64,000 nt of DNA from the NCBI GenBank assembly GCA_028714455.1, contig JAQTMG010000002.1, positions 38,047 to 102,046 of the forward strand, read 5' to 3'. This stretch comes from Patescibacteria group bacterium (GTDB taxonomy: Bacteria > Patescibacteriota > Patescibacteriia > CAIXNZ01). The position numbers were made by a program, and so were the translations under genes. This document shows positions 1-64,000 of the stretch, piece by piece (the first letter of the stretch is position 1; the number at the start of each line of letters is the position of its first letter). The notes under the pieces are model-generated. The model was not told the DNA's origin and searched no databases. It worked only from the letters and a program-made list of their open reading frames with translations.

Positions 1-138
1 GCGGATTTTCGCCGGAGGAAATTAATTTGGCCTTGAGAAATAGTTTGGTTTCGGTAAGTTTGGGTAAAAGAATTTTAAGAGCTGAAACCGCGGCTATAGT
101 AAGTTGTGGAATAATCGGGAATTTTTATTATTAATTTT

Positions 139-693
139 TTGTGTATGAGATTTACGATAGGAGATTTTGACTCGTTAATTTCAAAAGATAAAATAAAAAT
201 TAGAAAAGTTGACGATAAACTTAAAAGTTTAATTAAAGAAATCTCTAAAGGATTAGATTATTTTTACGGTGTATATAAATATAAGAATCGATATTCTGGA
301 TTTTTTTCGAAGACTAGGGATAGAAAAATATTTTTTAATCTCCAAATTAACAGTGAGGACTTGAGTTTAGAGTTTCAAGTTGAAAGTAAGCCATTAATTT
401 TGAAATTTATAAAAAATGTAAAGATAGAAACAATAAAAAATCTTAAAGAAATAGGAGACTGCGAGATTGTCGTTTGGGATAATGGCAAAAAAGTAATTAA
501 ATTATATCCGGAATACCTAGATGATTTAACAATAAAATTTTTGATAAATAAAATTAAAACAACAAAAAATCCGATTATTAAGATTAGAAAGATTTATTCA
601 AGAGAAAATCAAGTCTTGAGATCAGATAAATTAGCAGATAGTATTTTGAAAGATATAAAGCAAATGGAAGATTTTTATAGTAAAATGTTTTAA
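139..693 (+). CDS. hypothetical protein (Lys/Ile-rich, no recognisable motif)
   Basis: Intact 184-aa ORF in an AT-rich context; no signature seen. Confidence 0.4.
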   Translation: MCMRFTIGDFDSLISKDKIKIRKVDDKLKSLIKEISKGLDYFYGVYKYKNRYSGFFSKTRDRKIFFNLQINSEDLSLEFQVESKPLILKFIKNVKIETIKNLKEIGDCEIVVWDNGKKVIKLYPEYLDDLTIKFLINKIKTTKNPIIKIRKIYSRENQVLRSDKLADSILKDIKQMEDFYSKMF

Positions 694-735
694 ACGACTA
701 TTCGTATATTAGTAATTATTCGTAATTCGTATCAC

Positions 736-990
736 ATGCATGATTTACACGAGGCGGATAAAATTTTAAAAGTAATTTTAGATTACGGCCAAAAGAATAA
801 TTTAAGAAAAATTACAAAAGCAGTGATTGATTTAGGCAGTATGGTTGAACACGGAGAAGAGCTTTTACCAGCTAATGTTGAATTTAATATCAAAATGCTG
901 GCGCAGGGCACGATTGCCGAAAATTTGGAAACTATTATAAACAAAACTCATGGCGATAGCTGGGTTCTGAAAGAGATAGAAGGGGAATAG
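736..990 (+). CDS. small protein resembling the HypA N-terminal (MHE) domain but lacking the C-terminal Cys4 zinc finger
   Basis: Starts MHDLHEADKIL, then an AVIDLGSM...VEFNIKMLAQGTIAE pattern like the HypA metallochaperone N-domain; no Cys present. Confidence 0.3.
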   Translation: MHDLHEADKILKVILDYGQKNNLRKITKAVIDLGSMVEHGEELLPANVEFNIKMLAQGTIAENLETIINKTHGDSWVLKEIEGE

Positions 991-1084
991 GTGATAAATT
1001 CCAAAACACAAATTCCAAATTCCAAAAAATTTGATTGCGAATTATTTGATATAATTATTATTTAATTTTTGCTATAATTAATAT

Positions 1085-2278
1085 ATGCAATTAAAAAGCA
1101 TTGAACAGATTAAAAACCTTAAAAATAAACGCGTTTTAGTGCGCGTTGATTATAATGTTGACATTGAAAAGGGAAAAGTAACTGAACCAGAAAGAATTAT
1201 CCGAAGTTTTCCGACAATAAATTTTTTAGTGAAAAATAAGGCCAAGGTGATTTTAATGTCGCACCTGGGTCGGCCTGATGGCAAGAAGAATTTAAAGTAC
1301 ACCTTAAAACCGGTTGCGATTTTTTTGGATCATCAGACGAAAAAGCCTGTCCATTTTGCCCACGACTGCATAGGTAATAGTGTTAAGGAGAGGATAGATA
1401 AAATGTTGCCCGGGCAAATTTTGCTTTTAGAAAATTTACGATTTTATAGCGGGGAAGAAAAAAATGACGCAAAATTTGCCCGCGAACTCGCTTCACTGGC
1501 TGACATTTACGTCAATGACGCTTTTGCGGTTTGTCACCGAGCCCACGCCTCGGTTGCGGCGATTACAAAATATTTGCCCTCTTACGCCGGCTATAATTTA
1601 ATTGATGAGGTGGAAAATTTGAGTAAAGTTCTCAAAGGGTATAACAGGCCGGCCGTAGCCGTGATTGGCGGCGTCAAGATTTCCACCAAAATTAAAGTCT
1701 TGGAGAATTTTTTGAAAAATTACGACAAAGTGTTAATTGGTGGCGCTCTGGCCAATAATTTTTTCGCCGCGCTCAAATATAAAATTGGCAGATCGGTTTA
1801 TGAACCGGATTACGTTAATTTTTCCAAGAGCTTGCTGGATAGATACAAGGGGAAGATAGTTTTGCCCCAGGATTTAATTATAACCAGTAAATTAGATAAA
1901 AATAGCAAAACAGAAAAAGTCAAAGTGTCAGAATTAAATAAATTGAAGAAAAAGAATTTTATAATCGCTGACATCGGCAATAGAACGGAACTTTATTTCG
2001 AGAGTTTCATTAAATCAGCCGAAACTTTTGTCTGGAATGGCGCCATGGGCGTTTTTGAAATTCCGCAATTTTCCCACGGCAGTGATTATTTGGCCAAGAT
2101 TATGGCCATGCAGGCGAGAGGCGATGCTTTTGGTGTGGTCGGCGGAGGTGAAACAATCATGTTAATTAAAAGAAATCATCTGGAATCCTGGTTTGATTTT
2201 GTTTCCACTGGCGGGGGAGCAATGCTGGAGTTTCTGGAAGGGAAGGTGCTTCCTGGTATTAAACCCCTGCTAAAATAA
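1085..2278 (+). CDS. pgk: phosphoglycerate kinase
   Basis: N-terminal KRVLVRVDYNVD, the MSHLGRP motif and GGGA near the C-terminus are typical of Pgk; 397 aa. Confidence 0.93.
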   Translation: MQLKSIEQIKNLKNKRVLVRVDYNVDIEKGKVTEPERIIRSFPTINFLVKNKAKVILMSHLGRPDGKKNLKYTLKPVAIFLDHQTKKPVHFAHDCIGNSVKERIDKMLPGQILLLENLRFYSGEEKNDAKFARELASLADIYVNDAFAVCHRAHASVAAITKYLPSYAGYNLIDEVENLSKVLKGYNRPAVAVIGGVKISTKIKVLENFLKNYDKVLIGGALANNFFAALKYKIGRSVYEPDYVNFSKSLLDRYKGKIVLPQDLIITSKLDKNSKTEKVKVSELNKLKKKNFIIADIGNRTELYFESFIKSAETFVWNGAMGVFEIPQFSHGSDYLAKIMAMQARGDAFGVVGGGETIMLIKRNHLESWFDFVSTGGGAMLEFLEGKVLPGIKPLLK

Positions 2279-2319
2279 GAGATGCGGAACCACTAATTTA
2301 TTTTCACTAATAACACGAA

Positions 2320-2694
2320 TTGATGGGGGAAATATTTTATAAAGATTTAAGTTACAGAATAATTGGATTAGTTTTTGAGGTATTTAATAATTTAGGATTT
2401 GGTTACAGAGAAAAGTATTATCAGCGGGCATTAGCTGAAGAATTAAAGAATTCAAAAATTAATTATAAAAAGGAGGTTCCCGTAAGACTTTTTTATAAAA
2501 ATAGATTGATTGGCAAATATATTATTGATTTCGTTATTGAAGATAAAATAATACTTGAAATTAAGATAGCGAAAGAATTTTACACTAAAGATATTAAACA
2601 GCTACTCGGATATCTTAAAGCGAAAAATTTAAAATTAGGGATGTTGATAATATTTACCAAAGATGGAATAAAATATCGAAGAATTGTCAATTGA
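2320..2694 (+). CDS. GxxExxY family protein (PD-(D/E)XK-like)
   Basis: GLVFEVFNNLGFGYREKYYQRAL is the hallmark N-terminal GxxExxY motif; 124 aa. Confidence 0.8.
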   Translation: MMGEIFYKDLSYRIIGLVFEVFNNLGFGYREKYYQRALAEELKNSKINYKKEVPVRLFYKNRLIGKYIIDFVIEDKIILEIKIAKEFYTKDIKQLLGYLKAKNLKLGMLIIFTKDGIKYRRIVN

Positions 2695-2746
2695 TGAGTA
2701 TATTAGTGTTATTCGTGATCTTGATTTGTGATCCATCAAACAATTT

Positions 2747-2971
2747 ATGGGCACAAGAAATTTAAAGGATCTCGAAAATATCGAAAAACATTTAGATCAC
2801 ATCAAGTCATTGTTAAATCCAGAAGATTCACCATATATTTGCGATACGATTGTTACAAATATTGGAGATGAGATGCTCGTTGATTTGATAATGGATATGC
2901 TGATTAATATGGGTTATAAGAATAAAATGATTTTAAAAGTAGCGAAAATAATAAAACAAATACAAGCTTAA
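2747..2971 (+). CDS. hypothetical small protein
   Basis: 74-aa ORF, no motif. Confidence 0.3.
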   Translation: MGTRNLKDLENIEKHLDHIKSLLNPEDSPYICDTIVTNIGDEMLVDLIMDMLINMGYKNKMILKVAKIIKQIQA

Positions 2972-3000
2972 TATTAAATTAAATAATTAATTAAAAAATT

Positions 3001-3777
3001 ATGAACACATGTTGCGTTAAATTTAAAGAGAATCCGGTTCTCTTTATCTTAATCACTGTTCTTCTAATTTGCGTGATCGCGGTTTTGATTTTTTGGGCCA
3101 TGAATCTGTACAAACAGAATTATTACATTGGCAAAAACCCCCAGATTGATCGCACCATTACAATCATGGGAGAGGGTAAGGTGACGGCGATTCCTGACAT
3201 AGCTAATGTCACGCTGGGAATGCAAAATACCAACCTAAATATTCAGGTTGCCCAGAAGAAAAATTCAGATACCATGAATGCTCTTATCGCGCAGTTGACC
3301 GCGCTTGGCATATCAAAAGATGATATTCAGACGACAAATTACAATATCTATCCGCAGTATGATTATTCAAGCTCCAGACAAACCTTAACCGGTTATACTG
3401 TCTCTCAAGATGTGACAGTTAAAATCAGACAAACTGATAAAGTTGACCAGGTTTTGAAAATCGCCGGCGATTTGAAGCTTAATCAAGTTGGTGGTTTGTC
3501 TTTTGCCATTGATAATCCCGAAACATACAGACAACAAGCCAGAATTTTGGCCCTGCAAAATGCCAAGGACAAGGCCGAAGCGCTTGCCAAAATTATGGGC
3601 GTGAATTTGGGTAAGGTAATTTCATTTGCAGAAAGTTCAAATGGCGTTACTCCTTATCCGATGATGGTTAGCGATAAAGCAGTTTCCGGAATTGGCGGAG
3701 GCGGGACAGCGCCGTCTGTTTCAGTTGGCAGCCAGGATATCATCATAGACGCTTCAATAGTTTACGAGTTAAATTAA
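3001..3777 (+). CDS. SIMPL-domain (DUF541/YggE-like) secreted protein
   Basis: N-terminal TM helix; TITIMGEGKVTAIPDIANVTLGM and a DVTVKIRQ pattern typical of DUF541. Confidence 0.7.
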   Translation: MNTCCVKFKENPVLFILITVLLICVIAVLIFWAMNLYKQNYYIGKNPQIDRTITIMGEGKVTAIPDIANVTLGMQNTNLNIQVAQKKNSDTMNALIAQLTALGISKDDIQTTNYNIYPQYDYSSSRQTLTGYTVSQDVTVKIRQTDKVDQVLKIAGDLKLNQVGGLSFAIDNPETYRQQARILALQNAKDKAEALAKIMGVNLGKVISFAESSNGVTPYPMMVSDKAVSGIGGGGTAPSVSVGSQDIIIDASIVYELN

Positions 3778-3782
3778 ACTGA

Positions 3783-5042
3783 ATGTTTAATAACAAAAGA
3801 ATAAAAAAAATTGAGGCACTGGAAATTTTGGATTCACGCGGCAATCCGACTCTTGAAGTTAAAGTTATTTTGAAAAATGGCTTGACAGGCACGGCCATGG
3901 TGCCTTCGGGCGCTTCAAAGGGCAGTCATGAGGCGATAGAATTGCGCGACAATGATAAGAAACGATATGGCGGTCAGGGCGTGCTAAAAGCGATCAAGCA
4001 CGTGAATGTCGAACTTAACGCTTTATTGAAAAATACTGACGTGACTGATCAACAAGATATTGACCGCCTGATGATTCATCTGGATGATACGGAGAATAAG
4101 GCAAATATCGGCGCTAACGCCATGCTTGGCGTTTCTCTGGCCTGTGCCAAGGCAGGTGCCAATTCAGAAAATATGCCGCTTTATAAATATCTGCGACACG
4201 TTTATAAAATCCATTACAAATCATTTCATTTACCCAGACCAATGATGAATGTGCTTAATGGCGGTAAGCACGCTGATTGGGCGACTGATGTTCAGGAATT
4301 CATGATTATACTCAAGGCCAATTCAATGGCCAAGAGGGTTCAGATCGGCAGCGAGATATTTCATTCTCTGGCTGGTATTCTCAAGGAGAAGGGGTATGAA
4401 AATTTAGTGGGTGACGAGGGCGGCTTTGCTCCCAAATTGAAAAAGAATGAGATGGCTTTGGATTTTTTGGTCGCGGCTATAAAGAAAGCAGGATATAAAC
4501 TGGGCAAGGAAGTTGATCTGGGCATTGATTGCGCGGCCTCTGAATTTTACACGCCGTCAAAAAAAATCTATAAGTTGAATGGCAAAAAGTTTACCTCAAC
4601 CCGACTCGTTAATTTGTATAGAAAATGGGTCAAGAAATATAAACTGATTTCGATCGAAGACGGACTTGCCGAAGATGATTGGCAATCGTGGCGAGTGCTC
4701 ACAAAAAAGCTGGGCGGAAAATGTATGTTAATCGGTGATGACCTTTTTGTGACAGACAGCGAGCGTCTGCAAAAGGGGATTAATATTCAGGCCGCCAACG
4801 CAATTTTGATAAAGCCGAACCAGATCGGTACCCTGACCGAGACAGTCGCGACTATTTACACCGCCAAGATGAATAATTATAAAGTTATTATTTCTCACCG
4901 AAGCGGCGAGACCTGCGACAGTTTTATTTCGGATTTAGCCGTGGCAGTTAATGCTGAATTTATAAAGGCGGGTTCATTGAGCCGAGGAGAAAGGGTAGCG
5001 AAATATAACCGGCTTTTGGAAATCGAGAAAGAATTAGCTTAA
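3783..5042 (+). CDS. eno: enolase
   Basis: ALEILDSRGNPTLEV, SGASKG..EA.ELRD and the IKPNQIGTLTET signature. Confidence 0.95.
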   Translation: MFNNKRIKKIEALEILDSRGNPTLEVKVILKNGLTGTAMVPSGASKGSHEAIELRDNDKKRYGGQGVLKAIKHVNVELNALLKNTDVTDQQDIDRLMIHLDDTENKANIGANAMLGVSLACAKAGANSENMPLYKYLRHVYKIHYKSFHLPRPMMNVLNGGKHADWATDVQEFMIILKANSMAKRVQIGSEIFHSLAGILKEKGYENLVGDEGGFAPKLKKNEMALDFLVAAIKKAGYKLGKEVDLGIDCAASEFYTPSKKIYKLNGKKFTSTRLVNLYRKWVKKYKLISIEDGLAEDDWQSWRVLTKKLGGKCMLIGDDLFVTDSERLQKGINIQAANAILIKPNQIGTLTETVATIYTAKMNNYKVIISHRSGETCDSFISDLAVAVNAEFIKAGSLSRGERVAKYNRLLEIEKELA

Positions 5043-5088
5043 TCAAATAGTAAAAAAGTCTGCCGTAAAAGCGGGCTTTTTTATTTAC

Positions 5089-5175
5089 GCCCATTGTCAT
5101 TCCGAATGTAATGAGGAATCTATAACATGTAGTGGATTCTTCGCTCCGCTCTGAATGACGGAGAGGGCAATGGGC
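5089..5175. repeat. palindromic repeat element family A, copy 1 (core GTCATTCCGAATGTAATGAGGAATCT ... GATTCTTCGCTCCGCTCTGAATGAC with variable outer stem GCCCATTG/CAATGGGC)
   Basis: Near-identical cores at 24041-24129 and 48335-48420; long imperfect hairpin. Confidence 0.8.
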
Positions 5176-5183
5176 TTGTCCTG

Positions 5184-5212
5184 TTGACAAAATCATATTT
5201 TTGCCCTATACT
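5184..5212 (+). promoter_or_regulatory. sigma70-like promoter TTGACAAAA-N17-TATACT
   Basis: TTGACA at 5184, TATACT at 5207, spacer 17; upstream of the 63-aa ORF. Confidence 0.55.
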
Positions 5213-5387
5213 GTAAAATCATGAACCTTAAAAATATCTCTTGAAAAAGGACAAGGGATTAGAAATATTGACCTCCGGTTATTGTTATTCCCAAACCCAA
5301 GTCGCCAAAAAAAAGAAGAGGCGAGAAAAGAAAGATGGGGAACGGGAACAATAACTCAAACCGGCATTAATTTGCCAAGGAGGTCTC

Positions 5388-5579
5388 ATGCTGAGATATT
5401 CCAAGCTAAGCAAAGAGGAGCTTAGGGAGTTGAAGGCTAAGTCGATGTCAGAAGAGGATGTAAAGAGAATGCGCAAACTTGATGAAGAGACTAGCTGGAT
5501 CCTTTCTATGCATCAAATCAGTGAAGTACACGGCGAAGAACGAGCGTCCGGTAAAGCGAAGCTAAAACGCAAGAGATAA
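5388..5579 (+). CDS. small highly charged hypothetical protein (63 aa)
   Basis: Strong SD (CCAAGGAGGTCTCATG), own promoter and terminator; ~180 nt structured leader. Confidence 0.45.
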   Translation: MLRYSKLSKEELRELKAKSMSEEDVKRMRKLDEETSWILSMHQISEVHGEERASGKAKLKRKR

Positions 5580-5592
5580 CTTTTGCGCTCAA

Positions 5593-5625
5593 GGCCTGCT
5601 GTAAAAAGCGGGCCTTTTTTATTTG
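5593..5625 (+). terminator. intrinsic terminator hairpin GGCCTGCTGTAAAAAGCGGGCC + T-run
   Basis: Stem-loop followed by TTTTTTATTT; near-identical 30-mer also at 5058-5088 after eno. Confidence 0.6.
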
Positions 5626-5865
5626 TGAAAATAGGAACTGTAGGAACTACAGGAGCTAAGGGTAGAAAAGGGCTATAAGAGCTGTATGAACTAAAGGCCA
5701 AAATGAGCTAAATGTTGATAGGTTAACAGGTCCTTTTGAACCTTTTAACCTATAGTTCCTATTATCATATAGCTCCCTTTTTCTTTTGGTTCCTATAGTT
5801 CCTATTACCCCTATTTCCATATAGTTCTTTTAGCTCATATAATCAAATGGGTTATTTGAAAATAT
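5625..5865. repeat. array of ~9-10 bp TAGGAACTA / TATAGCTCC motifs arranged as a long imperfect palindrome
   Basis: Left arm ATAGGAACTGTAGGAACTACAGGAGCT...; right arm CCTATAGTTCCTAT...GGTTCCTATAGTTCCTAT; central IR GATAGGTTAA/TTAACCTATAG; same motif vocabulary at 58890-58965. Confidence 0.6.
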
Positions 5866-5892
5866 GGGCAATTTGAGGTAAAATAAATACAT

Positions 5893-7464
5893 ATGAATAA
5901 GACAGAAAAAGTAAAAAATCTGCCTTTTGTTTTGGTTATTTTGGACGGCTGGGGTATTGCGCCAGCCAGCCCAAGTAATTCTATTTCCTTGGCTAAAAAG
6001 CCCAACGTGGACTATTTTTTGAAGCACTACCCAAATACGCAGCTCATCGCTTCGGGAGAAAAAGTCGGTCTTAAGAAAAATGAAGATGGAAATTCAGAAG
6101 CTGGGCATATGAATATCGGTGCTGGCAGAATTGTGAAGCAAGATCAGATCATGATTTCGGCAATGATAAAAAATAAAAGTTTCTTCAAAAATCCTGCTTT
6201 ACTTGAAGCGGTTAAGCATGCCCGCAAATTCAAATCAAACATTCATATAATGGGGCTTTTATCAAATGGCGAAAGCGCCCATTCTGATCCGGAACATCTT
6301 TTTGCGCTCCTGGAATTTTTACACAAACAAAAATTTCACAAGATTTATTTGCACATTTTTACTGACGGCCGCGATTCGCCGCCGCATGCGGCTGCGCGCC
6401 TGATGAACAAGCTGATTAATAATTTTAAAAATAGCGAGACCATTTCCACTGTCATGGGCCGATTTTACGCCATGGATCGCATTAAAAAATGGAATAGGAC
6501 AGAAGCAGCTTATAACGCCATGGTCATGGGTGACGGTTTGGTTTCTGATAATCCTTATAAAGCAGTTTCCGAAGCCTATAATCGTGGTGAGACAGATGAA
6601 TTCATTATTCCCACAATAATCAGAAATCCGAAAAAGAACCCGAAATTTATTAGTAATAATGATTCGGTTATATTTTTCAACCTGCGGTCTGATCGAGCGC
6701 GCCAAATCACCAAGCCATTTGTCCAGAAAAATTTTGAGAATGAAAATCCGGGCGCTTTCAAAAGGCATAAAGTTTTAAAAAATCTTAAATTCGTGGCGCT
6801 AACTAATTTCGGGCCAGACCTCGATGATATAAAAAATGTTTATGAGGGCCAGGAACTTGTTAATACTTTACCTTTCGCGCTAAAAGATATTAGGCAGGAA
6901 TACCTGGCCGAGCGCGAAAAATACGCACACGTAACTTACTTTTTTAATGGCGGCCATAATAGGCCTGTTAATGGCGAAATTTGGAGGCAAGTAAAATCAG
7001 AAGGCGCTCAAAATTACGAGACCTTTCCACAGATGTCAATTGTGACTTTGACTGATATAGTTTGCCAGGATGTTAAATCAAATGATTTTGATTTTATTAC
7101 AGTAAATTTTGCCAACGCCGACATGCTTGGTCATACTGGTAATATTGCGGCAGCTATTAAGGCGGTTGAATATATTGACAGTTGCTTGGGAAAAATTTAT
7201 AAAGCTTTAGAGAAAAAGAAAGGCACGCTAATGATTACGGCTGATCATGGCAATGCCGAAGAGATGATGAATATTAAAACACACGAGAAAGATACGGAAC
7301 ATAGTACAAATCCCGTGCCGCTGATAATTATTCATCCAGGTTTAACCAAGAAAAAATTAAAATTAAGAAAAGGTATATTGGGTGATGTGGCGCCAACAAT
7401 TTTGGCGTTGATGGGCCTAAAAGAGCCAAAGGAAATGACCGGGCGATCGCTGATTGTTAGTTGA
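5893..7464 (+). CDS. gpmI: 2,3-bisphosphoglycerate-independent phosphoglycerate mutase
   Basis: VLVILDGWGIAP, GNSEAGHMNIGAGR (catalytic Ser), ITADHGNAEEM. Confidence 0.9.
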   Translation: MNKTEKVKNLPFVLVILDGWGIAPASPSNSISLAKKPNVDYFLKHYPNTQLIASGEKVGLKKNEDGNSEAGHMNIGAGRIVKQDQIMISAMIKNKSFFKNPALLEAVKHARKFKSNIHIMGLLSNGESAHSDPEHLFALLEFLHKQKFHKIYLHIFTDGRDSPPHAAARLMNKLINNFKNSETISTVMGRFYAMDRIKKWNRTEAAYNAMVMGDGLVSDNPYKAVSEAYNRGETDEFIIPTIIRNPKKNPKFISNNDSVIFFNLRSDRARQITKPFVQKNFENENPGAFKRHKVLKNLKFVALTNFGPDLDDIKNVYEGQELVNTLPFALKDIRQEYLAEREKYAHVTYFFNGGHNRPVNGEIWRQVKSEGAQNYETFPQMSIVTLTDIVCQDVKSNDFDFITVNFANADMLGHTGNIAAAIKAVEYIDSCLGKIYKALEKKKGTLMITADHGNAEEMMNIKTHEKDTEHSTNPVPLIIIHPGLTKKKLKLRKGILGDVAPTILALMGLKEPKEMTGRSLIVS

Positions 7465-7541
7465 TTAGTTTATTGGTTTAATGGTAAAATTCGGACCAAT
7501 TTCCTAATTAACAAATAAACCAGTAAACAATTCGTTAAATT

Positions 7542-9131
7542 ATGACTAAACTAAAAAATAAACCCGTAGCGCTCTTAATACTTGATGGTTTTGGCATTGC
7601 GCCGCCAGCTCCGGGCAACGCCATTAGCCAGGCCAAAAAACCAAATATTGATAAATACATAGCCACCTATCCTTCAATGGCGCTGGTTGCTTCTGGCGAT
7701 TCGGTCGGTCTTTCCTGGGGGGAGATGGGCACTTCAGAAATCGGTCATCAAAATATAGGTTCAGGCATGATTGTCTATCAGTGGTTGCCCAGAATCAATA
7801 AAGCGATTTCTGACGGCACGTTTTTAAAAAACGAAGCATTTTTAAAAGCCGCGGCGCACGTTAAGAAAAATAAATCAAAGCTGCACCTCTTCGGCTTGGT
7901 CTCATCGGGCGGAGTTCATTCGCACATTGATCATTTATATTCTTTACTGCAATTTGCCAGCCGGCAAAAAATAAATGAAGTTTACATTCACGTGATTCTC
8001 GACGGCCGTGATAGCATTTACAACACGGGCAAAGGTTTTGTTGAAGAACTGTTAAATAAAATTAAAGAATTAAGAGTTAACGCGAAAATCGCCGACATAT
8101 CAGGCCGTTTTTACGCCATGGACCGCGATAATCATTGGGAAAGAACCGAAAAAGCCTTTAACGCCATGGTTAAGGGGGAGAGCGATGAAAAATTTGAAGA
8201 TCCGATTAAAGCCGTAGAGAGTTCTTACAAAAAAAAGGTTTACGATGAAGAATTTGTGCCGGCGGTAATTACAAAAAAAGGCAAACCAGTCGGTTTGATT
8301 GAAGATAAAGACGCCGTGATTTTTTTCAATTTCCGCGCCGATCGAGCCAGACAGATTTCCGAGGCGTTTATACTGCCGGAATTTGATAAATTTCCTCGTC
8401 CTGATTTTTCCAAATTGTTTTTTGTGGGCATGACGCAATACGATAAAGATTTACCACTTGACGCCTTTGCTTTCGCGCCGATTGAAATAAAAAAACCTTT
8501 GGCTAAAATTTTGAGCGACGCGGGTCTGAAGCAGTTGCATATAGCTGAAACAGAAAAATACGCTCACGTGACCTATTTTTTCAATGGCGGCGTGGAAGAG
8601 CCATTTCCTGGCGAGGATCGCATTGTTATTCCTTCGCCGCGCGTGCCCTCTTTTGATCAAAAACCCGAGATGTCCGCTTATAAAGTTACGGACGAAATCG
8701 TGAAAGCTGTTTCAGAAAACAAATATGATTTTATCGTGGCCAATTTTGCCAATACCGATATTGTGGCCCACACCGGTAACCTGAAAGCGACAATTGAGGC
8801 CGCCGAAGTGGTTGATAAATGCGTGGGCAAAATAATAAATTTGATTTTAAGCAAAAACGGCGTTGTTTTTTTGACTGCCGATCACGGCAATGGCGAAGAA
8901 TTACAAAACATCAAAACAGGGGAAATGGATAAGGAACACAGTACTAATCCCGTGCCGTTTATAATCATTGGTCATCAGTGGGAAGGCAAAAACCTTGGCC
9001 TGCCAGACAGCGTAGGCGGCGATTTAAGCTTAGTTACGCCTTCCGGTGTCTTAGCCGATGTAGCGCCCACGATTTTGAAGGTAATGGGCTTTAAACCCTC
9101 GAGTGAAATGACAGGAACGCCATTGATTTAG
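7542..9131 (+). CDS. gpmI: 2,3-bisphosphoglycerate-independent phosphoglycerate mutase, divergent tandem paralog
   Basis: LLILDGFGIAP, GTSEIGHQNIGSG, LTADHGNGEEL; roughly 40% identical by eye to the upstream copy. Confidence 0.88.
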   Translation: MTKLKNKPVALLILDGFGIAPPAPGNAISQAKKPNIDKYIATYPSMALVASGDSVGLSWGEMGTSEIGHQNIGSGMIVYQWLPRINKAISDGTFLKNEAFLKAAAHVKKNKSKLHLFGLVSSGGVHSHIDHLYSLLQFASRQKINEVYIHVILDGRDSIYNTGKGFVEELLNKIKELRVNAKIADISGRFYAMDRDNHWERTEKAFNAMVKGESDEKFEDPIKAVESSYKKKVYDEEFVPAVITKKGKPVGLIEDKDAVIFFNFRADRARQISEAFILPEFDKFPRPDFSKLFFVGMTQYDKDLPLDAFAFAPIEIKKPLAKILSDAGLKQLHIAETEKYAHVTYFFNGGVEEPFPGEDRIVIPSPRVPSFDQKPEMSAYKVTDEIVKAVSENKYDFIVANFANTDIVAHTGNLKATIEAAEVVDKCVGKIINLILSKNGVVFLTADHGNGEELQNIKTGEMDKEHSTNPVPFIIIGHQWEGKNLGLPDSVGGDLSLVTPSGVLADVAPTILKVMGFKPSSEMTGTPLI

Positions 9132-9165
9132 AAATAGGAAATATGAAATACGAAATACGGAAAAG
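9131..9165. repeat. heptamer tandem repeat (GAAATAN)x5, left inverted repeat of the four-helix-bundle gene
   Basis: GAAATAG GAAATAT GAAATAC GAAATAC GGAAAAG; reverse-complement array at 9551-9578. Confidence 0.7.
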
Positions 9166-9167
9166 GT

Positions 9168-9539
9168 ATGAATAATTATATAAAATTCGAAGATTTGGAT
9201 GTTTATAAAATATCAAGAGAACTTTCGGGGGTTTCATGGGAAATTTTTCAAGCGTTAAATTCAGAGCAAAAATATATATTCGGCAAGCAATTTGTTACGG
9301 CAGTTGATTCGATAGGGGCAAACATTGCCGAAGGTTATGGTAGATATCATTATTTGGACAAAATAAGATTTTATTACAATGCCAGAGCATCTCTTTTTGA
9401 ATCTAAACATTGGGTAGATTTATTGCATGAAAGAAAAGTGATAGATGTTTCGAATCATAATTTACTTTTAGAAAAATTTAATTTACTGAATGCTAAATTG
9501 AATAATTTCATTAAAGCTACTTTGGAAAAATCCAAATAA
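9168..9539 (+). CDS. four-helix-bundle protein (23S rRNA intervening-sequence protein family)
   Basis: IGANIAEGYGRY signature; 123 aa; flanked by inverted heptamer arrays. Confidence 0.8.
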   Translation: MNNYIKFEDLDVYKISRELSGVSWEIFQALNSEQKYIFGKQFVTAVDSIGANIAEGYGRYHYLDKIRFYYNARASLFESKHWVDLLHERKVIDVSNHNLLLEKFNLLNAKLNNFIKATLEKSK

Positions 9540-9550
9540 ATTATTCCATT

Positions 9551-9578
9551 CACTTATTTCTAATTTCGTATTTCATCG
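9551..9578. repeat. heptamer tandem repeat, reverse-complement partner (GATGAAA TACGAAA TTAGAAA TAAGTGA on the minus strand)
   Basis: Inverted relative to 9131-9165. Confidence 0.65.
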
Positions 9579-9580
9579 TT

Positions 9581-10444
9581 ATGCCAGAGCTGCCAGAGGT
9601 AGAAACAATAAAACGCGGTTTAGCAAAAAACATAGTGGGCAAAACCATAGCTGATTTTGATTGTGATTGGAAAAAAATGTTAAATAGACCACTTTCTGAA
9701 TATAAAAAGGTTTTGAAAAGTTTGAAAGTTGAAAATGTAAAAAGACGCGCCAAGTTAACAATCATAAATTTATCAAGGGACTGGAATATCTTGGTTCATT
9801 TGAAATTAACCGGCCAATTGGTTTTTGGCAGTAAGACTAGATGTGTGGTCGGCGGCCATCCGATCAAAGAAGGTTTTGATTGTCTGCCTAATAAATTTAC
9901 GCACGCCAATTTTACTTTTAGCGATAAAAGCCATTTATATTTTAATGATATTCGTAAATTCGGCTGGCTTCACCTTTTGACTGATACTGAATTGGAAAAA
10001 GAAATTGAAAAAATGAAGCTGGGCATTGAGCCATTTGATAAAAACTTTACTTTGGGATATTTGAAAATTTTATTAAAAAGAAGGCCGAATATGAAAATTA
10101 AGCAATTTTTACTTGACCAGTCATTGATTTCCGGGCTTGGCAATATTTATAGCGATGAAGTTGATTTTTACGCGCATGTGCGGCCCATGAGGCAGGTAAA
10201 AACTTTAAGTGAAAAAGAAATTAGTTTGATTTACGCGGGTATCAAAAAGATTTTAGCTGCTTCTATAAAAGCCCAGGGCACGACTTTTAGCAATTATCGC
10301 AATGCCAACGGGGAAGCGGGTGCTTATTCTAAGCAACTTAAGGTTTATGGCAAATATGGCGAGCCCTGCCCAGGCGGCGGCAAGATTGTGCGGGTGCGTA
10401 TAGCTGGTCGCTCCGCCTCATATTGCCCTAAGTGTCAGAAATAA
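9581..10444 (+). CDS. mutM: formamidopyrimidine-DNA glycosylase
   Basis: N-terminal MPELPEVE; C-terminal zinc finger CPGGGKIVRVRIAGRSASYCPKCQ. Confidence 0.9.
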   Translation: MPELPEVETIKRGLAKNIVGKTIADFDCDWKKMLNRPLSEYKKVLKSLKVENVKRRAKLTIINLSRDWNILVHLKLTGQLVFGSKTRCVVGGHPIKEGFDCLPNKFTHANFTFSDKSHLYFNDIRKFGWLHLLTDTELEKEIEKMKLGIEPFDKNFTLGYLKILLKRRPNMKIKQFLLDQSLISGLGNIYSDEVDFYAHVRPMRQVKTLSEKEISLIYAGIKKILAASIKAQGTTFSNYRNANGEAGAYSKQLKVYGKYGEPCPGGGKIVRVRIAGRSASYCPKCQK

Positions 10445-10496
10445 TTGTTTAAAATTAGCCAAATATTGTTGTTAACCTTGTGTTTTTGGTTAACAT

Positions 10497-10781
10497 ATGT
10501 TAACCTTTATCTATATGGAAAAGAATAATAAAAAACTATATTATACAACCGCGGAAGTGGCAAATTTGTTGGGCGTAAGCCGCATAGCGGTATTTAAAAA
10601 GATTAAGTCGGGTAAGATCAAGGCCTCTAAAATGGGTCGAAATTATTTAATTTCGAAAGATCAGCTTCCGGAAATTTTTGGAGAGAAACTTACCGATAGG
10701 CAGAAGCACTTAATAACCGAAGCTGTTTCAAAGACAGTCAAGGATTATGGAGAAACTTTAAGATTATTAGGTCAAGAATAA
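10497..10781 (+). CDS. HTH DNA-binding protein, putative antitoxin of a Doc/Fic module
   Basis: YYTTAEVANLLGVSRIAVFKKIKSGKI helix-turn-helix; 2-bp gap to the toxin gene. Confidence 0.55.
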   Translation: MLTFIYMEKNNKKLYYTTAEVANLLGVSRIAVFKKIKSGKIKASKMGRNYLISKDQLPEIFGEKLTDRQKHLITEAVSKTVKDYGETLRLLGQE

Positions 10782-10782
10782 T

Positions 10783-11211
10783 ATGATAATGCTCGATGTC
10801 GCAACGGTAGAATTTATGGCCTTTCGCCTGGCGAGAGAAATTATGAAATATAATGAGCCTATCCCAGATTTCGGCACTCGATTTCCTAATATTTTAGAGA
10901 GTTGTCTTGTTACGCCATTCCAAACTTTCGACGGAAAAGATCTATATGAAGGCTTGATCGGGAAATCAAGCTTTTTATTTTATTTAATGATTAAGAATCA
11001 TCCTTTTCAGAATGGCAACAAGAGAATCGCGATAACCACACTTTTAACTTTTTTATATTTAAACAGTAAGTGGATTGAGGTGGATAGCAAAGAATTATAT
11101 AATTTTGCAAGATGGGTGGCGGAAAGCAATCCGAAATTAAAAAATGAAACTGTTAAAGCGGTAGAAAAATTTATCGAGACATATTTAGTTGATTTTAGTT
11201 TGGCAAAATAA
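10783..11211 (+). CDS. doc: Doc/Fic-family toxin (death-on-curing)
   Basis: HPFQNGNKRIA matches the Doc variant of the Fic motif HxFx(D/N)GNKR. Confidence 0.75.
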   Translation: MIMLDVATVEFMAFRLAREIMKYNEPIPDFGTRFPNILESCLVTPFQTFDGKDLYEGLIGKSSFLFYLMIKNHPFQNGNKRIAITTLLTFLYLNSKWIEVDSKELYNFARWVAESNPKLKNETVKAVEKFIETYLVDFSLAK

Positions 11212-11215
11212 AAAT

Positions 11216-11608
11216 ATGCCTAAAATAAAAAAAACCGAAGAAGAGTGGAAAAAGAGTTTAACGCCGCAGCAATATCATGTTTTGCGCGAGTCAGGCACAG
11301 AGCCGCCGTTTACTGGCAAGTATGTAAAAACAAACGACAAGGGAATGTATATTTGCGCGGCTTGCGGCAATGAATTATTTCCCTCAAGCACAAAATTTGA
11401 ATCAGAGTGCGGTTGGCCCAGTTTTTATGAAGCGGTAGATAACAAAAAAATAATTTTACGCCCAGATACCAGTCATGGCATGAATAGAATGGAAGTTTTG
11501 TGCGCCAATTGCGGTAGCCATTTGGGTCATCTTTTTGAAGGCGAAAATACACCGACAGGGAAAAGATATTGCATTAATTCACTGGCGTTGGATTTTAAGA
11601 AAAAGTAA
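11216..11608 (+). CDS. msrB: peptide methionine-R-sulfoxide reductase
   Basis: CAACGNELF...GWPSF...CANCGSHLGHLFEGE; SD upstream of the MPKIKK start. Confidence 0.9.
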   Translation: MPKIKKTEEEWKKSLTPQQYHVLRESGTEPPFTGKYVKTNDKGMYICAACGNELFPSSTKFESECGWPSFYEAVDNKKIILRPDTSHGMNRMEVLCANCGSHLGHLFEGENTPTGKRYCINSLALDFKKK

Positions 11609-11632
11609 TTTTATTAATAATTAAATATATTT

Positions 11633-12250
11633 ATGAAAAAAATTATTTTCGTGCTCTGCCTTAGTTTGCTTTTAGCTGGCTGCGCAAATAACGGGTCCCA
11701 GACCAGTGCTCAAGGTCAGCCAGTTTCTGGCTCGATTGAGGATTTAATTAAATTGGGCAAAAATTACAGATGCGAGCTCCAATTTAAAGAAGGTGATCAG
11801 ATAACATCCGGCACTACCTATCTGTCAGGCAGTTCCGCCCGAACTGATTATCAGATGAAATCAGGCACCCAAACTATTAATAGCCACGCTATTATGACTA
11901 GTACAACCATTTATTCTTGGGTAGATGAAATGCCTGCTCAGGCGCTCAAAATCAGTCAAGCCGACTTAAAGCAGTTCCAGAGCCAGGCTCAAACAACCTC
12001 GCCGAGCGTCAGCAGCTATCAGAATAAATATGATTATAAATGCTATTCATGGACTCCCGATCAGTCCAAATTTACGCCGCCAGCCGGAATTAAATTTACT
12101 GATTATTCTGCTTTCCTCAAACAGCTTCAGGGTCAGCTGCCAAATTTAAATGTCAGCACACCAGGTACTTCTAATCTTTGCGCGAGTTGTAACGCTATCA
12201 CTGATACAAATACAAAAGCAATGTGTAAACAACAGTTAGGCTGTAAATAA
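11633..12250 (+). CDS. lipoprotein, hypothetical
   Basis: Lipobox LLLAGCANN after the signal peptide. Confidence 0.5.
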   Translation: MKKIIFVLCLSLLLAGCANNGSQTSAQGQPVSGSIEDLIKLGKNYRCELQFKEGDQITSGTTYLSGSSARTDYQMKSGTQTINSHAIMTSTTIYSWVDEMPAQALKISQADLKQFQSQAQTTSPSVSSYQNKYDYKCYSWTPDQSKFTPPAGIKFTDYSAFLKQLQGQLPNLNVSTPGTSNLCASCNAITDTNTKAMCKQQLGCK

Positions 12251-12261
12251 AAAACTGCCAA

Positions 12262-12300
12262 AATAAAAAGACCGCTGTCAATCAGCGGCCTTTTTTATTT
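12262..12300. terminator. bidirectional intrinsic terminator (CCGCTGTCAATCAGCGG hairpin flanked by A- and T-runs)
   Basis: Between convergent genes. Confidence 0.65.
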
Positions 12301-12305
12301 GTAAA

Positions 12306-12722
12306 CTAAATTATGAGCGCAATAATTATGCCGATTAGAATTCCAGCCAAGGCTTGCATGTAAGTATGGCCCAGCCGTTCTTCTAGATGAGGATATTTAT
12401 CTTCCTCATAATCTGGCAAATCTTTAATTAGCATATTCAGAACCTTGCCGTGGTTGCCTAAATATCTGCGCAAACCAACAGCGTCTCTGATGGTTATAAA
12501 AGCAAAAATTAAGGCAAGGGCAAAAGCGGCTGAAAGCCAGCCAGTTTGCAGGCCGACTTCTGTCGCCAAAGCCGCCACGATAGCTGAATGAGAAGAAGGC
12601 ATACCGCCATAAGAATTGAAATTGCTCCAGGAAAATTCGCCCTTAGCAGAATCAATAATCACTTTGATTAATTGGGCGATGATGAGGGCGAGAATTGGTG
12701 CGAGGAGAAGTTTGTAGGACAT
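12306..12722 (-). CDS. DUF212/YuiD-like membrane protein (acid phosphatase/haloperoxidase-related)
   Basis: GGMPSSHSA motif; 3-4 TM helices. Confidence 0.75.
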   Translation of the reverse strand: MSYKLLLAPILALIIAQLIKVIIDSAKGEFSWSNFNSYGGMPSSHSAIVAALATEVGLQTGWLSAAFALALIFAFITIRDAVGLRRYLGNHGKVLNMLIKDLPDYEEDKYPHLEERLGHTYMQALAGILIGIIIALII

Positions 12723-12729
12723 AGAATTA

Positions 12730-12764
12730 GAAATATGAAATATGAATTATGAAATATGGAATTG
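12730..12764. repeat. heptamer tandem repeat (GAAATAT)x5
   Basis: GAAATAT GAAATAT GAATTAT GAAATAT GGAATTG. Confidence 0.7.
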
Positions 12765-12860
12765 GATGGGCGAAAATGGCCATCCTGCGCCGTATCGCAG
12801 GATTGTAGAGACGCGGTGCACCGCGTCTCTACGGCGTTTTACGCCAGCCATTTTCGCCCT
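12764..12860. repeat. REP-like composite palindrome family B, copy 1 (outer IR GGGCGAAAATGGC/GCCATTTTCGCCC; inner GTAGAGACGCGGTGCACCGCGTCTCTAC)
   Basis: Perfect 28-bp GC-rich palindrome inside nested hairpins; related copies at 32085-32203 and 59968-59995. Confidence 0.8.
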
Positions 12861-12916
12861 TTTTGTTTGGATAAATTTATGATATTATGATTTCATTATA
12901 GCAAATATAATTTTAT

Positions 12917-13957
12917 ATGAAAAAATTTATAATTTTGTTAATTTTGGCGATTTTAGTGGCGGTCATTTTATGGACGCTTAAGATTACTTTCATTTCGCAA
13001 AGCGGTAGTGGTATAGTCAAACAATTTGATATTAAAGAAGGGGTAGGCGTGCATCAAATCAGTCATGACTTAAAAAAGGCCAAACTGATTGACAGCTCTT
13101 TTGTTTTTGAAACCTATCTGTGGTTTATTCACGGCGGCAATAAAATTTTGGCTGGCCAGCACTCAATTAATGATAAATGGAGCGCTAGAACATTGTGCCG
13201 AGCTTTAATTACGGGCAGCGATTTGGAAAATGAAACAACTATAAAAATTCTTGAGGGCTGGGATTTACGCGATATCGCTGACTATTTTGAAAAGCAAGGC
13301 ATTGCTAAACAAGAAGATTTTTATGATATTGTGGGAACACCAACAATAAATTATGATTTGAATAAAAGTTTGGAAAAGCCAGTTGATTTTTCAACAACTT
13401 ATCCGATTCTTTCGGCTAAGCCGAAAAATTATAGCTATGAGGGATTTTTGTTTCCCGATACTTATCGGATTTTCAAAAACTCCAGCGTAAAAGTAGTCGT
13501 GGAAAAAATGATCAGCAATTTTCAGAAAAAAATAAGTAGCCAGATGATTTCAGACATGAATGCGGCTGGCAGAAATCTTTATGATGTAATTACCTTGGCC
13601 TCAATAATTGAAAAAGAAGAAAAGTCGCTTGAAGATAAAAAAATAGTGGCTGGCATTTATTATAATCGTCTGAAAATCGGCATGGCATTACAAGCCGATC
13701 CGACAGTGAATTATATTACTGGCAAGCAAAGCGGCGGACCCAGCCAGGTTGATTTAGAAAGCAAAAATTTATATAACACTTACAAATACCGCGGTTTACC
13801 GCCCGGACCGATTTGTAATCCCGGCCTTGATTCGATTATGGCCGCCATTTATCCGACTAAAAGCAGCTATTTATATTTTTACAACGGACCAGACGGCAAG
13901 CTTTATTCGGCCAAGACGCTCGAGGAACACAATAATAACATCTGGCTTCATCATTAA
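12917..13957 (+). CDS. mltG: endolytic murein transglycosylase MltG (YceG-like)
   Basis: N-terminal TM; ADPTVNY, YNTYKYRGLPPGPICNPG. Confidence 0.85.
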   Translation: MKKFIILLILAILVAVILWTLKITFISQSGSGIVKQFDIKEGVGVHQISHDLKKAKLIDSSFVFETYLWFIHGGNKILAGQHSINDKWSARTLCRALITGSDLENETTIKILEGWDLRDIADYFEKQGIAKQEDFYDIVGTPTINYDLNKSLEKPVDFSTTYPILSAKPKNYSYEGFLFPDTYRIFKNSSVKVVVEKMISNFQKKISSQMISDMNAAGRNLYDVITLASIIEKEEKSLEDKKIVAGIYYNRLKIGMALQADPTVNYITGKQSGGPSQVDLESKNLYNTYKYRGLPPGPICNPGLDSIMAAIYPTKSSYLYFYNGPDGKLYSAKTLEEHNNNIWLHH

Positions 13958-13971
13958 TTTAATTTACAAAT

Positions 13972-14550
13972 ATGATTGATAAAAAATTTTTCACCAAATT
14001 AAAAAAAGAATACGATTCTTATGACATTGGCCGCCGCATAATCATACGACACTCCAATGATATCTTGAAATTTGCCAAGCAGGCGATTTTCGCCCTGCAT
14101 CGGGAAAATCTGAAAGAGGCCGACAAAACTTTAGCCGAAGCCGAAAAACTTTTTGAGTATTTGCAGACGAAAATTGACGAGGAGGAGGGTTTAAAATATG
14201 AGGGCGCTTATTTAGCGGCAGTCGAAGAATTTATTGAGGCTAAACTTTTTGAGCAATATATTAAGACCGGGAAAATTGGCGAGATTAAGGGTTATAAATT
14301 TGAAGCCGAAAGTTATCTGGGCGGCGTTTGCGATTTCACGGGCGAAGTTGTGCGCCGAGCCATATTTTTAGCTACTCATCGCCGTTATAAAGAAGTTGAG
14401 AAGTGCCAGCAAGTCATTGATGAGGTTATTCACGAATTGATTCAATTTAATTTGATCGGCAGTTTAAGGCCGAAGTATGATCAGGCCAAAAATAATTTGA
14501 GGAAAATTGAGGAGATTATGTACGATCTGGAAATAAAGAAAAGAAATTAG
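13972..14550 (+). CDS. translin-family protein (tentative)
   Basis: YLGGVCDFTGEVVRR resembles the translin C-terminal motif YLxGxADxTGELxR; 192 aa. Confidence 0.45.
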   Translation: MIDKKFFTKLKKEYDSYDIGRRIIIRHSNDILKFAKQAIFALHRENLKEADKTLAEAEKLFEYLQTKIDEEEGLKYEGAYLAAVEEFIEAKLFEQYIKTGKIGEIKGYKFEAESYLGGVCDFTGEVVRRAIFLATHRRYKEVEKCQQVIDEVIHELIQFNLIGSLRPKYDQAKNNLRKIEEIMYDLEIKKRN

Positions 14551-14610
14551 CCCTTCGACTTAGCTTAAGGCAGGATTAAGCACGGAAATTAGGTAGAAAA
14601 AATATAGAAA

Positions 14611-14640
14611 AAGGGCTCGACGATTGCGTCGAGCCCTTTG
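14611..14640. terminator. strong hairpin AAGGGCTCGACGATTGCGTCGAGCCCTT with flanking A/T runs (bidirectional)
   Basis: 12-bp perfect stem. Confidence 0.7.
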
Positions 14641-14643
14641 AGT

Positions 14644-15804
14644 TTATCTGGCAGTACAGATGGCCTTTTGGTGATCGTTGATGACGGCCAGGTCACCGCC
14701 CATTGCTGTCTGCAGAGCGTTCAGGGCGCCGTAGATAACGCCGATTTTGATATTGGCGTCATTCTGCTTATCCCTCCAGTTGTATTTCTTGCCATAGATC
14801 TTGATCAGATCGCAGATCAGGTGGTAGAAGGTGTTCAGCTTGTTCGGGCCAGTGCAGTAGACCTTTTTCAGCTTGGCCAGTTCTTCCTTAACTTTGGCGC
14901 GCAGTTCTTCATTCGATTTGAAACGGGGGATAAGCGCTTCTAGCCATTCGCAAAGACCCTCGGTTGTGAATTGAATTTTTTGCGATTCCGCAACCGGTTT
15001 TTGAATCTCAACGAGTTTTTGTTTGGCTTCGGCGCTGTTGGTCACTGATGCTTCGGCGGGTTGTTTGATAACTACTTCTTTGACCTCGACAGTTTCAATA
15101 ACTTTTTGCGTGGGCAAATCGGGCAGTGAAAGGACTTCCAGCTCAACCTTTTCCCCAAGGTCGAATTCTTTTGGCGTTATCTCTTGAAGTTTTCGAGCGA
15201 AGTGGGTATCAATTAGCGTGAGTAGGTAGGACGGCAGTTTGCTCATGCTCTGATGAATGTGATTTTTGAGTTCATCGGCCGAGCATTTGATTTGCCGTTC
15301 GATGAGCAGATTTACCACTGCCTGAAGCTCCTGATAAAAAACAAATTCAAGACGATCTGTTCTGCTAAAGTCCTGCATTTCCCGAGAGTCAGACATAAAC
15401 TCATCGATGAAAGCGCGAATGACCATGCCCCTATCTATTTCTTTCCTGGATTCCGCATCTGATGACTCCCTCTCTTTAATTAACTGATCTAGGGTGTTTA
15501 TCTGACCCCACATATAAAGGTCCTGGTCATCCTCAAACACGCTGGTAAATATGTCGGGGTTGGTGATGTTGTAGCCCTTTAGTAAAATTCCCGCGAGCTC
15601 AAGCGCCTCCCACATAGTCACCCAGCCGCCGTAATTGATAAGGTCTTGCTTAACCTTATCCCAGACGCGCCTGAAAGTATAAATAGCGAGCTTCTGGTCA
15701 TCATATTGTAGATCATTGAGGATTCTAGCGGCGTCACCATCTTCCATCCTGTCGCTGAAAAACTGTCCGAAAAGTTCGCGTCTGCTTCTATTGGTAAGTG
15801 CCAT
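14644..15804 (-). CDS. hypothetical protein, high-GC orphan (386 aa)
   Basis: GC visibly ~50% against an AT-rich background; conserved TTGACA-N17-TAAATT promoter at 15907-15912 (minus) and a ~70-nt leader with AAGGAGG. Confidence 0.5.
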   Translation of the reverse strand: MALTNRSRRELFGQFFSDRMEDGDAARILNDLQYDDQKLAIYTFRRVWDKVKQDLINYGGWVTMWEALELAGILLKGYNITNPDIFTSVFEDDQDLYMWGQINTLDQLIKERESSDAESRKEIDRGMVIRAFIDEFMSDSREMQDFSRTDRLEFVFYQELQAVVNLLIERQIKCSADELKNHIHQSMSKLPSYLLTLIDTHFARKLQEITPKEFDLGEKVELEVLSLPDLPTQKVIETVEVKEVVIKQPAEASVTNSAEAKQKLVEIQKPVAESQKIQFTTEGLCEWLEALIPRFKSNEELRAKVKEELAKLKKVYCTGPNKLNTFYHLICDLIKIYGKKYNWRDKQNDANIKIGVIYGALNALQTAMGGDLAVINDHQKAICTAR

Positions 15805-15999
15805 TTTCGCCTCCTTATGCAGCTAGGGTTTATGAACTATTAACTTTTATATTTTAAGGAACTCTTTTGATTCCTGATATACAAATTTATCACAAAATTT
15901 AAGTATTGTCAATAATGCAGATTGTTTGGAAAAAACGGCGGGATTGTGTTTTTTGCCCGATATTTGGTAAAATGTTGATATAATAAATAACGCAAATTT

Positions 16000-16347
16000 A
16001 TGGCAGAATTAACAAAAATAAGTCCCGACAGGATCGCTGGCGTAGACAAAGAAAAACTAATTATCTTGGAAGACATTTCAGATGACATAAGGAAGGTGCT
16101 GTTGAGCGCAGAGGCATTGGAAAAAGCGCAACTACTAGAGGTTGATAATCCGTTAAAGAGAAGAGAGGTGCTTGGTGACTGTCTAGTTAAATATCAGAAA
16201 GGTCTAGATATGATTAGGGAGCAAATTCGAAATAACACAAGATGGAAACTGCCTAAAGAGAGTTTAGCCAACGAAGAAATATATATCACGGAACGCATGG
16301 ATTACCTTGAGGGGATTTTGCACAAATTGCCAAAGCAGGTGCATTAA
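16000..16347 (+). CDS. hypothetical protein (115 aa)
   Basis: Intact ORF, first gene of the rSAM neighbourhood. Confidence 0.4.
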   Translation: MAELTKISPDRIAGVDKEKLIILEDISDDIRKVLLSAEALEKAQLLEVDNPLKRREVLGDCLVKYQKGLDMIREQIRNNTRWKLPKESLANEEIYITERMDYLEGILHKLPKQVH

Positions 16348-16361
16348 TAATTTAAGCTGAT

Positions 16362-16922
16362 TTGATGGACGAGAGGATAGAAAAATTACTTTTGGGGCTC
16401 GAAGAATTAAATAAAGCCGGCGGCCAGTGGAATATTTCTCACACGACTGGCCAGTTTTTGTATGATTTGATTATCGATAAAAAACCAGAAGTAATTGTTG
16501 AAGTCGGCGCTTCCAACGGCTATTCCACTATCTGGTTGGCTGTGGCTGCCAGAAAAATTAATGCCAAAGTCATAACCTTTGAATTCGTGCCAGAAAAAGT
16601 TCGTGATTTGGTTTCTAATTTGCAAAAAGCAGGACTCATTCAATACGTACAAACAGTTCCGGATGATGCCAATAAAAGATTGGGGGAGTTGGAAGAAAAA
16701 ATTGATTTTGTTTTTTTAGATGGCAGAAAAAATGAATATCTGCAACAACTAAAAATGCTTGAACCAAAATTAAATTCAGGTGCGATAATTGCTGCTGATA
16801 ATGTGATTTCACATAAACACGCGCTAGAAGATTATCTTTATTATGTTACCAATGAAAATAAATATCGGAGCGAGCTAAAAGATATCGGGACTGGACTGGA
16901 AATTAGTTATTTATTATCTTGA
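16362..16922 (+). CDS. class I SAM-dependent O-methyltransferase (family 3, COG4122-like)
   Basis: VIVEVGASNGYST, IDFVFLDGRKNEY, AADNV. Confidence 0.75.
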   Translation: MMDERIEKLLLGLEELNKAGGQWNISHTTGQFLYDLIIDKKPEVIVEVGASNGYSTIWLAVAARKINAKVITFEFVPEKVRDLVSNLQKAGLIQYVQTVPDDANKRLGELEEKIDFVFLDGRKNEYLQQLKMLEPKLNSGAIIAADNVISHKHALEDYLYYVTNENKYRSELKDIGTGLEISYLLS

Positions 16923-16980
16923 CACACTTCAATATAGTTGTTAACTTTAAGTTAATGAGTCACATAAAAAGGAGGGAAAA

Positions 16981-17313
16981 ATGGGAGAGCAAAAGAAAGA
17001 ACCGACTATTGAAGAGCTCATGAAAATCATTGAGGATCAAGGAGAGCAGCTCAAAGCACTTAGGGAAGAAGTGGAAAAACTTAAAAATCGGCCTCCCCGG
17101 ATTGAGGAGCATCACCATCACAACGAAGGAGGCGGAGGAGACCTAGTAATTGAGTATGGTCTGCCCAATGCGCCACGTAAACATCTGATTATTTTCAAAA
17201 ACGGCACCGTGTCCATCTGTGACGGTGAGGAACTAGCTTCAAATCGCATCAAGCAAGCCAAGCCAGGTGAAATTGAAAGCGTTTGGGAAATGAAAAAGCG
17301 GACAGTAAAATAA
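16981..17313 (+). CDS. small protein, candidate precursor/partner of the adjacent rSAM-SPASM enzyme
   Basis: Strong SD GGAGGGAAAAATG; coiled-coil N-terminus, then EEHHHHNEGGGG; own terminator at 17324-17351. Confidence 0.45.
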   Translation: MGEQKKEPTIEELMKIIEDQGEQLKALREEVEKLKNRPPRIEEHHHHNEGGGGDLVIEYGLPNAPRKHLIIFKNGTVSICDGEELASNRIKQAKPGEIESVWEMKKRTVK

Positions 17314-17323
17314 TTGCTATGAA

Positions 17324-17351
17324 GGGCTCGAATTAACCGAGCCCTTTTTCT
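17324..17351 (+). terminator. hairpin GGGCTCGAATTAACCGAGCCC + TTTTTC
   Basis: Perfect 7-bp stem. Confidence 0.65.
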
Positions 17352-17412
17352 TTACAAAAAATTTATTATATGTTAAGTTAGGATATAAATTTGTTCCTTG
17401 AAAGGAGAAAAA

Positions 17413-18396
17413 ATGGAAAGATATATTCCAAAGCATTGCGTTTGGGAAACGACGTTAAGATGTAATTTGAAATGCTTGCATTGCGGTTCAAGAGCAGGCA
17501 AATGTCGCGATCAAGAGCTAAATCATGACGAAGCCATCTTGTTGATCAATGACTTGAAAGAACTTGGTTGCGAGAGAATTATTCTTGGCGGCGGCGAGCC
17601 GCTACTGCGCAAAGATTTTGCCAATTTGGTTTGGCATATTAAAGAAATGGGTATGAGACCCTGCTTGATTTCGAATGGTTTGATTTTGCCCCAGAAAATT
17701 AAATTGCTGGCAAGTTTGCCGCTTTATGCCGTAGCCATTAGCTTAGACGGTTTAGAAAAAACGCATAATTATTTGCGGCAGAATCAAAAAAGTTTTAGCC
17801 AGGTCATTAAGTCGTTTCACTCTCTATCTAATTTGTTTATTGATGTTTATGCCATTAGCCAGATTAATCGTTTCAATTTTTCAGAACTGGAAGATCTTTA
17901 TGAACTTATTTCGCATTTGCATATTGATGGCTGGCAAATCCAATTGACCAATGACATGGGCAGGGCCGAGGATTTAAAGGATTTTAGGCTTAGTCGCAAA
18001 CAGCTCGTTAAATTGGTTGATTTCATTGTCAGGTACAAAAATGGTCCGCTGAAGATTTATCCTGGCGATGACATTGGCTATTATTGCCGCGGCCAATTTC
18101 AATTCCAAGGTTGTCAGGGTGGAATTCAAGTTATTGGCGTTGAGGCCAATGGCAATGTCAAGCCATGTTTAAGCATGCAAAAAGACAACCGATTTGTCGG
18201 CGGAAACATTCGCGAAAAAAGTCTGAAAGAAATTTGGCACGATCCCAATTTCGCGGCCATCAATCGTAAAGCACACAAGCTCGCTGGTAAATGCGCTTCT
18301 TGCGCACATGCCCGCCAATGTCGGGGTGGTTGCGTGGGCACGGTCATGTCATTTGATTCTTTGGGAACTTATCCATTTTGCATAAGGACAAGGTAA
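17413..18396 (+). CDS. radical SAM / SPASM-domain protein (peptide- or cofactor-modifying maturase family)
   Basis: CNLKCLHC (Cx3Cx2C); C-terminal CQGG...KPC...CASCAHARQCRGGC SPASM cysteines; likely start at the MERYIPK ATG, 6 nt after AGGAG. Confidence 0.8.
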   Translation: MERYIPKHCVWETTLRCNLKCLHCGSRAGKCRDQELNHDEAILLINDLKELGCERIILGGGEPLLRKDFANLVWHIKEMGMRPCLISNGLILPQKIKLLASLPLYAVAISLDGLEKTHNYLRQNQKSFSQVIKSFHSLSNLFIDVYAISQINRFNFSELEDLYELISHLHIDGWQIQLTNDMGRAEDLKDFRLSRKQLVKLVDFIVRYKNGPLKIYPGDDIGYYCRGQFQFQGCQGGIQVIGVEANGNVKPCLSMQKDNRFVGGNIREKSLKEIWHDPNFAAINRKAHKLAGKCASCAHARQCRGGCVGTVMSFDSLGTYPFCIRTR

Positions 18397-18416
18397 AATC
18401 TTGTCCTTTTTTATTT
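18385..18416 (+). terminator. hairpin AGGACAAGGTAAAATCTTGTCCT + T-run
   Basis: Overlaps the stop codon. Confidence 0.65.
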
Positions 18417-18435
18417 AAACAAGTATGATTAAAGT

Positions 18436-18903
18436 ATGAAAATAAAAATAATTGCCATTTCCAAAGATAAATTTGATTACATTAATGACGGTGTAATCGA
18501 TTATGTGGCGCGCCTGAAAAAGTATGCTGATGTGGACATTTTGAATTTGAAAGAAGAAGCGATAAAGAGTCAGCCAATTGATGATATTTTAGAAAAAGAA
18601 GGCGAAAAGATTTTAGCCAAATTAGATGATGAATATTATAATATCGCTTTGCACAGAATGGGCCAGGGAAAAACCAGTTTTGAATTTGCCAAATTAATTG
18701 AAGATGTGCGCGATTTTAAGGGCGGCAAGATTTGTTTTATTATCGGCGGTCCGCTCGGACTTTCACAAAAAGTTTTGGCGAGCGTTGATTTGACCCTTTC
18801 ATTATCAAGAATGACGCTTACTCATCAGATGACGCGGCTGGTACTTTTAGAACAAATCTATCGTGGGTTTGAAATTTTGGCTGGCACTGAATATAATAAA
18901 TAA
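18436..18903 (+). CDS. rlmH: 23S rRNA (pseudouridine1915-N3)-methyltransferase
   Basis: SPOUT fold; IIGGPLGLS; 155 aa. Confidence 0.85.
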   Translation: MKIKIIAISKDKFDYINDGVIDYVARLKKYADVDILNLKEEAIKSQPIDDILEKEGEKILAKLDDEYYNIALHRMGQGKTSFEFAKLIEDVRDFKGGKICFIIGGPLGLSQKVLASVDLTLSLSRMTLTHQMTRLVLLEQIYRGFEILAGTEYNK

Positions 18904-18917
18904 ATTCTTCATATTTT

Positions 18918-19499
18918 ATGGCTATTAATAATATCGAAATTGAAATACAAGTTAATATTGGAAATATCAAACCACTATTGAATTTTCTTGAGTTAAGGGC
19001 GATTTTTCAGGCCGAAAAAAGACAGATTGATGAATATTTTTCCCCAATCCATGATGATTTTTTAGCAGTCAGGCCAGTTAGGGAATGGCTACGTTTGCGC
19101 GATGCCAACGGCAAATGTTCATTAAATTATAAAAATTGGCATTTTGATGCTAGCGGAAAAAGCAACTATTGCGATGAATTTGAAACCGGAATTGACAAAT
19201 TTGAGCCGGTTAAGAAGATGTTGAATGTTCTCAATTTTAAATCAATCATTACGGTTGAAAAGTTGAGAAAAATTTGGACTTTTAAGGACTATGAAATTGC
19301 CATAGATTCCGTTAAGAATTTGGGTGATTTTGTGGAGATTGAATATATTGGGAATGATGATCGTGTTGAACCGCAAAAAATAACAGATGAAATGATTAAC
19401 TTTTTGAAAAATTTAGAATGCGGAAAAATTACTAGAAACTATGTTGGGTATCCTTTTCAATTGCTTTTTCCTGATGAAGTAAAATACGATATTTTATGA
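18918..19499 (+). CDS. CYTH-domain protein (CyaB / thiamine-triphosphatase-like)
   Basis: N-terminal EIEIQ beta-strand pattern; 193 aa. Confidence 0.6.
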   Translation: MAINNIEIEIQVNIGNIKPLLNFLELRAIFQAEKRQIDEYFSPIHDDFLAVRPVREWLRLRDANGKCSLNYKNWHFDASGKSNYCDEFETGIDKFEPVKKMLNVLNFKSIITVEKLRKIWTFKDYEIAIDSVKNLGDFVEIEYIGNDDRVEPQKITDEMINFLKNLECGKITRNYVGYPFQLLFPDEVKYDIL

Positions 19500-20188
19500 G
19501 AAAATTTAACCAGACAATTGTAATTTCAGTTGGCGGATCATTAATTTGTCCCGAGAGTATTGATGTGGATTTTTTAAAAGATTTTAAAAAGGTTATTTTA
19601 GATTACATCAAAGAAGATAATCGGGTGATTTTGGTTGCCGGTGGAGGAAAAATTTGCCGAAAATATAATGAGGCAGTCAAACAATTAGAAGATAATTTAT
19701 TAGCCGAACAACTCGATGCCATGGGAATTAGAGCCACAAAATTAAATGCCGAGCTGGTCAGATTGGCTTTTGGCGAATTAGCTTATAATAAAATTTTAGA
19801 TGCACCAGATGAAAAAGTTATTAGCGATAAACAAGTTATTGTGGCTGGCGGCTGGAAACCTGGCGCCTCTTCAGACAATATGGCCGTGAATTTGGCTAAA
19901 TTTTTTGGCGCTAAAAAAGTCATTAACTTGAGCAATATAGATTATGTTTATGACAAAAATCCCAAAGAGTTTAAAGACGCCAAGCCGATTCCGAAAATGA
20001 CTTGGCCTGAATTTTTTCAACTAGTGGGTGAAGATTGGAAACCTGGCATGAACGCGCCATTTGATCCGATTGCCAGCAAATTAGCGCAAGAATTAAAATT
20101 GGAAGTGGCTGTTTTAAACGGAAAGAATACTAATAATCTTATGAGTTATTTGAAAGAGGAAAAATTTATAGGAACGATAATATCTTAA
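19496..20188 (+). CDS. pyrH: amino-acid-kinase family protein, probably UMP kinase
   Basis: VISVGGSLI, ILVAGGG, LDAMGIRAT, NIDYVYDKNP. Confidence 0.55.
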   Translation: MRKFNQTIVISVGGSLICPESIDVDFLKDFKKVILDYIKEDNRVILVAGGGKICRKYNEAVKQLEDNLLAEQLDAMGIRATKLNAELVRLAFGELAYNKILDAPDEKVISDKQVIVAGGWKPGASSDNMAVNLAKFFGAKKVINLSNIDYVYDKNPKEFKDAKPIPKMTWPEFFQLVGEDWKPGMNAPFDPIASKLAQELKLEVAVLNGKNTNNLMSYLKEEKFIGTIIS

Positions 20189-20196
20189 GAAAAAAT

Positions 20197-21078
20197 TTAT
20201 AACAATGAGTTAGCATCAAATTTCGGCGTGTAATTTTTGTCAGCCGATTCCAGTTCCTGAAAGTAACCGCCAGCAAATTTTAAATCTTCATAATATTTTT
20301 TAATCTCATTATATTCTACGGATGAGATTTTTTTATTTAGTTCAGGATATTGATCGGCTAAATACATCGGGTAGTATTGGCTCATTAAACTAACCCAAAC
20401 TTTATCGCCAAAATTTTCCTTGATTGATTTCAGAATCCGTTTGGAATCTTCAATCTGGTCCGGCAAAATTAAGTGTCTGATGATAACGCCTTTTTTGATT
20501 AAGCCGTTTGAACCTAGTTTAACCTCGCCAATCTGATTTACCATCTCGGTAATGGCGTTAAGGGCGGTTTTAAGGTAGTTTGGGGCCTTGGAATAGCGAA
20601 TGGCTAATTCATTATTATAATATTTAAAATCAGGCAAATAAATGTCGACCAAACCGTTTAGTTGTTTTAAGGTTTCAACTTTTTCATAAGCATTGGAATT
20701 CCAAACGATTGGCAATTTTGTCTTGGCTTTTATTTCAGGTAGTAGCTTAATTAGCAGATGAGAATAGGGTGTCGGGGTGACAAAGTTTAAATTATGAGCG
20801 CCCTGTTTTTTTAATTTTAAACAAAGATCGATAAAATCATTCTCGCTAACTATTTTTCCTTGTCCCAATTGGGAAATTTGGTAATTTTGGCAATAAACAC
20901 ACTTGAGGTTGCAATGGGAAAAGAAAATCGCGCCAGAACCAATAGCGCCGGAAATGCATGGTTCTTCCCATTTATGAAGCTGAATATGGGCAATTTTAAA
21001 ATCAGCCGGGGCCTGGCAGACACCGAAAGAGTTTATTCTATCGGCACTACAGTTGTGCGGGCAAAGGTTACATTTCAT
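20197..21078 (-). CDS. radical SAM protein, PflX-like (COG1313)
   Basis: N-terminal CNLCPHNC...GVC plus CNLKCVYC. Confidence 0.7.
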   Translation of the reverse strand: MKCNLCPHNCSADRINSFGVCQAPADFKIAHIQLHKWEEPCISGAIGSGAIFFSHCNLKCVYCQNYQISQLGQGKIVSENDFIDLCLKLKKQGAHNLNFVTPTPYSHLLIKLLPEIKAKTKLPIVWNSNAYEKVETLKQLNGLVDIYLPDFKYYNNELAIRYSKAPNYLKTALNAITEMVNQIGEVKLGSNGLIKKGVIIRHLILPDQIEDSKRILKSIKENFGDKVWVSLMSQYYPMYLADQYPELNKKISSVEYNEIKKYYEDLKFAGGYFQELESADKNYTPKFDANSLL

Positions 21079-21117
21079 ATTTATTTAGTATAAAGCTTTA
21101 AATATTTTTGTAAACTT

Positions 21118-21146
21118 GCCAAAATAATTAAAAAGCCTTAAGATTA
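21118..21146 (+). promoter_or_regulatory. promoter TTGCCAAAA-N-TAAGAT, member of the conserved motif family
   Basis: Spacer 17. Confidence 0.5.
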
Positions 21147-21219
21147 AGGCGCCGAAAGGCTTGATAATAAAGAATTCCAGTTCGGACCTTGAAAATAAAA
21201 TAATAAAAAGGAGGAAGTA

Positions 21220-22722
21220 ATGGGAAAAGGAAGTAGGGGTAATAGAGGGAGAGGAAAGTTCAGTCTGCCGCCTTCGTTGAGAGCTCTTCCGCCCAGATTT
21301 GACAGAAAGCCAGATCTTGTTTTGGTAAGTGAACCTAAGTCGAGGATATTCAAACCGCTGAAGATAGACAGTTCGCCAAAAAAAGTTTTTATTTTGGATA
21401 CCTCGGTTCTTATCCACGATCCTGAATCAATCGAATATCTGGCCGGTAACGGCAATCTGGTGGTGGTCTTGTCCTGCGTTATTCAGGAGCTGGATCATTT
21501 AAAGATGTCGGAGAATGATGCCGTGGCGCGGGCATCTCGGGAAGCGACCCGAAAAATGGAAAAATATCAGTTGAGAGGTAATTGCCGGCGCGGCGTAAAA
21601 GCCGACAGAGGCGGTTACATCATTTTCGTGGAAGCCGATTTGGATAATCTTTTTGTGGCCGATTCGATCTTGATTGAATACGCCCGATCGCAAGTCATCA
21701 AGGAATTAAGGGCGCAGTCGGTCATCATCGTCAGTAAAGACACCAACTTGCGCTTGGCGGCCAGAACCAAGGGCGTAACCGCGGAAGATTACAACACTGA
21801 CAAGGTATCGAATCCCGAGAGCTTGTTGCCCGGCTTCTCTGAATTTAAAGTTCCCCTGAATGAGGTAGAGTTTAAAAAAGGAGAATGCGGTCGTGAAAAA
21901 GAAAGGAAATTTGTCTTGATGCTGGACGACAGTATCCTCGCGCAGCACATTGACGTGAACAAGCTCAAGGAAAATAACTGCTGTAAAATAATTCTGGCCA
22001 ATGGAAATGTATTGTATACGATTTTCAAGAAAAGCCTGGGCGCCTTTTCGCTTTTTCACAGAGATTTCAAAAGGATAAAGCCGAAAAATGACGAACAGAC
22101 ATTTGCTCTGGCCCTGCTTTTCGACCCGACCATAGAGCTGGTGGCTTTGCCGGGTCCAGCCGGCACGGGCAAAACTTTACTGTCGCTTTTGGCGGGCTAT
22201 GTACAGCTTGACGATCTTTATCGCAAAATACTAGTGCTTCGCCCGATTGAGACAGTGGGCCGAGATCTCGGTTCTTTGCCCGGCGACCAGAGTGAAAAAT
22301 TCGCGCCTTGGCAGCTGCCGATTATTGACAATTTTAATTTAATTCTGGGCGTGAATGAGAATGAAAGGCCGAGGAAGGGTAGAGAAACCAGGAGTGATGA
22401 TTTTGAGCAATACAACCAGCTGGAGATTTCGCCCTACATCTATATCAGGGGCAGAAGCATAAAGGGTGAATTCATGATCGTTGACGAGGCTCAAAATATT
22501 CCGCCCAAAGATCTTAAGACAATCGTGTCCCGAGCCGGACAGAACACCAAGGTCGTGGTTATCGGTGACCCGGAACAAATCGATCACCATTATCTTGACC
22601 GGAGTTCCAACGGTTTGATCGTATTGATAAAGAAGATGATCGGCTTGCCGCTTTTTGGCTCGGTCACTTTGAAAACAAGCGAAAGGTCAGAGCTTTCTGG
22701 CCTGATAGCTAGCTTAATGTAA
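21220..22722 (+). CDS. PhoH2-type protein (N-terminal PIN domain fused to PhoH ATPase)
   Basis: VFILDTSVLIHD (PIN); GPAGTGKT Walker A; SD AAAGGAGGAAGTAATG; higher GC. Confidence 0.8.
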   Translation: MGKGSRGNRGRGKFSLPPSLRALPPRFDRKPDLVLVSEPKSRIFKPLKIDSSPKKVFILDTSVLIHDPESIEYLAGNGNLVVVLSCVIQELDHLKMSENDAVARASREATRKMEKYQLRGNCRRGVKADRGGYIIFVEADLDNLFVADSILIEYARSQVIKELRAQSVIIVSKDTNLRLAARTKGVTAEDYNTDKVSNPESLLPGFSEFKVPLNEVEFKKGECGREKERKFVLMLDDSILAQHIDVNKLKENNCCKIILANGNVLYTIFKKSLGAFSLFHRDFKRIKPKNDEQTFALALLFDPTIELVALPGPAGTGKTLLSLLAGYVQLDDLYRKILVLRPIETVGRDLGSLPGDQSEKFAPWQLPIIDNFNLILGVNENERPRKGRETRSDDFEQYNQLEISPYIYIRGRSIKGEFMIVDEAQNIPPKDLKTIVSRAGQNTKVVVIGDPEQIDHHYLDRSSNGLIVLIKKMIGLPLFGSVTLKTSERSELSGLIASLM

Positions 22723-22728
22723 TCATAA

Positions 22729-22758
22729 GCCCTTCCGCAAAAACGGAAGGGCTTTTTC
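22729..22758 (+). terminator. hairpin GCCCTTCCGCAAAAACGGAAGGGC + TTTTT
   Basis: 10-bp stem. Confidence 0.7.
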
Positions 22759-22790
22759 TATATCCGCAGCAGCTTTTGGCGCAGGCGGAT

Positions 22791-22819
22791 TTGACAAAAA
22801 TTATACTCCTGCTATACTG
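22791..22819 (+). promoter_or_regulatory. promoter TTGACAAAA-N17-TATACT for the rplJ-rplL operon
   Basis: Followed by a ~200-nt leader, a possible L10 autoregulatory leader. Confidence 0.55.
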
Positions 22820-22977
22820 TATTTATAACCGCAGACAATAGGTTTTCGCAAGATGTAAATCCTATCGAGGTTGTAAAATCAATAATTGATTTTTTATCGT
22901 ATTGTCTGTGGGAAACCGCAGATTTTTTTGTTTTAGATATTGGAGATTGGTGACTGGAGATTAGCGAAAGGAAAAAT

Positions 22978-23011
22978 CCATTCCCTAATCTCTAATCCCT
23001 AATAAACTAAT
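22978..23011. repeat. heptamer tandem repeat (CTAATCN-like)
   Basis: CCATTCC CTAATCT CTAATCC CTAATAA ACTAAT. Confidence 0.55.
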
Positions 23012-23022
23012 ATCAAATAAAT

Positions 23023-23547
23023 ATGCCAAAAACTAAAGTACAAAAGAAGGAAATATTAGACGAACTAGTGGAAAAGCTCGGCAAGTTTAAGGCCGCTGTT
23101 TTTACTGATTATAAGGGCCTAACCGTGGCCGAAGCCAAAGAAGTTCGTAAGATGGCCAAGAAACAAAATGCCGAATACATCGTGGCCAAAAAGACCCTGA
23201 TTCAAAAAGCATTAGAACAAGTAGGCATTAAGGATATTGATGTAAAGAAAATGCAGGGTAATGTTTCATTAATCATTGGTTTTGAAGATGAAATCGGACC
23301 AGCCAAGGTTGCGGCTGAATTTGGCAGAAAACACGAGAGCCTGAAAATGATCGGCGGTATCATGGAAAACAAGTTTATTGATTTGGATCAGGTAATCGCT
23401 TTATCAAAGATTCCGCCCAAGATGGAATTGCTGACTCAATTAGTTGGCAGTCTGCAATCGCCGATTCGTGGTTTTGCCACTGTCTTGGCAGGCAATCTGC
23501 GCGGACTTTTAACCGCTTTGAACGCGATTAAAGAACAAAAAGTTTAA
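23023..23547 (+). CDS. rplJ: 50S ribosomal protein L10
   Basis: KKEILDELVEKLGKFKAAVFTDYKGLTVAE. Confidence 0.9.
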   Translation: MPKTKVQKKEILDELVEKLGKFKAAVFTDYKGLTVAEAKEVRKMAKKQNAEYIVAKKTLIQKALEQVGIKDIDVKKMQGNVSLIIGFEDEIGPAKVAAEFGRKHESLKMIGGIMENKFIDLDQVIALSKIPPKMELLTQLVGSLQSPIRGFATVLAGNLRGLLTALNAIKEQKV

Positions 23548-23548
23548 A

Positions 23549-23594
23549 CGGCTTTGGGCTTAGAGCCTTGAGCTCGGTGCCCTTAGCTCGTAGC
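23549..23594. repeat. heptamer (GCTC-type) tandem repeat between rplJ and rplL
   Basis: CGGCTTT GGGCTTA GAGCCTT GAGCTCG GTGCCCT TAGCTCG TAGC, period 7. Confidence 0.6.
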
Positions 23595-23628
23595 ATTCAA
23601 TTATTATTAATAATTTATAAATAAAACT

Positions 23629-24027
23629 ATGGCAGAAAAAAAAGAAGTTACTGTCCCAGCTAAATTTAAATCTTTAGTTGAGGAAATCGAAAAAATGTCA
23701 GTGCTTGACCTCGCTGAATTAGTCAAAATTTTGGAAGACAAGTTCGGCGTTTCAGCCGCTGCGCCAATGGCAGTCATGGCCGGCCCGGCAGCCGCCGCTC
23801 CAGCCGCCGAAGCTAAATCAGAATTCAATGTTGAACTGGCTTCAGCCGGTGACAATAAGATCGGCGTGATTAAGGCCCTGAAAGACATTACCGGTCTTGG
23901 ACTGAAAGAGGCAAAAGATATGGTTGACGGCGCTCCAAAGATGATTAAGGAAAAGGTGAAGAAAGACGAGGCAGAAGCTATGAAGAAAAAGCTTGAAGAG
24001 GCTGGCGCTAGTGTTAATCTGAAATAA
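23629..24027 (+). CDS. rplL: 50S ribosomal protein L7/L12
   Basis: Ala-rich hinge AAAPAAEA; C-terminal [12 protein letters not shown]...LEEAGA. Confidence 0.95.
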
Positions 24028-24040
24028 AAAGTACAAAAAA

Positions 24041-24129
24041 CCACCCTGTCATTCCGAATGTAATGAGGAATCTAGAACTTAATAATAAAAGTAATAGATC
24101 CTTCGCTACGCTCTGGATGACAGGGTGGT
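24041..24129. repeat. palindromic repeat element family A, copy 2 (outer stem CCACCCTG/CAGGGTGG), doubling as the rplL terminator
   Basis: Followed by TTTTATTTT. Confidence 0.8.
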
Positions 24130-24130
24130 T

Positions 24131-26368
24131 TTATTTTATATGTGTGAGGTCGATTGAGTAGATTTGGTTGTTATTGACCAGATACATTTTTTTGTCTTTT
24201 TCTGACACATCAAAAGCTCGCAGGCCGTCAAATTTTGAACTGTAGTATTGGGTAATCAACTGGCCCTCTTTATCCAGCACGACAACTCTATTATTTTTCG
24301 GTTCCATGACGTAAATGTAATTTGTGCCATCGCTGGTTAAAAGCTGGGTTGGCGCTTCAAGGCCCGGGTCAAGGTTTTTTATGTCAAAAGTTTTTTGCGC
24401 GCCCTTGTTGAATTTATCAATCTTGCCCGTAGAATCAAGCAGCCAGATATTTGAATCAATGCCTAGCGACAAGATATTTTTCATGTCAAAAGGATTTTTT
24501 AGCCAGGTAGCGCCCGCGTCGTAGCCGGTTTCGCTCGAGGTGTATCTGTAAATTTGATTGTTAGACAAGTCAGCGGCATAGAGTCGGCCATTGTAAAAGG
24601 CAAAAGCAATAATTTTTCCTTTGGCCGGCAAGGTTAGGTCGATGGGCATGAAAGAACCGTTTTTGTGTTCCACAAAGCCGTTTTTATCCTGATAGGCGAG
24701 TATCTGATTGCCCGCGACTTTCACTTTAGTAATTTTGCCGATAGCTGACAAATTAGAAGTAAACGCATCTTGTTGTTTATTGGCTAAATTATATCGAAAG
24801 ACAGAGTTATTGTTGGAATCAAAGGCCAAGAGGAAGCCACTATAAAAAATTAGATTGGCGATGTTGGGTTTATTTTCCTCGCTCAAGTTAGCCAGTAGAG
24901 TCGGTTCTTCAATATCAACGATGTGGCGAAGTTTGGCAATGACCGCCTGGATTTCAGAATTTAAATTTTGATAGCTTTCTTTTTGCTTTTGCGAATTGAT
25001 GGGCAGGGTGGCCAGAATATTTTGCGCCTCCTCGATTTCGGTTCTGGCCTTGGCCTCGTCACCGATAATGATGTCTGACTCGGCCTGGGCCTTTTTTATC
25101 TCTATCTGGTCAACTATGCTTTGAAAAGCCGGATTATCAGTCGAATTATTTTTCACTTGTTTGAAATAAGCGGTTGAAAAAAGGAAGAGAATGACAAAAG
25201 CGATAACCACGGCTATGAGCAGTTTGGAAAAACGCGGTATTTTGGCCAATTGAGTTTTGAGATAAATAAGTTTTAAACGCAGCCAGAGCTTGGTTTTTTC
25301 CATTTTTTCGCCGTAGAAAGGAGTTCTCTGCAATGTTTTTCGAAACGACTTATTTAATTTCAGTTTGAGACTGCCCAGAGGCGCTTTGGTGGCTTCAAAG
25401 GCGCCGGTTTCGTCGTTCAAACTGGGCAGAGCCGGTTGCTTAGCAGCCATTTTACGCTCCTGCAGATTTTTTTCCATTGAATCCCACATTTTTTTGAGCG
25501 GAATCATGATGGCTCCGCCAAAACCCTTGGCAATCGACCAGAACGAGGGCGAGAGTAGTTTTTCGGTCGAGCTCTCTGTCTTGGTCAGATCGGAAATGGA
25601 AGTCACTGATTTTGGTATGGCTGATTGCGCTTCGTGTTCGCTGGAAGAATTTTTTACGATAATGGCCGCGAAGTTTTGGCCCTCGGTTTGGAGCAAAGAA
25701 TTTTTAAAATATTCAGCGGCCTTGTGAATGGGCAGGGAAGTGATGGTCTTTTGAATTCTTTCCAGCGTGACAAAATTCAGGAAACTGCTGTTGGAAAGAA
25801 ATAAATAGTCGGGCGGGTTTAATTCGCCTTCCATGAAATTGGAAAAGAGTTTGTGCGCGTTATCTGTTTTAATTTCATCGGAACTTTTTGTTTGCCTCAA
25901 GTCAATGGTCTTGTAATCCTGCTTGGTTTTATGAACCAGGTATAAAGAGATGTCATTGGAATAGGAAACGCAGAGCTTATTATGGTGCAGCACGCCCACG
26001 GCCAGATTTATTTTTTCCTTGATCGTGTTTTCATTCAAACTGCCGACCAGATAAAATTTCTTTTCCGCGATCAGCTGGTTAAATCTTTGGTTCACGCGTT
26101 CCAGGGCGCTCTCAAACGCGGCCGCGATGTCCTCACTATTTTCATCTGTCTCGCCGTAATACGATTCTTCCAGCGCGTCAATCAGCTGCGTGATAATGTA
26201 GGGGTTTTCCCGGCTGGGTACATTAATTTCAATAATGCCAAAAAGACGACCCATTTGGTCTTCCAGCGCCAGATTCGGCTCACTAATAAAAAGCTTGCAG
26301 GTCGAAGCCGCCCTGCTGCCGTAATAATTTATAAATATGTTGGCAAACTGACTGCTAAATTCAGGCAT
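24131..26368 (-). CDS. large hypothetical membrane-anchored protein (745 aa; single TM ~aa 380, beta-rich C-terminal domain)
   Basis: Intact ORF; LLIAVVIAFVILFLF TM helix; no enzymatic motif seen. Confidence 0.5.
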   Translation of the reverse strand: MPEFSSQFANIFINYYGSRAASTCKLFISEPNLALEDQMGRLFGIIEINVPSRENPYIITQLIDALEESYYGETDENSEDIAAAFESALERVNQRFNQLIAEKKFYLVGSLNENTIKEKINLAVGVLHHNKLCVSYSNDISLYLVHKTKQDYKTIDLRQTKSSDEIKTDNAHKLFSNFMEGELNPPDYLFLSNSSFLNFVTLERIQKTITSLPIHKAAEYFKNSLLQTEGQNFAAIIVKNSSSEHEAQSAIPKSVTSISDLTKTESSTEKLLSPSFWSIAKGFGGAIMIPLKKMWDSMEKNLQERKMAAKQPALPSLNDETGAFEATKAPLGSLKLKLNKSFRKTLQRTPFYGEKMEKTKLWLRLKLIYLKTQLAKIPRFSKLLIAVVIAFVILFLFSTAYFKQVKNNSTDNPAFQSIVDQIEIKKAQAESDIIIGDEAKARTEIEEAQNILATLPINSQKQKESYQNLNSEIQAVIAKLRHIVDIEEPTLLANLSEENKPNIANLIFYSGFLLAFDSNNNSVFRYNLANKQQDAFTSNLSAIGKITKVKVAGNQILAYQDKNGFVEHKNGSFMPIDLTLPAKGKIIAFAFYNGRLYAADLSNNQIYRYTSSETGYDAGATWLKNPFDMKNILSLGIDSNIWLLDSTGKIDKFNKGAQKTFDIKNLDPGLEAPTQLLTSDGTNYIYVMEPKNNRVVVLDKEGQLITQYYSSKFDGLRAFDVSEKDKKMYLVNNNQIYSIDLTHIK

Positions 26369-26484
26369 ACTATAATAATTGACTTGTTTTTTATAAATGT
26401 ATTATACTAAAGATAGGGAAAATTTGAAAGGGTTTTACGCCTTTTCCGCCCATAATCATTGGCGCGGTAAAAAGACCTCAAAAT

Positions 26485-27075
26485 ATGCTTGAACAATTAT
26501 TTGGTTCACAATCTCGAGTCCGGCTCTTACAGATATTTTTGGCTAATCCGGATGAGAAATATTTTGTCAGAGAGCTGACCCGTTCTTTGAATTCCCAGAT
26601 AAACGCTGTCCGAAGGGAGCTGGAAAATCTGGAAGATTTAGGCGTGATTAAAATTTCTGAAGAAATTGAGGAAAAAAAGAATCAAAAAAAGAAATATTAT
26701 AAGGTGAACACTGATTTTATACTTTATCATGAATTGAAATCTATTTTTCAAAAGGCCCAATTTTTATTGGAAAAGAGATTCGCCAAATCAGTGCGCAAAA
26801 TCGGCAAGGTTTACTTTTTGGCCCTCACTGGCTCATTTGTGGGCAAAAAAGATGTGCCTATTGATATCATCGCCGTAGGTAGTCTGGGCAAGAAGAAATT
26901 TGAAAAGATAATTAGGAGTTTTCAAAAAGATCTGAAGAGGGAACTAAACTACACGCTTTTGGACAGGGAAGAATTTGATTACCGCCGCAGCGTGGCCGAC
27001 AGATTTTTGTACAACATTTTAGACAGCGACAAGATTGTTTTGATTGATGAGATTTTTAACCCGACTGAAGAATAA
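26485..27075 (+). CDS. hypothetical protein with N-terminal winged-helix-like region
   Basis: RVRLLQIFLANPDEKYFVRELTRSL pattern. Confidence 0.4.
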   Translation: MLEQLFGSQSRVRLLQIFLANPDEKYFVRELTRSLNSQINAVRRELENLEDLGVIKISEEIEEKKNQKKKYYKVNTDFILYHELKSIFQKAQFLLEKRFAKSVRKIGKVYFLALTGSFVGKKDVPIDIIAVGSLGKKKFEKIIRSFQKDLKRELNYTLLDREEFDYRRSVADRFLYNILDSDKIVLIDEIFNPTEE

Positions 27076-27079
27076 AGCC

Positions 27080-27493
27080 ATGGTTTTATTTATCAATGCC
27101 GCCAAGGAAAAAGAACTTTCAGTTTATTTAATTGATAGGACTAAGATAAAAAATCGCCTCAAGCAAAAAGGCGATTTTAAAGTTTCAGAATATCTTTTGC
27201 TTTTGGTTGATAAACTGCTTAAGAAAAATAAAATTGGTTTTGGCGATCTAACTGGCATCATCACAGTCAGCGGCCCAGGACCTTTTACTTCAGTCAGAAT
27301 TGCAGTGGCAGTTGCCAACACTTTATCGTATTCGTTAAAAATTCCAGTTGTTGGTATAGAGTTTAAAAAACGTCAAAGCGAAGAGCAAATTATTAAGCAG
27401 GGTTTATCAGCACTTAAAAAAACCAAAATTGGTTCATATATAAAACCGGTTTACGGGGGAGAGGCAAACATAACCAGACCAAAGAAAAGATAA
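27080..27493 (+). CDS. tsaB: tRNA threonylcarbamoyladenosine biosynthesis protein TsaB (short form)
   Basis: GIITVSGPGPFTSVRIAVAVAN motif; start moved to the internal ATG (MVLFINA). Confidence 0.65.
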   Translation: MVLFINAAKEKELSVYLIDRTKIKNRLKQKGDFKVSEYLLLLVDKLLKKNKIGFGDLTGIITVSGPGPFTSVRIAVAVANTLSYSLKIPVVGIEFKKRQSEEQIIKQGLSALKKTKIGSYIKPVYGGEANITRPKKR

Positions 27494-27503
27494 GGAGGTA
27501 CTA

Positions 27504-27692
27504 ATGGCGATTGAGATCGATTGTGATTGCGGTAAAAGCTATTTAGTCGGACCACAAATGCTGACCGTTGAGAAAACAAAAGATGGTCCAATAGTCACAT
27601 TTACTTGTCCGCATTGTAGGGAAAAGCAGATGGCCCTCGCTAGAGAGATCAAGGAAAAGGAGGAATATAAAAATGGCAAGAAAAAGACCTGA
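27504..27692 (+). CDS. small zinc-ribbon protein
   Basis: Perfect SD TAAGGAGGTACTAATG; CDCG...CPHC. Confidence 0.5.
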   Translation: MAIEIDCDCGKSYLVGPQMLTVEKTKDGPIVTFTCPHCREKQMALAREIKEKEEYKNGKKKT

Positions 27693-27915
27693 TCAAACAG
27701 CGAGTTCATTATTGAAAGGCAGACAGAGAATAAAAGACATACTTCTGAAGGCAGGAAAAGAGAGGAGGGTCGTTGATGCATCTGAGCTTTTTCCCGATTG
27801 CGGAGCTGATCGGGATAATGACATTTTAAGAACAGAAGTTCCACCAAAAATTCCATGCTGCATCGGTGTTAATGGGCCGCCATATAAACGCCTATTCCCA
27901 AAGCCAAGTTGTTAA
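27673..27915 (+). CDS. small hypothetical protein
   Basis: SD AGGAGGAATATAAAAATG. Confidence 0.4.
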   Translation: MARKRPDQTASSLLKGRQRIKDILLKAGKERRVVDASELFPDCGADRDNDILRTEVPPKIPCCIGVNGPPYKRLFPKPSC

Positions 27916-27935
27916 CAGCTTGGCTTTTTTATTTG
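27901..27935 (+). terminator. hairpin AAGCCAAGTTGTTAACAGCTTGGCTT + T-run
   Basis: Perfect 10-bp stem. Confidence 0.7.
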
Positions 27936-27968
27936 ATTCCAAGTTAATTTTGCCTGTGGATAGAGTGG

Positions 27969-27997
27969 TTGACGCGTATATTGCGGTGGGGTATAAT
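27969..27997 (+). promoter_or_regulatory. mraZ promoter TTGACG-N17-TATAAT
   Basis: Canonical -10. Confidence 0.65.
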
Positions 27998-28015
27998 GTA
28001 ATCAATGAGGGGAAA

Positions 28016-28056
28016 AGTGGATAAATGTGGGGATAACCCCGAAGAAGTGTGGATAA
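28016..28056 (+). promoter_or_regulatory. putative MraZ operator: GTGG(A/G) direct repeats at 10-11 bp spacing, including a perfect DnaA-box-like 9-mer TGTGGATAA
   Basis: AGTGGATAAATGTGGGGATAA...GTGTGGATAAG lies between the -10 and mraZ, as for MraZ-binding repeats. Confidence 0.45.
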
Positions 28057-28078
28057 GTCACTTTAGCTTAAAATCTTT

Positions 28079-28510
28079 ATGTTTATCGGCGAATATCAGC
28101 ACAATTTGGACGAGAAGGGACGACTGGCAGTACCAGCCAAGTTTCGCGCAACATTGGCTAAAGGCGCCGTGGTGACCAGGGGATTGGATAACTGTTTATT
28201 TGTCTACACTGCTTCTGAATGGGAAAAGCTGGCCGTTAAATTGGCTGCTTTGCCAATTAATAAAGCTAACACCCGCGCTTTTGCCCGCTTCATGCTAGCC
28301 AGCGCCATGGACGTACAGTTGGATAAACAGGGCAGAATAATTTTGCCAGAGTATTTGAGGCAGTACGCTTATCTCCGAAAAAAATCAATTGTGGCCGGTT
28401 TATATAATCATCTGGAAATCTGGGACGAAGATACTTGGAATAAATATAAGAAGGGAACTGAAAAGCAGAGTGGCAAGATCGCTGAAGCACTGGACGGACT
28501 GGGTGTTTAA
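28079..28510 (+). CDS. mraZ: transcriptional regulator MraZ
   Basis: MFIGEYQHNLDEKGRLAVPAKFR plus a second DxxGR repeat. Confidence 0.9.
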   Translation: MFIGEYQHNLDEKGRLAVPAKFRATLAKGAVVTRGLDNCLFVYTASEWEKLAVKLAALPINKANTRAFARFMLASAMDVQLDKQGRIILPEYLRQYAYLRKKSIVAGLYNHLEIWDEDTWNKYKKGTEKQSGKIAEALDGLGV

Positions 28511-28725
28511 TTTCTTTACAAATTATTGCAGTCGCGGAATATTCTATTTTTCGCTCCGCGCTGAATAAATATAATGTTTGTTTACGGCATTCATTATAGG
28601 CATCATTTCGATGTCTTAACAAAGTAATAATTTGCCAAAAACAAGCAGGGTTTTATCCAGGAGAGAAATGGCTATGCTTATCCTATTTCTCTCCTGTAAA
28701 AGCTTTTGTAAATTTTAGGAAAACA

Positions 28726-29655
28726 ATGTCTTTAAACCACACGCCGGTTTTACTCGAAGAAGCAATAAGGTATCTTGACCCCAAACCGGGTGAAAATTTT
28801 ATTGATGGCACTCTGGGCGCCGGCGGACACGCGCGAGCGATTTTAGAACACACAACGCCAGGCGGCAAACTTTTGGCCATTGATCTAGATATCAAAGCGA
28901 TTGAGCTGGCTAAAAATAATTTAACAGAATTCGCGGACAGAGTTTTATATACCAATGACAACTTTAAAAATTTAGAGAAGATAGCCAATGAATCTGAAAT
29001 TTCTGAATTTGACGGCATCTTGCTGGACCTCGGCTTATCAAGTATGGAACTCAATGACGAGAAAAGGGGATTTTCTTTCTCTAAAGATTCATTTCTGGAC
29101 ATGCGCTTTGGCAGCGGCGGTTTAACCGCGGCTGATGTCATTAATAAATATTCCGAGAATGAATTGATTAGAATTTTCAAGACTTACGGCGAAGAGAGGC
29201 ATGCCAAATTGATTGCGGCTGAAATCGTCAGACAGAGAAAAATCGGAAAAATTACCACCACGAATCAGCTAGTTAACATAATTGAAAAAGTTTATCAGGG
29301 AAAAGCCCGTCCGAAAATAAACGTGGCGACCAAAGTTTTTCAGGCCTTGAGAATAGAAGTGAACGGAGAACTAGAGAATTTGAAGCAAGTCTTACCCGTA
29401 GCTCTGAAGATTTTAAAAAAGGGCGGACGACTCGGCGTGATTTCCTTTCACTCGCTTGAAGACAGAATTGTCAAAGAATTTTTCAAAAAAGAAGCAAAAG
29501 ATTGTCTTTGTCCGCCGCAGGTTCCGGTTTGCGTCTGCGGTCACAAAGTAAGTTTGAAAATTTTAACCAAGAAAGTAATTATTCCATCAAACAAGGAATT
29601 AATAAATAATCCCAGAAGCAGAAGCGCCAAATTGCGCGCGGCCATTAAGCTCTAA
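28726..29655 (+). CDS. rsmH: 16S rRNA (cytosine1402-N4)-methyltransferase
   Basis: HTPVLLEE...DGTLGAGGHA. Confidence 0.95.
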   Translation: MSLNHTPVLLEEAIRYLDPKPGENFIDGTLGAGGHARAILEHTTPGGKLLAIDLDIKAIELAKNNLTEFADRVLYTNDNFKNLEKIANESEISEFDGILLDLGLSSMELNDEKRGFSFSKDSFLDMRFGSGGLTAADVINKYSENELIRIFKTYGEERHAKLIAAEIVRQRKIGKITTTNQLVNIIEKVYQGKARPKINVATKVFQALRIEVNGELENLKQVLPVALKILKKGGRLGVISFHSLEDRIVKEFFKKEAKDCLCPPQVPVCVCGHKVSLKILTKKVIIPSNKELINNPRSRSAKLRAAIKL

Positions 29656-29659
29656 ATCT

Positions 29660-30019
29660 ATGACGAAATTTATGCTGGGCGGCAGATTTTCACATCTGGA
29701 TCGCACTACCAAAACTAGCGTGTTTAGCGAACAGGTACACAACAAGATGATTTTAGTTTTGCTCGTGGCCGCGATTTTTATGTGCTTTTTTGTTTATCTC
29801 TGGCAGGTTAATGGCATGGCTACCAAGGGTTATAAGATAAAAGATCTACAGACGAGAGTCTATGATTTGAAAGACCAGAATAAAAAATTAGAATTGCAAG
29901 TCGCTGATTTGCGCTCCAGCGCCAGAATTTCGGAGAAAATTAAGGAAATGAATTTAGTAGAAGTGGTCAGAATTGAATATCTTATTGATAATAGCGGTTC
30001 AGTGGCGGTTAATCGATAA
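29660..30019 (+). CDS. ftsL: cell division protein FtsL-like
   Basis: dcw position; single TM followed by a coiled coil. Confidence 0.55.
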   Translation: MTKFMLGGRFSHLDRTTKTSVFSEQVHNKMILVLLVAAIFMCFFVYLWQVNGMATKGYKIKDLQTRVYDLKDQNKKLELQVADLRSSARISEKIKEMNLVEVVRIEYLIDNSGSVAVNR

Positions 30020-30039
30020 ATTAAATACTCAAATAAAAA

Positions 30040-30068
30040 TCGCCGAGAAAATCGGCGGTTTTTTTTGT
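30040..30068 (+). terminator. hairpin TCGCCGAGAAAATCGGCGG + T8
   Basis: Immediately after ftsL. Confidence 0.7.
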
Positions 30069-30090
30069 CATCAAGTGATGGAATTGAATT

Positions 30091-30395
30091 GTTTTGAGCT
30101 TTTAATATACTTTTTGCTAAATATTGTTCGTACTGATTATCTGTTCTTTTTGTAACCAAAAAGAACCAAAAAGTTTTGGGGTCGCAAATGCGCTAGTGCA
30201 TATAGCTCGTTTTATCGCGACGCCCGTGACGCTTAGTTGCGCCCCCAAACCCCAGGGAGCTTTTAACAACTTTCTTTCGACAAAATTATTATTAGCTTGT
30301 ACTGAGCGAATAAAAAGCGCCGAAGGGCTCCCCAGACCCCTCCGGAGCTTTTAATACGTTTTCACGGGGCTTTATTTTATGCAAAAATAAAAAAT
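30091..30395 (+). ncRNA. candidate structured non-coding RNA (class unknown), bounded by a promoter-like TTGAAT-N16-TATACT and terminators
   Basis: ~300 nt with no credible ORF and GC well above its flanks; repeated motif CCCCAAACCCCAGGGAGCTTTTAA / CCCCAGACCCCTCCGGAGCTTTTAA; strand uncertain. Confidence 0.3.
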
Positions 30396-30431
30396 ACCGC
30401 CGGTTGTTAGCCAGCGGTATTGTTTTTATTT
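30394..30431 (+). terminator. hairpin ATACCGCCGGTTGTTAGCCAGCGGTAT + T-run
   Basis: 7-bp stem. Confidence 0.6.
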
Positions 30432-30473
30432 CATCCCAATGTAATAATGGTAACGAAACTTTTTTATAATTAA

Positions 30474-31589
30474 ATGCTGACTAACTTAAAAAAATCAAAT
30501 AAATCAGGCGCGCGCCTCGGCAGATTAAAAACAGCTCACGGCCCCATCAAGACGCCATTTTTTATGCCCATCGCCACCAAGGCTGCCGTGAAGAATCTGT
30601 CAGTCGAGGATTTAAATTGCCTCGGCGCGCCAATCATCTTGGCCAACACTTATCATCTGTATCTGCAGCCAGGCGAAAAGCTGATTAAAAAGGCTGGTGG
30701 CCTGCACAAGTTCATGAATTGGCCGCATCCGATTTTAACCGACTCCGGCGGTTATCAGGTTTTTTCTTTGTCAAAAATAAATAAAATTAAAGCCGACGGC
30801 GTGGAATTCCAGTCGCATCTGGACGGCTCGAAACATTTTTTAACGCCAGAAAAATCAATTCAGATTCAGCAGGATTTGGGCTCTGACATCATGATGGCTT
30901 TTGACGTTTGTCCGGCTGGCGAGGCCAAACAAAAAATAATCAGCGAAGCCTGTGCCACAACTTTTGACTGGGCCAAGCGCTGTTTTAAAACCTGGCAAAA
31001 AACAAAAAAGAAGCAGCAACTTTTTGGCATAATTCAGGGCGGGATTTATAAAAAGTTGCGCGATCAAAGTTTAAAACAAATAACCGGCTTGGATTTTTCC
31101 GGCTTTGCCATTGGCGGTTTGGCCGTGGGCGAAGAGAGAAAGGATATGTATAAAATTTTGGAATATATCGCGCCAAAATTGCCTGAAAATAAACCGCGCT
31201 ATCTGATGGGCCTGGGTCGGCCAGAAGAAATTGTTTTCGCGGTCAAGCAGGGGATTGACATGTTTGATTGCGTTATCCCGACTCGCGAAGCGCGCCATGG
31301 CCGGCTCTACCAATTTTGTTCGCTAAAACAAAAAGGCGCCATCAAACTTTTCGACAACCTGGCTTATCAGACATTGAATATAAAGAATGAAAAATATAAA
31401 ATGGAATTTTCCCCGATTGATAAAAATTCTAAAAATGAGTTACTTAGAAAATACTCCAAATCATATTTGCACCATTTATTTAAAACACAAGAGGGCTTGG
31501 GCTTGAGATTGGCTACGTTGAATAATCTGGAATTTTATTTGCGTCTAATGGATCAAGTCCAAGGGGCAATAAAAAATGACAGGCTTTAA
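30474..31589 (+). CDS. tgt: queuine tRNA-ribosyltransferase
   Basis: TPFFMPIATKAAVK, LTDSGGYQVFSL, CVIPTR. Confidence 0.9.
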   Translation: MLTNLKKSNKSGARLGRLKTAHGPIKTPFFMPIATKAAVKNLSVEDLNCLGAPIILANTYHLYLQPGEKLIKKAGGLHKFMNWPHPILTDSGGYQVFSLSKINKIKADGVEFQSHLDGSKHFLTPEKSIQIQQDLGSDIMMAFDVCPAGEAKQKIISEACATTFDWAKRCFKTWQKTKKKQQLFGIIQGGIYKKLRDQSLKQITGLDFSGFAIGGLAVGEERKDMYKILEYIAPKLPENKPRYLMGLGRPEEIVFAVKQGIDMFDCVIPTREARHGRLYQFCSLKQKGAIKLFDNLAYQTLNIKNEKYKMEFSPIDKNSKNELLRKYSKSYLHHLFKTQEGLGLRLATLNNLEFYLRLMDQVQGAIKNDRL

Positions 31590-31591
31590 TA

Positions 31592-31620
31592 TTGACAAAA
31601 AAATATTTTATTGCTAAGTT
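31592..31620 (+). promoter_or_regulatory. conserved promoter TTGACAAAA-N-TAAGTT
   Basis: Spacer 17; drives the 31652 gene. Confidence 0.5.
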
Positions 31621-31651
31621 GAAGTCAAACTTCAAAAAGGAGGAGCTTAAA

Positions 31652-32026
31652 ATGAATGGAGAAGAAGGATTGAAATTGCAATTACTTTGTGCGCTGAAGC
31701 ACATCAGAACTTTAAAAGCGAGAACGGACGATGGGGAATCGTACAAAACTGGCGACATGACTAGAGTGGCTAACACCATCGGAATTGTCGTTGAAGATGT
31801 GGGCCCGAACGAAGATTTCGTGCTTGTTTACATGGCCAAAAAAATTGTCGCGCCCAAAATTTCCGGTTCGGGAACCAATTTTGTCCCGGGAGAAAACGTT
31901 TACTACGATTCGCAGGCGCACAAAGTGACGACTTCGAGCTCGGGCAACGTTCTCTGCGGCAAAGCCCTGGAGTCAGCCAGTGATTCGGCAAGCGAAGTTC
32001 TGATCGAGCTCATCGTGTTTGCGTAG
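31652..32026 (+). CDS. small protein, DUF2190-like (tentative; two-lobed Gly/Val-rich beta pattern)
   Basis: SD AAAAAGGAGGAGCTTAAAATG; GIVVEDVGPNEDFVLV ... SGNVLCGKALESASDSASEVLIEL; higher GC. Confidence 0.4.
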   Translation: MNGEEGLKLQLLCALKHIRTLKARTDDGESYKTGDMTRVANTIGIVVEDVGPNEDFVLVYMAKKIVAPKISGSGTNFVPGENVYYDSQAHKVTTSSSGNVLCGKALESASDSASEVLIELIVFA

Positions 32027-32084
32027 AATCGCAATTTATCAAACCAAGGCGGAGCAGAAATGCTTCGCCTTTTAATTTTAGGAG

Positions 32085-32203
32085 AGGCGAAAACGGCCCA
32101 TTACGTAGAGACGCGACATGCCGCGTCTCTACAACGGTTTTTTTGCACGCCGTAGAGACACGGCGCGCCGTGTCTCTACAACGGTCGTGGGCCGTTTTCG
32201 CGA
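32085..32203. repeat. REP-like composite palindrome family B, copy 2 (outer IR CGAAAACGGCCCA/TGGGCCGTTTTCG; two inner palindromes GTAGAGACGCGACATGCCGCGTCTCTAC and GTAGAGACACGGCGCGCCGTGTCTCTAC)
   Basis: Perfect 28-bp palindromes at 32105-32132 and 32152-32179. Confidence 0.85.
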
Positions 32204-32212
32204 ATCGATTAT

Positions 32213-32245
32213 TGACTTTTTTTATTTTTTGAATTATGCTAAGTT
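32213..32245 (+). promoter_or_regulatory. promoter-like TTGACT ... TATGCT/TAAGTT
   Basis: Upstream of the 32307 gene. Confidence 0.4.
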
Positions 32246-32306
32246 ATTAAGATGTTCTCTAATAAAAGTCCCATCCAGGGGCAATAAAAAAGGGGGTGAT
32301 AATTTG

Positions 32307-32747
32307 GTGAATGAAAAGTTGAAGTTGAGACAGCAGGCTTTGTTTTTGGTGGGCGGTTCGTATAAGGGAGAAAACGCTAAATTGATTTTGGCAAAGATCA
32401 GACAAGCGCTGGAAGATGGCTCGATTCATATTGAAGAGTTGGGCGTAACGCTGGAACAACTCAAGGAAGCCGAAGAGAAAATCAAAAAAGAGACTCTGCC
32501 CCGCGTTCAGGAAATGTCAGAAGCAGAGGCTAAGGATTTGGCCAGTGGTTTTGGCAAGTTGTGGCAGCAATATCAAACCGAAGCGGACGCGGATCAGAAA
32601 AAAGAGATTTTGGCTCTAATGAAAACCATGTGGCCACGCCTGGTTCATGGGGTTAAGGCTCGCCTGATTGTTTACGCCGATCTTGGCCTCGAAGACGCCG
32701 GAGAATATTTCGTAATTTCAGACGTCATGCACCAAGGCGGAAAATAA
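32307..32747 (+). CDS. hypothetical protein (~146 aa, GTG start 7 nt after AGGGGGTGA)
   Basis: The track ORF from 32118 begins inside the REP element; the SD-supported start is the in-frame GTG at 32307; higher GC. Confidence 0.45.
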   Translation: MNEKLKLRQQALFLVGGSYKGENAKLILAKIRQALEDGSIHIEELGVTLEQLKEAEEKIKKETLPRVQEMSEAEAKDLASGFGKLWQQYQTEADADQKKEILALMKTMWPRLVHGVKARLIVYADLGLEDAGEYFVISDVMHQGGK

Positions 32748-32777
32748 AGTCCTCTTAATCTTGAGAGGACTTTTTAT
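32748..32777 (+). terminator. hairpin AAGTCCTCTTAATCTTGAGAGGACTT + T-run
   Basis: 10-bp stem. Confidence 0.7.
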
Positions 32778-32778
32778 A

Positions 32779-32807
32779 TTGACAAAAATAGAATAATTTG
32801 TTAAGTT
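32779..32807 (+). promoter_or_regulatory. conserved promoter TTGACAAAA-N-TAAGTT
   Basis: Spacer 17. Confidence 0.5.
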
Positions 32808-32829
32808 TTTGTTATCAAGGGAGGTCAAA

Positions 32830-33009
32830 ATGGTACACGAAAAAGATCTTATTCTGGCGATCAAGCAAGTTGTCGGGTTGGATCGGCGAGAAATCCTTTT
32901 GAGCAGGCTGAAGGGCATCCATCCGGTTGATGACAAATTTTCCGGAGAACAGCTTGACAAAATCTTCGACGGTATGCCCGATTTAAGAAAGATTTTTCGC
33001 GAAGGATAA
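32830..33009 (+). CDS. small hypothetical protein (59 aa)
   Basis: SD AAGGGAGGTCAAAATG; own promoter and terminator (33009-33038). Confidence 0.4.
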   Translation: MVHEKDLILAIKQVVGLDRREILLSRLKGIHPVDDKFSGEQLDKIFDGMPDLRKIFREG

Positions 33010-33065
33010 GTTCCCGGTTTTACTGGGAACTTTTTTTATTGCCTGAAATTTGATAAAATTAAGCC

Positions 33066-33428
33066 ATGGCAAAGGAGTCGATTTTTAAACTTATTGGCCT
33101 GCTTTTACTCGACGAGTTAAAAGCGATTTTGTATTTTCCGCTCTGGTGGTATTCAAGGGGTTTTTTAAATTTAATCAAAGCGGGCGGCAGCTGGATAATA
33201 AATTTTGACAAGACGCTGGGTTTCACCATCTGGCTGAAAAATCTGTTTGTGCCTATGTTTGGCCAGCGCGACCTCGCGGGCCGTCTCATCAGCTTTCTAC
33301 TGCGTCTGGTGCAGATTATTTTCAGGGGGATTTTATTGTTGATATTTATCATGATCGTTATCATTATATTTATCTTGTGGCTGGCTTTGCCGTTTTTTAT
33401 TATCTATGAAATAATTCTTCAGCTCTAA
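33066..33428 (+). CDS. small integral membrane protein
   Basis: Three hydrophobic helices. Confidence 0.4.
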   Translation: MAKESIFKLIGLLLLDELKAILYFPLWWYSRGFLNLIKAGGSWIINFDKTLGFTIWLKNLFVPMFGQRDLAGRLISFLLRLVQIIFRGILLLIFIMIVIIIFILWLALPFFIIYEIILQL

Positions 33429-36166
33429 TGCCAAACAACGAAGAAAATTTAAAGTTTCTAAGCTGCGGTCAGTGCGGAGGCTTAGGCGTTTATAACGGCA
33501 AAAAATGCCACCTCTGCATGAGCCGGGGAATTGTCGCTTATCTGGACGGCTATATTTTGTACTGGGGCGAGAAAATAGATTCTGGCTTTTTAGCGCTTTA
33601 TAAAGTTGAACGGTTTATCACCAAAGCCGTTTACGTTATTTTATTCGCGCTGGCTTTGCTCGGGATTTTGTCACTAGTCTCTGCCGTCTACTCTGTCGGC
33701 TATCTAAATATTTTGAGCCTTATTTTCTGGGAAAGCAGAAGCGTTTACTTGCTTTACTTTTGGCTTTCTCTGCTGGTTGATTTTTATCTTATTTATTATT
33801 TTTCGCTGGGGAGAGAGAGTAGGGACAAGATTAAACCTAAAAAATTTAAAGAATCAAAAGAAGCTTTTGGTCCGCTCATTTTAGATTGGAGCGAGATAGC
33901 GAAGATGAATAAAAGATTTTTGATTGACGTATCCAAATCAATGAGTGAGGAGGCCATGAGCGTGGTTGAAAAATCTTTTGAACTGGCCAGAAAGTACAGG
34001 GCCAAAGAGGTGCAGCCGATTCATTTTTTGATTGCCTGCCTGGTCGTTTCCGACGAGGCGCAGAAAATGTTTGTGCGCCTGGGCGTAGATTTTCCCGCTC
34101 TCTCGCAAAAGCTCGGCGCGGTCGCTTCGGCCGAAGCTCACGAACAAGGGCAAGCGATTTTTTCACCTAATTCGGAGAAAGTGCTTTTACGCTCATACAG
34201 ACGCGCCTATTTTTATGGTGGAGCGGAAGTGTCTGTGCGTGATATCGCGGTGGAAGCGATTTTTGCCGACCAGCTGATCGCGGACGCTCTTTCTGACCTG
34301 AACGTGACGGCGCAAAAAGTGGAAAACGTTTCACTCTGGTTTGCCATGAACAAGGAGCTGAAAAAGCAGTGGTTTATTTATCGCGCTTCCAGCCGTTTGA
34401 AATCCAAGGCGGGCATTGACAGGGCCATGACCGCTTTACAAACCCCACTTCTTAATCGTTTTTCGGAAGATTTAACCAGACTGGCCAAAATGGCCTATCT
34501 ACCTTTGTGCGTTGACCGCGAGAAAGAGTTTAATAGTATTTTCCAGGTGCTTGAAGGCAGTTCGCAAAAAGGCATCATTTTAGTCGGCGAGGCGGGCGTG
34601 GGCAAAACCGCCATGATCGAGGGCTTGGCCCAGAGAATGATTGCCGACGACGTGCCTAAATTTTTGGCTGACAAAAGACTGGTTAGTTTGAGCGTGTCCA
34701 GAATTTTAGCCGGCGCTTCCTTGAGTCAAGCGCAGGAGCGCATGTATCTGTGCCTGAATCAGATTATCAGAGCGCGCAACGTGGTTTTATTTATCGACAA
34801 CATTCACGAATTAGTGCCCGAGCTGATCGAAATTTTAGCCGAAGCCATTTCTAAGAATTTATTTATTTGTCTGGCCAGCACCAATCCGCTGGATTATAAA
34901 AGGGTGATCGAGCCAACCGGACTTGGGCATTTTTTGAAAAAAATCCAGATCAATGAGCCGGAAGAAAACGTGGCCATCCAGATTTTGGAAGGCAGAGTGG
35001 GCTATGTCGAAGCGAAAAATAACGTCTTTTTTTCTTATGACGCGATTGAACAGGCTGTGAAGCTTACTGACCGATACGAGCACGATCAATTTTTGCCTTT
35101 TAAGGCGTTAAATTTAATTGAGGAGGCTGGAGTTTGGGCTAAAAATAATAAAGGCGCTAACGCTATGGTGACTGGCAATGACGTGGCCACCTTGATTTCC
35201 GATAAGCTCGGAGTTAAGGCGGCCGAAATAACCCAGAGCGAGGGCGAGAGATTGGAGCGTCTCGAACAAGTCATTCATGAAAGAATTGTGGGCCAGGCTG
35301 AAGCCGTGAACGCCGTGGCCAACAGTTTGCGCCGAGCCAGGGCAGAACTGCGCGAGGTGAACAGGCCGATTGCCAATCTTTTATTTTTGGGTCCCACTGG
35401 CACGGGCAAGACAGAACTCGCCAAAACTATTGCCGAGGTTTATTTTGGCAATGAAGATAATATGATTCGCCTGGATATGTCAGAGTATCAGGAACAAAGC
35501 GGCTTAAACCGTTTAATCGGCGCGCCGCCCGGCTATGAGGGCGCCGCTTCTGGCGGTCAACTGACCGAAGCCGTGCGGCAAAAACCTTTTAGCATCGTGC
35601 TCTTGGATGAATTGGAAAAAGCGCATCCTGACATTTTAAATTTGTTTTTGCAGGTGATGGAAGACGGCCGCCTGACTGATGCCAGTGGCAAAACAATTGA
35701 TTTTACTAATGTAATTTTAATCGCCACTTCTAACGCTCAAACTTCATTTATCCAGGAAAAAATAAAAGAGGGCGTTTCACTCGAAGAAATTAAAAAAGAG
35801 CTTTTGGAATCGGAATTAAAAAAATATTTTAAACCCGAATTCATCAACAGATTTGACAATATCATCGTGTTTAAGCCGCTGGATATTGATGATGTTAAGC
35901 AGGTAGCCAGGCTCATGCTGGCCAAGGTGGCCAAACAACTTGAGGCCAAGGGCATTAATTTTAGCGTGACCGAAGTGGGGATTAGCGAACTAGCCCGGGC
36001 CGGTTTTGATCCGCAATACGGCGCTAGACCGCTGCGCCGCGCTATCTCGGAAAAAGTCGACAATGCCTTGGCAAGCTATCTGATTGCTGGTAAAATCGGA
36101 AAAAGAGATAACGTGATTTATGACCAGGGGGGAATAATTCGGGTGGAGAAAGCCAGAGAAATATAA
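33428..36166 (+). CDS. clpC: ClpC/ClpB-like AAA+ chaperone with an unusual N-terminal extension (CxxC...CxxC zinc-ribbon-like plus two TM helices)
   Basis: Clp_N-like region from ~aa 160; two AAA modules (GEAGVGKTA; LFLGPTGTGKTELAK); N-terminus CGQCGG...CHLC then hydrophobic helices. Confidence 0.8.
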   Translation: MPNNEENLKFLSCGQCGGLGVYNGKKCHLCMSRGIVAYLDGYILYWGEKIDSGFLALYKVERFITKAVYVILFALALLGILSLVSAVYSVGYLNILSLIFWESRSVYLLYFWLSLLVDFYLIYYFSLGRESRDKIKPKKFKESKEAFGPLILDWSEIAKMNKRFLIDVSKSMSEEAMSVVEKSFELARKYRAKEVQPIHFLIACLVVSDEAQKMFVRLGVDFPALSQKLGAVASAEAHEQGQAIFSPNSEKVLLRSYRRAYFYGGAEVSVRDIAVEAIFADQLIADALSDLNVTAQKVENVSLWFAMNKELKKQWFIYRASSRLKSKAGIDRAMTALQTPLLNRFSEDLTRLAKMAYLPLCVDREKEFNSIFQVLEGSSQKGIILVGEAGVGKTAMIEGLAQRMIADDVPKFLADKRLVSLSVSRILAGASLSQAQERMYLCLNQIIRARNVVLFIDNIHELVPELIEILAEAISKNLFICLASTNPLDYKRVIEPTGLGHFLKKIQINEPEENVAIQILEGRVGYVEAKNNVFFSYDAIEQAVKLTDRYEHDQFLPFKALNLIEEAGVWAKNNKGANAMVTGNDVATLISDKLGVKAAEITQSEGERLERLEQVIHERIVGQAEAVNAVANSLRRARAELREVNRPIANLLFLGPTGTGKTELAKTIAEVYFGNEDNMIRLDMSEYQEQSGLNRLIGAPPGYEGAASGGQLTEAVRQKPFSIVLLDELEKAHPDILNLFLQVMEDGRLTDASGKTIDFTNVILIATSNAQTSFIQEKIKEGVSLEEIKKELLESELKKYFKPEFINRFDNIIVFKPLDIDDVKQVARLMLAKVAKQLEAKGINFSVTEVGISELARAGFDPQYGARPLRRAISEKVDNALASYLIAGKIGKRDNVIYDQGGIIRVEKAREI

Positions 36167-36167
36167 T

Positions 36168-37751
36168 ATGTCATACGCCATAGGATTTATAGCCGCTTTT
36201 ATTCTGTCGATAGCTTTTACTCTTTTAGTAAAAAAAATAGCGCTCAAAATAAAGCTGATAGATTTTCCCGACTTCAAAAGGAAAATTCACAAAACCCCGA
36301 TTCCGCTTCTGGGCGGGCTGGCGGTTTTTTTTAGTTTCGCGCTCATTTTAGTCTACTACGCTTTTTTTACAGATTTGATTTTATTTGATTTTATCGTGCC
36401 CAAATACGTGCTGGGCATAATCTTGGCCGGTCTGGTTGTCATAGCCGGGGGAATTTTAGATGATAAATTTAATTTAAAACCAAGATACCAAATCATTTTT
36501 CCGATTGTCGCCACGCTAATAATAATCGGGAGCGGAATCGGCATCTCGCACATCAGAAATCCGTTTGGTGGCATCATCAGTTTTAACAACTGGCAATTGA
36601 TTTTGTTCTGGCTGCATGGCACGCCGTATAAAATTACTCTCCTGGCCGATCTTTTCACTTTTATCTGGCTTTTGGGCATGATGTACACCACCAAACTCTT
36701 GGACGGTCTTGACGGTTTGGTTTCCGGAGTCACGGTTATCGGTTGCCTGGTGATTGCTTTTGTGGCCTTGAGCAAAACCGTCGCTCAACCCAATACGGCT
36801 TTAATCGCGTTAATTCTGGCGGGGGCGTTCGCGGGTTTTTTACTTTTTAATTTTAATCCGGCCAAGATATTTTTAGGCGAAGGCGGCAGTTTGTTTGCCG
36901 GCCTGATGCTCGGCACCCTGGCCATCATCTCCGGTTCCAAAGTCGCCACCACTCTTTTAATTCTCGGCGTGCCGATTCTGGATGTGATCTGGGTAATTTT
37001 GAGAAGAATTTTTTATCACCGACCAATCAGTTTTGCCGATAAAACACATCTGCACTTCCGCCTGCTGGACATTGGTTTTTCCCAGCGCCAGGCCGTCATA
37101 TTTATTTACGTCCTGACCGCTTTATTTGGCGGCGCATCTCTGTTCTTGCAATCCTTTGGGAAAATGATAGAATTAATTATACTCTCGGTGTTCATGCTGG
37201 TTTTAGCCGTTACTTTAGTTGTGATTTATAAAAATAAGAATAATAATCTCGGGCCTGTCTCGAAAAGCAAGTCCGTAACTTTAAGAAAAAATATGAATAA
37301 AAAAAATTTAAAAATCCTGGTTCCAGTTGCCGTTGTTTTGATTTTTATCGCGCTGGTCGCGTGCGTCTATTTTTATTATGTCCAATCGGCCATGGCCACG
37401 GTTACGATTCGGGGACACGTGATAAAGGCGCAGGTAGCTGACAGTCCCGAAGAGCAAGCGCTAGGATTGTCCGGTAAGAAAAACTTGGGCGACAATAGCG
37501 GCTTGCTTTTTGTTTATTCGGACAGTCGCTACAGGACTTTCTGGATGAAAGACATGAAATTCCCCATAGACATAATTTGGATTAACGACAATAAAATTGT
37601 CTACATCGAAAAAAATGCTCCGGTCCCGGCCGATCCTGAAAACCCAGCTATTTTTACCAAGGGCGAGGTGAATAGGGTTCTCGAAGTCAAGGCCGGCTGG
37701 ACTGATAAAAATAACATTCAGGTCGGCGATGAGGTTGGTATAAAGTTTTAA
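36168..37751 (+). CDS. polyprenyl-phosphate N-acetylhexosamine-1-phosphate transferase (MraY/WecA family) fused to a C-terminal DUF192 domain
   Basis: LDDKFNL and LLDGLDGLVSG motifs; C-terminal FPIDIIWI...LEVKAGWTDKN typical of DUF192. Confidence 0.7.
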   Translation: MSYAIGFIAAFILSIAFTLLVKKIALKIKLIDFPDFKRKIHKTPIPLLGGLAVFFSFALILVYYAFFTDLILFDFIVPKYVLGIILAGLVVIAGGILDDKFNLKPRYQIIFPIVATLIIIGSGIGISHIRNPFGGIISFNNWQLILFWLHGTPYKITLLADLFTFIWLLGMMYTTKLLDGLDGLVSGVTVIGCLVIAFVALSKTVAQPNTALIALILAGAFAGFLLFNFNPAKIFLGEGGSLFAGLMLGTLAIISGSKVATTLLILGVPILDVIWVILRRIFYHRPISFADKTHLHFRLLDIGFSQRQAVIFIYVLTALFGGASLFLQSFGKMIELIILSVFMLVLAVTLVVIYKNKNNNLGPVSKSKSVTLRKNMNKKNLKILVPVAVVLIFIALVACVYFYYVQSAMATVTIRGHVIKAQVADSPEEQALGLSGKKNLGDNSGLLFVYSDSRYRTFWMKDMKFPIDIIWINDNKIVYIEKNAPVPADPENPAIFTKGEVNRVLEVKAGWTDKNNIQVGDEVGIKF

Positions 37752-37763
37752 AAATAAACAGAA

Positions 37764-37792
37764 AAGGCCGCTCGATATCGGGCGGTTTTTTT
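37764..37792 (+). terminator. hairpin + T-run after the transferase gene
   Basis: GCCGCTCGATATCGGGCGG TTTTTTT. Confidence 0.5.
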
Positions 37793-37860
37793 ATCCGCCG
37801 AAGCTTTCTCGTACGCCGTAGCTTTAGCAAAGGCGTAAGCGGAGGCGGAATTTGACAATT
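37790..37860. repeat. 70-bp direct repeat, copy A (TTTATCCGCCGAAGCTTTCTCGTACGCCGTAGCTTTAGCAAAGGCGTAAGCGGAGGCGGAATTTGACAATT), ending in a -35 TTGACA
   Basis: ~95% identical to 39190-39258; internal palindrome TACGCC..GGCGTA. Confidence 0.85.
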
Positions 37861-37880
37861 ATTGTAATTTTTGATATATT
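37852..37880 (+). promoter_or_regulatory. promoter TTGACA-N17-TATATT (extended TGATATATT), with the -35 supplied by repeat copy A
   Basis: Drives the 37919 gene. Confidence 0.5.
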
Positions 37881-37918
37881 TTGCCATTGGTTATTAAAAA
37901 CAAAAAAGGAGGAAGAAA

Positions 37919-38545
37919 ATGAATGTCATCGCCTTCTTGGTTCTGCTTTTGTTCTACGTTCTCATCTTCGCGCGGCTCGAGGCGGAGATTGAGGGAGAAT
38001 TTGGCTGGGCAGCCAAACTGCCGACGGCCAGATATCGCCTGAAAGGCGAGGCGCTCGAATATCGCGCGTTTGCGTCGGCTGACACCAGCTGGGTTGAGAT
38101 TGACAGATCCACGATGCGGGGCAAATTCTTTTCAGCTTATATCGGATTCCTTGGCGGCAAGGATTTTACCTGGTATCACCGAGTCGTCGATCTACTTCAG
38201 CTCTTTGTCGCCCACCTGATTATTTATCTGTGCTTTGGTTCTGAACCCAAGTGGGTCTTGGAAGTCCGCGCCGTGGCCACGCTTTTTCTGATCTGGAGTT
38301 TGGAAGATACGTTCTATTTCTTTGTGAACCCGAGGTTTGGGTTTAAGAAGTACAATCCGGAAAGCATCGGATGGCATAAAGATTGGCTGACCATCGGCGG
38401 AATCAGGATTGGAGACAAAGGCATGATGGGTTTGCTGGCTGGCGGCGCCATCCTATTTGTTCTTTCCCTTTTCCTCCACTGGCTTGTCGTCAACGTCATG
38501 CCGGCCGCCCTGTATATTAATGAGGCGGTGAAAAATATTTTTTGA
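37919..38545 (+). CDS. hypothetical membrane protein (208 aa), high GC
   Basis: SD AAAAGGAGGAAGAAAATG; several TM helices. Confidence 0.45.
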   Translation: MNVIAFLVLLLFYVLIFARLEAEIEGEFGWAAKLPTARYRLKGEALEYRAFASADTSWVEIDRSTMRGKFFSAYIGFLGGKDFTWYHRVVDLLQLFVAHLIIYLCFGSEPKWVLEVRAVATLFLIWSLEDTFYFFVNPRFGFKKYNPESIGWHKDWLTIGGIRIGDKGMMGLLAGGAILFVLSLFLHWLVVNVMPAALYINEAVKNIF

Positions 38546-38586
38546 TCGCGCTTGATAAACCGTTCGAACCTTCGGGCGGTTTTTTA

Positions 38587-38615
38587 TTGACAAAAATGGA
38601 AATTTAAGTTAAGTT
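38587..38615 (+). promoter_or_regulatory. conserved promoter TTGACAAAA-N-TAAGTT
   Basis: Spacer 17; ~100-nt leader. Confidence 0.5.
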
Positions 38616-38714
38616 GTTTTTATATAAACAGGGGCTTTTTCCGCGTGGCGGAAGAAGAAACAATGGCTCTTTAAAACATTCAGACCCGGACGGGTCAAAG
38701 AACGGAGGTTCAGA

Positions 38715-39149
38715 ATGGACAAGAAGGCGAAGGCGTTGAAGAGGATTTTAAGCGAGTTTCCCTGGCTTTGGGCGCTAAGCAACGTTTGGTCCGCAAAACA
38801 CGATAGTGTCACGGTTTATCGTGGCGGAAACCCAGGCGAAGAAAAGTTTCGCAGATTTATCTTTGAAATGTTTTTCTTCTGCCAGGAAGAACATAAAAAT
38901 CTTGTCTCCGAATTCAAAATCTTCATCAAATACGACGGTTGTAGCGAGAGCTTTGTTATGATTACTCCGACCCAGGGAATGCCGTTGTTTTTGGGTTATT
39001 ACGATTCTTTTTTTGCAAGAGCCTCTGTACCGGGTGCGCATTGCGTATGTATTACATACAAAGATGGAAACGAGAGAAAATATATGCTATTCCTGCTTCC
39101 CGAAAATTGGCGGGGAATCGCTAAAGCCGCCTGCGAAGTTTGCTGCTAG
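38715..39149 (+). CDS. hypothetical Cys-containing protein (144 aa), high GC
   Basis: SD GGAGGTTCAGAATG. Confidence 0.4.
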   Translation: MDKKAKALKRILSEFPWLWALSNVWSAKHDSVTVYRGGNPGEEKFRRFIFEMFFFCQEEHKNLVSEFKIFIKYDGCSESFVMITPTQGMPLFLGYYDSFFARASVPGAHCVCITYKDGNERKYMLFLLPENWRGIAKAACEVCC

Positions 39150-39189
39150 AATTTATAAACCGCTTGGCTTATGCTGGGCGGTTTTTTCT

Positions 39190-39258
39190 TTATCCGCCGT
39201 AGCTTTCTCGTACGCCTTAGCTTTAGCAAAGGCGTAAGCGGAGGCGGAATTTGACATT
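39190..39258. repeat. 70-bp direct repeat, copy B
   Basis: TTTATCCGCCGTAGCTTTCTCGTACGCCTTAGCTTTAGCAAAGGCGTAAGCGGAGGCGGAATTTGACATT. Confidence 0.85.
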
Positions 39259-39279
39259 ATTTTTAAAATACGCTATCAT
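39251..39279 (+). promoter_or_regulatory. promoter TTGACA-N17-TATCAT for rplU, with the -35 supplied by repeat copy B
   Basis: Spacer 17. Confidence 0.5.
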
Positions 39280-39332
39280 ATTTTCATAAGATTTAGCTCG
39301 GTACTAATCTTTTTTATTTTTAATTTAAGGTT

Positions 39333-39653
39333 ATGTCTAGAATAGCTGTGATTAAAACAGGCGGCAAACAATACAAGGTGAAAGAAGGCGATAAATTTGA
39401 TATTGAAAAACTTATTGGCAAGGAGGGCGATAAAGTCAGCTTTGACCAGATTTTATTGATTGCTGATGAAGATGGCAAAAGCGTTGAACTCGGTAAGCCA
39501 TTTTTAAGCGGCAAAAAAGTTGAAGCCAAAATTGAAAAACAATTTAAAGATGACAAAGTAATGGTGATAAAGTTTAAGAATAAGACCAGATACCGCAGAA
39601 AAAAAGGTCATCGCCAAAATAAAACCCTGATTACGATAAGCAAGATCTCGTAA
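39333..39653 (+). CDS. rplU: 50S ribosomal protein L21
   Basis: MSRIAVIKTGGKQYKVKEGD. Confidence 0.95.
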   Translation: MSRIAVIKTGGKQYKVKEGDKFDIEKLIGKEGDKVSFDQILLIADEDGKSVELGKPFLSGKKVEAKIEKQFKDDKVMVIKFKNKTRYRRKKGHRQNKTLITISKIS

Positions 39654-39654
39654 A

Positions 39655-39686
39655 AAAACGCCCCGCTCCGCGGGGTGTTTTTATTT
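39655..39686. terminator. bidirectional hairpin CCCCGCTCCGCGGGG flanked by A/T runs
   Basis: Between convergent rplU and recR. Confidence 0.7.
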
Positions 39687-40284
39687 ACATTTCTTTTCTA
39701 TTTTTAATGGCGCTGGAAAGGGTGATTTCGTCTGTATATTCCAGATCAGAGCCGACTGGCATACCGCGCGCCAGGCGGGTTATTTTTACTTTAAACGATT
39801 TTAAAAGATTATTCAGATAAATCATGGTGGCTTCGCCCTCCATATCGGGATTAAACGCCAAAATAATTTCAGCCACCTTGTTTTTTTGCAGTTTGGCCAA
39901 TAAGTCATCAAATTTTAGGCGGTCAGGTGTCATGCCCGAGAGCGGATCAAGCACGCCGCCCAAGACATGATAAACGCCCTTGAATTCTCCAGTATTTTCC
40001 ACGGCCGCCAGATCATGCGGCTCGGCTATGATGCAGATTAACTTATGGTCCCGATTTTTGTCAGCACAAATAGCGCAAGGATCTTTTTCCGAGATATTAT
40101 GGCAGATCGAACATTTAACAACAGAATTATTAATCTGGTTTAGAGAAAGAGCAAATTCGTCAATCTCATTTTTATTTTGTTTCAGCAAAAAATAAACCAG
40201 GCGCTCGGCTGTCTTGGGTCCGATGCCAGGCAGTTTGCAAAACTGATCGATTAAATCTTGAATTGGTTTGGGAAACTTGATCAT
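39685..40284 (-). CDS. recR: recombination protein RecR
   Basis: LPGIGPKTAERL helix-hairpin-helix; CxxC..CxxC; Toprim. Confidence 0.95.
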   Translation of the reverse strand: MIKFPKPIQDLIDQFCKLPGIGPKTAERLVYFLLKQNKNEIDEFALSLNQINNSVVKCSICHNISEKDPCAICADKNRDHKLICIIAEPHDLAAVENTGEFKGVYHVLGGVLDPLSGMTPDRLKFDDLLAKLQKNKVAEIILAFNPDMEGEATMIYLNNLLKSFKVKITRLARGMPVGSDLEYTDEITLSSAIKNRKEM

Positions 40285-40650
40285 GGTTGAGGGTTAATGG
40301 TGGAGAGTAGAGAGTTTGGTTGAGAGTGATTGGTTGAGCGAACCCAATATCTAATAACCAATTACTCAACGCCTCACGCTCCACTCTGTACGCTCTACTA
40401 TTTCATTATTTTATCTGAAAAAAATCATTTTTACAAGCTGGTCCTTGATATATTTTTAATTATTTGATAATATTTGAGACATAAAATCAAAACGAGGGGG
40501 TTTAAAATGAAGTACGCACTTATTGGTTTGTTTGGTGGGAGCGCACTCGTCATCATTTTCTTTATTGCCAGGCGCATCAAAGAGAGCGGCAAATATAATG
40601 ACCTGGTAAAATGAACCCGCGGCTCTGGGCTTAGCCCAGAGCTTTTCTTA

Positions 40651-40679
40651 TTGACAAAATTATTTATCTGTGATACATT
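40651..40679 (+). promoter_or_regulatory. promoter TTGACAAAA-N-TGATACATT
   Basis: Upstream of the 40749 gene. Confidence 0.45.
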
Positions 40680-40748
40680 TTTATATTCAGTTTTTTAAAA
40701 GAAAGAATAATAATTTTAAACCGCCCAAAAGGGCAAAGGAGGCATTCG

Positions 40749-41198
40749 ATGACCCTGGTTTTGTTGATGGTTTTCGCAATCGGCTTGGTTACGCTGATGG
40801 TGGTCACTCGCAAAAAGCGCGGCATCAACCAGGTCAGCGGGTTTTCCGCGACCAATCTTTACCGCGCGGTGGTTGACCCGGCCGAGCTCAAAGAGCGGGC
40901 CCGGACCATCAAAATCATGAACAAACGCCTGCGCTGGGCCAGACATCGGTTGGAACAGCCGCACCTGTGCAAAAAGGCCAAGCTGAAACGCGCCCTTCGG
41001 TATATCCAGGAAGCGCATCGGCATGAATTGTCCGAGATCCGATCCTGCGCTCGCACGCTGGTGAACCTGTTTGGCCGGTATGCCGATGCCAAGATCAGGC
41101 ACCAGCTGGACATGACGCTGAAACCGTCCGCACCCGCCCCGCTGACCAGCAAAAGCAAAGTCGAGGAACTCATCGTTTCCCTGGCCAACGCGGCCTAA
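40749..41198 (+). CDS. hypothetical protein with N-terminal TM helix, Arg/Lys-rich, high GC
   Basis: SD AAAGGAGGCATTCGATG. Confidence 0.4.
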   Translation: MTLVLLMVFAIGLVTLMVVTRKKRGINQVSGFSATNLYRAVVDPAELKERARTIKIMNKRLRWARHRLEQPHLCKKAKLKRALRYIQEAHRHELSEIRSCARTLVNLFGRYADAKIRHQLDMTLKPSAPAPLTSKSKVEELIVSLANAA

Positions 41199-41208
41199 TC
41201 TCAACGTA

Positions 41209-41241
41209 AAGAGGGTTGAATCTTCAACCCTCTTTTTTTGT
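41209..41241. terminator. bidirectional hairpin AAGAGGGTTGAATCTTCAACCCTCTT + T-run
   Basis: 11-bp stem. Confidence 0.7.
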
Positions 41242-42645
41242 TTAAAATTGTATTTCCGGAGCAAAGTTCGGCGGCGGCGAGTTAAAGCTTTTGTGCTCCA
41301 AATCGCGGAAGCTGACTTTTTGCTCATCAAAGAATAATTTTATAATGCCAGTCGGGCCGTTTCGGTGTTTGGCAATATGAATCTCGGCCACATTTTTTCT
41401 GTCTAGCTCTAGGTCGGGTTTATAAACTGATTCGCGGTAAATAAACATGACAATGTCAGCGTCTTGTTCAATTGAGCCAGATTCTCGCAGATCAGATAAT
41501 TTTGGGATAGGCGGATTTCTTGATTCCACGCCTCGATTTAACTGCGAGAGCGCTAGAACAGGCACGTTTAATTCCTTGGCGATCTGTTTTAAGCCGCGGG
41601 AAATTTCAGAAATTTCCTGGACTCGATTATCTGTTCTAAAGGCGCCTTCCATTAATTGCAAATAATCAATGACAATTAAGCCCAGACCGTGTTCCATTTG
41701 CAAACGTCGAGCCTTGGTTCGGATATCCATAATCGTGGCTACGGCCGTGTCATCAATATAAATAGGGGATTCTGACAAAACGCCCATGGCGTGTCCGATT
41801 CTGGGAAAATCATCATCTTCATCTCGGTCAGAAAGCTTGCCAGTTCTCATTTTCCATAAATCAACGTTGGCTTCGGCGCAAAGCAAGCGGTCAACCAGCT
41901 GCTCCTTGGACATTTCCAGTGAAAATAAGCCGACTGGCACTTTATGTTTGGTCGCCACGCCTCGGGCGATATCCAGGGCTAAAGAAGTTTTACCGACAGA
42001 AGGTCTGGCTGCCAAAATAATCAAATCGGATTTTTGCAAGCCGGCCAGATGATTGTCTAGATCCTTGAAGCCGGTGGGAATACCGCGCAACTTGCCTCTC
42101 TCTTTGTGCAGTTCGTCGATTCTTTCAAATGTTTCATTTAAAATATTTGTAATCGGCACAAACATCTGTTTCTGATGACTTTGGGAAACGGAAAATATTT
42201 TCTGCTCGGCTTTATCCAAAATATTTCTAACCTCGTCTTCTTCGTTATAGCCCATCTCCGCCATCTCGCTGGCCGCTTTGATCAAGTTGCGCAAGGTGGC
42301 TTTTTTTTGAACTATCTCGGCGTAATTAACCACGTGGCTTGAGGTCGGCACGGCATTGCTCAAAGAAATCAAATAGGTTCGACCGCCGATTTCTTCCAGC
42401 TTGCCTTTTTCTTCCAAGCGATTGGCCAGAGTCAATAAATCAATGGGTTCGCGTTTAGCATACAAATCAATCATGGCCTCAAAAATTATTCTGTGTTTGT
42501 CAAAATAAAAATCTTCAGCCTCAACAATGTCAGCCACTCTGATGATGGCGTCTTTATCAATTAAAAGCGAGCCGATTAATGATTGCTCGGCTTCACCGTT
42601 TTGAGGCGGTAATTTTTGGAGTATTTCCTGGTCTTTCTTGGACAT
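41242..42645 (-). CDS. dnaB: replicative DNA helicase DnaB
   Basis: N-terminal PPQNGEAEQSLIGSLL; Walker A ARPSVGKTS. Confidence 0.95.
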   Translation of the reverse strand: MSKKDQEILQKLPPQNGEAEQSLIGSLLIDKDAIIRVADIVEAEDFYFDKHRIIFEAMIDLYAKREPIDLLTLANRLEEKGKLEEIGGRTYLISLSNAVPTSSHVVNYAEIVQKKATLRNLIKAASEMAEMGYNEEDEVRNILDKAEQKIFSVSQSHQKQMFVPITNILNETFERIDELHKERGKLRGIPTGFKDLDNHLAGLQKSDLIILAARPSVGKTSLALDIARGVATKHKVPVGLFSLEMSKEQLVDRLLCAEANVDLWKMRTGKLSDRDEDDDFPRIGHAMGVLSESPIYIDDTAVATIMDIRTKARRLQMEHGLGLIVIDYLQLMEGAFRTDNRVQEISEISRGLKQIAKELNVPVLALSQLNRGVESRNPPIPKLSDLRESGSIEQDADIVMFIYRESVYKPDLELDRKNVAEIHIAKHRNGPTGIIKLFFDEQKVSFRDLEHKSFNSPPPNFAPEIQF

Positions 42646-42792
42646 AAGATATGGATAACCACGAAATTTTATTCACGAAAAACACTAAATTTTCGTGAGT
42701 TTTTGTGTAATATTTTCGTGGTTCATCTTTCAGCTATTTTATCTTAACCATTTTAGCAAACTTTGACAAGTAATTAAATGTTTAGAAGTTGT

Positions 42793-42821
42793 TGACAAAA
42801 ATGTGGATTTTGGATAAGCTT
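42793..42821 (+). promoter_or_regulatory. conserved promoter TTGACAAAA-N-TAAGCT
   Basis: Spacer 16-17. Confidence 0.45.
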
Positions 42822-42850
42822 TTTTTATCAATAAAGTATAAGGAGGACAG

Positions 42851-43240
42851 ATGAGTGAATGTCAGAATTTGGCCTTGAATTTAAGCCAGGAAGTGTTACT
42901 CGAGAAGCAAAGAGAGGCAAGGAAGCGACAGGAAAAGGTCGGTAAGCTCTTTGAGAAGGCGACGAAAATTCTGCGTAAGGCCGGATACGATGGCAAAACG
43001 GCGCGGGAATTGGTGTTATTCATCACGAACCTGATTGTTCACCTTGGAATATCCAGAAGCAGTTTTGAAAAGGCTCATTTCAAGTTGAGTGATCAGGGCG
43101 CAACGCGCATGGGAAAAAAAATTATTTTCCAGATACTTGATTTGATCGAGGAAGGGAAAAAAAATGGGAAGCTTCTTGAGAAGCTCGAGGTGGAGATCGA
43201 TGAGCTGAAAGCGGTAATCGAAAAATTAGGGCAGATGTAA
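42851..43240 (+). CDS. hypothetical helical protein (129 aa)
   Basis: SD AAGGAGGACAGATG; terminator at 43229-43257. Confidence 0.4.
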   Translation: MSECQNLALNLSQEVLLEKQREARKRQEKVGKLFEKATKILRKAGYDGKTARELVLFITNLIVHLGISRSSFEKAHFKLSDQGATRMGKKIIFQILDLIEEGKKNGKLLEKLEVEIDELKAVIEKLGQM

Positions 43241-43255
43241 TTCTGCCCTTTTCAT

Positions 43256-43284
43256 TTGACAAAAATGACATTTTTAGATAAGAT
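43256..43284 (+). promoter_or_regulatory. conserved promoter TTGACAAAA-N-TAAGAT
   Basis: Spacer 17; drives purB. Confidence 0.5.
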
Positions 43285-43322
43285 TTTTCTAGCTCTTTTA
43301 AAAAAAGAAAAAAGGAGGAAAG

Positions 43323-44807
43323 ATGATTAAAAGGTATGTTAACAAAAAAATCGAGGAAATCTGGGCACTTGGGAAAAAGTATGAGCTGTGGCTCATGCTT
43401 GAGCTGACTGTTATCAGGATCAGGTGCGCAATGGGTATGTTTCCAAAATATACCCATGAAAAAATTTGTGACGCCTTAGGTGAGATTGAATTTGGTGACA
43501 AGCAAATCGCCGAAATTGCAGAGATTGAGAAAAAGACAAAGCATGACCTCAATGCTTTTATCGAGTGGATAAAAGCACGTCTGCCCGTTGATCTTCGCAT
43601 GTACATACATTGGAAGATGACATCATATGATACTGAAGAAGCGCCGTTTAGCCTGATGCTGCTCGAATCCTTTGATCTTGTAATTCAGCAATGTGATCAT
43701 CTTTGCGACGTGCTTCATGAAATGGTCTATAAATACCGCTATGTGCCCATGCTTGGACGCACGCACGGTCAGGAAGCCAAACTCCAGTCCTTTGGTCTGC
43801 GCGCTCTGCGCTGGTACCTTGCGCTGGATGAAGCACGACAGCAGCTTCTTGATTCGCAGAAAGAAATTAAGCTTTCAAAGCTAAGCGGTGCGATCGGCAA
43901 CTACCAGGGGATCACTCCAGAAGAAGAGGACGCAGTGCTGCGTTCGCTCGGACTCAAGCCTTTTGTTGGCGCATCACAGATTATGCCTCGTATTTTGCAC
44001 CAACCTCTTGTCAATGCCTTGCTTATGATCGTGGGCAGTTTGACTCAGATTGCCGAAGATATCAGAATCGCGGCGCGCAGCGGACTGCCGCTCATGCAGG
44101 AATTTTTTGACAAGGGCCAGATGGGATCATCGGCCATGCCCCACAAAAAAAATACCATCACCTGTGAAAATCAAATCGGCACGTGGCGCATGGCCAAAGG
44201 CTATGGCAATATGCTAAGAGATTGCATGTTAACTTGGGAAGAGCGTGCTATTGAGCAATCCTGTGTCGAGCGTGTTGCCTGGCCAGATCTTTTCCATGTA
44301 GTTATGCAGTCTTTCAAAAACATGGCAAGCGTGCTCGAACGCCTGCAGGTTTTCCCAGATCATATGATGCTGGAAATCGACAACTCGCACGGCTGCTATG
44401 CCTCGGAAGAAGCAAAAGAGCTGCTCAAGGAATTTGGCCTGATCGATGAGGCTTACAAAATTGTGCAGCTCGCCGCGGCCAATGTCCATGAGCATGGCCA
44501 GGTTCTGAGCGATTACAGAAAGCAGCTGCAGGCCAGTTCGGTCGAAGGATATCCGGATATCGATGATGCTGTGCTGCTCGGCAAGCATTACCGAAGTGAA
44601 GAAGTCGACTCGATCAATCGAGTGATCTCGCAGGGCGATCTGCGCCCCGCAGAGGCGCTTGGGCACAGCGAAGAGACAGTCAGCGCCTGGAATAAAAAAC
44701 TCAAGGAAATCTTTGCTGACCCGAAAAAGCTGGAAAAGTGGAACGAGGTTTTTACCATCACCTTCCAGCTGCGTAACGAATCATTTATTTTTGAAACGCA
44801 CAAGTAA
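43323..44807 (+). CDS. purB: adenylosuccinate lyase
   Basis: N-terminal RY...IW...KYELWLMLE; fumarate-lyase signature GSSAMPHKKN; GC ~50%. Confidence 0.85.
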   Translation: MIKRYVNKKIEEIWALGKKYELWLMLELTVIRIRCAMGMFPKYTHEKICDALGEIEFGDKQIAEIAEIEKKTKHDLNAFIEWIKARLPVDLRMYIHWKMTSYDTEEAPFSLMLLESFDLVIQQCDHLCDVLHEMVYKYRYVPMLGRTHGQEAKLQSFGLRALRWYLALDEARQQLLDSQKEIKLSKLSGAIGNYQGITPEEEDAVLRSLGLKPFVGASQIMPRILHQPLVNALLMIVGSLTQIAEDIRIAARSGLPLMQEFFDKGQMGSSAMPHKKNTITCENQIGTWRMAKGYGNMLRDCMLTWEERAIEQSCVERVAWPDLFHVVMQSFKNMASVLERLQVFPDHMMLEIDNSHGCYASEEAKELLKEFGLIDEAYKIVQLAAANVHEHGQVLSDYRKQLQASSVEGYPDIDDAVLLGKHYRSEEVDSINRVISQGDLRPAEALGHSEETVSAWNKKLKEIFADPKKLEKWNEVFTITFQLRNESFIFETHK

Positions 44808-44819
44808 AAAATAAGCCCC

Positions 44820-44855
44820 CGTACCAAGTGGTAGGGGGCTTTTTAGTTTGTTCAG
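44820..44855. terminator. bidirectional hairpin AGCCCCCGTACCAAGTGGTAGGGGGCT + T-run
   Basis: Between convergent purB and purH. Confidence 0.7.
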
Positions 44856-46627
44856 TGTTTGGCAAAACCGCGGTTGATTTTGTCGACAAAGATGACTGAA
44901 AGTCCTGTCTGGCCAAAGAGCTCGATGACTTTGGGAAGTTCTTTCCCGTCAGCCACCACCACTCCGCCTTTGCAGCCCGCGTCAATCAGCAGCTCCGTGC
45001 CTTCGCGGTTGTCATATTTGGCAATAAAGAGGCTCAAACCTCCCAGCGTAGCCAATACTCCTTTCGGTTTGCCAACTTTCTGACAATAGTATGCGTATTC
45101 GATGAATTCCCCGTCTGCATTATCAATGAAATCAGACATATCTTCCAGGTTTGGTTCCGGGCTGCTTGCGTATGGGAAAAACGCATCAGAGGCAAACATG
45201 GAACCGTCCGTGTCATGTCCTGCTCGGGTCGCTCTTTCCAGGCAGAGGCGCACGCAAGTGATTCTATCCTGTTGGCCGCAACCGAGCGCGATGAGCGCGC
45301 TGTCCTTGGCCAGGGCTACGGTGTTGGAACTCGCGTTCCAACAGATTGCCCAGGCGATGAGCAGGTTTTCGAGGTCAGCAGCTTCGACGGCTGGTCCGAC
45401 AGATGTCTCGTATGAATCCATGGTTAGGACGTAAGGATAGACTCTCTGGCGCAGGAACCCGCCACGTACCGGCTTATACATCCAGGCGTCGTTCGGCAGA
45501 GTCGGGTTGATCAAGGCCGGGTTGGAAAGTAGGCGCCTTTTTTTGGCTTTCATGAGTTCGCAGGTGTTTGCGGAAAATTCAGGCGCGATGATCAGGTCAA
45601 GACCCCAACGCTCGCGGCCGAGATTGAAATCGGCCGGCGGCTTGTGCAGGGCCTTGCCGAGTTCGTCACTGATAGGGAAGTTGGTGATGACCTCGCCGCC
45701 CATGACAGCGACTTTGTCGCCGATGAGCGCTTTGAAAATGGCTCGTGCCGGATCATGCCAGTCGATGGCCGCACCACATGGGTTGCCGTGTTTGCCGGCA
45801 ATGACGATGTAGGGCACTTTGCCGAAATTCCGGCGAAATGCCTCGACCAACACGCACATAATCTGGAGTACGCCGTTGCCGTCGGCCATGGCAATGTAGC
45901 TGGGATCACCGACCTCGACTTTGAATTTGTCCAGAGCCAGCGGATCGTCATTGCCAAAGGAAAAAAGCGTGGCCGGATTTTGGCATTTGTTCTCGCCATA
46001 GGCCAGATCGAGCGCTTTTTTGCCCACATTTCCGTCGATATCACCGTCGCTGTGATAGCGCGCCGAATCCAGGCAATATTTGGCGACTTCGCCTTCTGCC
46101 TTGGCGCGCAGGCGCTGAATGCTTTCGGGCTTGAGTTCGTTGTTGTTGGCCCGAAGTTCGTCCAGCACCCAGCCTCTGTCCGCCGGGTCGCAGATGACGA
46201 TGCGACCGCCTTTGGCAGCCGAACGCACCATGGTCGGCCCGCCGATGTCAGTCATCTCAATGACCGATTCAATGGTTGCATCTGGCTTGGCGATGGCGTT
46301 AGCCAGCGGATAAAAATCGCAGCAGACCAGATCGATGTAGGGCAGCCCGAGATTTTCCATTTCTTCCAGGTCAATATTATAACGTGCCAGCAGACTGGCA
46401 TGGAGTTCTCGCGAGAGCGTGACCACACGGTGACCCAGGATTGCTTTGCCACCGACTAATTCGGCCACATCAGTGACTTTGAGACCAGCTTCTTTTAGAA
46501 CCTTGGCCGTGCCGCCCGAAGAAAGAATTCTCCAGCCCATTATGCTTAGATCTTGGGCAAACCCCTTAATTCCGGCTTTGTTGAAAACCGAGATCAAAGC
46601 AAACTTATCTCCTTTTTCAAAAATCAT
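44852..46627 (-). CDS. purH: bifunctional AICAR transformylase / IMP cyclohydrolase
   Basis: N-terminal MGS-like ALISVFNKAGI...LSSGGTAK...GHRVVTLS; 591 aa; high GC. Confidence 0.85.
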   Translation of the reverse strand: MIFEKGDKFALISVFNKAGIKGFAQDLSIMGWRILSSGGTAKVLKEAGLKVTDVAELVGGKAILGHRVVTLSRELHASLLARYNIDLEEMENLGLPYIDLVCCDFYPLANAIAKPDATIESVIEMTDIGGPTMVRSAAKGGRIVICDPADRGWVLDELRANNNELKPESIQRLRAKAEGEVAKYCLDSARYHSDGDIDGNVGKKALDLAYGENKCQNPATLFSFGNDDPLALDKFKVEVGDPSYIAMADGNGVLQIMCVLVEAFRRNFGKVPYIVIAGKHGNPCGAAIDWHDPARAIFKALIGDKVAVMGGEVITNFPISDELGKALHKPPADFNLGRERWGLDLIIAPEFSANTCELMKAKKRRLLSNPALINPTLPNDAWMYKPVRGGFLRQRVYPYVLTMDSYETSVGPAVEAADLENLLIAWAICWNASSNTVALAKDSALIALGCGQQDRITCVRLCLERATRAGHDTDGSMFASDAFFPYASSPEPNLEDMSDFIDNADGEFIEYAYYCQKVGKPKGVLATLGGLSLFIAKYDNREGTELLIDAGCKGGVVVADGKELPKVIELFGQTGLSVIFVDKINRGFAKH

Positions 46628-46755
46628 TGTCCCTCCTTTTGGTTTTGATTTAGTTTTCCAAACACTTTATATTTTAACTTTAGTTTTTAGCTAAAGATTG
46701 TAAAGAACCGATGGCTGTACCTTAAACAAAATTTTGATAAATGTCAATGTTTATA

Positions 46756-46784
46756 TTGACAAAACACATTAGAGTTGGTAAGGT
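46756..46784 (+). promoter_or_regulatory. conserved promoter TTGACAAAA-N-TAAGGT
   Basis: Spacer 17. Confidence 0.5.
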
Positions 46785-46831
46785 CATTTCAGATTTTGTT
46801 CTATAAAAAAAGGAAAAAAGGAGGAAAAAGA

Positions 46832-48289
46832 ATGGCAAAGATCCCAAAGGGGCTTGAGTCCCCGGAATTCGGTGGTCTAAAATTGATTTCAGACGGTAAG
46901 GTCAGGGGCACGTATGTTTTTAAGGATCAACATCCAAGCCCTTTAGTGCAATTGGCGACTGACCGCATTAGCATTTTTAATTTCATCCTCAACGCCAAAG
47001 TGCCACAAAAGGGAGAGATTCTGACGGCTATGACTATTTTCTGGCTGGAAAAGGTGCTGAAAAATTTCAAATCGCATCTTGATTTTTTTGGATCGTCTTG
47101 CGGAATTATGCTGCCTGTCGGCGCATATCGTGAGGATCCCGACTTGTGGAAAAGGGTCTTGATAATCCAAAATTTGATTCTGCCGCCGATTGAGGCCATT
47201 GTCCGCGGTTATTTGACCGGCTCTGGCTGGAAATCGTACCAAAAGTCAGGTGAATGCTACGGCCACAAGTTGCCCGAGGGACTCTGGGATGGAGCTAAAT
47301 TGCCATTTCCCATTTTTACGCCCACGGAAAAATCCGAGGACGATGCGCCAATCAGCCATGAAGAAGTGGTCAAGCGGTTTGGCGGCACCATGGAAAGAGT
47401 GTCCATGCAGGCCTACTGGCAGGCATTGGACTTCGCCATTTCGCGTGGCATTATCCTGGCCGATACTAAATTCGAGATGACCAACGATGGCATCATCGGC
47501 GATGAGGTAATCACACCTGATTCCAGCCGCTTCTGGGATTTGAAGGAGTGGCAGAAACTCGTCGCGGAAAAGAAATCGCCGACCTCATTGGACAAAGAGT
47601 TTGTCCGGAAGTGGGGCAAGAGCGTGGGCATTCATGAGCTTGATCCCAAAAGCCTGGAACACATCGCTCGGGTGGAATCAATCCTTGTACCCACGGACGT
47701 CATTGAGAACACCAGGCGCATCTATCGCTACATTTTCTGGCGCTTGACTGGCAAAAAATTGGAAGTCTTCCAGAGCGAAGTGATGAACATTCCCGACGTC
47801 AGTATGCCCAGGGTCAAGATCGCTATCGTCATCGGCAGCCAATCAGATCTTCTTCAGTGCCAACCAGGCAGGGATTTTCTGCTCGGCCAAATGCAGAGGG
47901 GAAATTGCAACGTTGATTTCAATATCATCAGCTGCCACAGAAATCCAAAAGAGCTGCTCGGCTTTGTTCAAGAAGAGTCGACACCAGATGTTGTTATCGC
48001 CGGAGCTGGCATGGCCGCGGCTTTACCCGGTATCTTAAAATCTCTGTACGTCTCTGGAGGAAAGGCTGTGCCAGTCATCGGTGTAGCCTTTGAAGGCAAG
48101 AATAATGCCGAAACATTGGCAGCCCAACTCTCAATCGAAAAGCTGCCCGGCAGTCCAGTAATTCTCGGTCCGGATGGAGTATTTACCGGAGGGGAAGGAT
48201 TTATGGCTGCTTGCAAGTACGCGCTGGAAAGTGAATTTCAGCCCGAGGCGCCGAAAGAACAGAAGAAGGCATGCCTTCACATGAAATAA
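46832..48289 (+). CDS. purCE: PAICS-like bifunctional SAICAR synthetase (N-terminal PurC) / N5-CAIR mutase-type PurE (C-terminal) fusion
   Basis: N-terminal GKVRGTY...TDRISIFNF...PQKGEIL (PurC); C-terminal KIAIVIGSQSDL...SCHRNP...AGMAAALPG (PurE); start at MAKIPKG after AAAGGAGGAAAAAGAATG. Confidence 0.8.
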   Translation: MAKIPKGLESPEFGGLKLISDGKVRGTYVFKDQHPSPLVQLATDRISIFNFILNAKVPQKGEILTAMTIFWLEKVLKNFKSHLDFFGSSCGIMLPVGAYREDPDLWKRVLIIQNLILPPIEAIVRGYLTGSGWKSYQKSGECYGHKLPEGLWDGAKLPFPIFTPTEKSEDDAPISHEEVVKRFGGTMERVSMQAYWQALDFAISRGIILADTKFEMTNDGIIGDEVITPDSSRFWDLKEWQKLVAEKKSPTSLDKEFVRKWGKSVGIHELDPKSLEHIARVESILVPTDVIENTRRIYRYIFWRLTGKKLEVFQSEVMNIPDVSMPRVKIAIVIGSQSDLLQCQPGRDFLLGQMQRGNCNVDFNIISCHRNPKELLGFVQEESTPDVVIAGAGMAAALPGILKSLYVSGGKAVPVIGVAFEGKNNAETLAAQLSIEKLPGSPVILGPDGVFTGGEGFMAACKYALESEFQPEAPKEQKKACLHMK

Positions 48290-48297
48290 AGAATCTT

Positions 48298-48333
48298 AAA
48301 ACGGCGATCATCTGGTCGCCGTTTTTTCTTTTT
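48298..48333 (+). terminator. hairpin AAACGGCGATCATCTGGTCGCCGTTT + T-run
   Basis: Perfect 8-bp stem. Confidence 0.7.
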
Positions 48334-48334
48334 G

Positions 48335-48420
48335 CGCGCTCCGTCATTCCGAATGTGATGAGGAATCTATTACTCCAAAAAGTCATAGATCCTTCGCTTC
48401 GCTCTGGATGACGGAGCGCG
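48335..48420. repeat. palindromic repeat element family A, copy 3 (outer stem GCGCGCTCC/GGAGCGCG)
   Basis: Core GTCATTCCGAATGTGATGAGGAATCT...GATCCTTCGCTTCGCTCTGGATGAC. Confidence 0.8.
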
Positions 48421-48440
48421 TTTCTGTTAAAATAAAGTTC

Positions 48441-50519
48441 ATGAAAGAATATAAACTCAAAAAAGAAAATACTTGCCCGCTTAATTCCAAAATTGATTAT
48501 AAAAATGAATTAAATGAGGAACAATTAAATGTAGTTTTGAATGGGGAAGGGCCATGTTTGGTTTTGGCTGGGGCTGGCAGTGGCAAGACCAGAACCCTGG
48601 TTTATCGCGTGGCCTATCTGGTTGAAAAGGGGATTGACCCGAAAAATATTTTGTTGGTTACTTTTACCAATAAAGCGGCTCGGGAAATGCTTAATCGCGT
48701 GGAAACTCTTTTGAAATGCCAGCCCAAGGGACTCTGGGGCGGGACTTTTCATCACATCGGCAACATGATTTTGCGTCGTTATGCCAAGATTTTGGGTTAT
48801 GCTAATAATTTTAATATCTTAGACGAAGAAGATTCTAAGAATTTGCTCAAAGCCGTGATGGGTGAGATGCAGATTAATTACAAAGAAAAATATTTTCCCA
48901 AAGCCGATTTGATTTTAAACATTATTTCTTTTGCTTCTAATTCCCAGAAACCAATTTTGGATGTGATTACTGACAAATATAATTATCTGGACCCAAAGTT
49001 AATTCCGGTTATCGAAGCTATTGAAAGAGAATACCAGAAAAAGAAGCTCAAAAGTAATGTCATGGATTTTGATGATTTACTGACCAACTGGCTTAAGCTT
49101 TTGAAAAAAGATAAAAACGCCAAGGAAAAATTGTCAGCCCAATTCAAATATATTTTGGTCGATGAATATCAGGATACCAATAAAATCCAGAGCGAAATTA
49201 TTTATGAACTTTCGTCCGCTCACAATAATGTTTTAGTGGTGGGTGATGATTGTCAGAGTATTTATTCTTTCCGCGCCGCTGATATAAATAATATCTTGGA
49301 TTTTCCAAATAGATTACCGAAAACAAAGATTTTCAAATTAGTAACTAATTATCGTAGCTCGCACCAGATTTTGGATTTGGCTAATCACAGCATCGGTAAC
49401 AATTTAAACCAGTACAAAAAAGAATTGCAGACAATCAGAGAGGGCGCGGTTAAACCGGCGCTGGTGCCAACCAAAGATTCTTATCAGCAGGCGGATTTTA
49501 TTTGCCAACGAATTTTAGAACTTCAAGAAGAGGGTGAGTCGCTTAATGACATGGCGATTTTGTTCCGCTCCTCGTTTCAAGTCATGGAAATGGAATTGGA
49601 ATTAAATAAAAGAAATATACCTTATGTCATGCGCGGCGGCATCAGGTTTTTTGAACAGGCGCATATTAAGGATGTGGTGGCCTATTTAAAGATCTTTGCC
49701 AATTTTAAGGATGAACTCTCCTGGAAACGCGTTTTATTGCTTTATGAAGGTATTGGGCCGTCAAATGCCGAGAGAATCTGGCAGGAAGTCATTAAGTACA
49801 GTGATTTGAAAAAAGCCGTGGCCGAACTTCTAAACTTACCGTTTTCAGTCAAAGTCACGCGCAGTTTAGAGCAATTAAATTTTCTTTTGGAAATTTTGCT
49901 CAAGCAGGAAAAAGATTTTATTGCCACAGCCATTAGGCAGATTTTGAAAAATAATTACGAAGATTACATTAAGAATAATTTTGAAAATGCCAAAGATAGA
50001 ATTGAGGACCTGGTCCAACTGGCCAATTTTGCTTTGACTTATGAAAAACTGGAGGACTTTTTGTCTGATGTCACGCTGTCTGAAAGTTTTAAGGGCGAGA
50101 CAGTGGAAAATTATGGAGAGGGTCCCGATGAACAAATTGTTTTGAGTACAATTCACCAGGCCAAGGGTTTGGAATGGAAGCATGTTTTTATTCTGGGCTT
50201 GGTTGAGGGACAATTTCCGCATTACAAAATTTATGATCGGCCGCAGGAGATTGAAGAGGAGCGCAGATTATTTTATGTGGCTGTCACGAGAGCCAAGGAT
50301 GAACTTTATTTAACTTATCCGATTATTTCCACTTCGTATTTAACTGGCACAAATATAAACCGACCTTCAATTTTTGTGACAGAATTAGATTCAAAATTAT
50401 TTGAGGAATGGCGGGTGGATGATGATAACGATTATACCGATGACGATATTGATTATGACGCGGAAAATCCGTTTTCAGGACACGAGTTTCTGAAAACAAT
50501 TAGATATGATGATAAATAA
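48441..50519 (+). CDS. pcrA: ATP-dependent DNA helicase PcrA/UvrD
   Basis: LVLAGAGSGKTRTL, DEYQDTN, VTNYRSS; start moved past the repeat to MKEYKL. Confidence 0.9.
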   Translation: MKEYKLKKENTCPLNSKIDYKNELNEEQLNVVLNGEGPCLVLAGAGSGKTRTLVYRVAYLVEKGIDPKNILLVTFTNKAAREMLNRVETLLKCQPKGLWGGTFHHIGNMILRRYAKILGYANNFNILDEEDSKNLLKAVMGEMQINYKEKYFPKADLILNIISFASNSQKPILDVITDKYNYLDPKLIPVIEAIEREYQKKKLKSNVMDFDDLLTNWLKLLKKDKNAKEKLSAQFKYILVDEYQDTNKIQSEIIYELSSAHNNVLVVGDDCQSIYSFRAADINNILDFPNRLPKTKIFKLVTNYRSSHQILDLANHSIGNNLNQYKKELQTIREGAVKPALVPTKDSYQQADFICQRILELQEEGESLNDMAILFRSSFQVMEMELELNKRNIPYVMRGGIRFFEQAHIKDVVAYLKIFANFKDELSWKRVLLLYEGIGPSNAERIWQEVIKYSDLKKAVAELLNLPFSVKVTRSLEQLNFLLEILLKQEKDFIATAIRQILKNNYEDYIKNNFENAKDRIEDLVQLANFALTYEKLEDFLSDVTLSESFKGETVENYGEGPDEQIVLSTIHQAKGLEWKHVFILGLVEGQFPHYKIYDRPQEIEEERRLFYVAVTRAKDELYLTYPIISTSYLTGTNINRPSIFVTELDSKLFEEWRVDDDNDYTDDDIDYDAENPFSGHEFLKTIRYDDK

Positions 50520-50557
50520 AAACCCGCCTTTGCAATTAAGCATTGGCGGGCATTTGC

Positions 50558-51247
50558 TTATTCAGGTTTTGGAATATGAACGGGGACTTCGGAGAGCATT
50601 TCGGAAAGCATCCAGCCGGCCACGGCTTCCTTATCTTCATGCGAAACACCCCATGTGCCGAGGAATCCATGAAAGCAAGCTCTTTGGCTGACCTGAACAT
50701 TTTCATCTGGGTTTTTGAATTTCCAATTACTGATATTGCCTCCGCAATAAAAGAGCTTCATGGCATATTCGGTCCAGGGGTTCCTGTGCCTAAACTCGTC
50801 AGGACAGGCTCTGGTCAGAGCAACTTCGTTGGTCAGGCCGCCGAGCGGCTGTGGCACACCTTCAAAAAGCATTTTTTTGTTTTGTTCCACGATTTCTTTC
50901 TCTCGTAGCTCCGCTCTCTTCAGTGCCTCGCCATCGGCCAGGCCGTTTTCTCTTGCATAGTTGATGAAATCAAGGCCGGCGACTTCGAGCAGCTTGTCGA
51001 TTTTGACCAGAAAGATTCGTCTTTTGCGGTTATCTCTCATGGACGTCACGGCATTAAGCTCGTCTTTGTTCACTGCAATAAAAGCAATGGGCGAAACTTG
51101 ATTTGTAACCAGCACGACAGGGAAGAATCCTTGGGGAACGCTTTCCCAGTCCAGCTTGAGGTCAAAAGGTGAGGCAAGCGCTTCTTTTTGGAGCCACTGT
51201 TCAACTGTTTGGTCTGATGGTCCGATCACAAAGTCCTTCATTTTCAA
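50558..51247 (-). CDS. hypothetical protein (229 aa), high GC
   Basis: SD AAAAAGGAGGAGATTGAAAATG; TTGACA promoter on the minus strand. Confidence 0.45.
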   Translation of the reverse strand: MKMKDFVIGPSDQTVEQWLQKEALASPFDLKLDWESVPQGFFPVVLVTNQVSPIAFIAVNKDELNAVTSMRDNRKRRIFLVKIDKLLEVAGLDFINYARENGLADGEALKRAELREKEIVEQNKKMLFEGVPQPLGGLTNEVALTRACPDEFRHRNPWTEYAMKLFYCGGNISNWKFKNPDENVQVSQRACFHGFLGTWGVSHEDKEAVAGWMLSEMLSEVPVHIPKPE

Positions 51248-51304
51248 TCTCCTCCTTTTTTATTTTGATTTTAAATACTAACATAATATAATTGCAATGT
51301 CAAT

Positions 51305-51772
51305 ATGGCTCTAGAAAAATATAAGCAAAAAAGAAAATTCAAATCCACGCCAGAACCAAAGGGCAAAGCACTCAAAAAGCTTCAGCAACGTTTTGTGATT
51401 CATGAACATCATGCCAGCCATTTGCATTATGATTTTCGCCTGGAAATGGAATCAAAAATTGACAGCGGCGAGATTGTCTTGAAATCCTGGGCCGTGCCCA
51501 AGAATTTGCCGGAAAAGGTAGGGGAGAGGCGCTTGGCTGTTGAAGTTGAAGATCATCCAGTTGATTACATAAATTTTTATGGAGTAATACCTGAAGGTAA
51601 TTATGGCGCTGGCACTGTTAAAATTTGGGACAATGGTAAATATGATTTGATTCGGCGGACAGAAAAAGAAATTGAATTTATTTTGCATGGCAAAAAACTT
51701 AATGGGCCTTATGTTTTGGTCAAAACGCATTTTAGCAAAAATTCCTGGTTGATAATCAAATTGAAAGAATAA
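51305..51772 (+). CDS. stand-alone LigD-type 3'-phosphoesterase domain protein
   Basis: FVIHEHHASHLHYDFRLE...SWAVPKNLP...VEDHPVDY...GVIPEGNYGAGTVKIWDNGKY matches the LigD-PE His/Asp/Tyr core. Confidence 0.8.
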   Translation: MALEKYKQKRKFKSTPEPKGKALKKLQQRFVIHEHHASHLHYDFRLEMESKIDSGEIVLKSWAVPKNLPEKVGERRLAVEVEDHPVDYINFYGVIPEGNYGAGTVKIWDNGKYDLIRRTEKEIEFILHGKKLNGPYVLVKTHFSKNSWLIIKLKE

Positions 51773-51934
51773 AAAAATTGTCACCCTGAGCTTAGTCGAA
51801 GGGCGACAATTTTTATTGCCAGATTGATGCTTTAGTTCGGCTACGCTCACTATAAACTTTTAGGCTTGTCCTGAACATGCCGAGGACTTCAGCATGACAA
51901 TCTGGGCAGAAATTAGTATAATATAGATATAAAT

Positions 51935-51970
51935 TCATAATTTCATATTTCTTATTTCATAATTTATATT
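51935..51970. repeat. heptamer tandem repeat (TTTCATA-type)
   Basis: TTCATAA TTTCATA TTTCTTA TTTCATA ATTTATA. Confidence 0.55.
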
Positions 51971-51971
51971 T

Positions 51972-52472
51972 ATGCTCAATATTGAAATCCAACACGGCAA
52001 TTTAATTAAAGTTCAAGCCGATGCCATTGTCAATCCAACCAATTCTTTCGGCTGGATGGGCGGAGGTTCGGCCAGTGCTATTAAGAAAGCAGAGGGAAAT
52101 AAAATTGAGGACGAGATTAAGGCCCAAGCGCCGCTGGAAATCGGCACGGCCATTGCCACGCCAGCCGGCGAATTGCCTTACAAAGCGATTATTCACTCGC
52201 CAGTTGTTGTTTCGCCGACTGATACGGCTAAGCCTTATGATGTGGCCATGGCGGTTTCTGGCGCTTTACTTTTAGCCGATGACAAAGGTTTTAAAACCAT
52301 TGCCATGCCGGGCATGGGCACCGGTGTGGGCAATTTTCCGATTAAAGACGCGGCCAAAGTCATGATCGCTGAAATAAAAAAGTTTAAGCCGATTAATTTA
52401 GAAAAAATAATTTTGATTGATGAAAATGACGAATTGGCCAAGGCCTGGAAAGATGAACTGGAGAAAAAATAA
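51972..52472 (+). CDS. macro-domain protein (ADP-ribose binding / hydrolase)
   Basis: ADAIVNPTNSFGWMGGGSASAIKKAEG. Confidence 0.8.
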   Translation: MLNIEIQHGNLIKVQADAIVNPTNSFGWMGGGSASAIKKAEGNKIEDEIKAQAPLEIGTAIATPAGELPYKAIIHSPVVVSPTDTAKPYDVAMAVSGALLLADDKGFKTIAMPGMGTGVGNFPIKDAAKVMIAEIKKFKPINLEKIILIDENDELAKAWKDELEKK

Positions 52473-52487
52473 AATTTTACAAATAAA

Positions 52488-52517
52488 AAGCGGGTGCCTA
52501 GCGTCCGCTTTTTTATT
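52488..52517. terminator. bidirectional hairpin AGCGGGTGCCTAGCGTCCGCT flanked by A/T runs
   Basis: Between convergent genes. Confidence 0.55.
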
Positions 52518-53049
52518 ATTTATATGATAATTTTTTTCCTCTAATTACCGCGCACTCGCTATATTTATGTAAGCTTTTACGCTTTTGATTTTGAATATGA
52601 ATAACTTTATAGCCAAGTGATTTTAATTTATCAGAAAGCAGCATACGATGGCAATTCCAGTATAATAATTCGGCGCACATAATGGCCGCGTTGCCTCCTT
52701 TAACTTCTTTTAGCAATTTTTTGAAGCCGTTTTGAAATCCCTTGGTTTGCATGTAAATTGCGTAATTGCGGAACCAGCTGGAGCGCCAGCAAGCGCCTTG
52801 TTTATTTTTTACTTTGGCTAATTCTTTTTTGGCGCGATAGCCACCCAATTCTTGGCCGAGCCAGAGATATTTTATTTCATTTTTTTTCAGAGTTCGTTTG
52901 AGAATGTACTGGTTGAATTGGGGGTTATAAGCTGAACCAGGGAATCGGCGCACGTCAATCAATTCTGAAATTTTATATGCCTTAAGAATGTCAATGAATT
53001 CTTTCATCGGATGGGTTGAGTGACCGATTGTGAAAACCGTTTTTGTCAT
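52516..53049 (-). CDS. DUF488-family protein
   Basis: VFTIGHSTHPMKEFIDILK; 177 aa; TTGACA promoter on the minus strand (-35 at 53070-53075; -10 TAAGTT would sit at a short 14-bp spacing, 17-18 bp to GTTATG/TTATGA). Confidence 0.7.
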   Translation of the reverse strand: MTKTVFTIGHSTHPMKEFIDILKAYKISELIDVRRFPGSAYNPQFNQYILKRTLKKNEIKYLWLGQELGGYRAKKELAKVKNKQGACWRSSWFRNYAIYMQTKGFQNGFKKLLKEVKGGNAAIMCAELLYWNCHRMLLSDKLKSLGYKVIHIQNQKRKSLHKYSECAVIRGKKLSYK

Positions 53050-53071
53050 AACTTAATTTTAACATAATTTG

Positions 53072-53103
53072 TCAAAGAAAAAAGTCCCGCGGAGCGGGAC
53101 TTT
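53072..53103 (-). terminator. hairpin AGTCCCGCTCCGCGGGACT + T-run on the minus strand
   Basis: 7-bp stem. Confidence 0.65.
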
Positions 53104-53111
53104 GAATTTGG

Positions 53112-53567
53112 CTACATCGCTCGATAAGCCTTAGCGAACTTGCGAAGCCTTTTCAGTCTTTTCTCGATGTTTCTGGCATCTGCCCTGTTCATTTTTAGAG
53201 CGGCTTTGAGTGCCTGTATTTCACCGTACAGAGAATCCGCCTTTTCTTTCAGCGCTATTGCCCAGGCTTCTTTTTCAGTCAGCAGGTCTTTTGCCTGGCA
53301 GTAGTACTTGATATTCTGCCAGTATTCTTTGATTACCTTTTTGTGGTAATCGTATTTCACCATCCTTATTTCCAATTCATAATACCAAACCTTGTTTTCC
53401 CACATCTTGCCGATGATCTTTCCCATCTTGAAGGCGTCGCCCAATTGTTTAAGCGATAGCTCTTGGCGTATTAATCCGATAGATGGGTCGTCGTAGTCAT
53501 AGCCTTTTTGAAAAATCGCCCTGTCTCCGATTTTGAATTGCCGCCTCTTAGCCTTCTTACTCGCCAA
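53112..53567 (-). CDS. hypothetical protein (151 aa, TTG start)
   Basis: SD GGAGGTGTAAATTG; minus-strand promoter TTGACA-N16-TATACT at 53594-53621. Confidence 0.4.
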   Translation of the reverse strand: MASKKAKRRQFKIGDRAIFQKGYDYDDPSIGLIRQELSLKQLGDAFKMGKIIGKMWENKVWYYELEIRMVKYDYHKKVIKEYWQNIKYYCQAKDLLTEKEAWAIALKEKADSLYGEIQALKAALKMNRADARNIEKRLKRLRKFAKAYRAM

Positions 53568-53619
53568 TTTACACCTCCTTTAATTTTTTCTTTAGTATAT
53601 CATTTGAAAAATTATTGTC

Positions 53620-53652
53620 AAAAGAAAAAAAGCGTCCCGATGAGCGGGGCGC
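53620..53652 (-). terminator. hairpin GCGCCCCGCTCATCGGGACGCT + T-run on the minus strand
   Basis: Downstream of the 53662 gene. Confidence 0.5.
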
Positions 53653-53661
53653 TTTTTGATT

Positions 53662-54000
53662 TTACGCTTCATGCCTTTTTAATTCCTTGAGCCTGCCTTT
53701 AGCCAGAATTTTCAGTTCATCGGTCGGGGCATGAATGATCCAGTATTGGAGACGAATCGGGTCGTCTGCGGCGGAAATTGCCTTTTGCGCGGCTTGCTCT
53801 TGCAATTTTTGGTCGCACGAGATCATGCCCACCAAAATAGCTTCTTCATAAAACCGAGCAAGCGCCAGAGCTTTTTTAAGCGCTTCCTCTCTCTGCGGAC
53901 CAGTAACACCCTCGGTCAGTTCGATACACTTGGTAAAATTATCAGCCTGTTCGAGTATGTTATGAAAAGCGGCTATCTCCGGACTTATCTCCGATCCCAT
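53662..54000 (-). CDS. hypothetical protein (113 aa)
   Basis: SD AAAGGAGGGCAAAATG; minus-strand conserved promoter TTGACAAAA-N-TAAGGT at ~54027-54061. Confidence 0.4.
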   Translation of the reverse strand: MGSEISPEIAAFHNILEQADNFTKCIELTEGVTGPQREEALKKALALARFYEEAILVGMISCDQKLQEQAAQKAISAADDPIRLQYWIIHAPTDELKILAKGRLKELKRHEA

Positions 54001-54110
54001 TTTGCCCTCCTTTGTTTTAAAATCTATATCACACCTTAGCAAAAATAGAGATTTTGTCAAGTGAGTTTTTGCAAAAGAAAAACCCCCGCGAGATCGCGAG
54101 GGTTGGGGGA

Positions 54111-54686
54111 TTAAAGTTTGGGAAGCTGTTTTGGCACTGGTTCGCCAATTTGGGCCCAGATCCGTTCCTCTGCTTCTAGCGCGAGAGGCGTTAAACTCGC
54201 CGGAGCATGTTTCACTGCCCCGCGAATCTGCCTTGCGTTTCCCGCTGCCGCTGCCAGCTCGATGAACTTTTTCCAGTAGATTTCGGGAGTGGACAGCATG
54301 TAAAGAGAGTCGTCAAGCTTTTCCATGCTCGGCGCTCTCTTGACGCACTCATCCGCCGCCCGGCGCCTTTTCTCCGCCGCTTTAAAATAATCGTGTTCGG
54401 GGACGTCCTGTCCCGGCAGCATTTGAACCAGCCAATGCCAGAATTCAAATCCAAGATCCGGTTCTTCGTAGTTTTCGAGCAGGGAAAGACATTTTTGCCT
54501 GGCCATAAACTGCATTTTGTCGGTTACGTAATGGCGCTTTGTTTGCTCGTACGCCCAGCGCGCTTCGAGCGGAGTGGTCGCGGCATTGATGCACGCCCAC
54601 AGAGCATTGATATAGGTCGCCTCGAGCTGCAATTTTCTTTCCTCCAGGTTAAGAATCTCTTGCTTCAGCTCATCGAAATTCGACAT
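54111..54686 (-). CDS. hypothetical protein (191 aa), high GC
   Basis: SD AAAAGGAGGATAAAAATG; minus-strand conserved promoter TTGACAAAAC-N-TAAGTT at 54725-54753. Confidence 0.45.
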   Translation of the reverse strand: MSNFDELKQEILNLEERKLQLEATYINALWACINAATTPLEARWAYEQTKRHYVTDKMQFMARQKCLSLLENYEEPDLGFEFWHWLVQMLPGQDVPEHDYFKAAEKRRRAADECVKRAPSMEKLDDSLYMLSTPEIYWKKFIELAAAAGNARQIRGAVKHAPASLTPLALEAEERIWAQIGEPVPKQLPKL

Positions 54687-54749
54687 TTTTATCCTCCTTT
54701 TATTTTAGGAACAATTGATTTAATAACTTATCAGAAAATTTTCGTTTTG

Positions 54750-55550
54750 TCAACCGCGCGCCATTTTATAGACGTTGGCCAGCAGCATGGCGATGGTCAT
54801 GGGTCCGACGCCGCCGGGGACAGGGGAACGATAGGCGACAACCTTATCAACTTCCGGATCAACGTCACCCACGGTTTTACCAGCGATTTTATTAATGCCA
54901 ACATCGATGATTGTCGAATTTTTCTTGACCATGTCGGTTTTGATAGATTTTGGTTTGCCTACGGCGACGATGAGAATATCGGCACTTGAGCTCTGAGCTT
55001 TGAGCTCTGAGCTCGAAGCTTTGGGCGAAAGGTAAGAAACATTACATTCGCGCATTAACGGTTTAAACGGTTCAGCGAATTTTTCAGAGTTTGATAAAAT
55101 CACAACTTTTTTATTTTTCAAATTTTCACCAGTACTTTTAATCAGTTCAATAATGCCCGAAACCGTCGGTGAAATAATTTTTGACTGCGGTTGAAAGCCA
55201 TCCACGTCTTTTTCCGGCGAAATCCTGGCTATTATTTTATCAGTGTCAAAGTTTTTGGGCAGAGGCAGCTGAATCAAGATGCCGGTAATCTGCTCATCCT
55301 TATTTAAAAAATCAATGACTTCAAATATTTTTTCTTCGCCGCAATCCTCTGACAAAAAATAACTGGAAAATTCAATGCCAACCTCAAGGCAGGCTTTGGC
55401 TTTTAATTTTATATAAAGTTCAGATGAGGGATCATTGCCAATTAAAATAGAAGCCAGAGCTGGTTTTTTGTCCATTTGAATTATTTTGCCGCGAAGTTCT
55501 AATTTAATTTTTTCGGCCAGAATTTTGCCGTCAATGAGTTTGGCTGACAT
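54750..55550 (-). CDS. folD: bifunctional methylenetetrahydrofolate dehydrogenase / methenyl-THF cyclohydrolase
   Basis: AKLIDGKILAEKIK...; GVGPMTIAML; start at the internal MSAKL; contains an in-frame heptamer-repeat insertion (54988-55026) encoding ...KASSSELKAQSSSAD... Confidence 0.88.
   Translation of the reverse strand: MSAKLIDGKILAEKIKLELRGKIIQMDKKPALASILIGNDPSSELYIKLKAKACLEVGIEFSSYFLSEDCGEEKIFEVIDFLNKDEQITGILIQLPLPKNFDTDKIIARISPEKDVDGFQPQSKIISPTVSGIIELIKSTGENLKNKKVVILSNSEKFAEPFKPLMRECNVSYLSPKASSSELKAQSSSADILIVAVGKPKSIKTDMVKKNSTIIDVGINKIAGKTVGDVDPEVDKVVAYRSPVPGGVGPMTIAMLLANVYKMARG
54988..55026. repeat. heptamer GAGCTCN tandem repeat inside the folD coding sequence
   Basis: GAGCTCT GAGCTTT GAGCTCT GAGCTCG AAGCTTT GGGC. 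Confidence 0.65.
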
Positions 55551-55551
55551 A

Positions 55552-55607
55552 GGGCTTTTGGCTTTGGGCTCTGGGCAAAAAGCTCTATGCTCTATGCTCG
55601 TGGCCCA
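55552..55607. repeat. heptamer GGGCTNT tandem repeat array (8 units) in the glyA-folD spacer
   Basis: GGGCTTT TGGCTTT GGGCTCT GGGCAAA AAGCTCT ATGCTCT ATGCTCG TGGCCCA. Confidence 0.65.
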
Positions 55608-55612
55608 TGGCA

Positions 55613-56857
55613 TTAATATTTTAAATCCTTATAGATAGGGAATTGGTGCGTGAGTTGTGCCACCTGTTTTTTGGCTTTTTCCTGAATTATCGCATCTTCA
55701 TGATTTTTTAGAAGTTCAGAGATTAAATTTCCGATTATCTTCATCTCTTTTTCTTTCATGCCTCGCGTGGTCAGAGCTGGCGTGCCCAGGCGCAGACCAG
55801 AGGGGTCGGCGGCTTTTCTCGCGTCAAAAGGAATCAGATTTTTATTAGTGTAAATGCCGACTCGAGCCAGAATTTCCTCGGCCTGCTGTCCGCCAAGACG
55901 CAGATTTGTCAGTTTTAGCAAAATCAGATGCGTGTCTGTGCCGCCCGAAACAAGTTCAAAGCCGTTATTAATCAGAGTGGCGGCCAAAACACTGGCATTT
56001 TTTATGACCTGCTGTTGATATTTTTTAAAGGTCGGTTTCATGGCCTCCGCAAAACAAACGGCTTTAGCCGCGATAATATTTTCCAGCGGACCGCCCTGAA
56101 TACCAGGAAAAACGGCCTTGTCTATTTTTTCAGCCAAATATTTTTTGCACAAGATAAATCCGCCGCGCGGACCGGCCAGCGTTTTGTGCGTGGTGCTGGT
56201 AATAACATCGGCGTAGGGAATAGGATCGGGATGAAGTTTGGCCACGACCAGTCCGGCAAAATGCGCCATGTCAACCATTAATTTGGCGTTGACCGCGTCA
56301 GCTATTTTTTTAAATTTTTCAAAATCAATCTGGCGCGCGTAAGCGGAACCGCCGGCGATGATCAGCTTTGGCGCCTCGCGCTGGGCGATTTCCAAAACAT
56401 TACCATAGTTTATTTCTTCGGTGTTTTTATCAACGCCATAAAAAGCAACTTTGTAGATTTTGCCTGAAAAATTTAAATGCGAGCCGTGGGAAAGATGGCC
56501 GCCTTGCGCCAGATTCATGGCCAAAATCTTGTCGCCTGGATTTAAGAGCGCCAGATAAACCGCCATATTGGCCTGACTGCCAGAATGCGGCTGAACATTG
56601 ACATGCTCGGCGCCAAAAAGTTTTTTGGCTCGTTCGATAGCCAAACTCTCGGCTTCATCAATGAATTGATTGCCGCTGTAATATCTTTTGCCGATTTGTC
56701 CCTCTGAATATTTATTCATCAAAACACTGCCGCTCGCTTCTAAAACCGCTTGCGAGGCGTAGTTTTCAGAGGCGATCATTTCCAGCCCGTCTTTTTGGCG
56801 AGCCAGCTCTTTTTGAACCGCGGCGTAAACCTGTTTGTCTGTTTTTAGATATTTCAT
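55613..56857 (-). CDS. glyA: serine hydroxymethyltransferase
   Basis: [14 protein letters not shown] (PLP lysine region); 414 aa. Confidence 0.95.
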
Positions 56858-56879
56858 AATTTTTAAAATTATATCCTAA

Positions 56880-57245
56880 AATTAGGCAAAATAAAAGGGG
56901 CATCACGATGATGCCCCGGGAGACGAGGAACCCTATATTGATCAACCAGCTTAGCTGGCTTATTTCGGGGAGGGTGTGGTCGCACCCTCCTCACCAAAAA
57001 GAAGAACGAGTACAGGGAGGTGAACGAACCTATTTTAACCAGCTTTGGCTGGCTTGTTTTCGGGAGGGTGGTTTGGTTCACCCTCCCGCCTTTGAAGAGA
57101 GACTGAAAAAGACCGAACTTATTCGAACCTGCATTCGCAGGATTGCTTTCGGCCCGAACTGGCGTTCGGGCCAGATACCCGAGAGGCAAGAGCTAACCAA
57201 GTCACCACCCAGGACCGGATAGCTTTATTATAGCAAAAGTTTATC
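56880..57245 (-). ncRNA. candidate structured RNA / tandem ~80-nt repeat element upstream of glyA (class unknown), ending in the hairpin GGGGCATCATCGTGATGCCCC + T-run on the minus strand
   Basis: GC-rich and ORF-free; two tandem units each with GAGGGTG..CACCCTC and AACCAGCT..AGCTGGTT hairpins; terminator-like hairpin at 56885-56915. Confidence 0.35.
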
Positions 57246-57250
57246 CACAG

Positions 57251-58825
57251 CTACAAGCTTTTCATCATGTATGTATTTTGTCGGCGATAACCAAGCTTCT
57301 TGTAATATTGTCGCACACCAATGCCAGAAATGACAGCGATTTTTTTAAAGCCTGCTTTTTTGGCGATTTTTTCCGCAGCAGCGATCAATTGGCGTCCTAA
57401 ACCAGCGTGTTGAACCGCGTGCCCTTTGCTTTTTAGCGGAATCAGTTCGCCATAGGTGTGAACTTCACGAATTAAGGCAACGTCTTTTAATTCGGGCAAC
57501 GCGTCTGATAATTTTTCATCAACATTTTTTGGCAATCTTAAACGCAGGAAAGCGAATAATGTTTTTTTATCTTTTGATTCGCAGCTCAAAAAATATTCCA
57601 GACCCTCGGAAGCTTTGTACTTCTTAATTCTATATTCTATATTCTTTATTCTAAATTCTTTATTTCTCGCTTCGCGGCAACGAATGCATTGGCAGAATTC
57701 GCCTGTTTTTTGAAAGCGTTCGTTAATGAGCTGGCGCAGATTGGAAATTTTATTGCCAGCCACAATGCTCTCGGAAGGAATGTCGCGGATAATTCTGCTT
57801 AGGCGCACATAAGGCGGAATTATTTTTTTTATCTTAACTAAAAGATTTAAAAGTTGTTTGTCAGAATAAGGCTTGAATTTGCCGGCTTTGTACCATTTAT
57901 AAATCTTGGCAGTATCAGTCACGACGCAAGGATAAATTTTTAACATGTCTGGCTGATAATTTTGGTCACGAAATAATTGATTGAACATTTTGAAATCTTT
58001 GGCAGGAGTTGAAGTCGGCAAATTTGGCATCATGTGGTAAGAAATTTTAAAACCCGCATCCTTGAGTAATTTTGTCGCCTCAATTATTTCTTTGGTTAAA
58101 TGACCGCGTTTTGTTAATTTTAATATTTTATCGTCAATGGTTTGCACACCCAATTCCACTCTGGTGGCGCCCAGTTCGCGCATTCTTTTGATTTCGGGAA
58201 TGGAAATATAATCAGGCCGAGTTTCCAGAGTTATGCCAATAACTCGAAACTTCGCCGTTTCATTCAATTTTTGGGCTGAAGCTAGGTTTTTGGCAGTTCT
58301 CTGGTTAAAAGCCTCAAAACATCTCTTAATAAACCAAGTCTGATATTTATGCGGCAAATAAGTCCAGGTGCCGCCCATGATAATTAATTCGCATTTGTCA
58401 GTATCATGCCCGGTCATGGCTAAAGCTCTTAAACGCATTTGCACCTGCTTGAAAGGATCGAATCGGCATAAAATTGCCCTCATAACTGCTGGTTCATTAG
58501 ATAAATAAGATTTAGGCATTTTCTTTTCATTGGGGCAAAAAACACATTCGCCCGGGCACTTGTAGGGTTTGGTTAAAATGGCCACGACTGCCACGCCAGA
58601 AAGTGTGCGTATTTCGCGCTTTTTAAGCAGCTTTTTCAGGGCTAAATGCCCATTTCCAGATTTGACTAATTTGTGATAAGCTGAAAGGAGTTTGATGCGC
58701 TTTGGCGAGGGGATTTTAAAGCCACTTGCTAGTTTTTTAACTAAATAATTTAACTCCCGCTGGGTGGTGGGTCTGGATTTGATTAACTGCTGAACAATAA
58801 TTTTTTCTATATTGGATTGTTTCAT
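57251..58825 (-). CDS. elp3: Elp3-family radical SAM + GNAT acetyltransferase (tRNA wobble-uridine modification homolog)
   Basis: CPGECVFC radical SAM motif; C-terminal GNAT HAGLGRQLIAAAEKIAKKAGFKKIAVISGIGVRQYY; in-frame heptamer repeat at 57622-57668. Confidence 0.85.
   Translation of the reverse strand: MKQSNIEKIIVQQLIKSRPTTQRELNYLVKKLASGFKIPSPKRIKLLSAYHKLVKSGNGHLALKKLLKKREIRTLSGVAVVAILTKPYKCPGECVFCPNEKKMPKSYLSNEPAVMRAILCRFDPFKQVQMRLRALAMTGHDTDKCELIIMGGTWTYLPHKYQTWFIKRCFEAFNQRTAKNLASAQKLNETAKFRVIGITLETRPDYISIPEIKRMRELGATRVELGVQTIDDKILKLTKRGHLTKEIIEATKLLKDAGFKISYHMMPNLPTSTPAKDFKMFNQLFRDQNYQPDMLKIYPCVVTDTAKIYKWYKAGKFKPYSDKQLLNLLVKIKKIIPPYVRLSRIIRDIPSESIVAGNKISNLRQLINERFQKTGEFCQCIRCREARNKEFRIKNIEYRIKKYKASEGLEYFLSCESKDKKTLFAFLRLRLPKNVDEKLSDALPELKDVALIREVHTYGELIPLKSKGHAVQHAGLGRQLIAAAEKIAKKAGFKKIAVISGIGVRQYYKKLGYRRQNTYMMKSL
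57622..57668. repeat. heptamer TATTCTN tandem repeat inside the elp3 coding sequence
   Basis: AATTCTA TATTCTA TATTCTT TATTCTA AATTCTT TATTTCT; encodes NKEFRIKNIEYRIKKY. Confidence 0.6.
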
Positions 58826-58889
58826 AATTAAGATGAGCTATTTTAGAAGAGCTAAAAGAGCTAAATGTCGAGAAGAGCTATAGGTTTAA

Positions 58890-58965
58890 AGGTTAATAGG
58901 CAAGAATAAACCTTTTAGCCTATCACCATATAGTTCCTATAATCCTATAGCTCCTGTAGCTCCTA
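58890..58965. repeat. 9-mer TATAGYTCC tandem repeat array
   Basis: TATAGTTCC TATAATCC TATAGCTCC TGTAGCTCC TATAAACGC; same vocabulary as 5625-5865. Confidence 0.6.
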
Positions 58966-58972
58966 TAAACGC

Positions 58973-59674
58973 ATGAAGGAAGAAATCGCGTTAAAAATTT
59001 TAGCCAAGAACAAGGAGCTTTATAATGATATCGCTTCTGATTTTTCGCGCACGCGCGGCGCGGTCTGGCCTGAATTTGAGTATTTTAAAGGATATATCGC
59101 TAACGGTCAAGATATTCTGGATCTGGGTTGCGGCAATGGCCGGCTCTTGGAACTGCTTAAAGAATATCAGATTAATTATTTGGGTATTGATTACAGTCAG
59201 AAACTAATCGGTCAGGCCCAGCGTCTCTGGCCCGATAGCAAATTTTTAGTGGCGGATATTTTGAATCTGCCGCCGCTTAAGAAAAAGTTTGATTTGATTT
59301 TTTGCGTGGCGGTCTTGCACCACATTCCCTCAAAAAAATTTCGTTTGCAGGTTTTGAAAGAGATGAAAAATCTTTTGAAACCGGGCGGGAAATTGCTCAT
59401 GATCAATTGGAATTTATGGCAGACGCGCTACCTGAAATATATCATCAAATACACGCTTTTAAAAATGACTGACCCGCTCAATGAGGCAAACGGAATTAAA
59501 CACATGAATTTGGATTTGGGCGATGTTTTCATTCCCTGGCAGAAAAAACATTTGCGCTATGTCCATGCTTTTACCGAAATGGAAGTTGAATCGTTATTGA
59601 AAAAATCTGGGTTTGAAATTATAAAAAATGTTTCCAATAACAGAAACATAATTACGGTGGCGAAAGTAAAATAG
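58973..59674 (+). CDS. class I SAM-dependent methyltransferase
   Basis: ILDLGCGNGRLLE motif I. Confidence 0.7.
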   Translation: MKEEIALKILAKNKELYNDIASDFSRTRGAVWPEFEYFKGYIANGQDILDLGCGNGRLLELLKEYQINYLGIDYSQKLIGQAQRLWPDSKFLVADILNLPPLKKKFDLIFCVAVLHHIPSKKFRLQVLKEMKNLLKPGGKLLMINWNLWQTRYLKYIIKYTLLKMTDPLNEANGIKHMNLDLGDVFIPWQKKHLRYVHAFTEMEVESLLKKSGFEIIKNVSNNRNIITVAKVK

Positions 59675-59680
59675 AAAACA

Positions 59681-60247
59681 ATGGGGGATGAGTATTTTAA
59701 AAATAAATATCGTGTGCCATCAACACGTTTGGGTCATTGGAATTACGCGGATGGGGGATTTTATTATGTCACCATTTGCACAAAGGATAGGAAATGTTGT
59801 TTAGGCGAAATAAGAGGTAATAATGTTTATTTATCAAAAATTGGAGAGATTGTTTTGGATGAATGGTTGAAAACACAAAAATTAAGGCCAAATGTGGTTT
59901 TGGATGATTTTATTATCATGCCAAACCATATTCACGGAATTATTGTAATTAAAAATAACCAAACCGCCGTAGAGACGCATTGCAATGCGTCTCTACAACG
60001 AACGGAACAGAGACAAAACGCATTTGGCCCGCAAAGAAATAATTTGTCGTCAATTACTCGCGGCTTTAAAGGTTCTGTGGTGAGAAATTGTCGCGAGAAT
60101 AATTTTGATTTTGAATGGCAACCGCGATATTACGAACACATTATCAAAAACGACGAGGATTACGCTCGGATAAAAGGATATATTGCCAATAATCCGGTGA
60201 ATTGGGAATTTGATCGTGATAATCCCAAAACCTTTAAAATATCTTGA
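59681..60247 (+). mobile_element. REP-associated tyrosine transposase (RAYT, IS200/IS605 TnpA-like) with a family-B REP palindrome embedded in-frame
   Basis: HUH motif PNHIHGIIV, catalytic Tyr region RYYEHIIKN; GTAGAGACGCATTGCAATGCGTCTCTAC at 59968-59995 encodes ...AVETHCNASLQRT... Confidence 0.8.
59968..59995. repeat. REP family B palindrome, copy 3 (inside the RAYT ORF)
   Basis: Perfect 28-bp palindrome with the same GTAGAGACGC arms as 12806-12833 and 32105-32179. Confidence 0.85.
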
Positions 60248-60267
60248 ATTTTTGCTAAAATTAACAC

Positions 60268-61707
60268 ATGGAACTCAATAAAATCAAAAAAGTCCACATC
60301 ATCGGCATAGGCGGCATTGGTATTTCAGCTGTGGCCAAATTGCTTTTAAGTTTGGGTAAAAAAGTCAGCGGTTCTGATTTGGTTTCTTCTGACATTACTA
60401 GCACCCTAAAGAATTTTGGCGCTAATATCGTTATTGGGCCGCATAAAGCCATAAATGTGCCCAAAGATGTTGATTTGGTGTTATTTAGTGATGCTGTTCC
60501 ACTAGAAAACCCGGAACGAGCTCGGGGCTCGGGGCTCAAAGCTCAAAGCCTAAGTTATTTTCAATTTTTAGGCGAATTTAGTAAAGATAAATACACCATT
60601 GCCATTTCCGGTTGTCACGGCAAAACCACAACCACAGCTTTAGTTGGTTTGCTTTTGGAAGCAGGCGGTTTGGATCCGACCGTGATTGTGGGCAGTAAAG
60701 TGAAAAATTGGGATGGCAATTTGCGCCTTGGCGCCAGTAAATATTTTGTGGTTGAGGCCGATGAATACAAGGCCCATATGCTGCAACTAAATCCCAAAGC
60801 GATTATTTTAAACAACATTGAATTTGACCATCCGGATTTTTATAAGGACTTAAATCAATATATTGACGCTTTTAACCATTTCGTTTATAAACTGCCCGAG
60901 GATGGAATTTTTATTTACAACGCTGATGACCATAATATCGTTGACCAGATTGAAAAACCCGCCTGCGAGGTCCTGACTTTTGGTCTAGAAAATCCCTCGG
61001 TTGATTTAACCGTGAAAAGTATTAAGGTGGACCATGGCCGCCAGATTTTTAAACCGCTCTATAAAAATCAGGAACTGCGTGATTATAATTTGCAAGTGCC
61101 TGGCCGATTCAATATTTTGAACGCGCTTGGCGCAACCCTGTTAGCCCTGGAACTTGGCGTTAATCCTGACGTGATTAAAGATACCTTATCCAGATACACT
61201 GGCGCCTGGCGCAGATTTGAAGTAGTTGGCACAATTGATAATCTGACTGATGATAAAAACGGCGCCATTGTTATTTCTGATTATGCTCATCACCCGACTG
61301 AAATTGCCAAGACCATCAAAGCCACCAAAGAATTTTATCCAGACAGAAGACTGCTGGTTGCTTTCCAACCCCACCAGATTCAGCGAACAAAAGCTTTGTT
61401 CAATGAGTTTATTAAAACCTTTGCCCAAAGTCCGGCTGACATTGTTATTCTTTCGGAGATCTATGATGTGAGGGGTAGGGAAGAAAAAGATGTGACCAAA
61501 AGAGTCAGTTCGCAAGATCTTTTGGAAAAAATCGTTTTGGCTGAATCAAAAAAGCTCGTTGAAGGCGTCAAGGTTTCAGAATACTATTATGCCGCTGATT
61601 TAGTTGAAACCAAGGCCAAGATTTTGGAACTCGTGCAATCCAATGATGTGGTTTTGGTTTTGGGCGCTGGTGACATTGATAAAGTTGCCAGGGAACTTAT
61701 AAAATAA
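60268..61707 (+). CDS. murC: UDP-N-acetylmuramate--L-alanine ligase
   Basis: VHIIGIGGIGISAVA, AISGCHGKTTTT; in-frame heptamer repeat at 60517-60550. Confidence 0.9.
   Translation: MELNKIKKVHIIGIGGIGISAVAKLLLSLGKKVSGSDLVSSDITSTLKNFGANIVIGPHKAINVPKDVDLVLFSDAVPLENPERARGSGLKAQSLSYFQFLGEFSKDKYTIAISGCHGKTTTTALVGLLLEAGGLDPTVIVGSKVKNWDGNLRLGASKYFVVEADEYKAHMLQLNPKAIILNNIEFDHPDFYKDLNQYIDAFNHFVYKLPEDGIFIYNADDHNIVDQIEKPACEVLTFGLENPSVDLTVKSIKVDHGRQIFKPLYKNQELRDYNLQVPGRFNILNALGATLLALELGVNPDVIKDTLSRYTGAWRRFEVVGTIDNLTDDKNGAIVISDYAHHPTEIAKTIKATKEFYPDRRLLVAFQPHQIQRTKALFNEFIKTFAQSPADIVILSEIYDVRGREEKDVTKRVSSQDLLEKIVLAESKKLVEGVKVSEYYYAADLVETKAKILELVQSNDVVLVLGAGDIDKVARELIK
60517..60550. repeat. heptamer GGGCTCN tandem repeat inside the murC coding sequence
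   Basis: GAGCTCG GGGCTCG GGGCTCA AAGCTCA AAGCCTA; encodes ...RARGSGLKAQSLS... Confidence 0.65.
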
Positions 61708-61713
61708 TTATTT

Positions 61714-62196
61714 ATGAAGGAAAAATTTGGACAAGAACCAAGATTTGTCAAAGATAAAGATAATCTTTTAATGCTACAAGAAGCTTTGAGATCTAAGAAT
61801 ATCGATAAAGATATTAAGCCCATTCTTGAGAAATTTTTTACTTTACCAATAACACCTCACCAAAGCTGCTATGGACATCCGGAAAAAGATAAAAGCCCAT
61901 ATTTAAGTTATGTCGAAGATGAAGCGCGAAATGAAAAAGATAAGCGTTTTCAGCAATTGCTTAAAGAAAAAATTTTAGAATTAACCAAGATAATCAATGG
62001 CAAAATCGGCGGAGAGGTTGTAAATATAGCCTTGGAAGAAGTTGATCATGGTGGTAGGGGCCCCAAAGATTATACGCTAAAGTTTGACGTCATTGATAAA
62101 AAGTTTTTTAAAGAAAACGGCAAGGAAATCCTGGACATTATTTGGCAAGAATTTTCAAAATATCTTGATAAAGCAGCGAGAGAATTAATTAAATAA
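61714..62196 (+). CDS. hypothetical protein (160 aa)
   Basis: Intact ORF; no motif. Confidence 0.4.
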   Translation: MKEKFGQEPRFVKDKDNLLMLQEALRSKNIDKDIKPILEKFFTLPITPHQSCYGHPEKDKSPYLSYVEDEARNEKDKRFQQLLKEKILELTKIINGKIGGEVVNIALEEVDHGGRGPKDYTLKFDVIDKKFFKENGKEILDIIWQEFSKYLDKAARELIK

Positions 62197-62219
62197 ATTA
62201 AATAATTTAATTCAAACTT

Positions 62220-62717
62220 ATGAAAACCAAATTACTTTTAGTCGCATTTGCCTGCGTGATTTTGGCTGGTTGCTCACTGATTCAGCCGGTCAATGTCAAT
62301 GTTAATGTGCCAGCCACTAACAATGTTGTCACCATTCCCAGTAACACTGTGCTGGATTTGAGCAATCAGGGTTTCACCAAAGTTCCGGATTATGTTTTTA
62401 ACATGACAAATTTGCAAGAGCTGAATATTTCCAATAATCAGATTACGGGTGCCATTCAATCTCAAATTGGACAACTTAAAAAACTTAAAATTCTTAATGC
62501 CAGCAACAATTTAATGACTGGCGTGCCAGCCGAAGTTGGCCAGCTCACAAATCTACAAATCCTAGATTTATCCAACAACCAGTTAACCGGTTTGCCCAAT
62601 GAACTTGGCAATTTGAAGAATTTGAAAACATTTAATATTTCAGGCAATAATTATTCTACTCAAGATCTGAATGGGATTATCCAGAAACTGCCAGCTAGCG
62701 TGAACATAATTAAATAA
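62220..62717 (+). CDS. leucine-rich-repeat lipoprotein
   Basis: Lipobox ILAGCS; LxxLxLSNNQLTG repeats. Confidence 0.6.
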   Translation: MKTKLLLVAFACVILAGCSLIQPVNVNVNVPATNNVVTIPSNTVLDLSNQGFTKVPDYVFNMTNLQELNISNNQITGAIQSQIGQLKKLKILNASNNLMTGVPAEVGQLTNLQILDLSNNQLTGLPNELGNLKNLKTFNISGNNYSTQDLNGIIQKLPASVNIIK

Positions 62718-62824
62718 AGTTTAATAATAAATAATCAAATTCCAGCCTTCGTTGGCTTGTGATTTGGTCATTATCGTTGAGTAAGTTAATTTTATTTTTT
62801 ATATAAATAACTAACAATCTTTTT

Positions 62825-63301
62825 ATGTCAGAGGATAGAAAAATGTTTAAGGCGGTTTGCACAGAATGCGGGCAAGCGTGCGAGGTGCCGTTTGAACCAA
62901 CAGGTGAAAAGCCGGTTTATTGCGCGGCTTGTTTTGCGAAAAGGCGAGGACAGCAACAAGGCCAGTCACAAGGCGGTCGCAAAATGTATTCTGCTGTTTG
63001 CGCTAAATGCGGCAAGCCCTGCCAGGTTTCATTTCAACCCACCCAAGGCAAACCAGTTTACTGCAGTCAGTGCTTTGGCCGAGGCAATGAAAGAGGCGGC
63101 GCAGGCAATCGTCCTGATCAATTGCAAATGATAAATTCCAAACTTGATAAAATCATCAATGCTTTGATTGTAGCCAAGATTATTAAGCCAGCTAAAGAAG
63201 TTAAGCCAGAAGTTAAGAAAGTGGAAGTGAAGAAATCAGCCAAAAAAGCGGCTAAGCCAGCGGCTAAAAAAATAGCTGCGAAAAAGAAAGGGAAGAAATA
63301 G
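62825..63301 (+). CDS. tandem CxxC-x17-CxxC zinc-ribbon protein with a Lys/Ala-rich basic tail
   Basis: CTECGQAC..PVYCAACF and CAKCGKPC..PVYCSQCF, then KKSAKKAAKPAAKKIAAKKKGKK. Confidence 0.5.
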   Translation: MSEDRKMFKAVCTECGQACEVPFEPTGEKPVYCAACFAKRRGQQQGQSQGGRKMYSAVCAKCGKPCQVSFQPTQGKPVYCSQCFGRGNERGGAGNRPDQLQMINSKLDKIINALIVAKIIKPAKEVKPEVKKVEVKKSAKKAAKPAAKKIAAKKKGKK

Positions 63302-63313
63302 GTTATTGTTAAT

Positions 63314-64000
63314 ATGAAAATAGGTAGATGTTTGAATACAACCAAAGAGGAAATAGAAGCTAAAAAATTCAATATATTTATTGGCATTTCGCTTGGTAAT
63401 AAATATTTTACTAGGGAGAATATAAAAGGATATATTGACTGGGCCTTGGCAAATACCAAAGAAAAGGTTGCTATTTTAATTCCCGACAAAATTCACTCGG
63501 TAAATTATGAAGTTAAATCTGGCTACAAAAAAGAGCGAGCGGAAAAACTTGCCCATAAAGAAGGGGATAAGGTTTTGAAAATAGTTGAAAGTATTCTTGG
63601 TGAATTTGATAAAGCCCGACGCGGAATTGTAGACATCTTGACTTGGGACAAAATAGAGACGGAAGAGTATAAAAGGATGGTTAATGTTTTGCGCCAAGAA
63701 TTTTCAATCGATGATAAATTTAGAAGTTTGATTTTGGAAATTGTAAAAGAAAATGTTAAATCTGATAAATTAACTGAATCAGATTACGAAAAATTAGCAT
63801 CTTATCCACTTGAAGAACTGCCTATGCTCATAAGCGGGTTTGAATATAATGGCGTTAAATATGATTTGTTGCCATATCCCGGAATCTCAAAAATTGATTA
63901 TTTAGTACTTGATCTGCAAGAGGGCAAGAGCTTCCCAGATATTACCAGGAAATTAAATATTAAAAACAGGCTGGGACTTATTGAGGCATATGCAGAATAA
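63314..64000 (+). CDS. putative tRNA-dependent cyclodipeptide synthase (CDPS, AlbC-like)
   Basis: IFIGISLGNKYFT matches the CDPS catalytic-serine region (AlbC ALIGISAGNSYFS, Ser37); 228 aa is CDPS-sized; a LEELP region lies at the position of the AlbC catalytic Glu; intact ORF ending exactly at the window edge. Confidence 0.55.
   Translation: MKIGRCLNTTKEEIEAKKFNIFIGISLGNKYFTRENIKGYIDWALANTKEKVAILIPDKIHSVNYEVKSGYKKERAEKLAHKEGDKVLKIVESILGEFDKARRGIVDILTWDKIETEEYKRMVNVLRQEFSIDDKFRSLILEIVKENVKSDKLTESDYEKLASYPLEELPMLISGFEYNGVKYDLLPYPGISKIDYLVLDLQEGKSFPDITRKLNIKNRLGLIEAYAE

Follow-up and report, generated by a model that had tools for sequence, protein, structure and literature searches.

The cyclodipeptide synthase gene and its neighbours

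The locus lies at the 3' end of the window, the 64,000-nucleotide stretch of DNA that was analysed, and consists of a zinc-finger protein gene (62843..63301), a tRNA-dependent cyclodipeptide synthase (CDPS) gene (63314..64000) and the beginning of a SET-domain methyltransferase gene (63990..64000), all on the forward strand. The CDPS reading frame contains 228 codons and is complete, because its TAA stop is formed by the final three bases of the window. The GC content is 41% for the window and 34–39% near the CDPS locus.

A first-pass annotation, made from the letters alone, had proposed that 63314–64000 encodes a CDPS of the AlbC family, and had put forward a search against the Pfam CDPS profile and a structure prediction as checks; both bear the proposal out. 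The 228-residue protein matches PF16715 (CDPS) with an E-value of 4e-20 and 72.9 bits (gathering score 27) and the NCBIfam profile TIGR04539 with an E-value of 3e-26 and 92.3 bits (cut-off 45), so that it clears the curated threshold of each. The closest solved structures found by phmmer in the PDB are the seven entries of ParcuCDPS (E 2e-30 to 6e-29, over residues 8–213), followed by remoter matches to FoCDPS, the Porphyromonas CDPS, BtCDPS, AlbC, YvmC and Rv2275. AlphaFold2, run with 23 homologues, gave a model with a mean pLDDT of 95.3 and a pTM of 0.90, and this model adopts a Rossmann-like single-domain fold related to the catalytic domain of class Ic aaRSs. When it was compared with the PDB by Foldseek, each of the 50 best matches was a CDPS structure (TM 0.57–0.81), ParcuCDPS 7qb8/7qax coming first (TM 0.80–0.81), and none was an aaRS. 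The genome had been thought to be of probable CPR type, and the identical protein at NCBI (P0001), located on a 188.7-kb contig, is indeed named 'MAG: tRNA-dependent cyclodipeptide synthase [Patescibacteria group bacterium]'. Judged by its profile scores and model, the product of 63314–64000 is predicted to be a genuine tRNA-dependent CDPS, of a kind already known in CPR bacteria and DPANN archaea. The CDPS itself is an uncharacterised new example of an established family, already correctly auto-annotated by NCBI.

The protein encoded upstream had been described as a double-CxxC protein with a lysine-rich tail, and this description holds. Two exact CxxC-x17-CxxC units are found (residues 12–36 and 59–83 of the 158-residue reading), and the final 49 residues contain 18 Lys and 10 Ala with no Arg. 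The protein carries two copies of PF23477 (zf_Tbcl_2, a probable treble-clef zinc finger; 115.6 bits, cut-off 27) and matches TIGR04272 (110.2 bits, cut-off 36), which places it in the CxxC-x17-CxxC family. Translation is more likely to begin at the ATG at 62843 than at that at 62825, giving 152 rather than 158 residues, because the former is preceded by GAGGA and the gene call in the Logan contig L001 is also of 152 residues. A gap of 12 nt separates this gene from the CDPS gene on the same strand, and the two are probably co-transcribed. A weak terminator-like hairpin (62742..62755, forward strand; L001 424–437), which follows the LRR lipoprotein gene and was detected by a consensus scan alone, may mark the upstream boundary of a transcription unit comprising the zinc-finger, CDPS and SET genes; the same scan gave no terminator-like site between the first two of these.

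Tailoring genes, if any, had been expected to lie beyond the window. The contig L001 is identical to the window across all 1682 shared bases and then extends past 64000, where the next gene is that of the SET-domain methyltransferase. Its ATG lies at 63990 in a different frame from the CDPS gene, so that its first 11 nt (ATG CAG AAT AA; 63990..64000) overlap the CDPS 3' end, with GAGG 4 nt upstream. The gene runs on for about 445 nt past the window to give a product of 150 residues, which matches PF00856 (SET) with 42 bits (cut-off 22.4) and is named by NCBI (P0121) 'SET domain-containing protein-lysine N-methyltransferase'. From this arrangement, the SET gene is predicted to be translationally coupled to the CDPS gene. 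Past 64000 the order in L001 is the SET gene, an unrelated 105-residue ORF, murB and gatC; with murC at 60268–61707, the CDPS cassette is thus located between murC and murB. The 105-residue ORF (L001 2209–2526) was considered as a further member of the cassette and rejected, having neither a Pfam match nor a homologue in the other CDPS loci. A tRNA scan of the window detected no tRNA gene, and an Rfam scan of the window detected an L10 leader alone, far from the CDPS locus.

Catalytic residues and substrate pocket

Alignment of the family profile with AlbC, the reference sequence of which was verified against PDB 3OQV, equates S26 with S37, N29 with N40, Y164 with Y178, E168 with E182, Y188 with Y202 and P189 with H203 (hhalign, probability 96.3%). 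All four catalytic positions of AlbC (Ser37, Tyr178, Glu182 and Tyr202) are therefore matched, by S26, Y164, E168 and Y188, and these are invariant in the family alignment. The GIS block and the LEELP motif (residues 166–170 of the ORF), picked out in the first-pass annotation as the sites of the catalytic serine and glutamate, contain S26 and E168 respectively. Ser26 (63389–63391), the predicted acyl-enzyme nucleophile, lies within the FIGISLGNKYFT block (residues 22–33; 63377..63412), and the predicted catalytic Tyr and Glu lie at either end of Y164-P-L-E-E168 (63803..63817), all on the forward strand. Asp58 (63485..63487, forward strand) carries the same number as D58 of ParcuCDPS in the phmmer alignment. 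In that enzyme D58 hydrogen bonds to the catalytic Ser and is essential (PMC7613923); in sequence it is conserved here and invariant in the family alignments, as befits the ParcuCDPS-related clade. Across the 64 aligned loci S26, N29, D58, Y164, E168, Y188 and P189 are kept with two exceptions: L052, in which S26 is replaced by Cys (Ser in 63 of 64), and L013, whose C-terminally truncated CDPS–SET product is without Y188 and P189.

The XYP subfamily is defined by X40, Y202 and P203, against N40, Y202 and H203 in the NYH subfamily (AlbC numbering; PMC7613923). The present enzyme has N29, Y188 and P189 at these positions; position 40 is free in XYP enzymes and is Asn here as in ParcuCDPS. Because of the Y-P pair (63875..63880, forward strand) the enzyme is assigned to the XYP type.

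The first substrate pocket, P1, differs from that of the closest characterised relative. ParcuCDPS binds His in P1 via Y55, E174 and Y189 (PMC7613923); the equivalent residues here are L55, M171 and L186, and the His-binding triad is accordingly absent. The AlbC-numbered P1 positions are occupied in the hhalign alignment by F22, G24, W111, M171, L172 and L186, to be read with the caution of the predictive scheme's own authors that in XYP enzymes the pocket positions may lie elsewhere and that P1/P2 assignments are uncertain (PMC5816076). The Y-E-Y triad is kept in about 20 other loci of the clade, and the present enzyme falls in a sister group with a hydrophobic P1. With the double mutations Y55V+E174L and E174L+Y189L, the products of ParcuCDPS became cLeu-Pro and cPhe-Pro (PMC7613923). 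As L, M and L stand in place of the His-binding Y, E and Y, the first substrate is most likely to be hydrophobic (Leu, Phe or Met) and not His, and the enzyme should not be classed as a cHis-X synthase; the prediction extends to the first substrate only.

If the enzyme follows the mechanism of AlbC and ParcuCDPS (PMC5816076; PMC7613923), a first aminoacyl-tRNA would hand its aminoacyl group to pocket P1, from which the group would move onto Ser26, polarised by Asp58. A second aminoacyl-tRNA would then place its aminoacyl group in pocket P2, and the resulting dipeptidyl-enzyme would cyclise with the aid of Tyr164, Glu168 and Tyr188 to release a 2,5-diketopiperazine.

Distribution of the clade and its linkage to SET genes

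The suggestion that a CDPS would be unusual in a CPR genome is contradicted by both the literature and the genomes surveyed. ParcuCDPS itself comes from a Parcubacterium; it was characterised in 2018 as CDPS 90 (cHP 44%, cHE 56%; PMC5816076) and crystallised in 2022 (PMC7613923). When GTDB, represented by a single genome for each species, was scanned with a sequence pattern, relatives of the present CDPS turned up in 70 species, 58 of which are labelled as CPR or DPANN-type archaea. The labels, taken from record titles, comprise 42 CPR/Patescibacteria, 16 DPANN-type archaea (Woese-, Nano- and Pacearchaeota, Forterrea, or unclassified 'archaeon') and 9 others, with 3 species unlabelled. When 1.84 billion cluster representatives were searched with a profile, 150 clusters passed an E-value threshold of 1e-30, 432 one of 1e-10 and 1155 one of 1e-3. 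The metagenome loci described below come from the scan with an alignment, a scan with the single protein having given none. The clade is found mainly in CPR bacteria and DPANN archaea, where it is common, not rare. The literature search for CDPSs together with CPR or DPANN found no relevant paper joining both, and cyclodipeptides are absent from a paper on CPR/DPANN quorum sensing.

The commonest conserved neighbour of the clade is a SET gene, directly downstream of or fused to the CDPS in approximately 13–18% of loci and in about half of the close relatives. In the genome loci it follows the CDPS directly in L005, L007, L010, L049 and L050, is found on one side or the other, at a distance of 100–350 nt, in L012 and L035, and shares one ORF with the CDPS in L013. 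Of the 65 metagenome loci that extend far enough past the CDPS, 12 have the SET gene immediately downstream or fused, as do 7 of the 14 that are at least 50% identical to the present CDPS. Searching from the SET side, the genes for two homologues (P0133, 66% identical, and P0178, 48%) begin 2–3 nt after a CDPS gene; that for P0185 (43%) does not follow one. Three proteins (P0077, P0081 and P0428) are full-length CDPS–SET fusions, and in three others of the CDPS clade (P0423, P0430 and P0452) a class I SAM methyltransferase is fused at the same C-terminal position. The locus is read here as a CDPS plus methyltransferase cassette. The CDPS is nevertheless independent of its SET partner, which is missing from approximately 82–87% of loci. 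Among the aligned loci no link was found between the SET partner and one CDPS pocket signature: the P1 motifs of SET-linked CDPSs are hydrophobic, intermediate or of His type, and their P2 signatures also differ. The divergence of the two proteins is weakly correlated (r 0.23, p about 0.14; mirror-tree/Mantel, 12 pairs), and at least two SET subtypes occur beside CDPSs. Of the other domains seen around the clade, a phosphoribosyltransferase forms the N-terminus of one CDPS fusion, and GNAT acetyltransferases lie beside the CDPS in five or six loci.

The SET protein itself has the expected features of its fold. H67-S68-C69, D96-Y97 and C115/C117/C122 (CxCx4C) are invariant in 27 SET homologues, and the model (pLDDT 85.9) matches the SET domains of MLL, ASH1L, NSD and BurB in Foldseek. 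Profile score, NHxC and (E)LxxDY motifs, post-SET Cys cluster and fold all identify it as a SET domain, and on the strength of motifs and model it looks catalytically competent. The closest sequence matches are MLL/SET1 lysine methyltransferases (E 1.5e-8), over the C-terminal half only. Over residues 20–137 the protein also matches BurB, a SET-domain S-methyltransferase of free methionine (PMC12542666), with an E-value of 1.2e-5; among the PDB hits the query TM-score is highest for BurB (0.71).

Since this one position carries fusions to two unrelated methyltransferase folds, the most economical interpretation is that the methyltransferase acts in the CDPS pathway. Whether the SET protein would methylate the cyclodipeptide made by the CDPS is evenly balanced in our judgement. 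Held somewhat more tentatively is the fuller proposal, in which the SET protein would be a small-molecule methyltransferase that tailors the diketopiperazine, and the cassette a minimal two-gene natural-product pathway shared laterally among CPR bacteria and DPANN archaea. We know of no SET enzyme that acts on a diketopiperazine. Were the proposal true, the SET protein would represent a new class of CDPS tailoring enzyme and, as far as we are aware, the only SET-fold enzyme apart from BurB with a metabolite, not a protein, as its demonstrated substrate; the cassette might then serve the episymbiotic lifestyle of its hosts. Among the papers open to search none ties SET domains to CDPS pathways. 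The adjacency and fusion of CDPS and SET genes, unmentioned in that literature, is the part worth following up. The linkage offers a testable hypothesis of new tailoring chemistry, and the cassette bears on the use of a tRNA-hijacking enzyme by ultra-reduced CPR/DPANN symbionts.

The serious rival to this reading is a protein-lysine target. The cyclodipeptide would then be left unmodified and the SET protein would be an ordinary protein-lysine methyltransferase, acting on a basic nucleoid or host protein, on the CDPS itself or on the Lys-rich tail of the zinc-finger protein, and the linkage would reflect joint regulation or a common part in interaction with the host, not chemistry on the diketopiperazine. 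Such a target is taken seriously because of the varied P1/P2 signatures, the weak co-divergence and the presence of at least two SET subtypes; the linkage is independent of pocket type, and with P1 and P2 so variable among SET-linked CDPSs, methylation of one particular side chain is hard to reconcile. The NCBI label also agrees with it, as do the top sequence and Foldseek matches to the H3K4 methyltransferases MLL1, MLL3 and SET1, with which the SET protein shares the motifs NHSCEP, DY and, post-SET, CxCx4C, and a protein with 18 Lys in its final 49 residues is encoded two genes upstream of SET. That protein is, however, missing from all 150 other loci, every other SET-linked locus included, whereas the existence of full-length CDPS–SET fusions, and of class I methyltransferases joined at that same position, favours a role in the CDPS pathway, and BurB shows that SET enzymes can accept small molecules. 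On balance a protein-lysine target is considered rather unlikely.

Two further explanations concern the CDPS and its upstream neighbour. The protein might have a CDPS fold and yet make no cyclodipeptide, being a degenerate class-I aaRS-like protein or an aminoacyl-transferase with another acceptor. Its sub-clade is without any assayed member, its P1 is unlike that of every characterised relative, and the CPR/DPANN host genomes are ultra-reduced and almost devoid of secondary metabolism. Since all the residues for the ping-pong and cyclisation chemistry of CDPSs are conserved, the nearest characterised relative is an active CDPS and the 50 best structural matches are CDPSs to the exclusion of aaRSs, this is regarded as very improbable. 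The chance is slimmer still that the CDPS works together with the zinc-finger protein, for example with the latter as a nucleic-acid binder that recruits or presents tRNA. The 12-nt gap, shared strand and uninterrupted stretch between the genes would suit such a pair, and their pairing had been noted in the first-pass annotation, but it is not conserved. No zinc-finger homologue was found near a CDPS at any of the 70 other GTDB loci (jackhmmer, all ORFs within 6 kb) or of 80 metagenome loci (phmmer, within 3 kb), the sole matching CDPS locus being the query's own. L002, the closest genomic CDPS relative (71% identity), is without one, and the zinc-finger family is widespread across Patescibacteria on contigs unrelated to those bearing CDPSs. 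A conserved zinc-finger/CDPS module was therefore rejected: as some 150 other CDPS loci are without the zinc-finger gene, the pairing is confined to this locus, and the zinc-finger protein is an incidental neighbour. Taken together, the evidence makes it probable that the locus encodes an active XYP-type CDPS with a hydrophobic P1, belonging to a CPR/DPANN clade and accompanied by a coupled SET methyltransferase and an incidental zinc-finger neighbour.

Comparison with characterised systems

AlbC from Streptomyces noursei, a cyclo(Phe-Leu) synthase (PDB 3OQV/4Q24), is the reference CDPS. It shares with the present enzyme the Rossmann-like fold, the equivalents of S37, Y178, E182, Y202 and N40, and a hydrophobic P1, in which L33, G35, L185, F186 and L200 of AlbC correspond to F22, G24, M171, L172 and L186. 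Direct similarity between the two sequences is marginal (phmmer E 0.013; hhalign probability 96%), and AlbC is an NYH enzyme (H203), whereas the present one is XYP (Pro189). The AlbC gene lies in an actinobacterial cluster with a cyclodipeptide oxidase and no SET gene. The architecture of the fused members of the clade is similar to that of the NYH CDPSs joined to tailoring domains (methyltransferase, P450) noted by Gondry et al. 2018 (PMC5816076). In both cases a SAM-dependent modifying domain follows the CDPS or is fused to its C-terminus, and class I methyltransferases also occur in the present clade, but the partner at this locus has a SET fold.

The SET protein is best compared with BurB from Burkholderia thailandensis (PDB 9L4T/9L4V), a SET-domain methionine S-methyltransferase. 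Both are small stand-alone SET proteins of 150–170 residues, and the substrate of BurB is a small molecule. They differ in that identity is 21–23%, BurB belongs to DMSP and malleicyprol-type pathways and not to CDPS loci, and the CxCx4C post-SET zinc motif, which is typical of lysine methyltransferases of the MLL type, is retained in the present SET protein.

[quoted passage not shown] The two enzymes share a CPR origin and nearly the same length (230 and 228 residues), with numbering in register to about residue 88, and both are XYP enzymes with S26, D58, Y-x3-E and Y-P in common; ParcuCDPS is the best match in both sequence and fold. Identity is nonetheless approximately 30%, and Y55, E174 and Y189 of the ParcuCDPS P1 pocket give way to L55, M171 and L186, as in the engineered variants switched to Leu or Phe. 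Because of this resemblance to the engineered variants a product other than that of ParcuCDPS is expected. The present enzyme is in effect the natural counterpart of those pocket variants, with L/M/L for Y/E/Y, so that the rules of P1 specificity in XYP enzymes can be tested on a pocket that exists already.

Gene surroundings between murC and murB

The block formed by the zinc-finger, cyclodipeptide synthase (CDPS) and SET-domain methyltransferase genes lies between murC (window 60268-61707) and murB (2596-3513 of L001, the contig that continues beyond the window). The same interval also holds a 160-aa ORF (window 61714-62196, + strand), a leucine-rich-repeat (LRR) lipoprotein gene and a 105-aa ORF (L001 2209-2526, + strand), and together with these genes the block appears to have been inserted among cell-wall genes. 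Neither the 160-aa nor the 105-aa ORF gave a Pfam match, and a homologue of the latter is absent from all other CDPS loci. The 165-aa LRR protein, encoded immediately upstream of the zinc-finger gene (window 62220-62717, + strand), matches LRR_4 (84.8 bits) and LRR_8 (60.7 bits) and has a lipoprotein-like N-terminus (LAGCS); it is possibly a surface or host-interaction protein. Just upstream of murC, a 188-aa ORF (window 59681-60247, + strand) resembles the IS200-like Y1 transposase family (PF01797), though at 20.9 bits it stays below the cut-off of 23. The sole Rfam match within the 64-kb window is the ribosomal protein L10 leader (RF00557; 22811-22939, + strand; 52.3 bits versus a gathering score of 44), and a search for tRNA genes over the same stretch gave none.

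Fused and multidomain forms of the synthase

A short CDPS-SET 'fusion' of 289-297 aa is encoded at L013 2007-2900 and is likewise seen in P0089, L104 and L108. At the junction the CDPS passes at approximately residue 175 into the SET protein at approximately residue 40. Missing from the joined form are the first strands of the SET part and, on the CDPS side, catalytic Y188-P189; the product is probably inactive. Several independent assemblies contain this form, so it appears to have arisen by a genuine in-frame deletion and not through faulty assembly.

Further multidomain proteins of the CDPS clade are P0423, P0430, P0452, P0453, P0441 and P0446. Three of these six carry a class I SAM methyltransferase at the C-terminus and one a phosphoribosyltransferase domain at the N-terminus. 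The other two are long proteins of 624 and 716 aa, whose large flanking regions gave no Pfam match.

Neighbouring genes and distribution of the clade

Among immediate neighbours of the clade, GNAT acetyltransferase genes rank second in frequency (L011 6783-7238; L018, L019, L028 and L046; weak GNAT-like genes in L003, L020 and L021), which hints at acylation as another possible tailoring step. Genes related to tRNA or nucleotides and S51 dipeptidase-E-like peptidases also repeatedly adjoin the CDPS (L008 6671-7645; L041 6100-7197; L015, L023, L027, L060, L002, L026 and L039). The tRNA- or nucleotide-related neighbours include 2-thiouracil desulfurase and Ham1 NTP pyrophosphatase; a further candidate is, from the look of its sequence, presumably an MnmA-like tRNA 2-thiouridylase. 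Such recurrence may be due to chance, the genomes being small. In L074 a phage-type integrase gene lies directly upstream of the CDPS.

The clade is common to CPR bacteria and DPANN-type archaeal MAGs (L010, L012, L014, L016, L025, L028, L031, L032, L036 and L074), and some loci from these groups also have the SET partner. This shared occurrence implies lateral transfer between CPR and DPANN, both of which are ultra-small symbionts.
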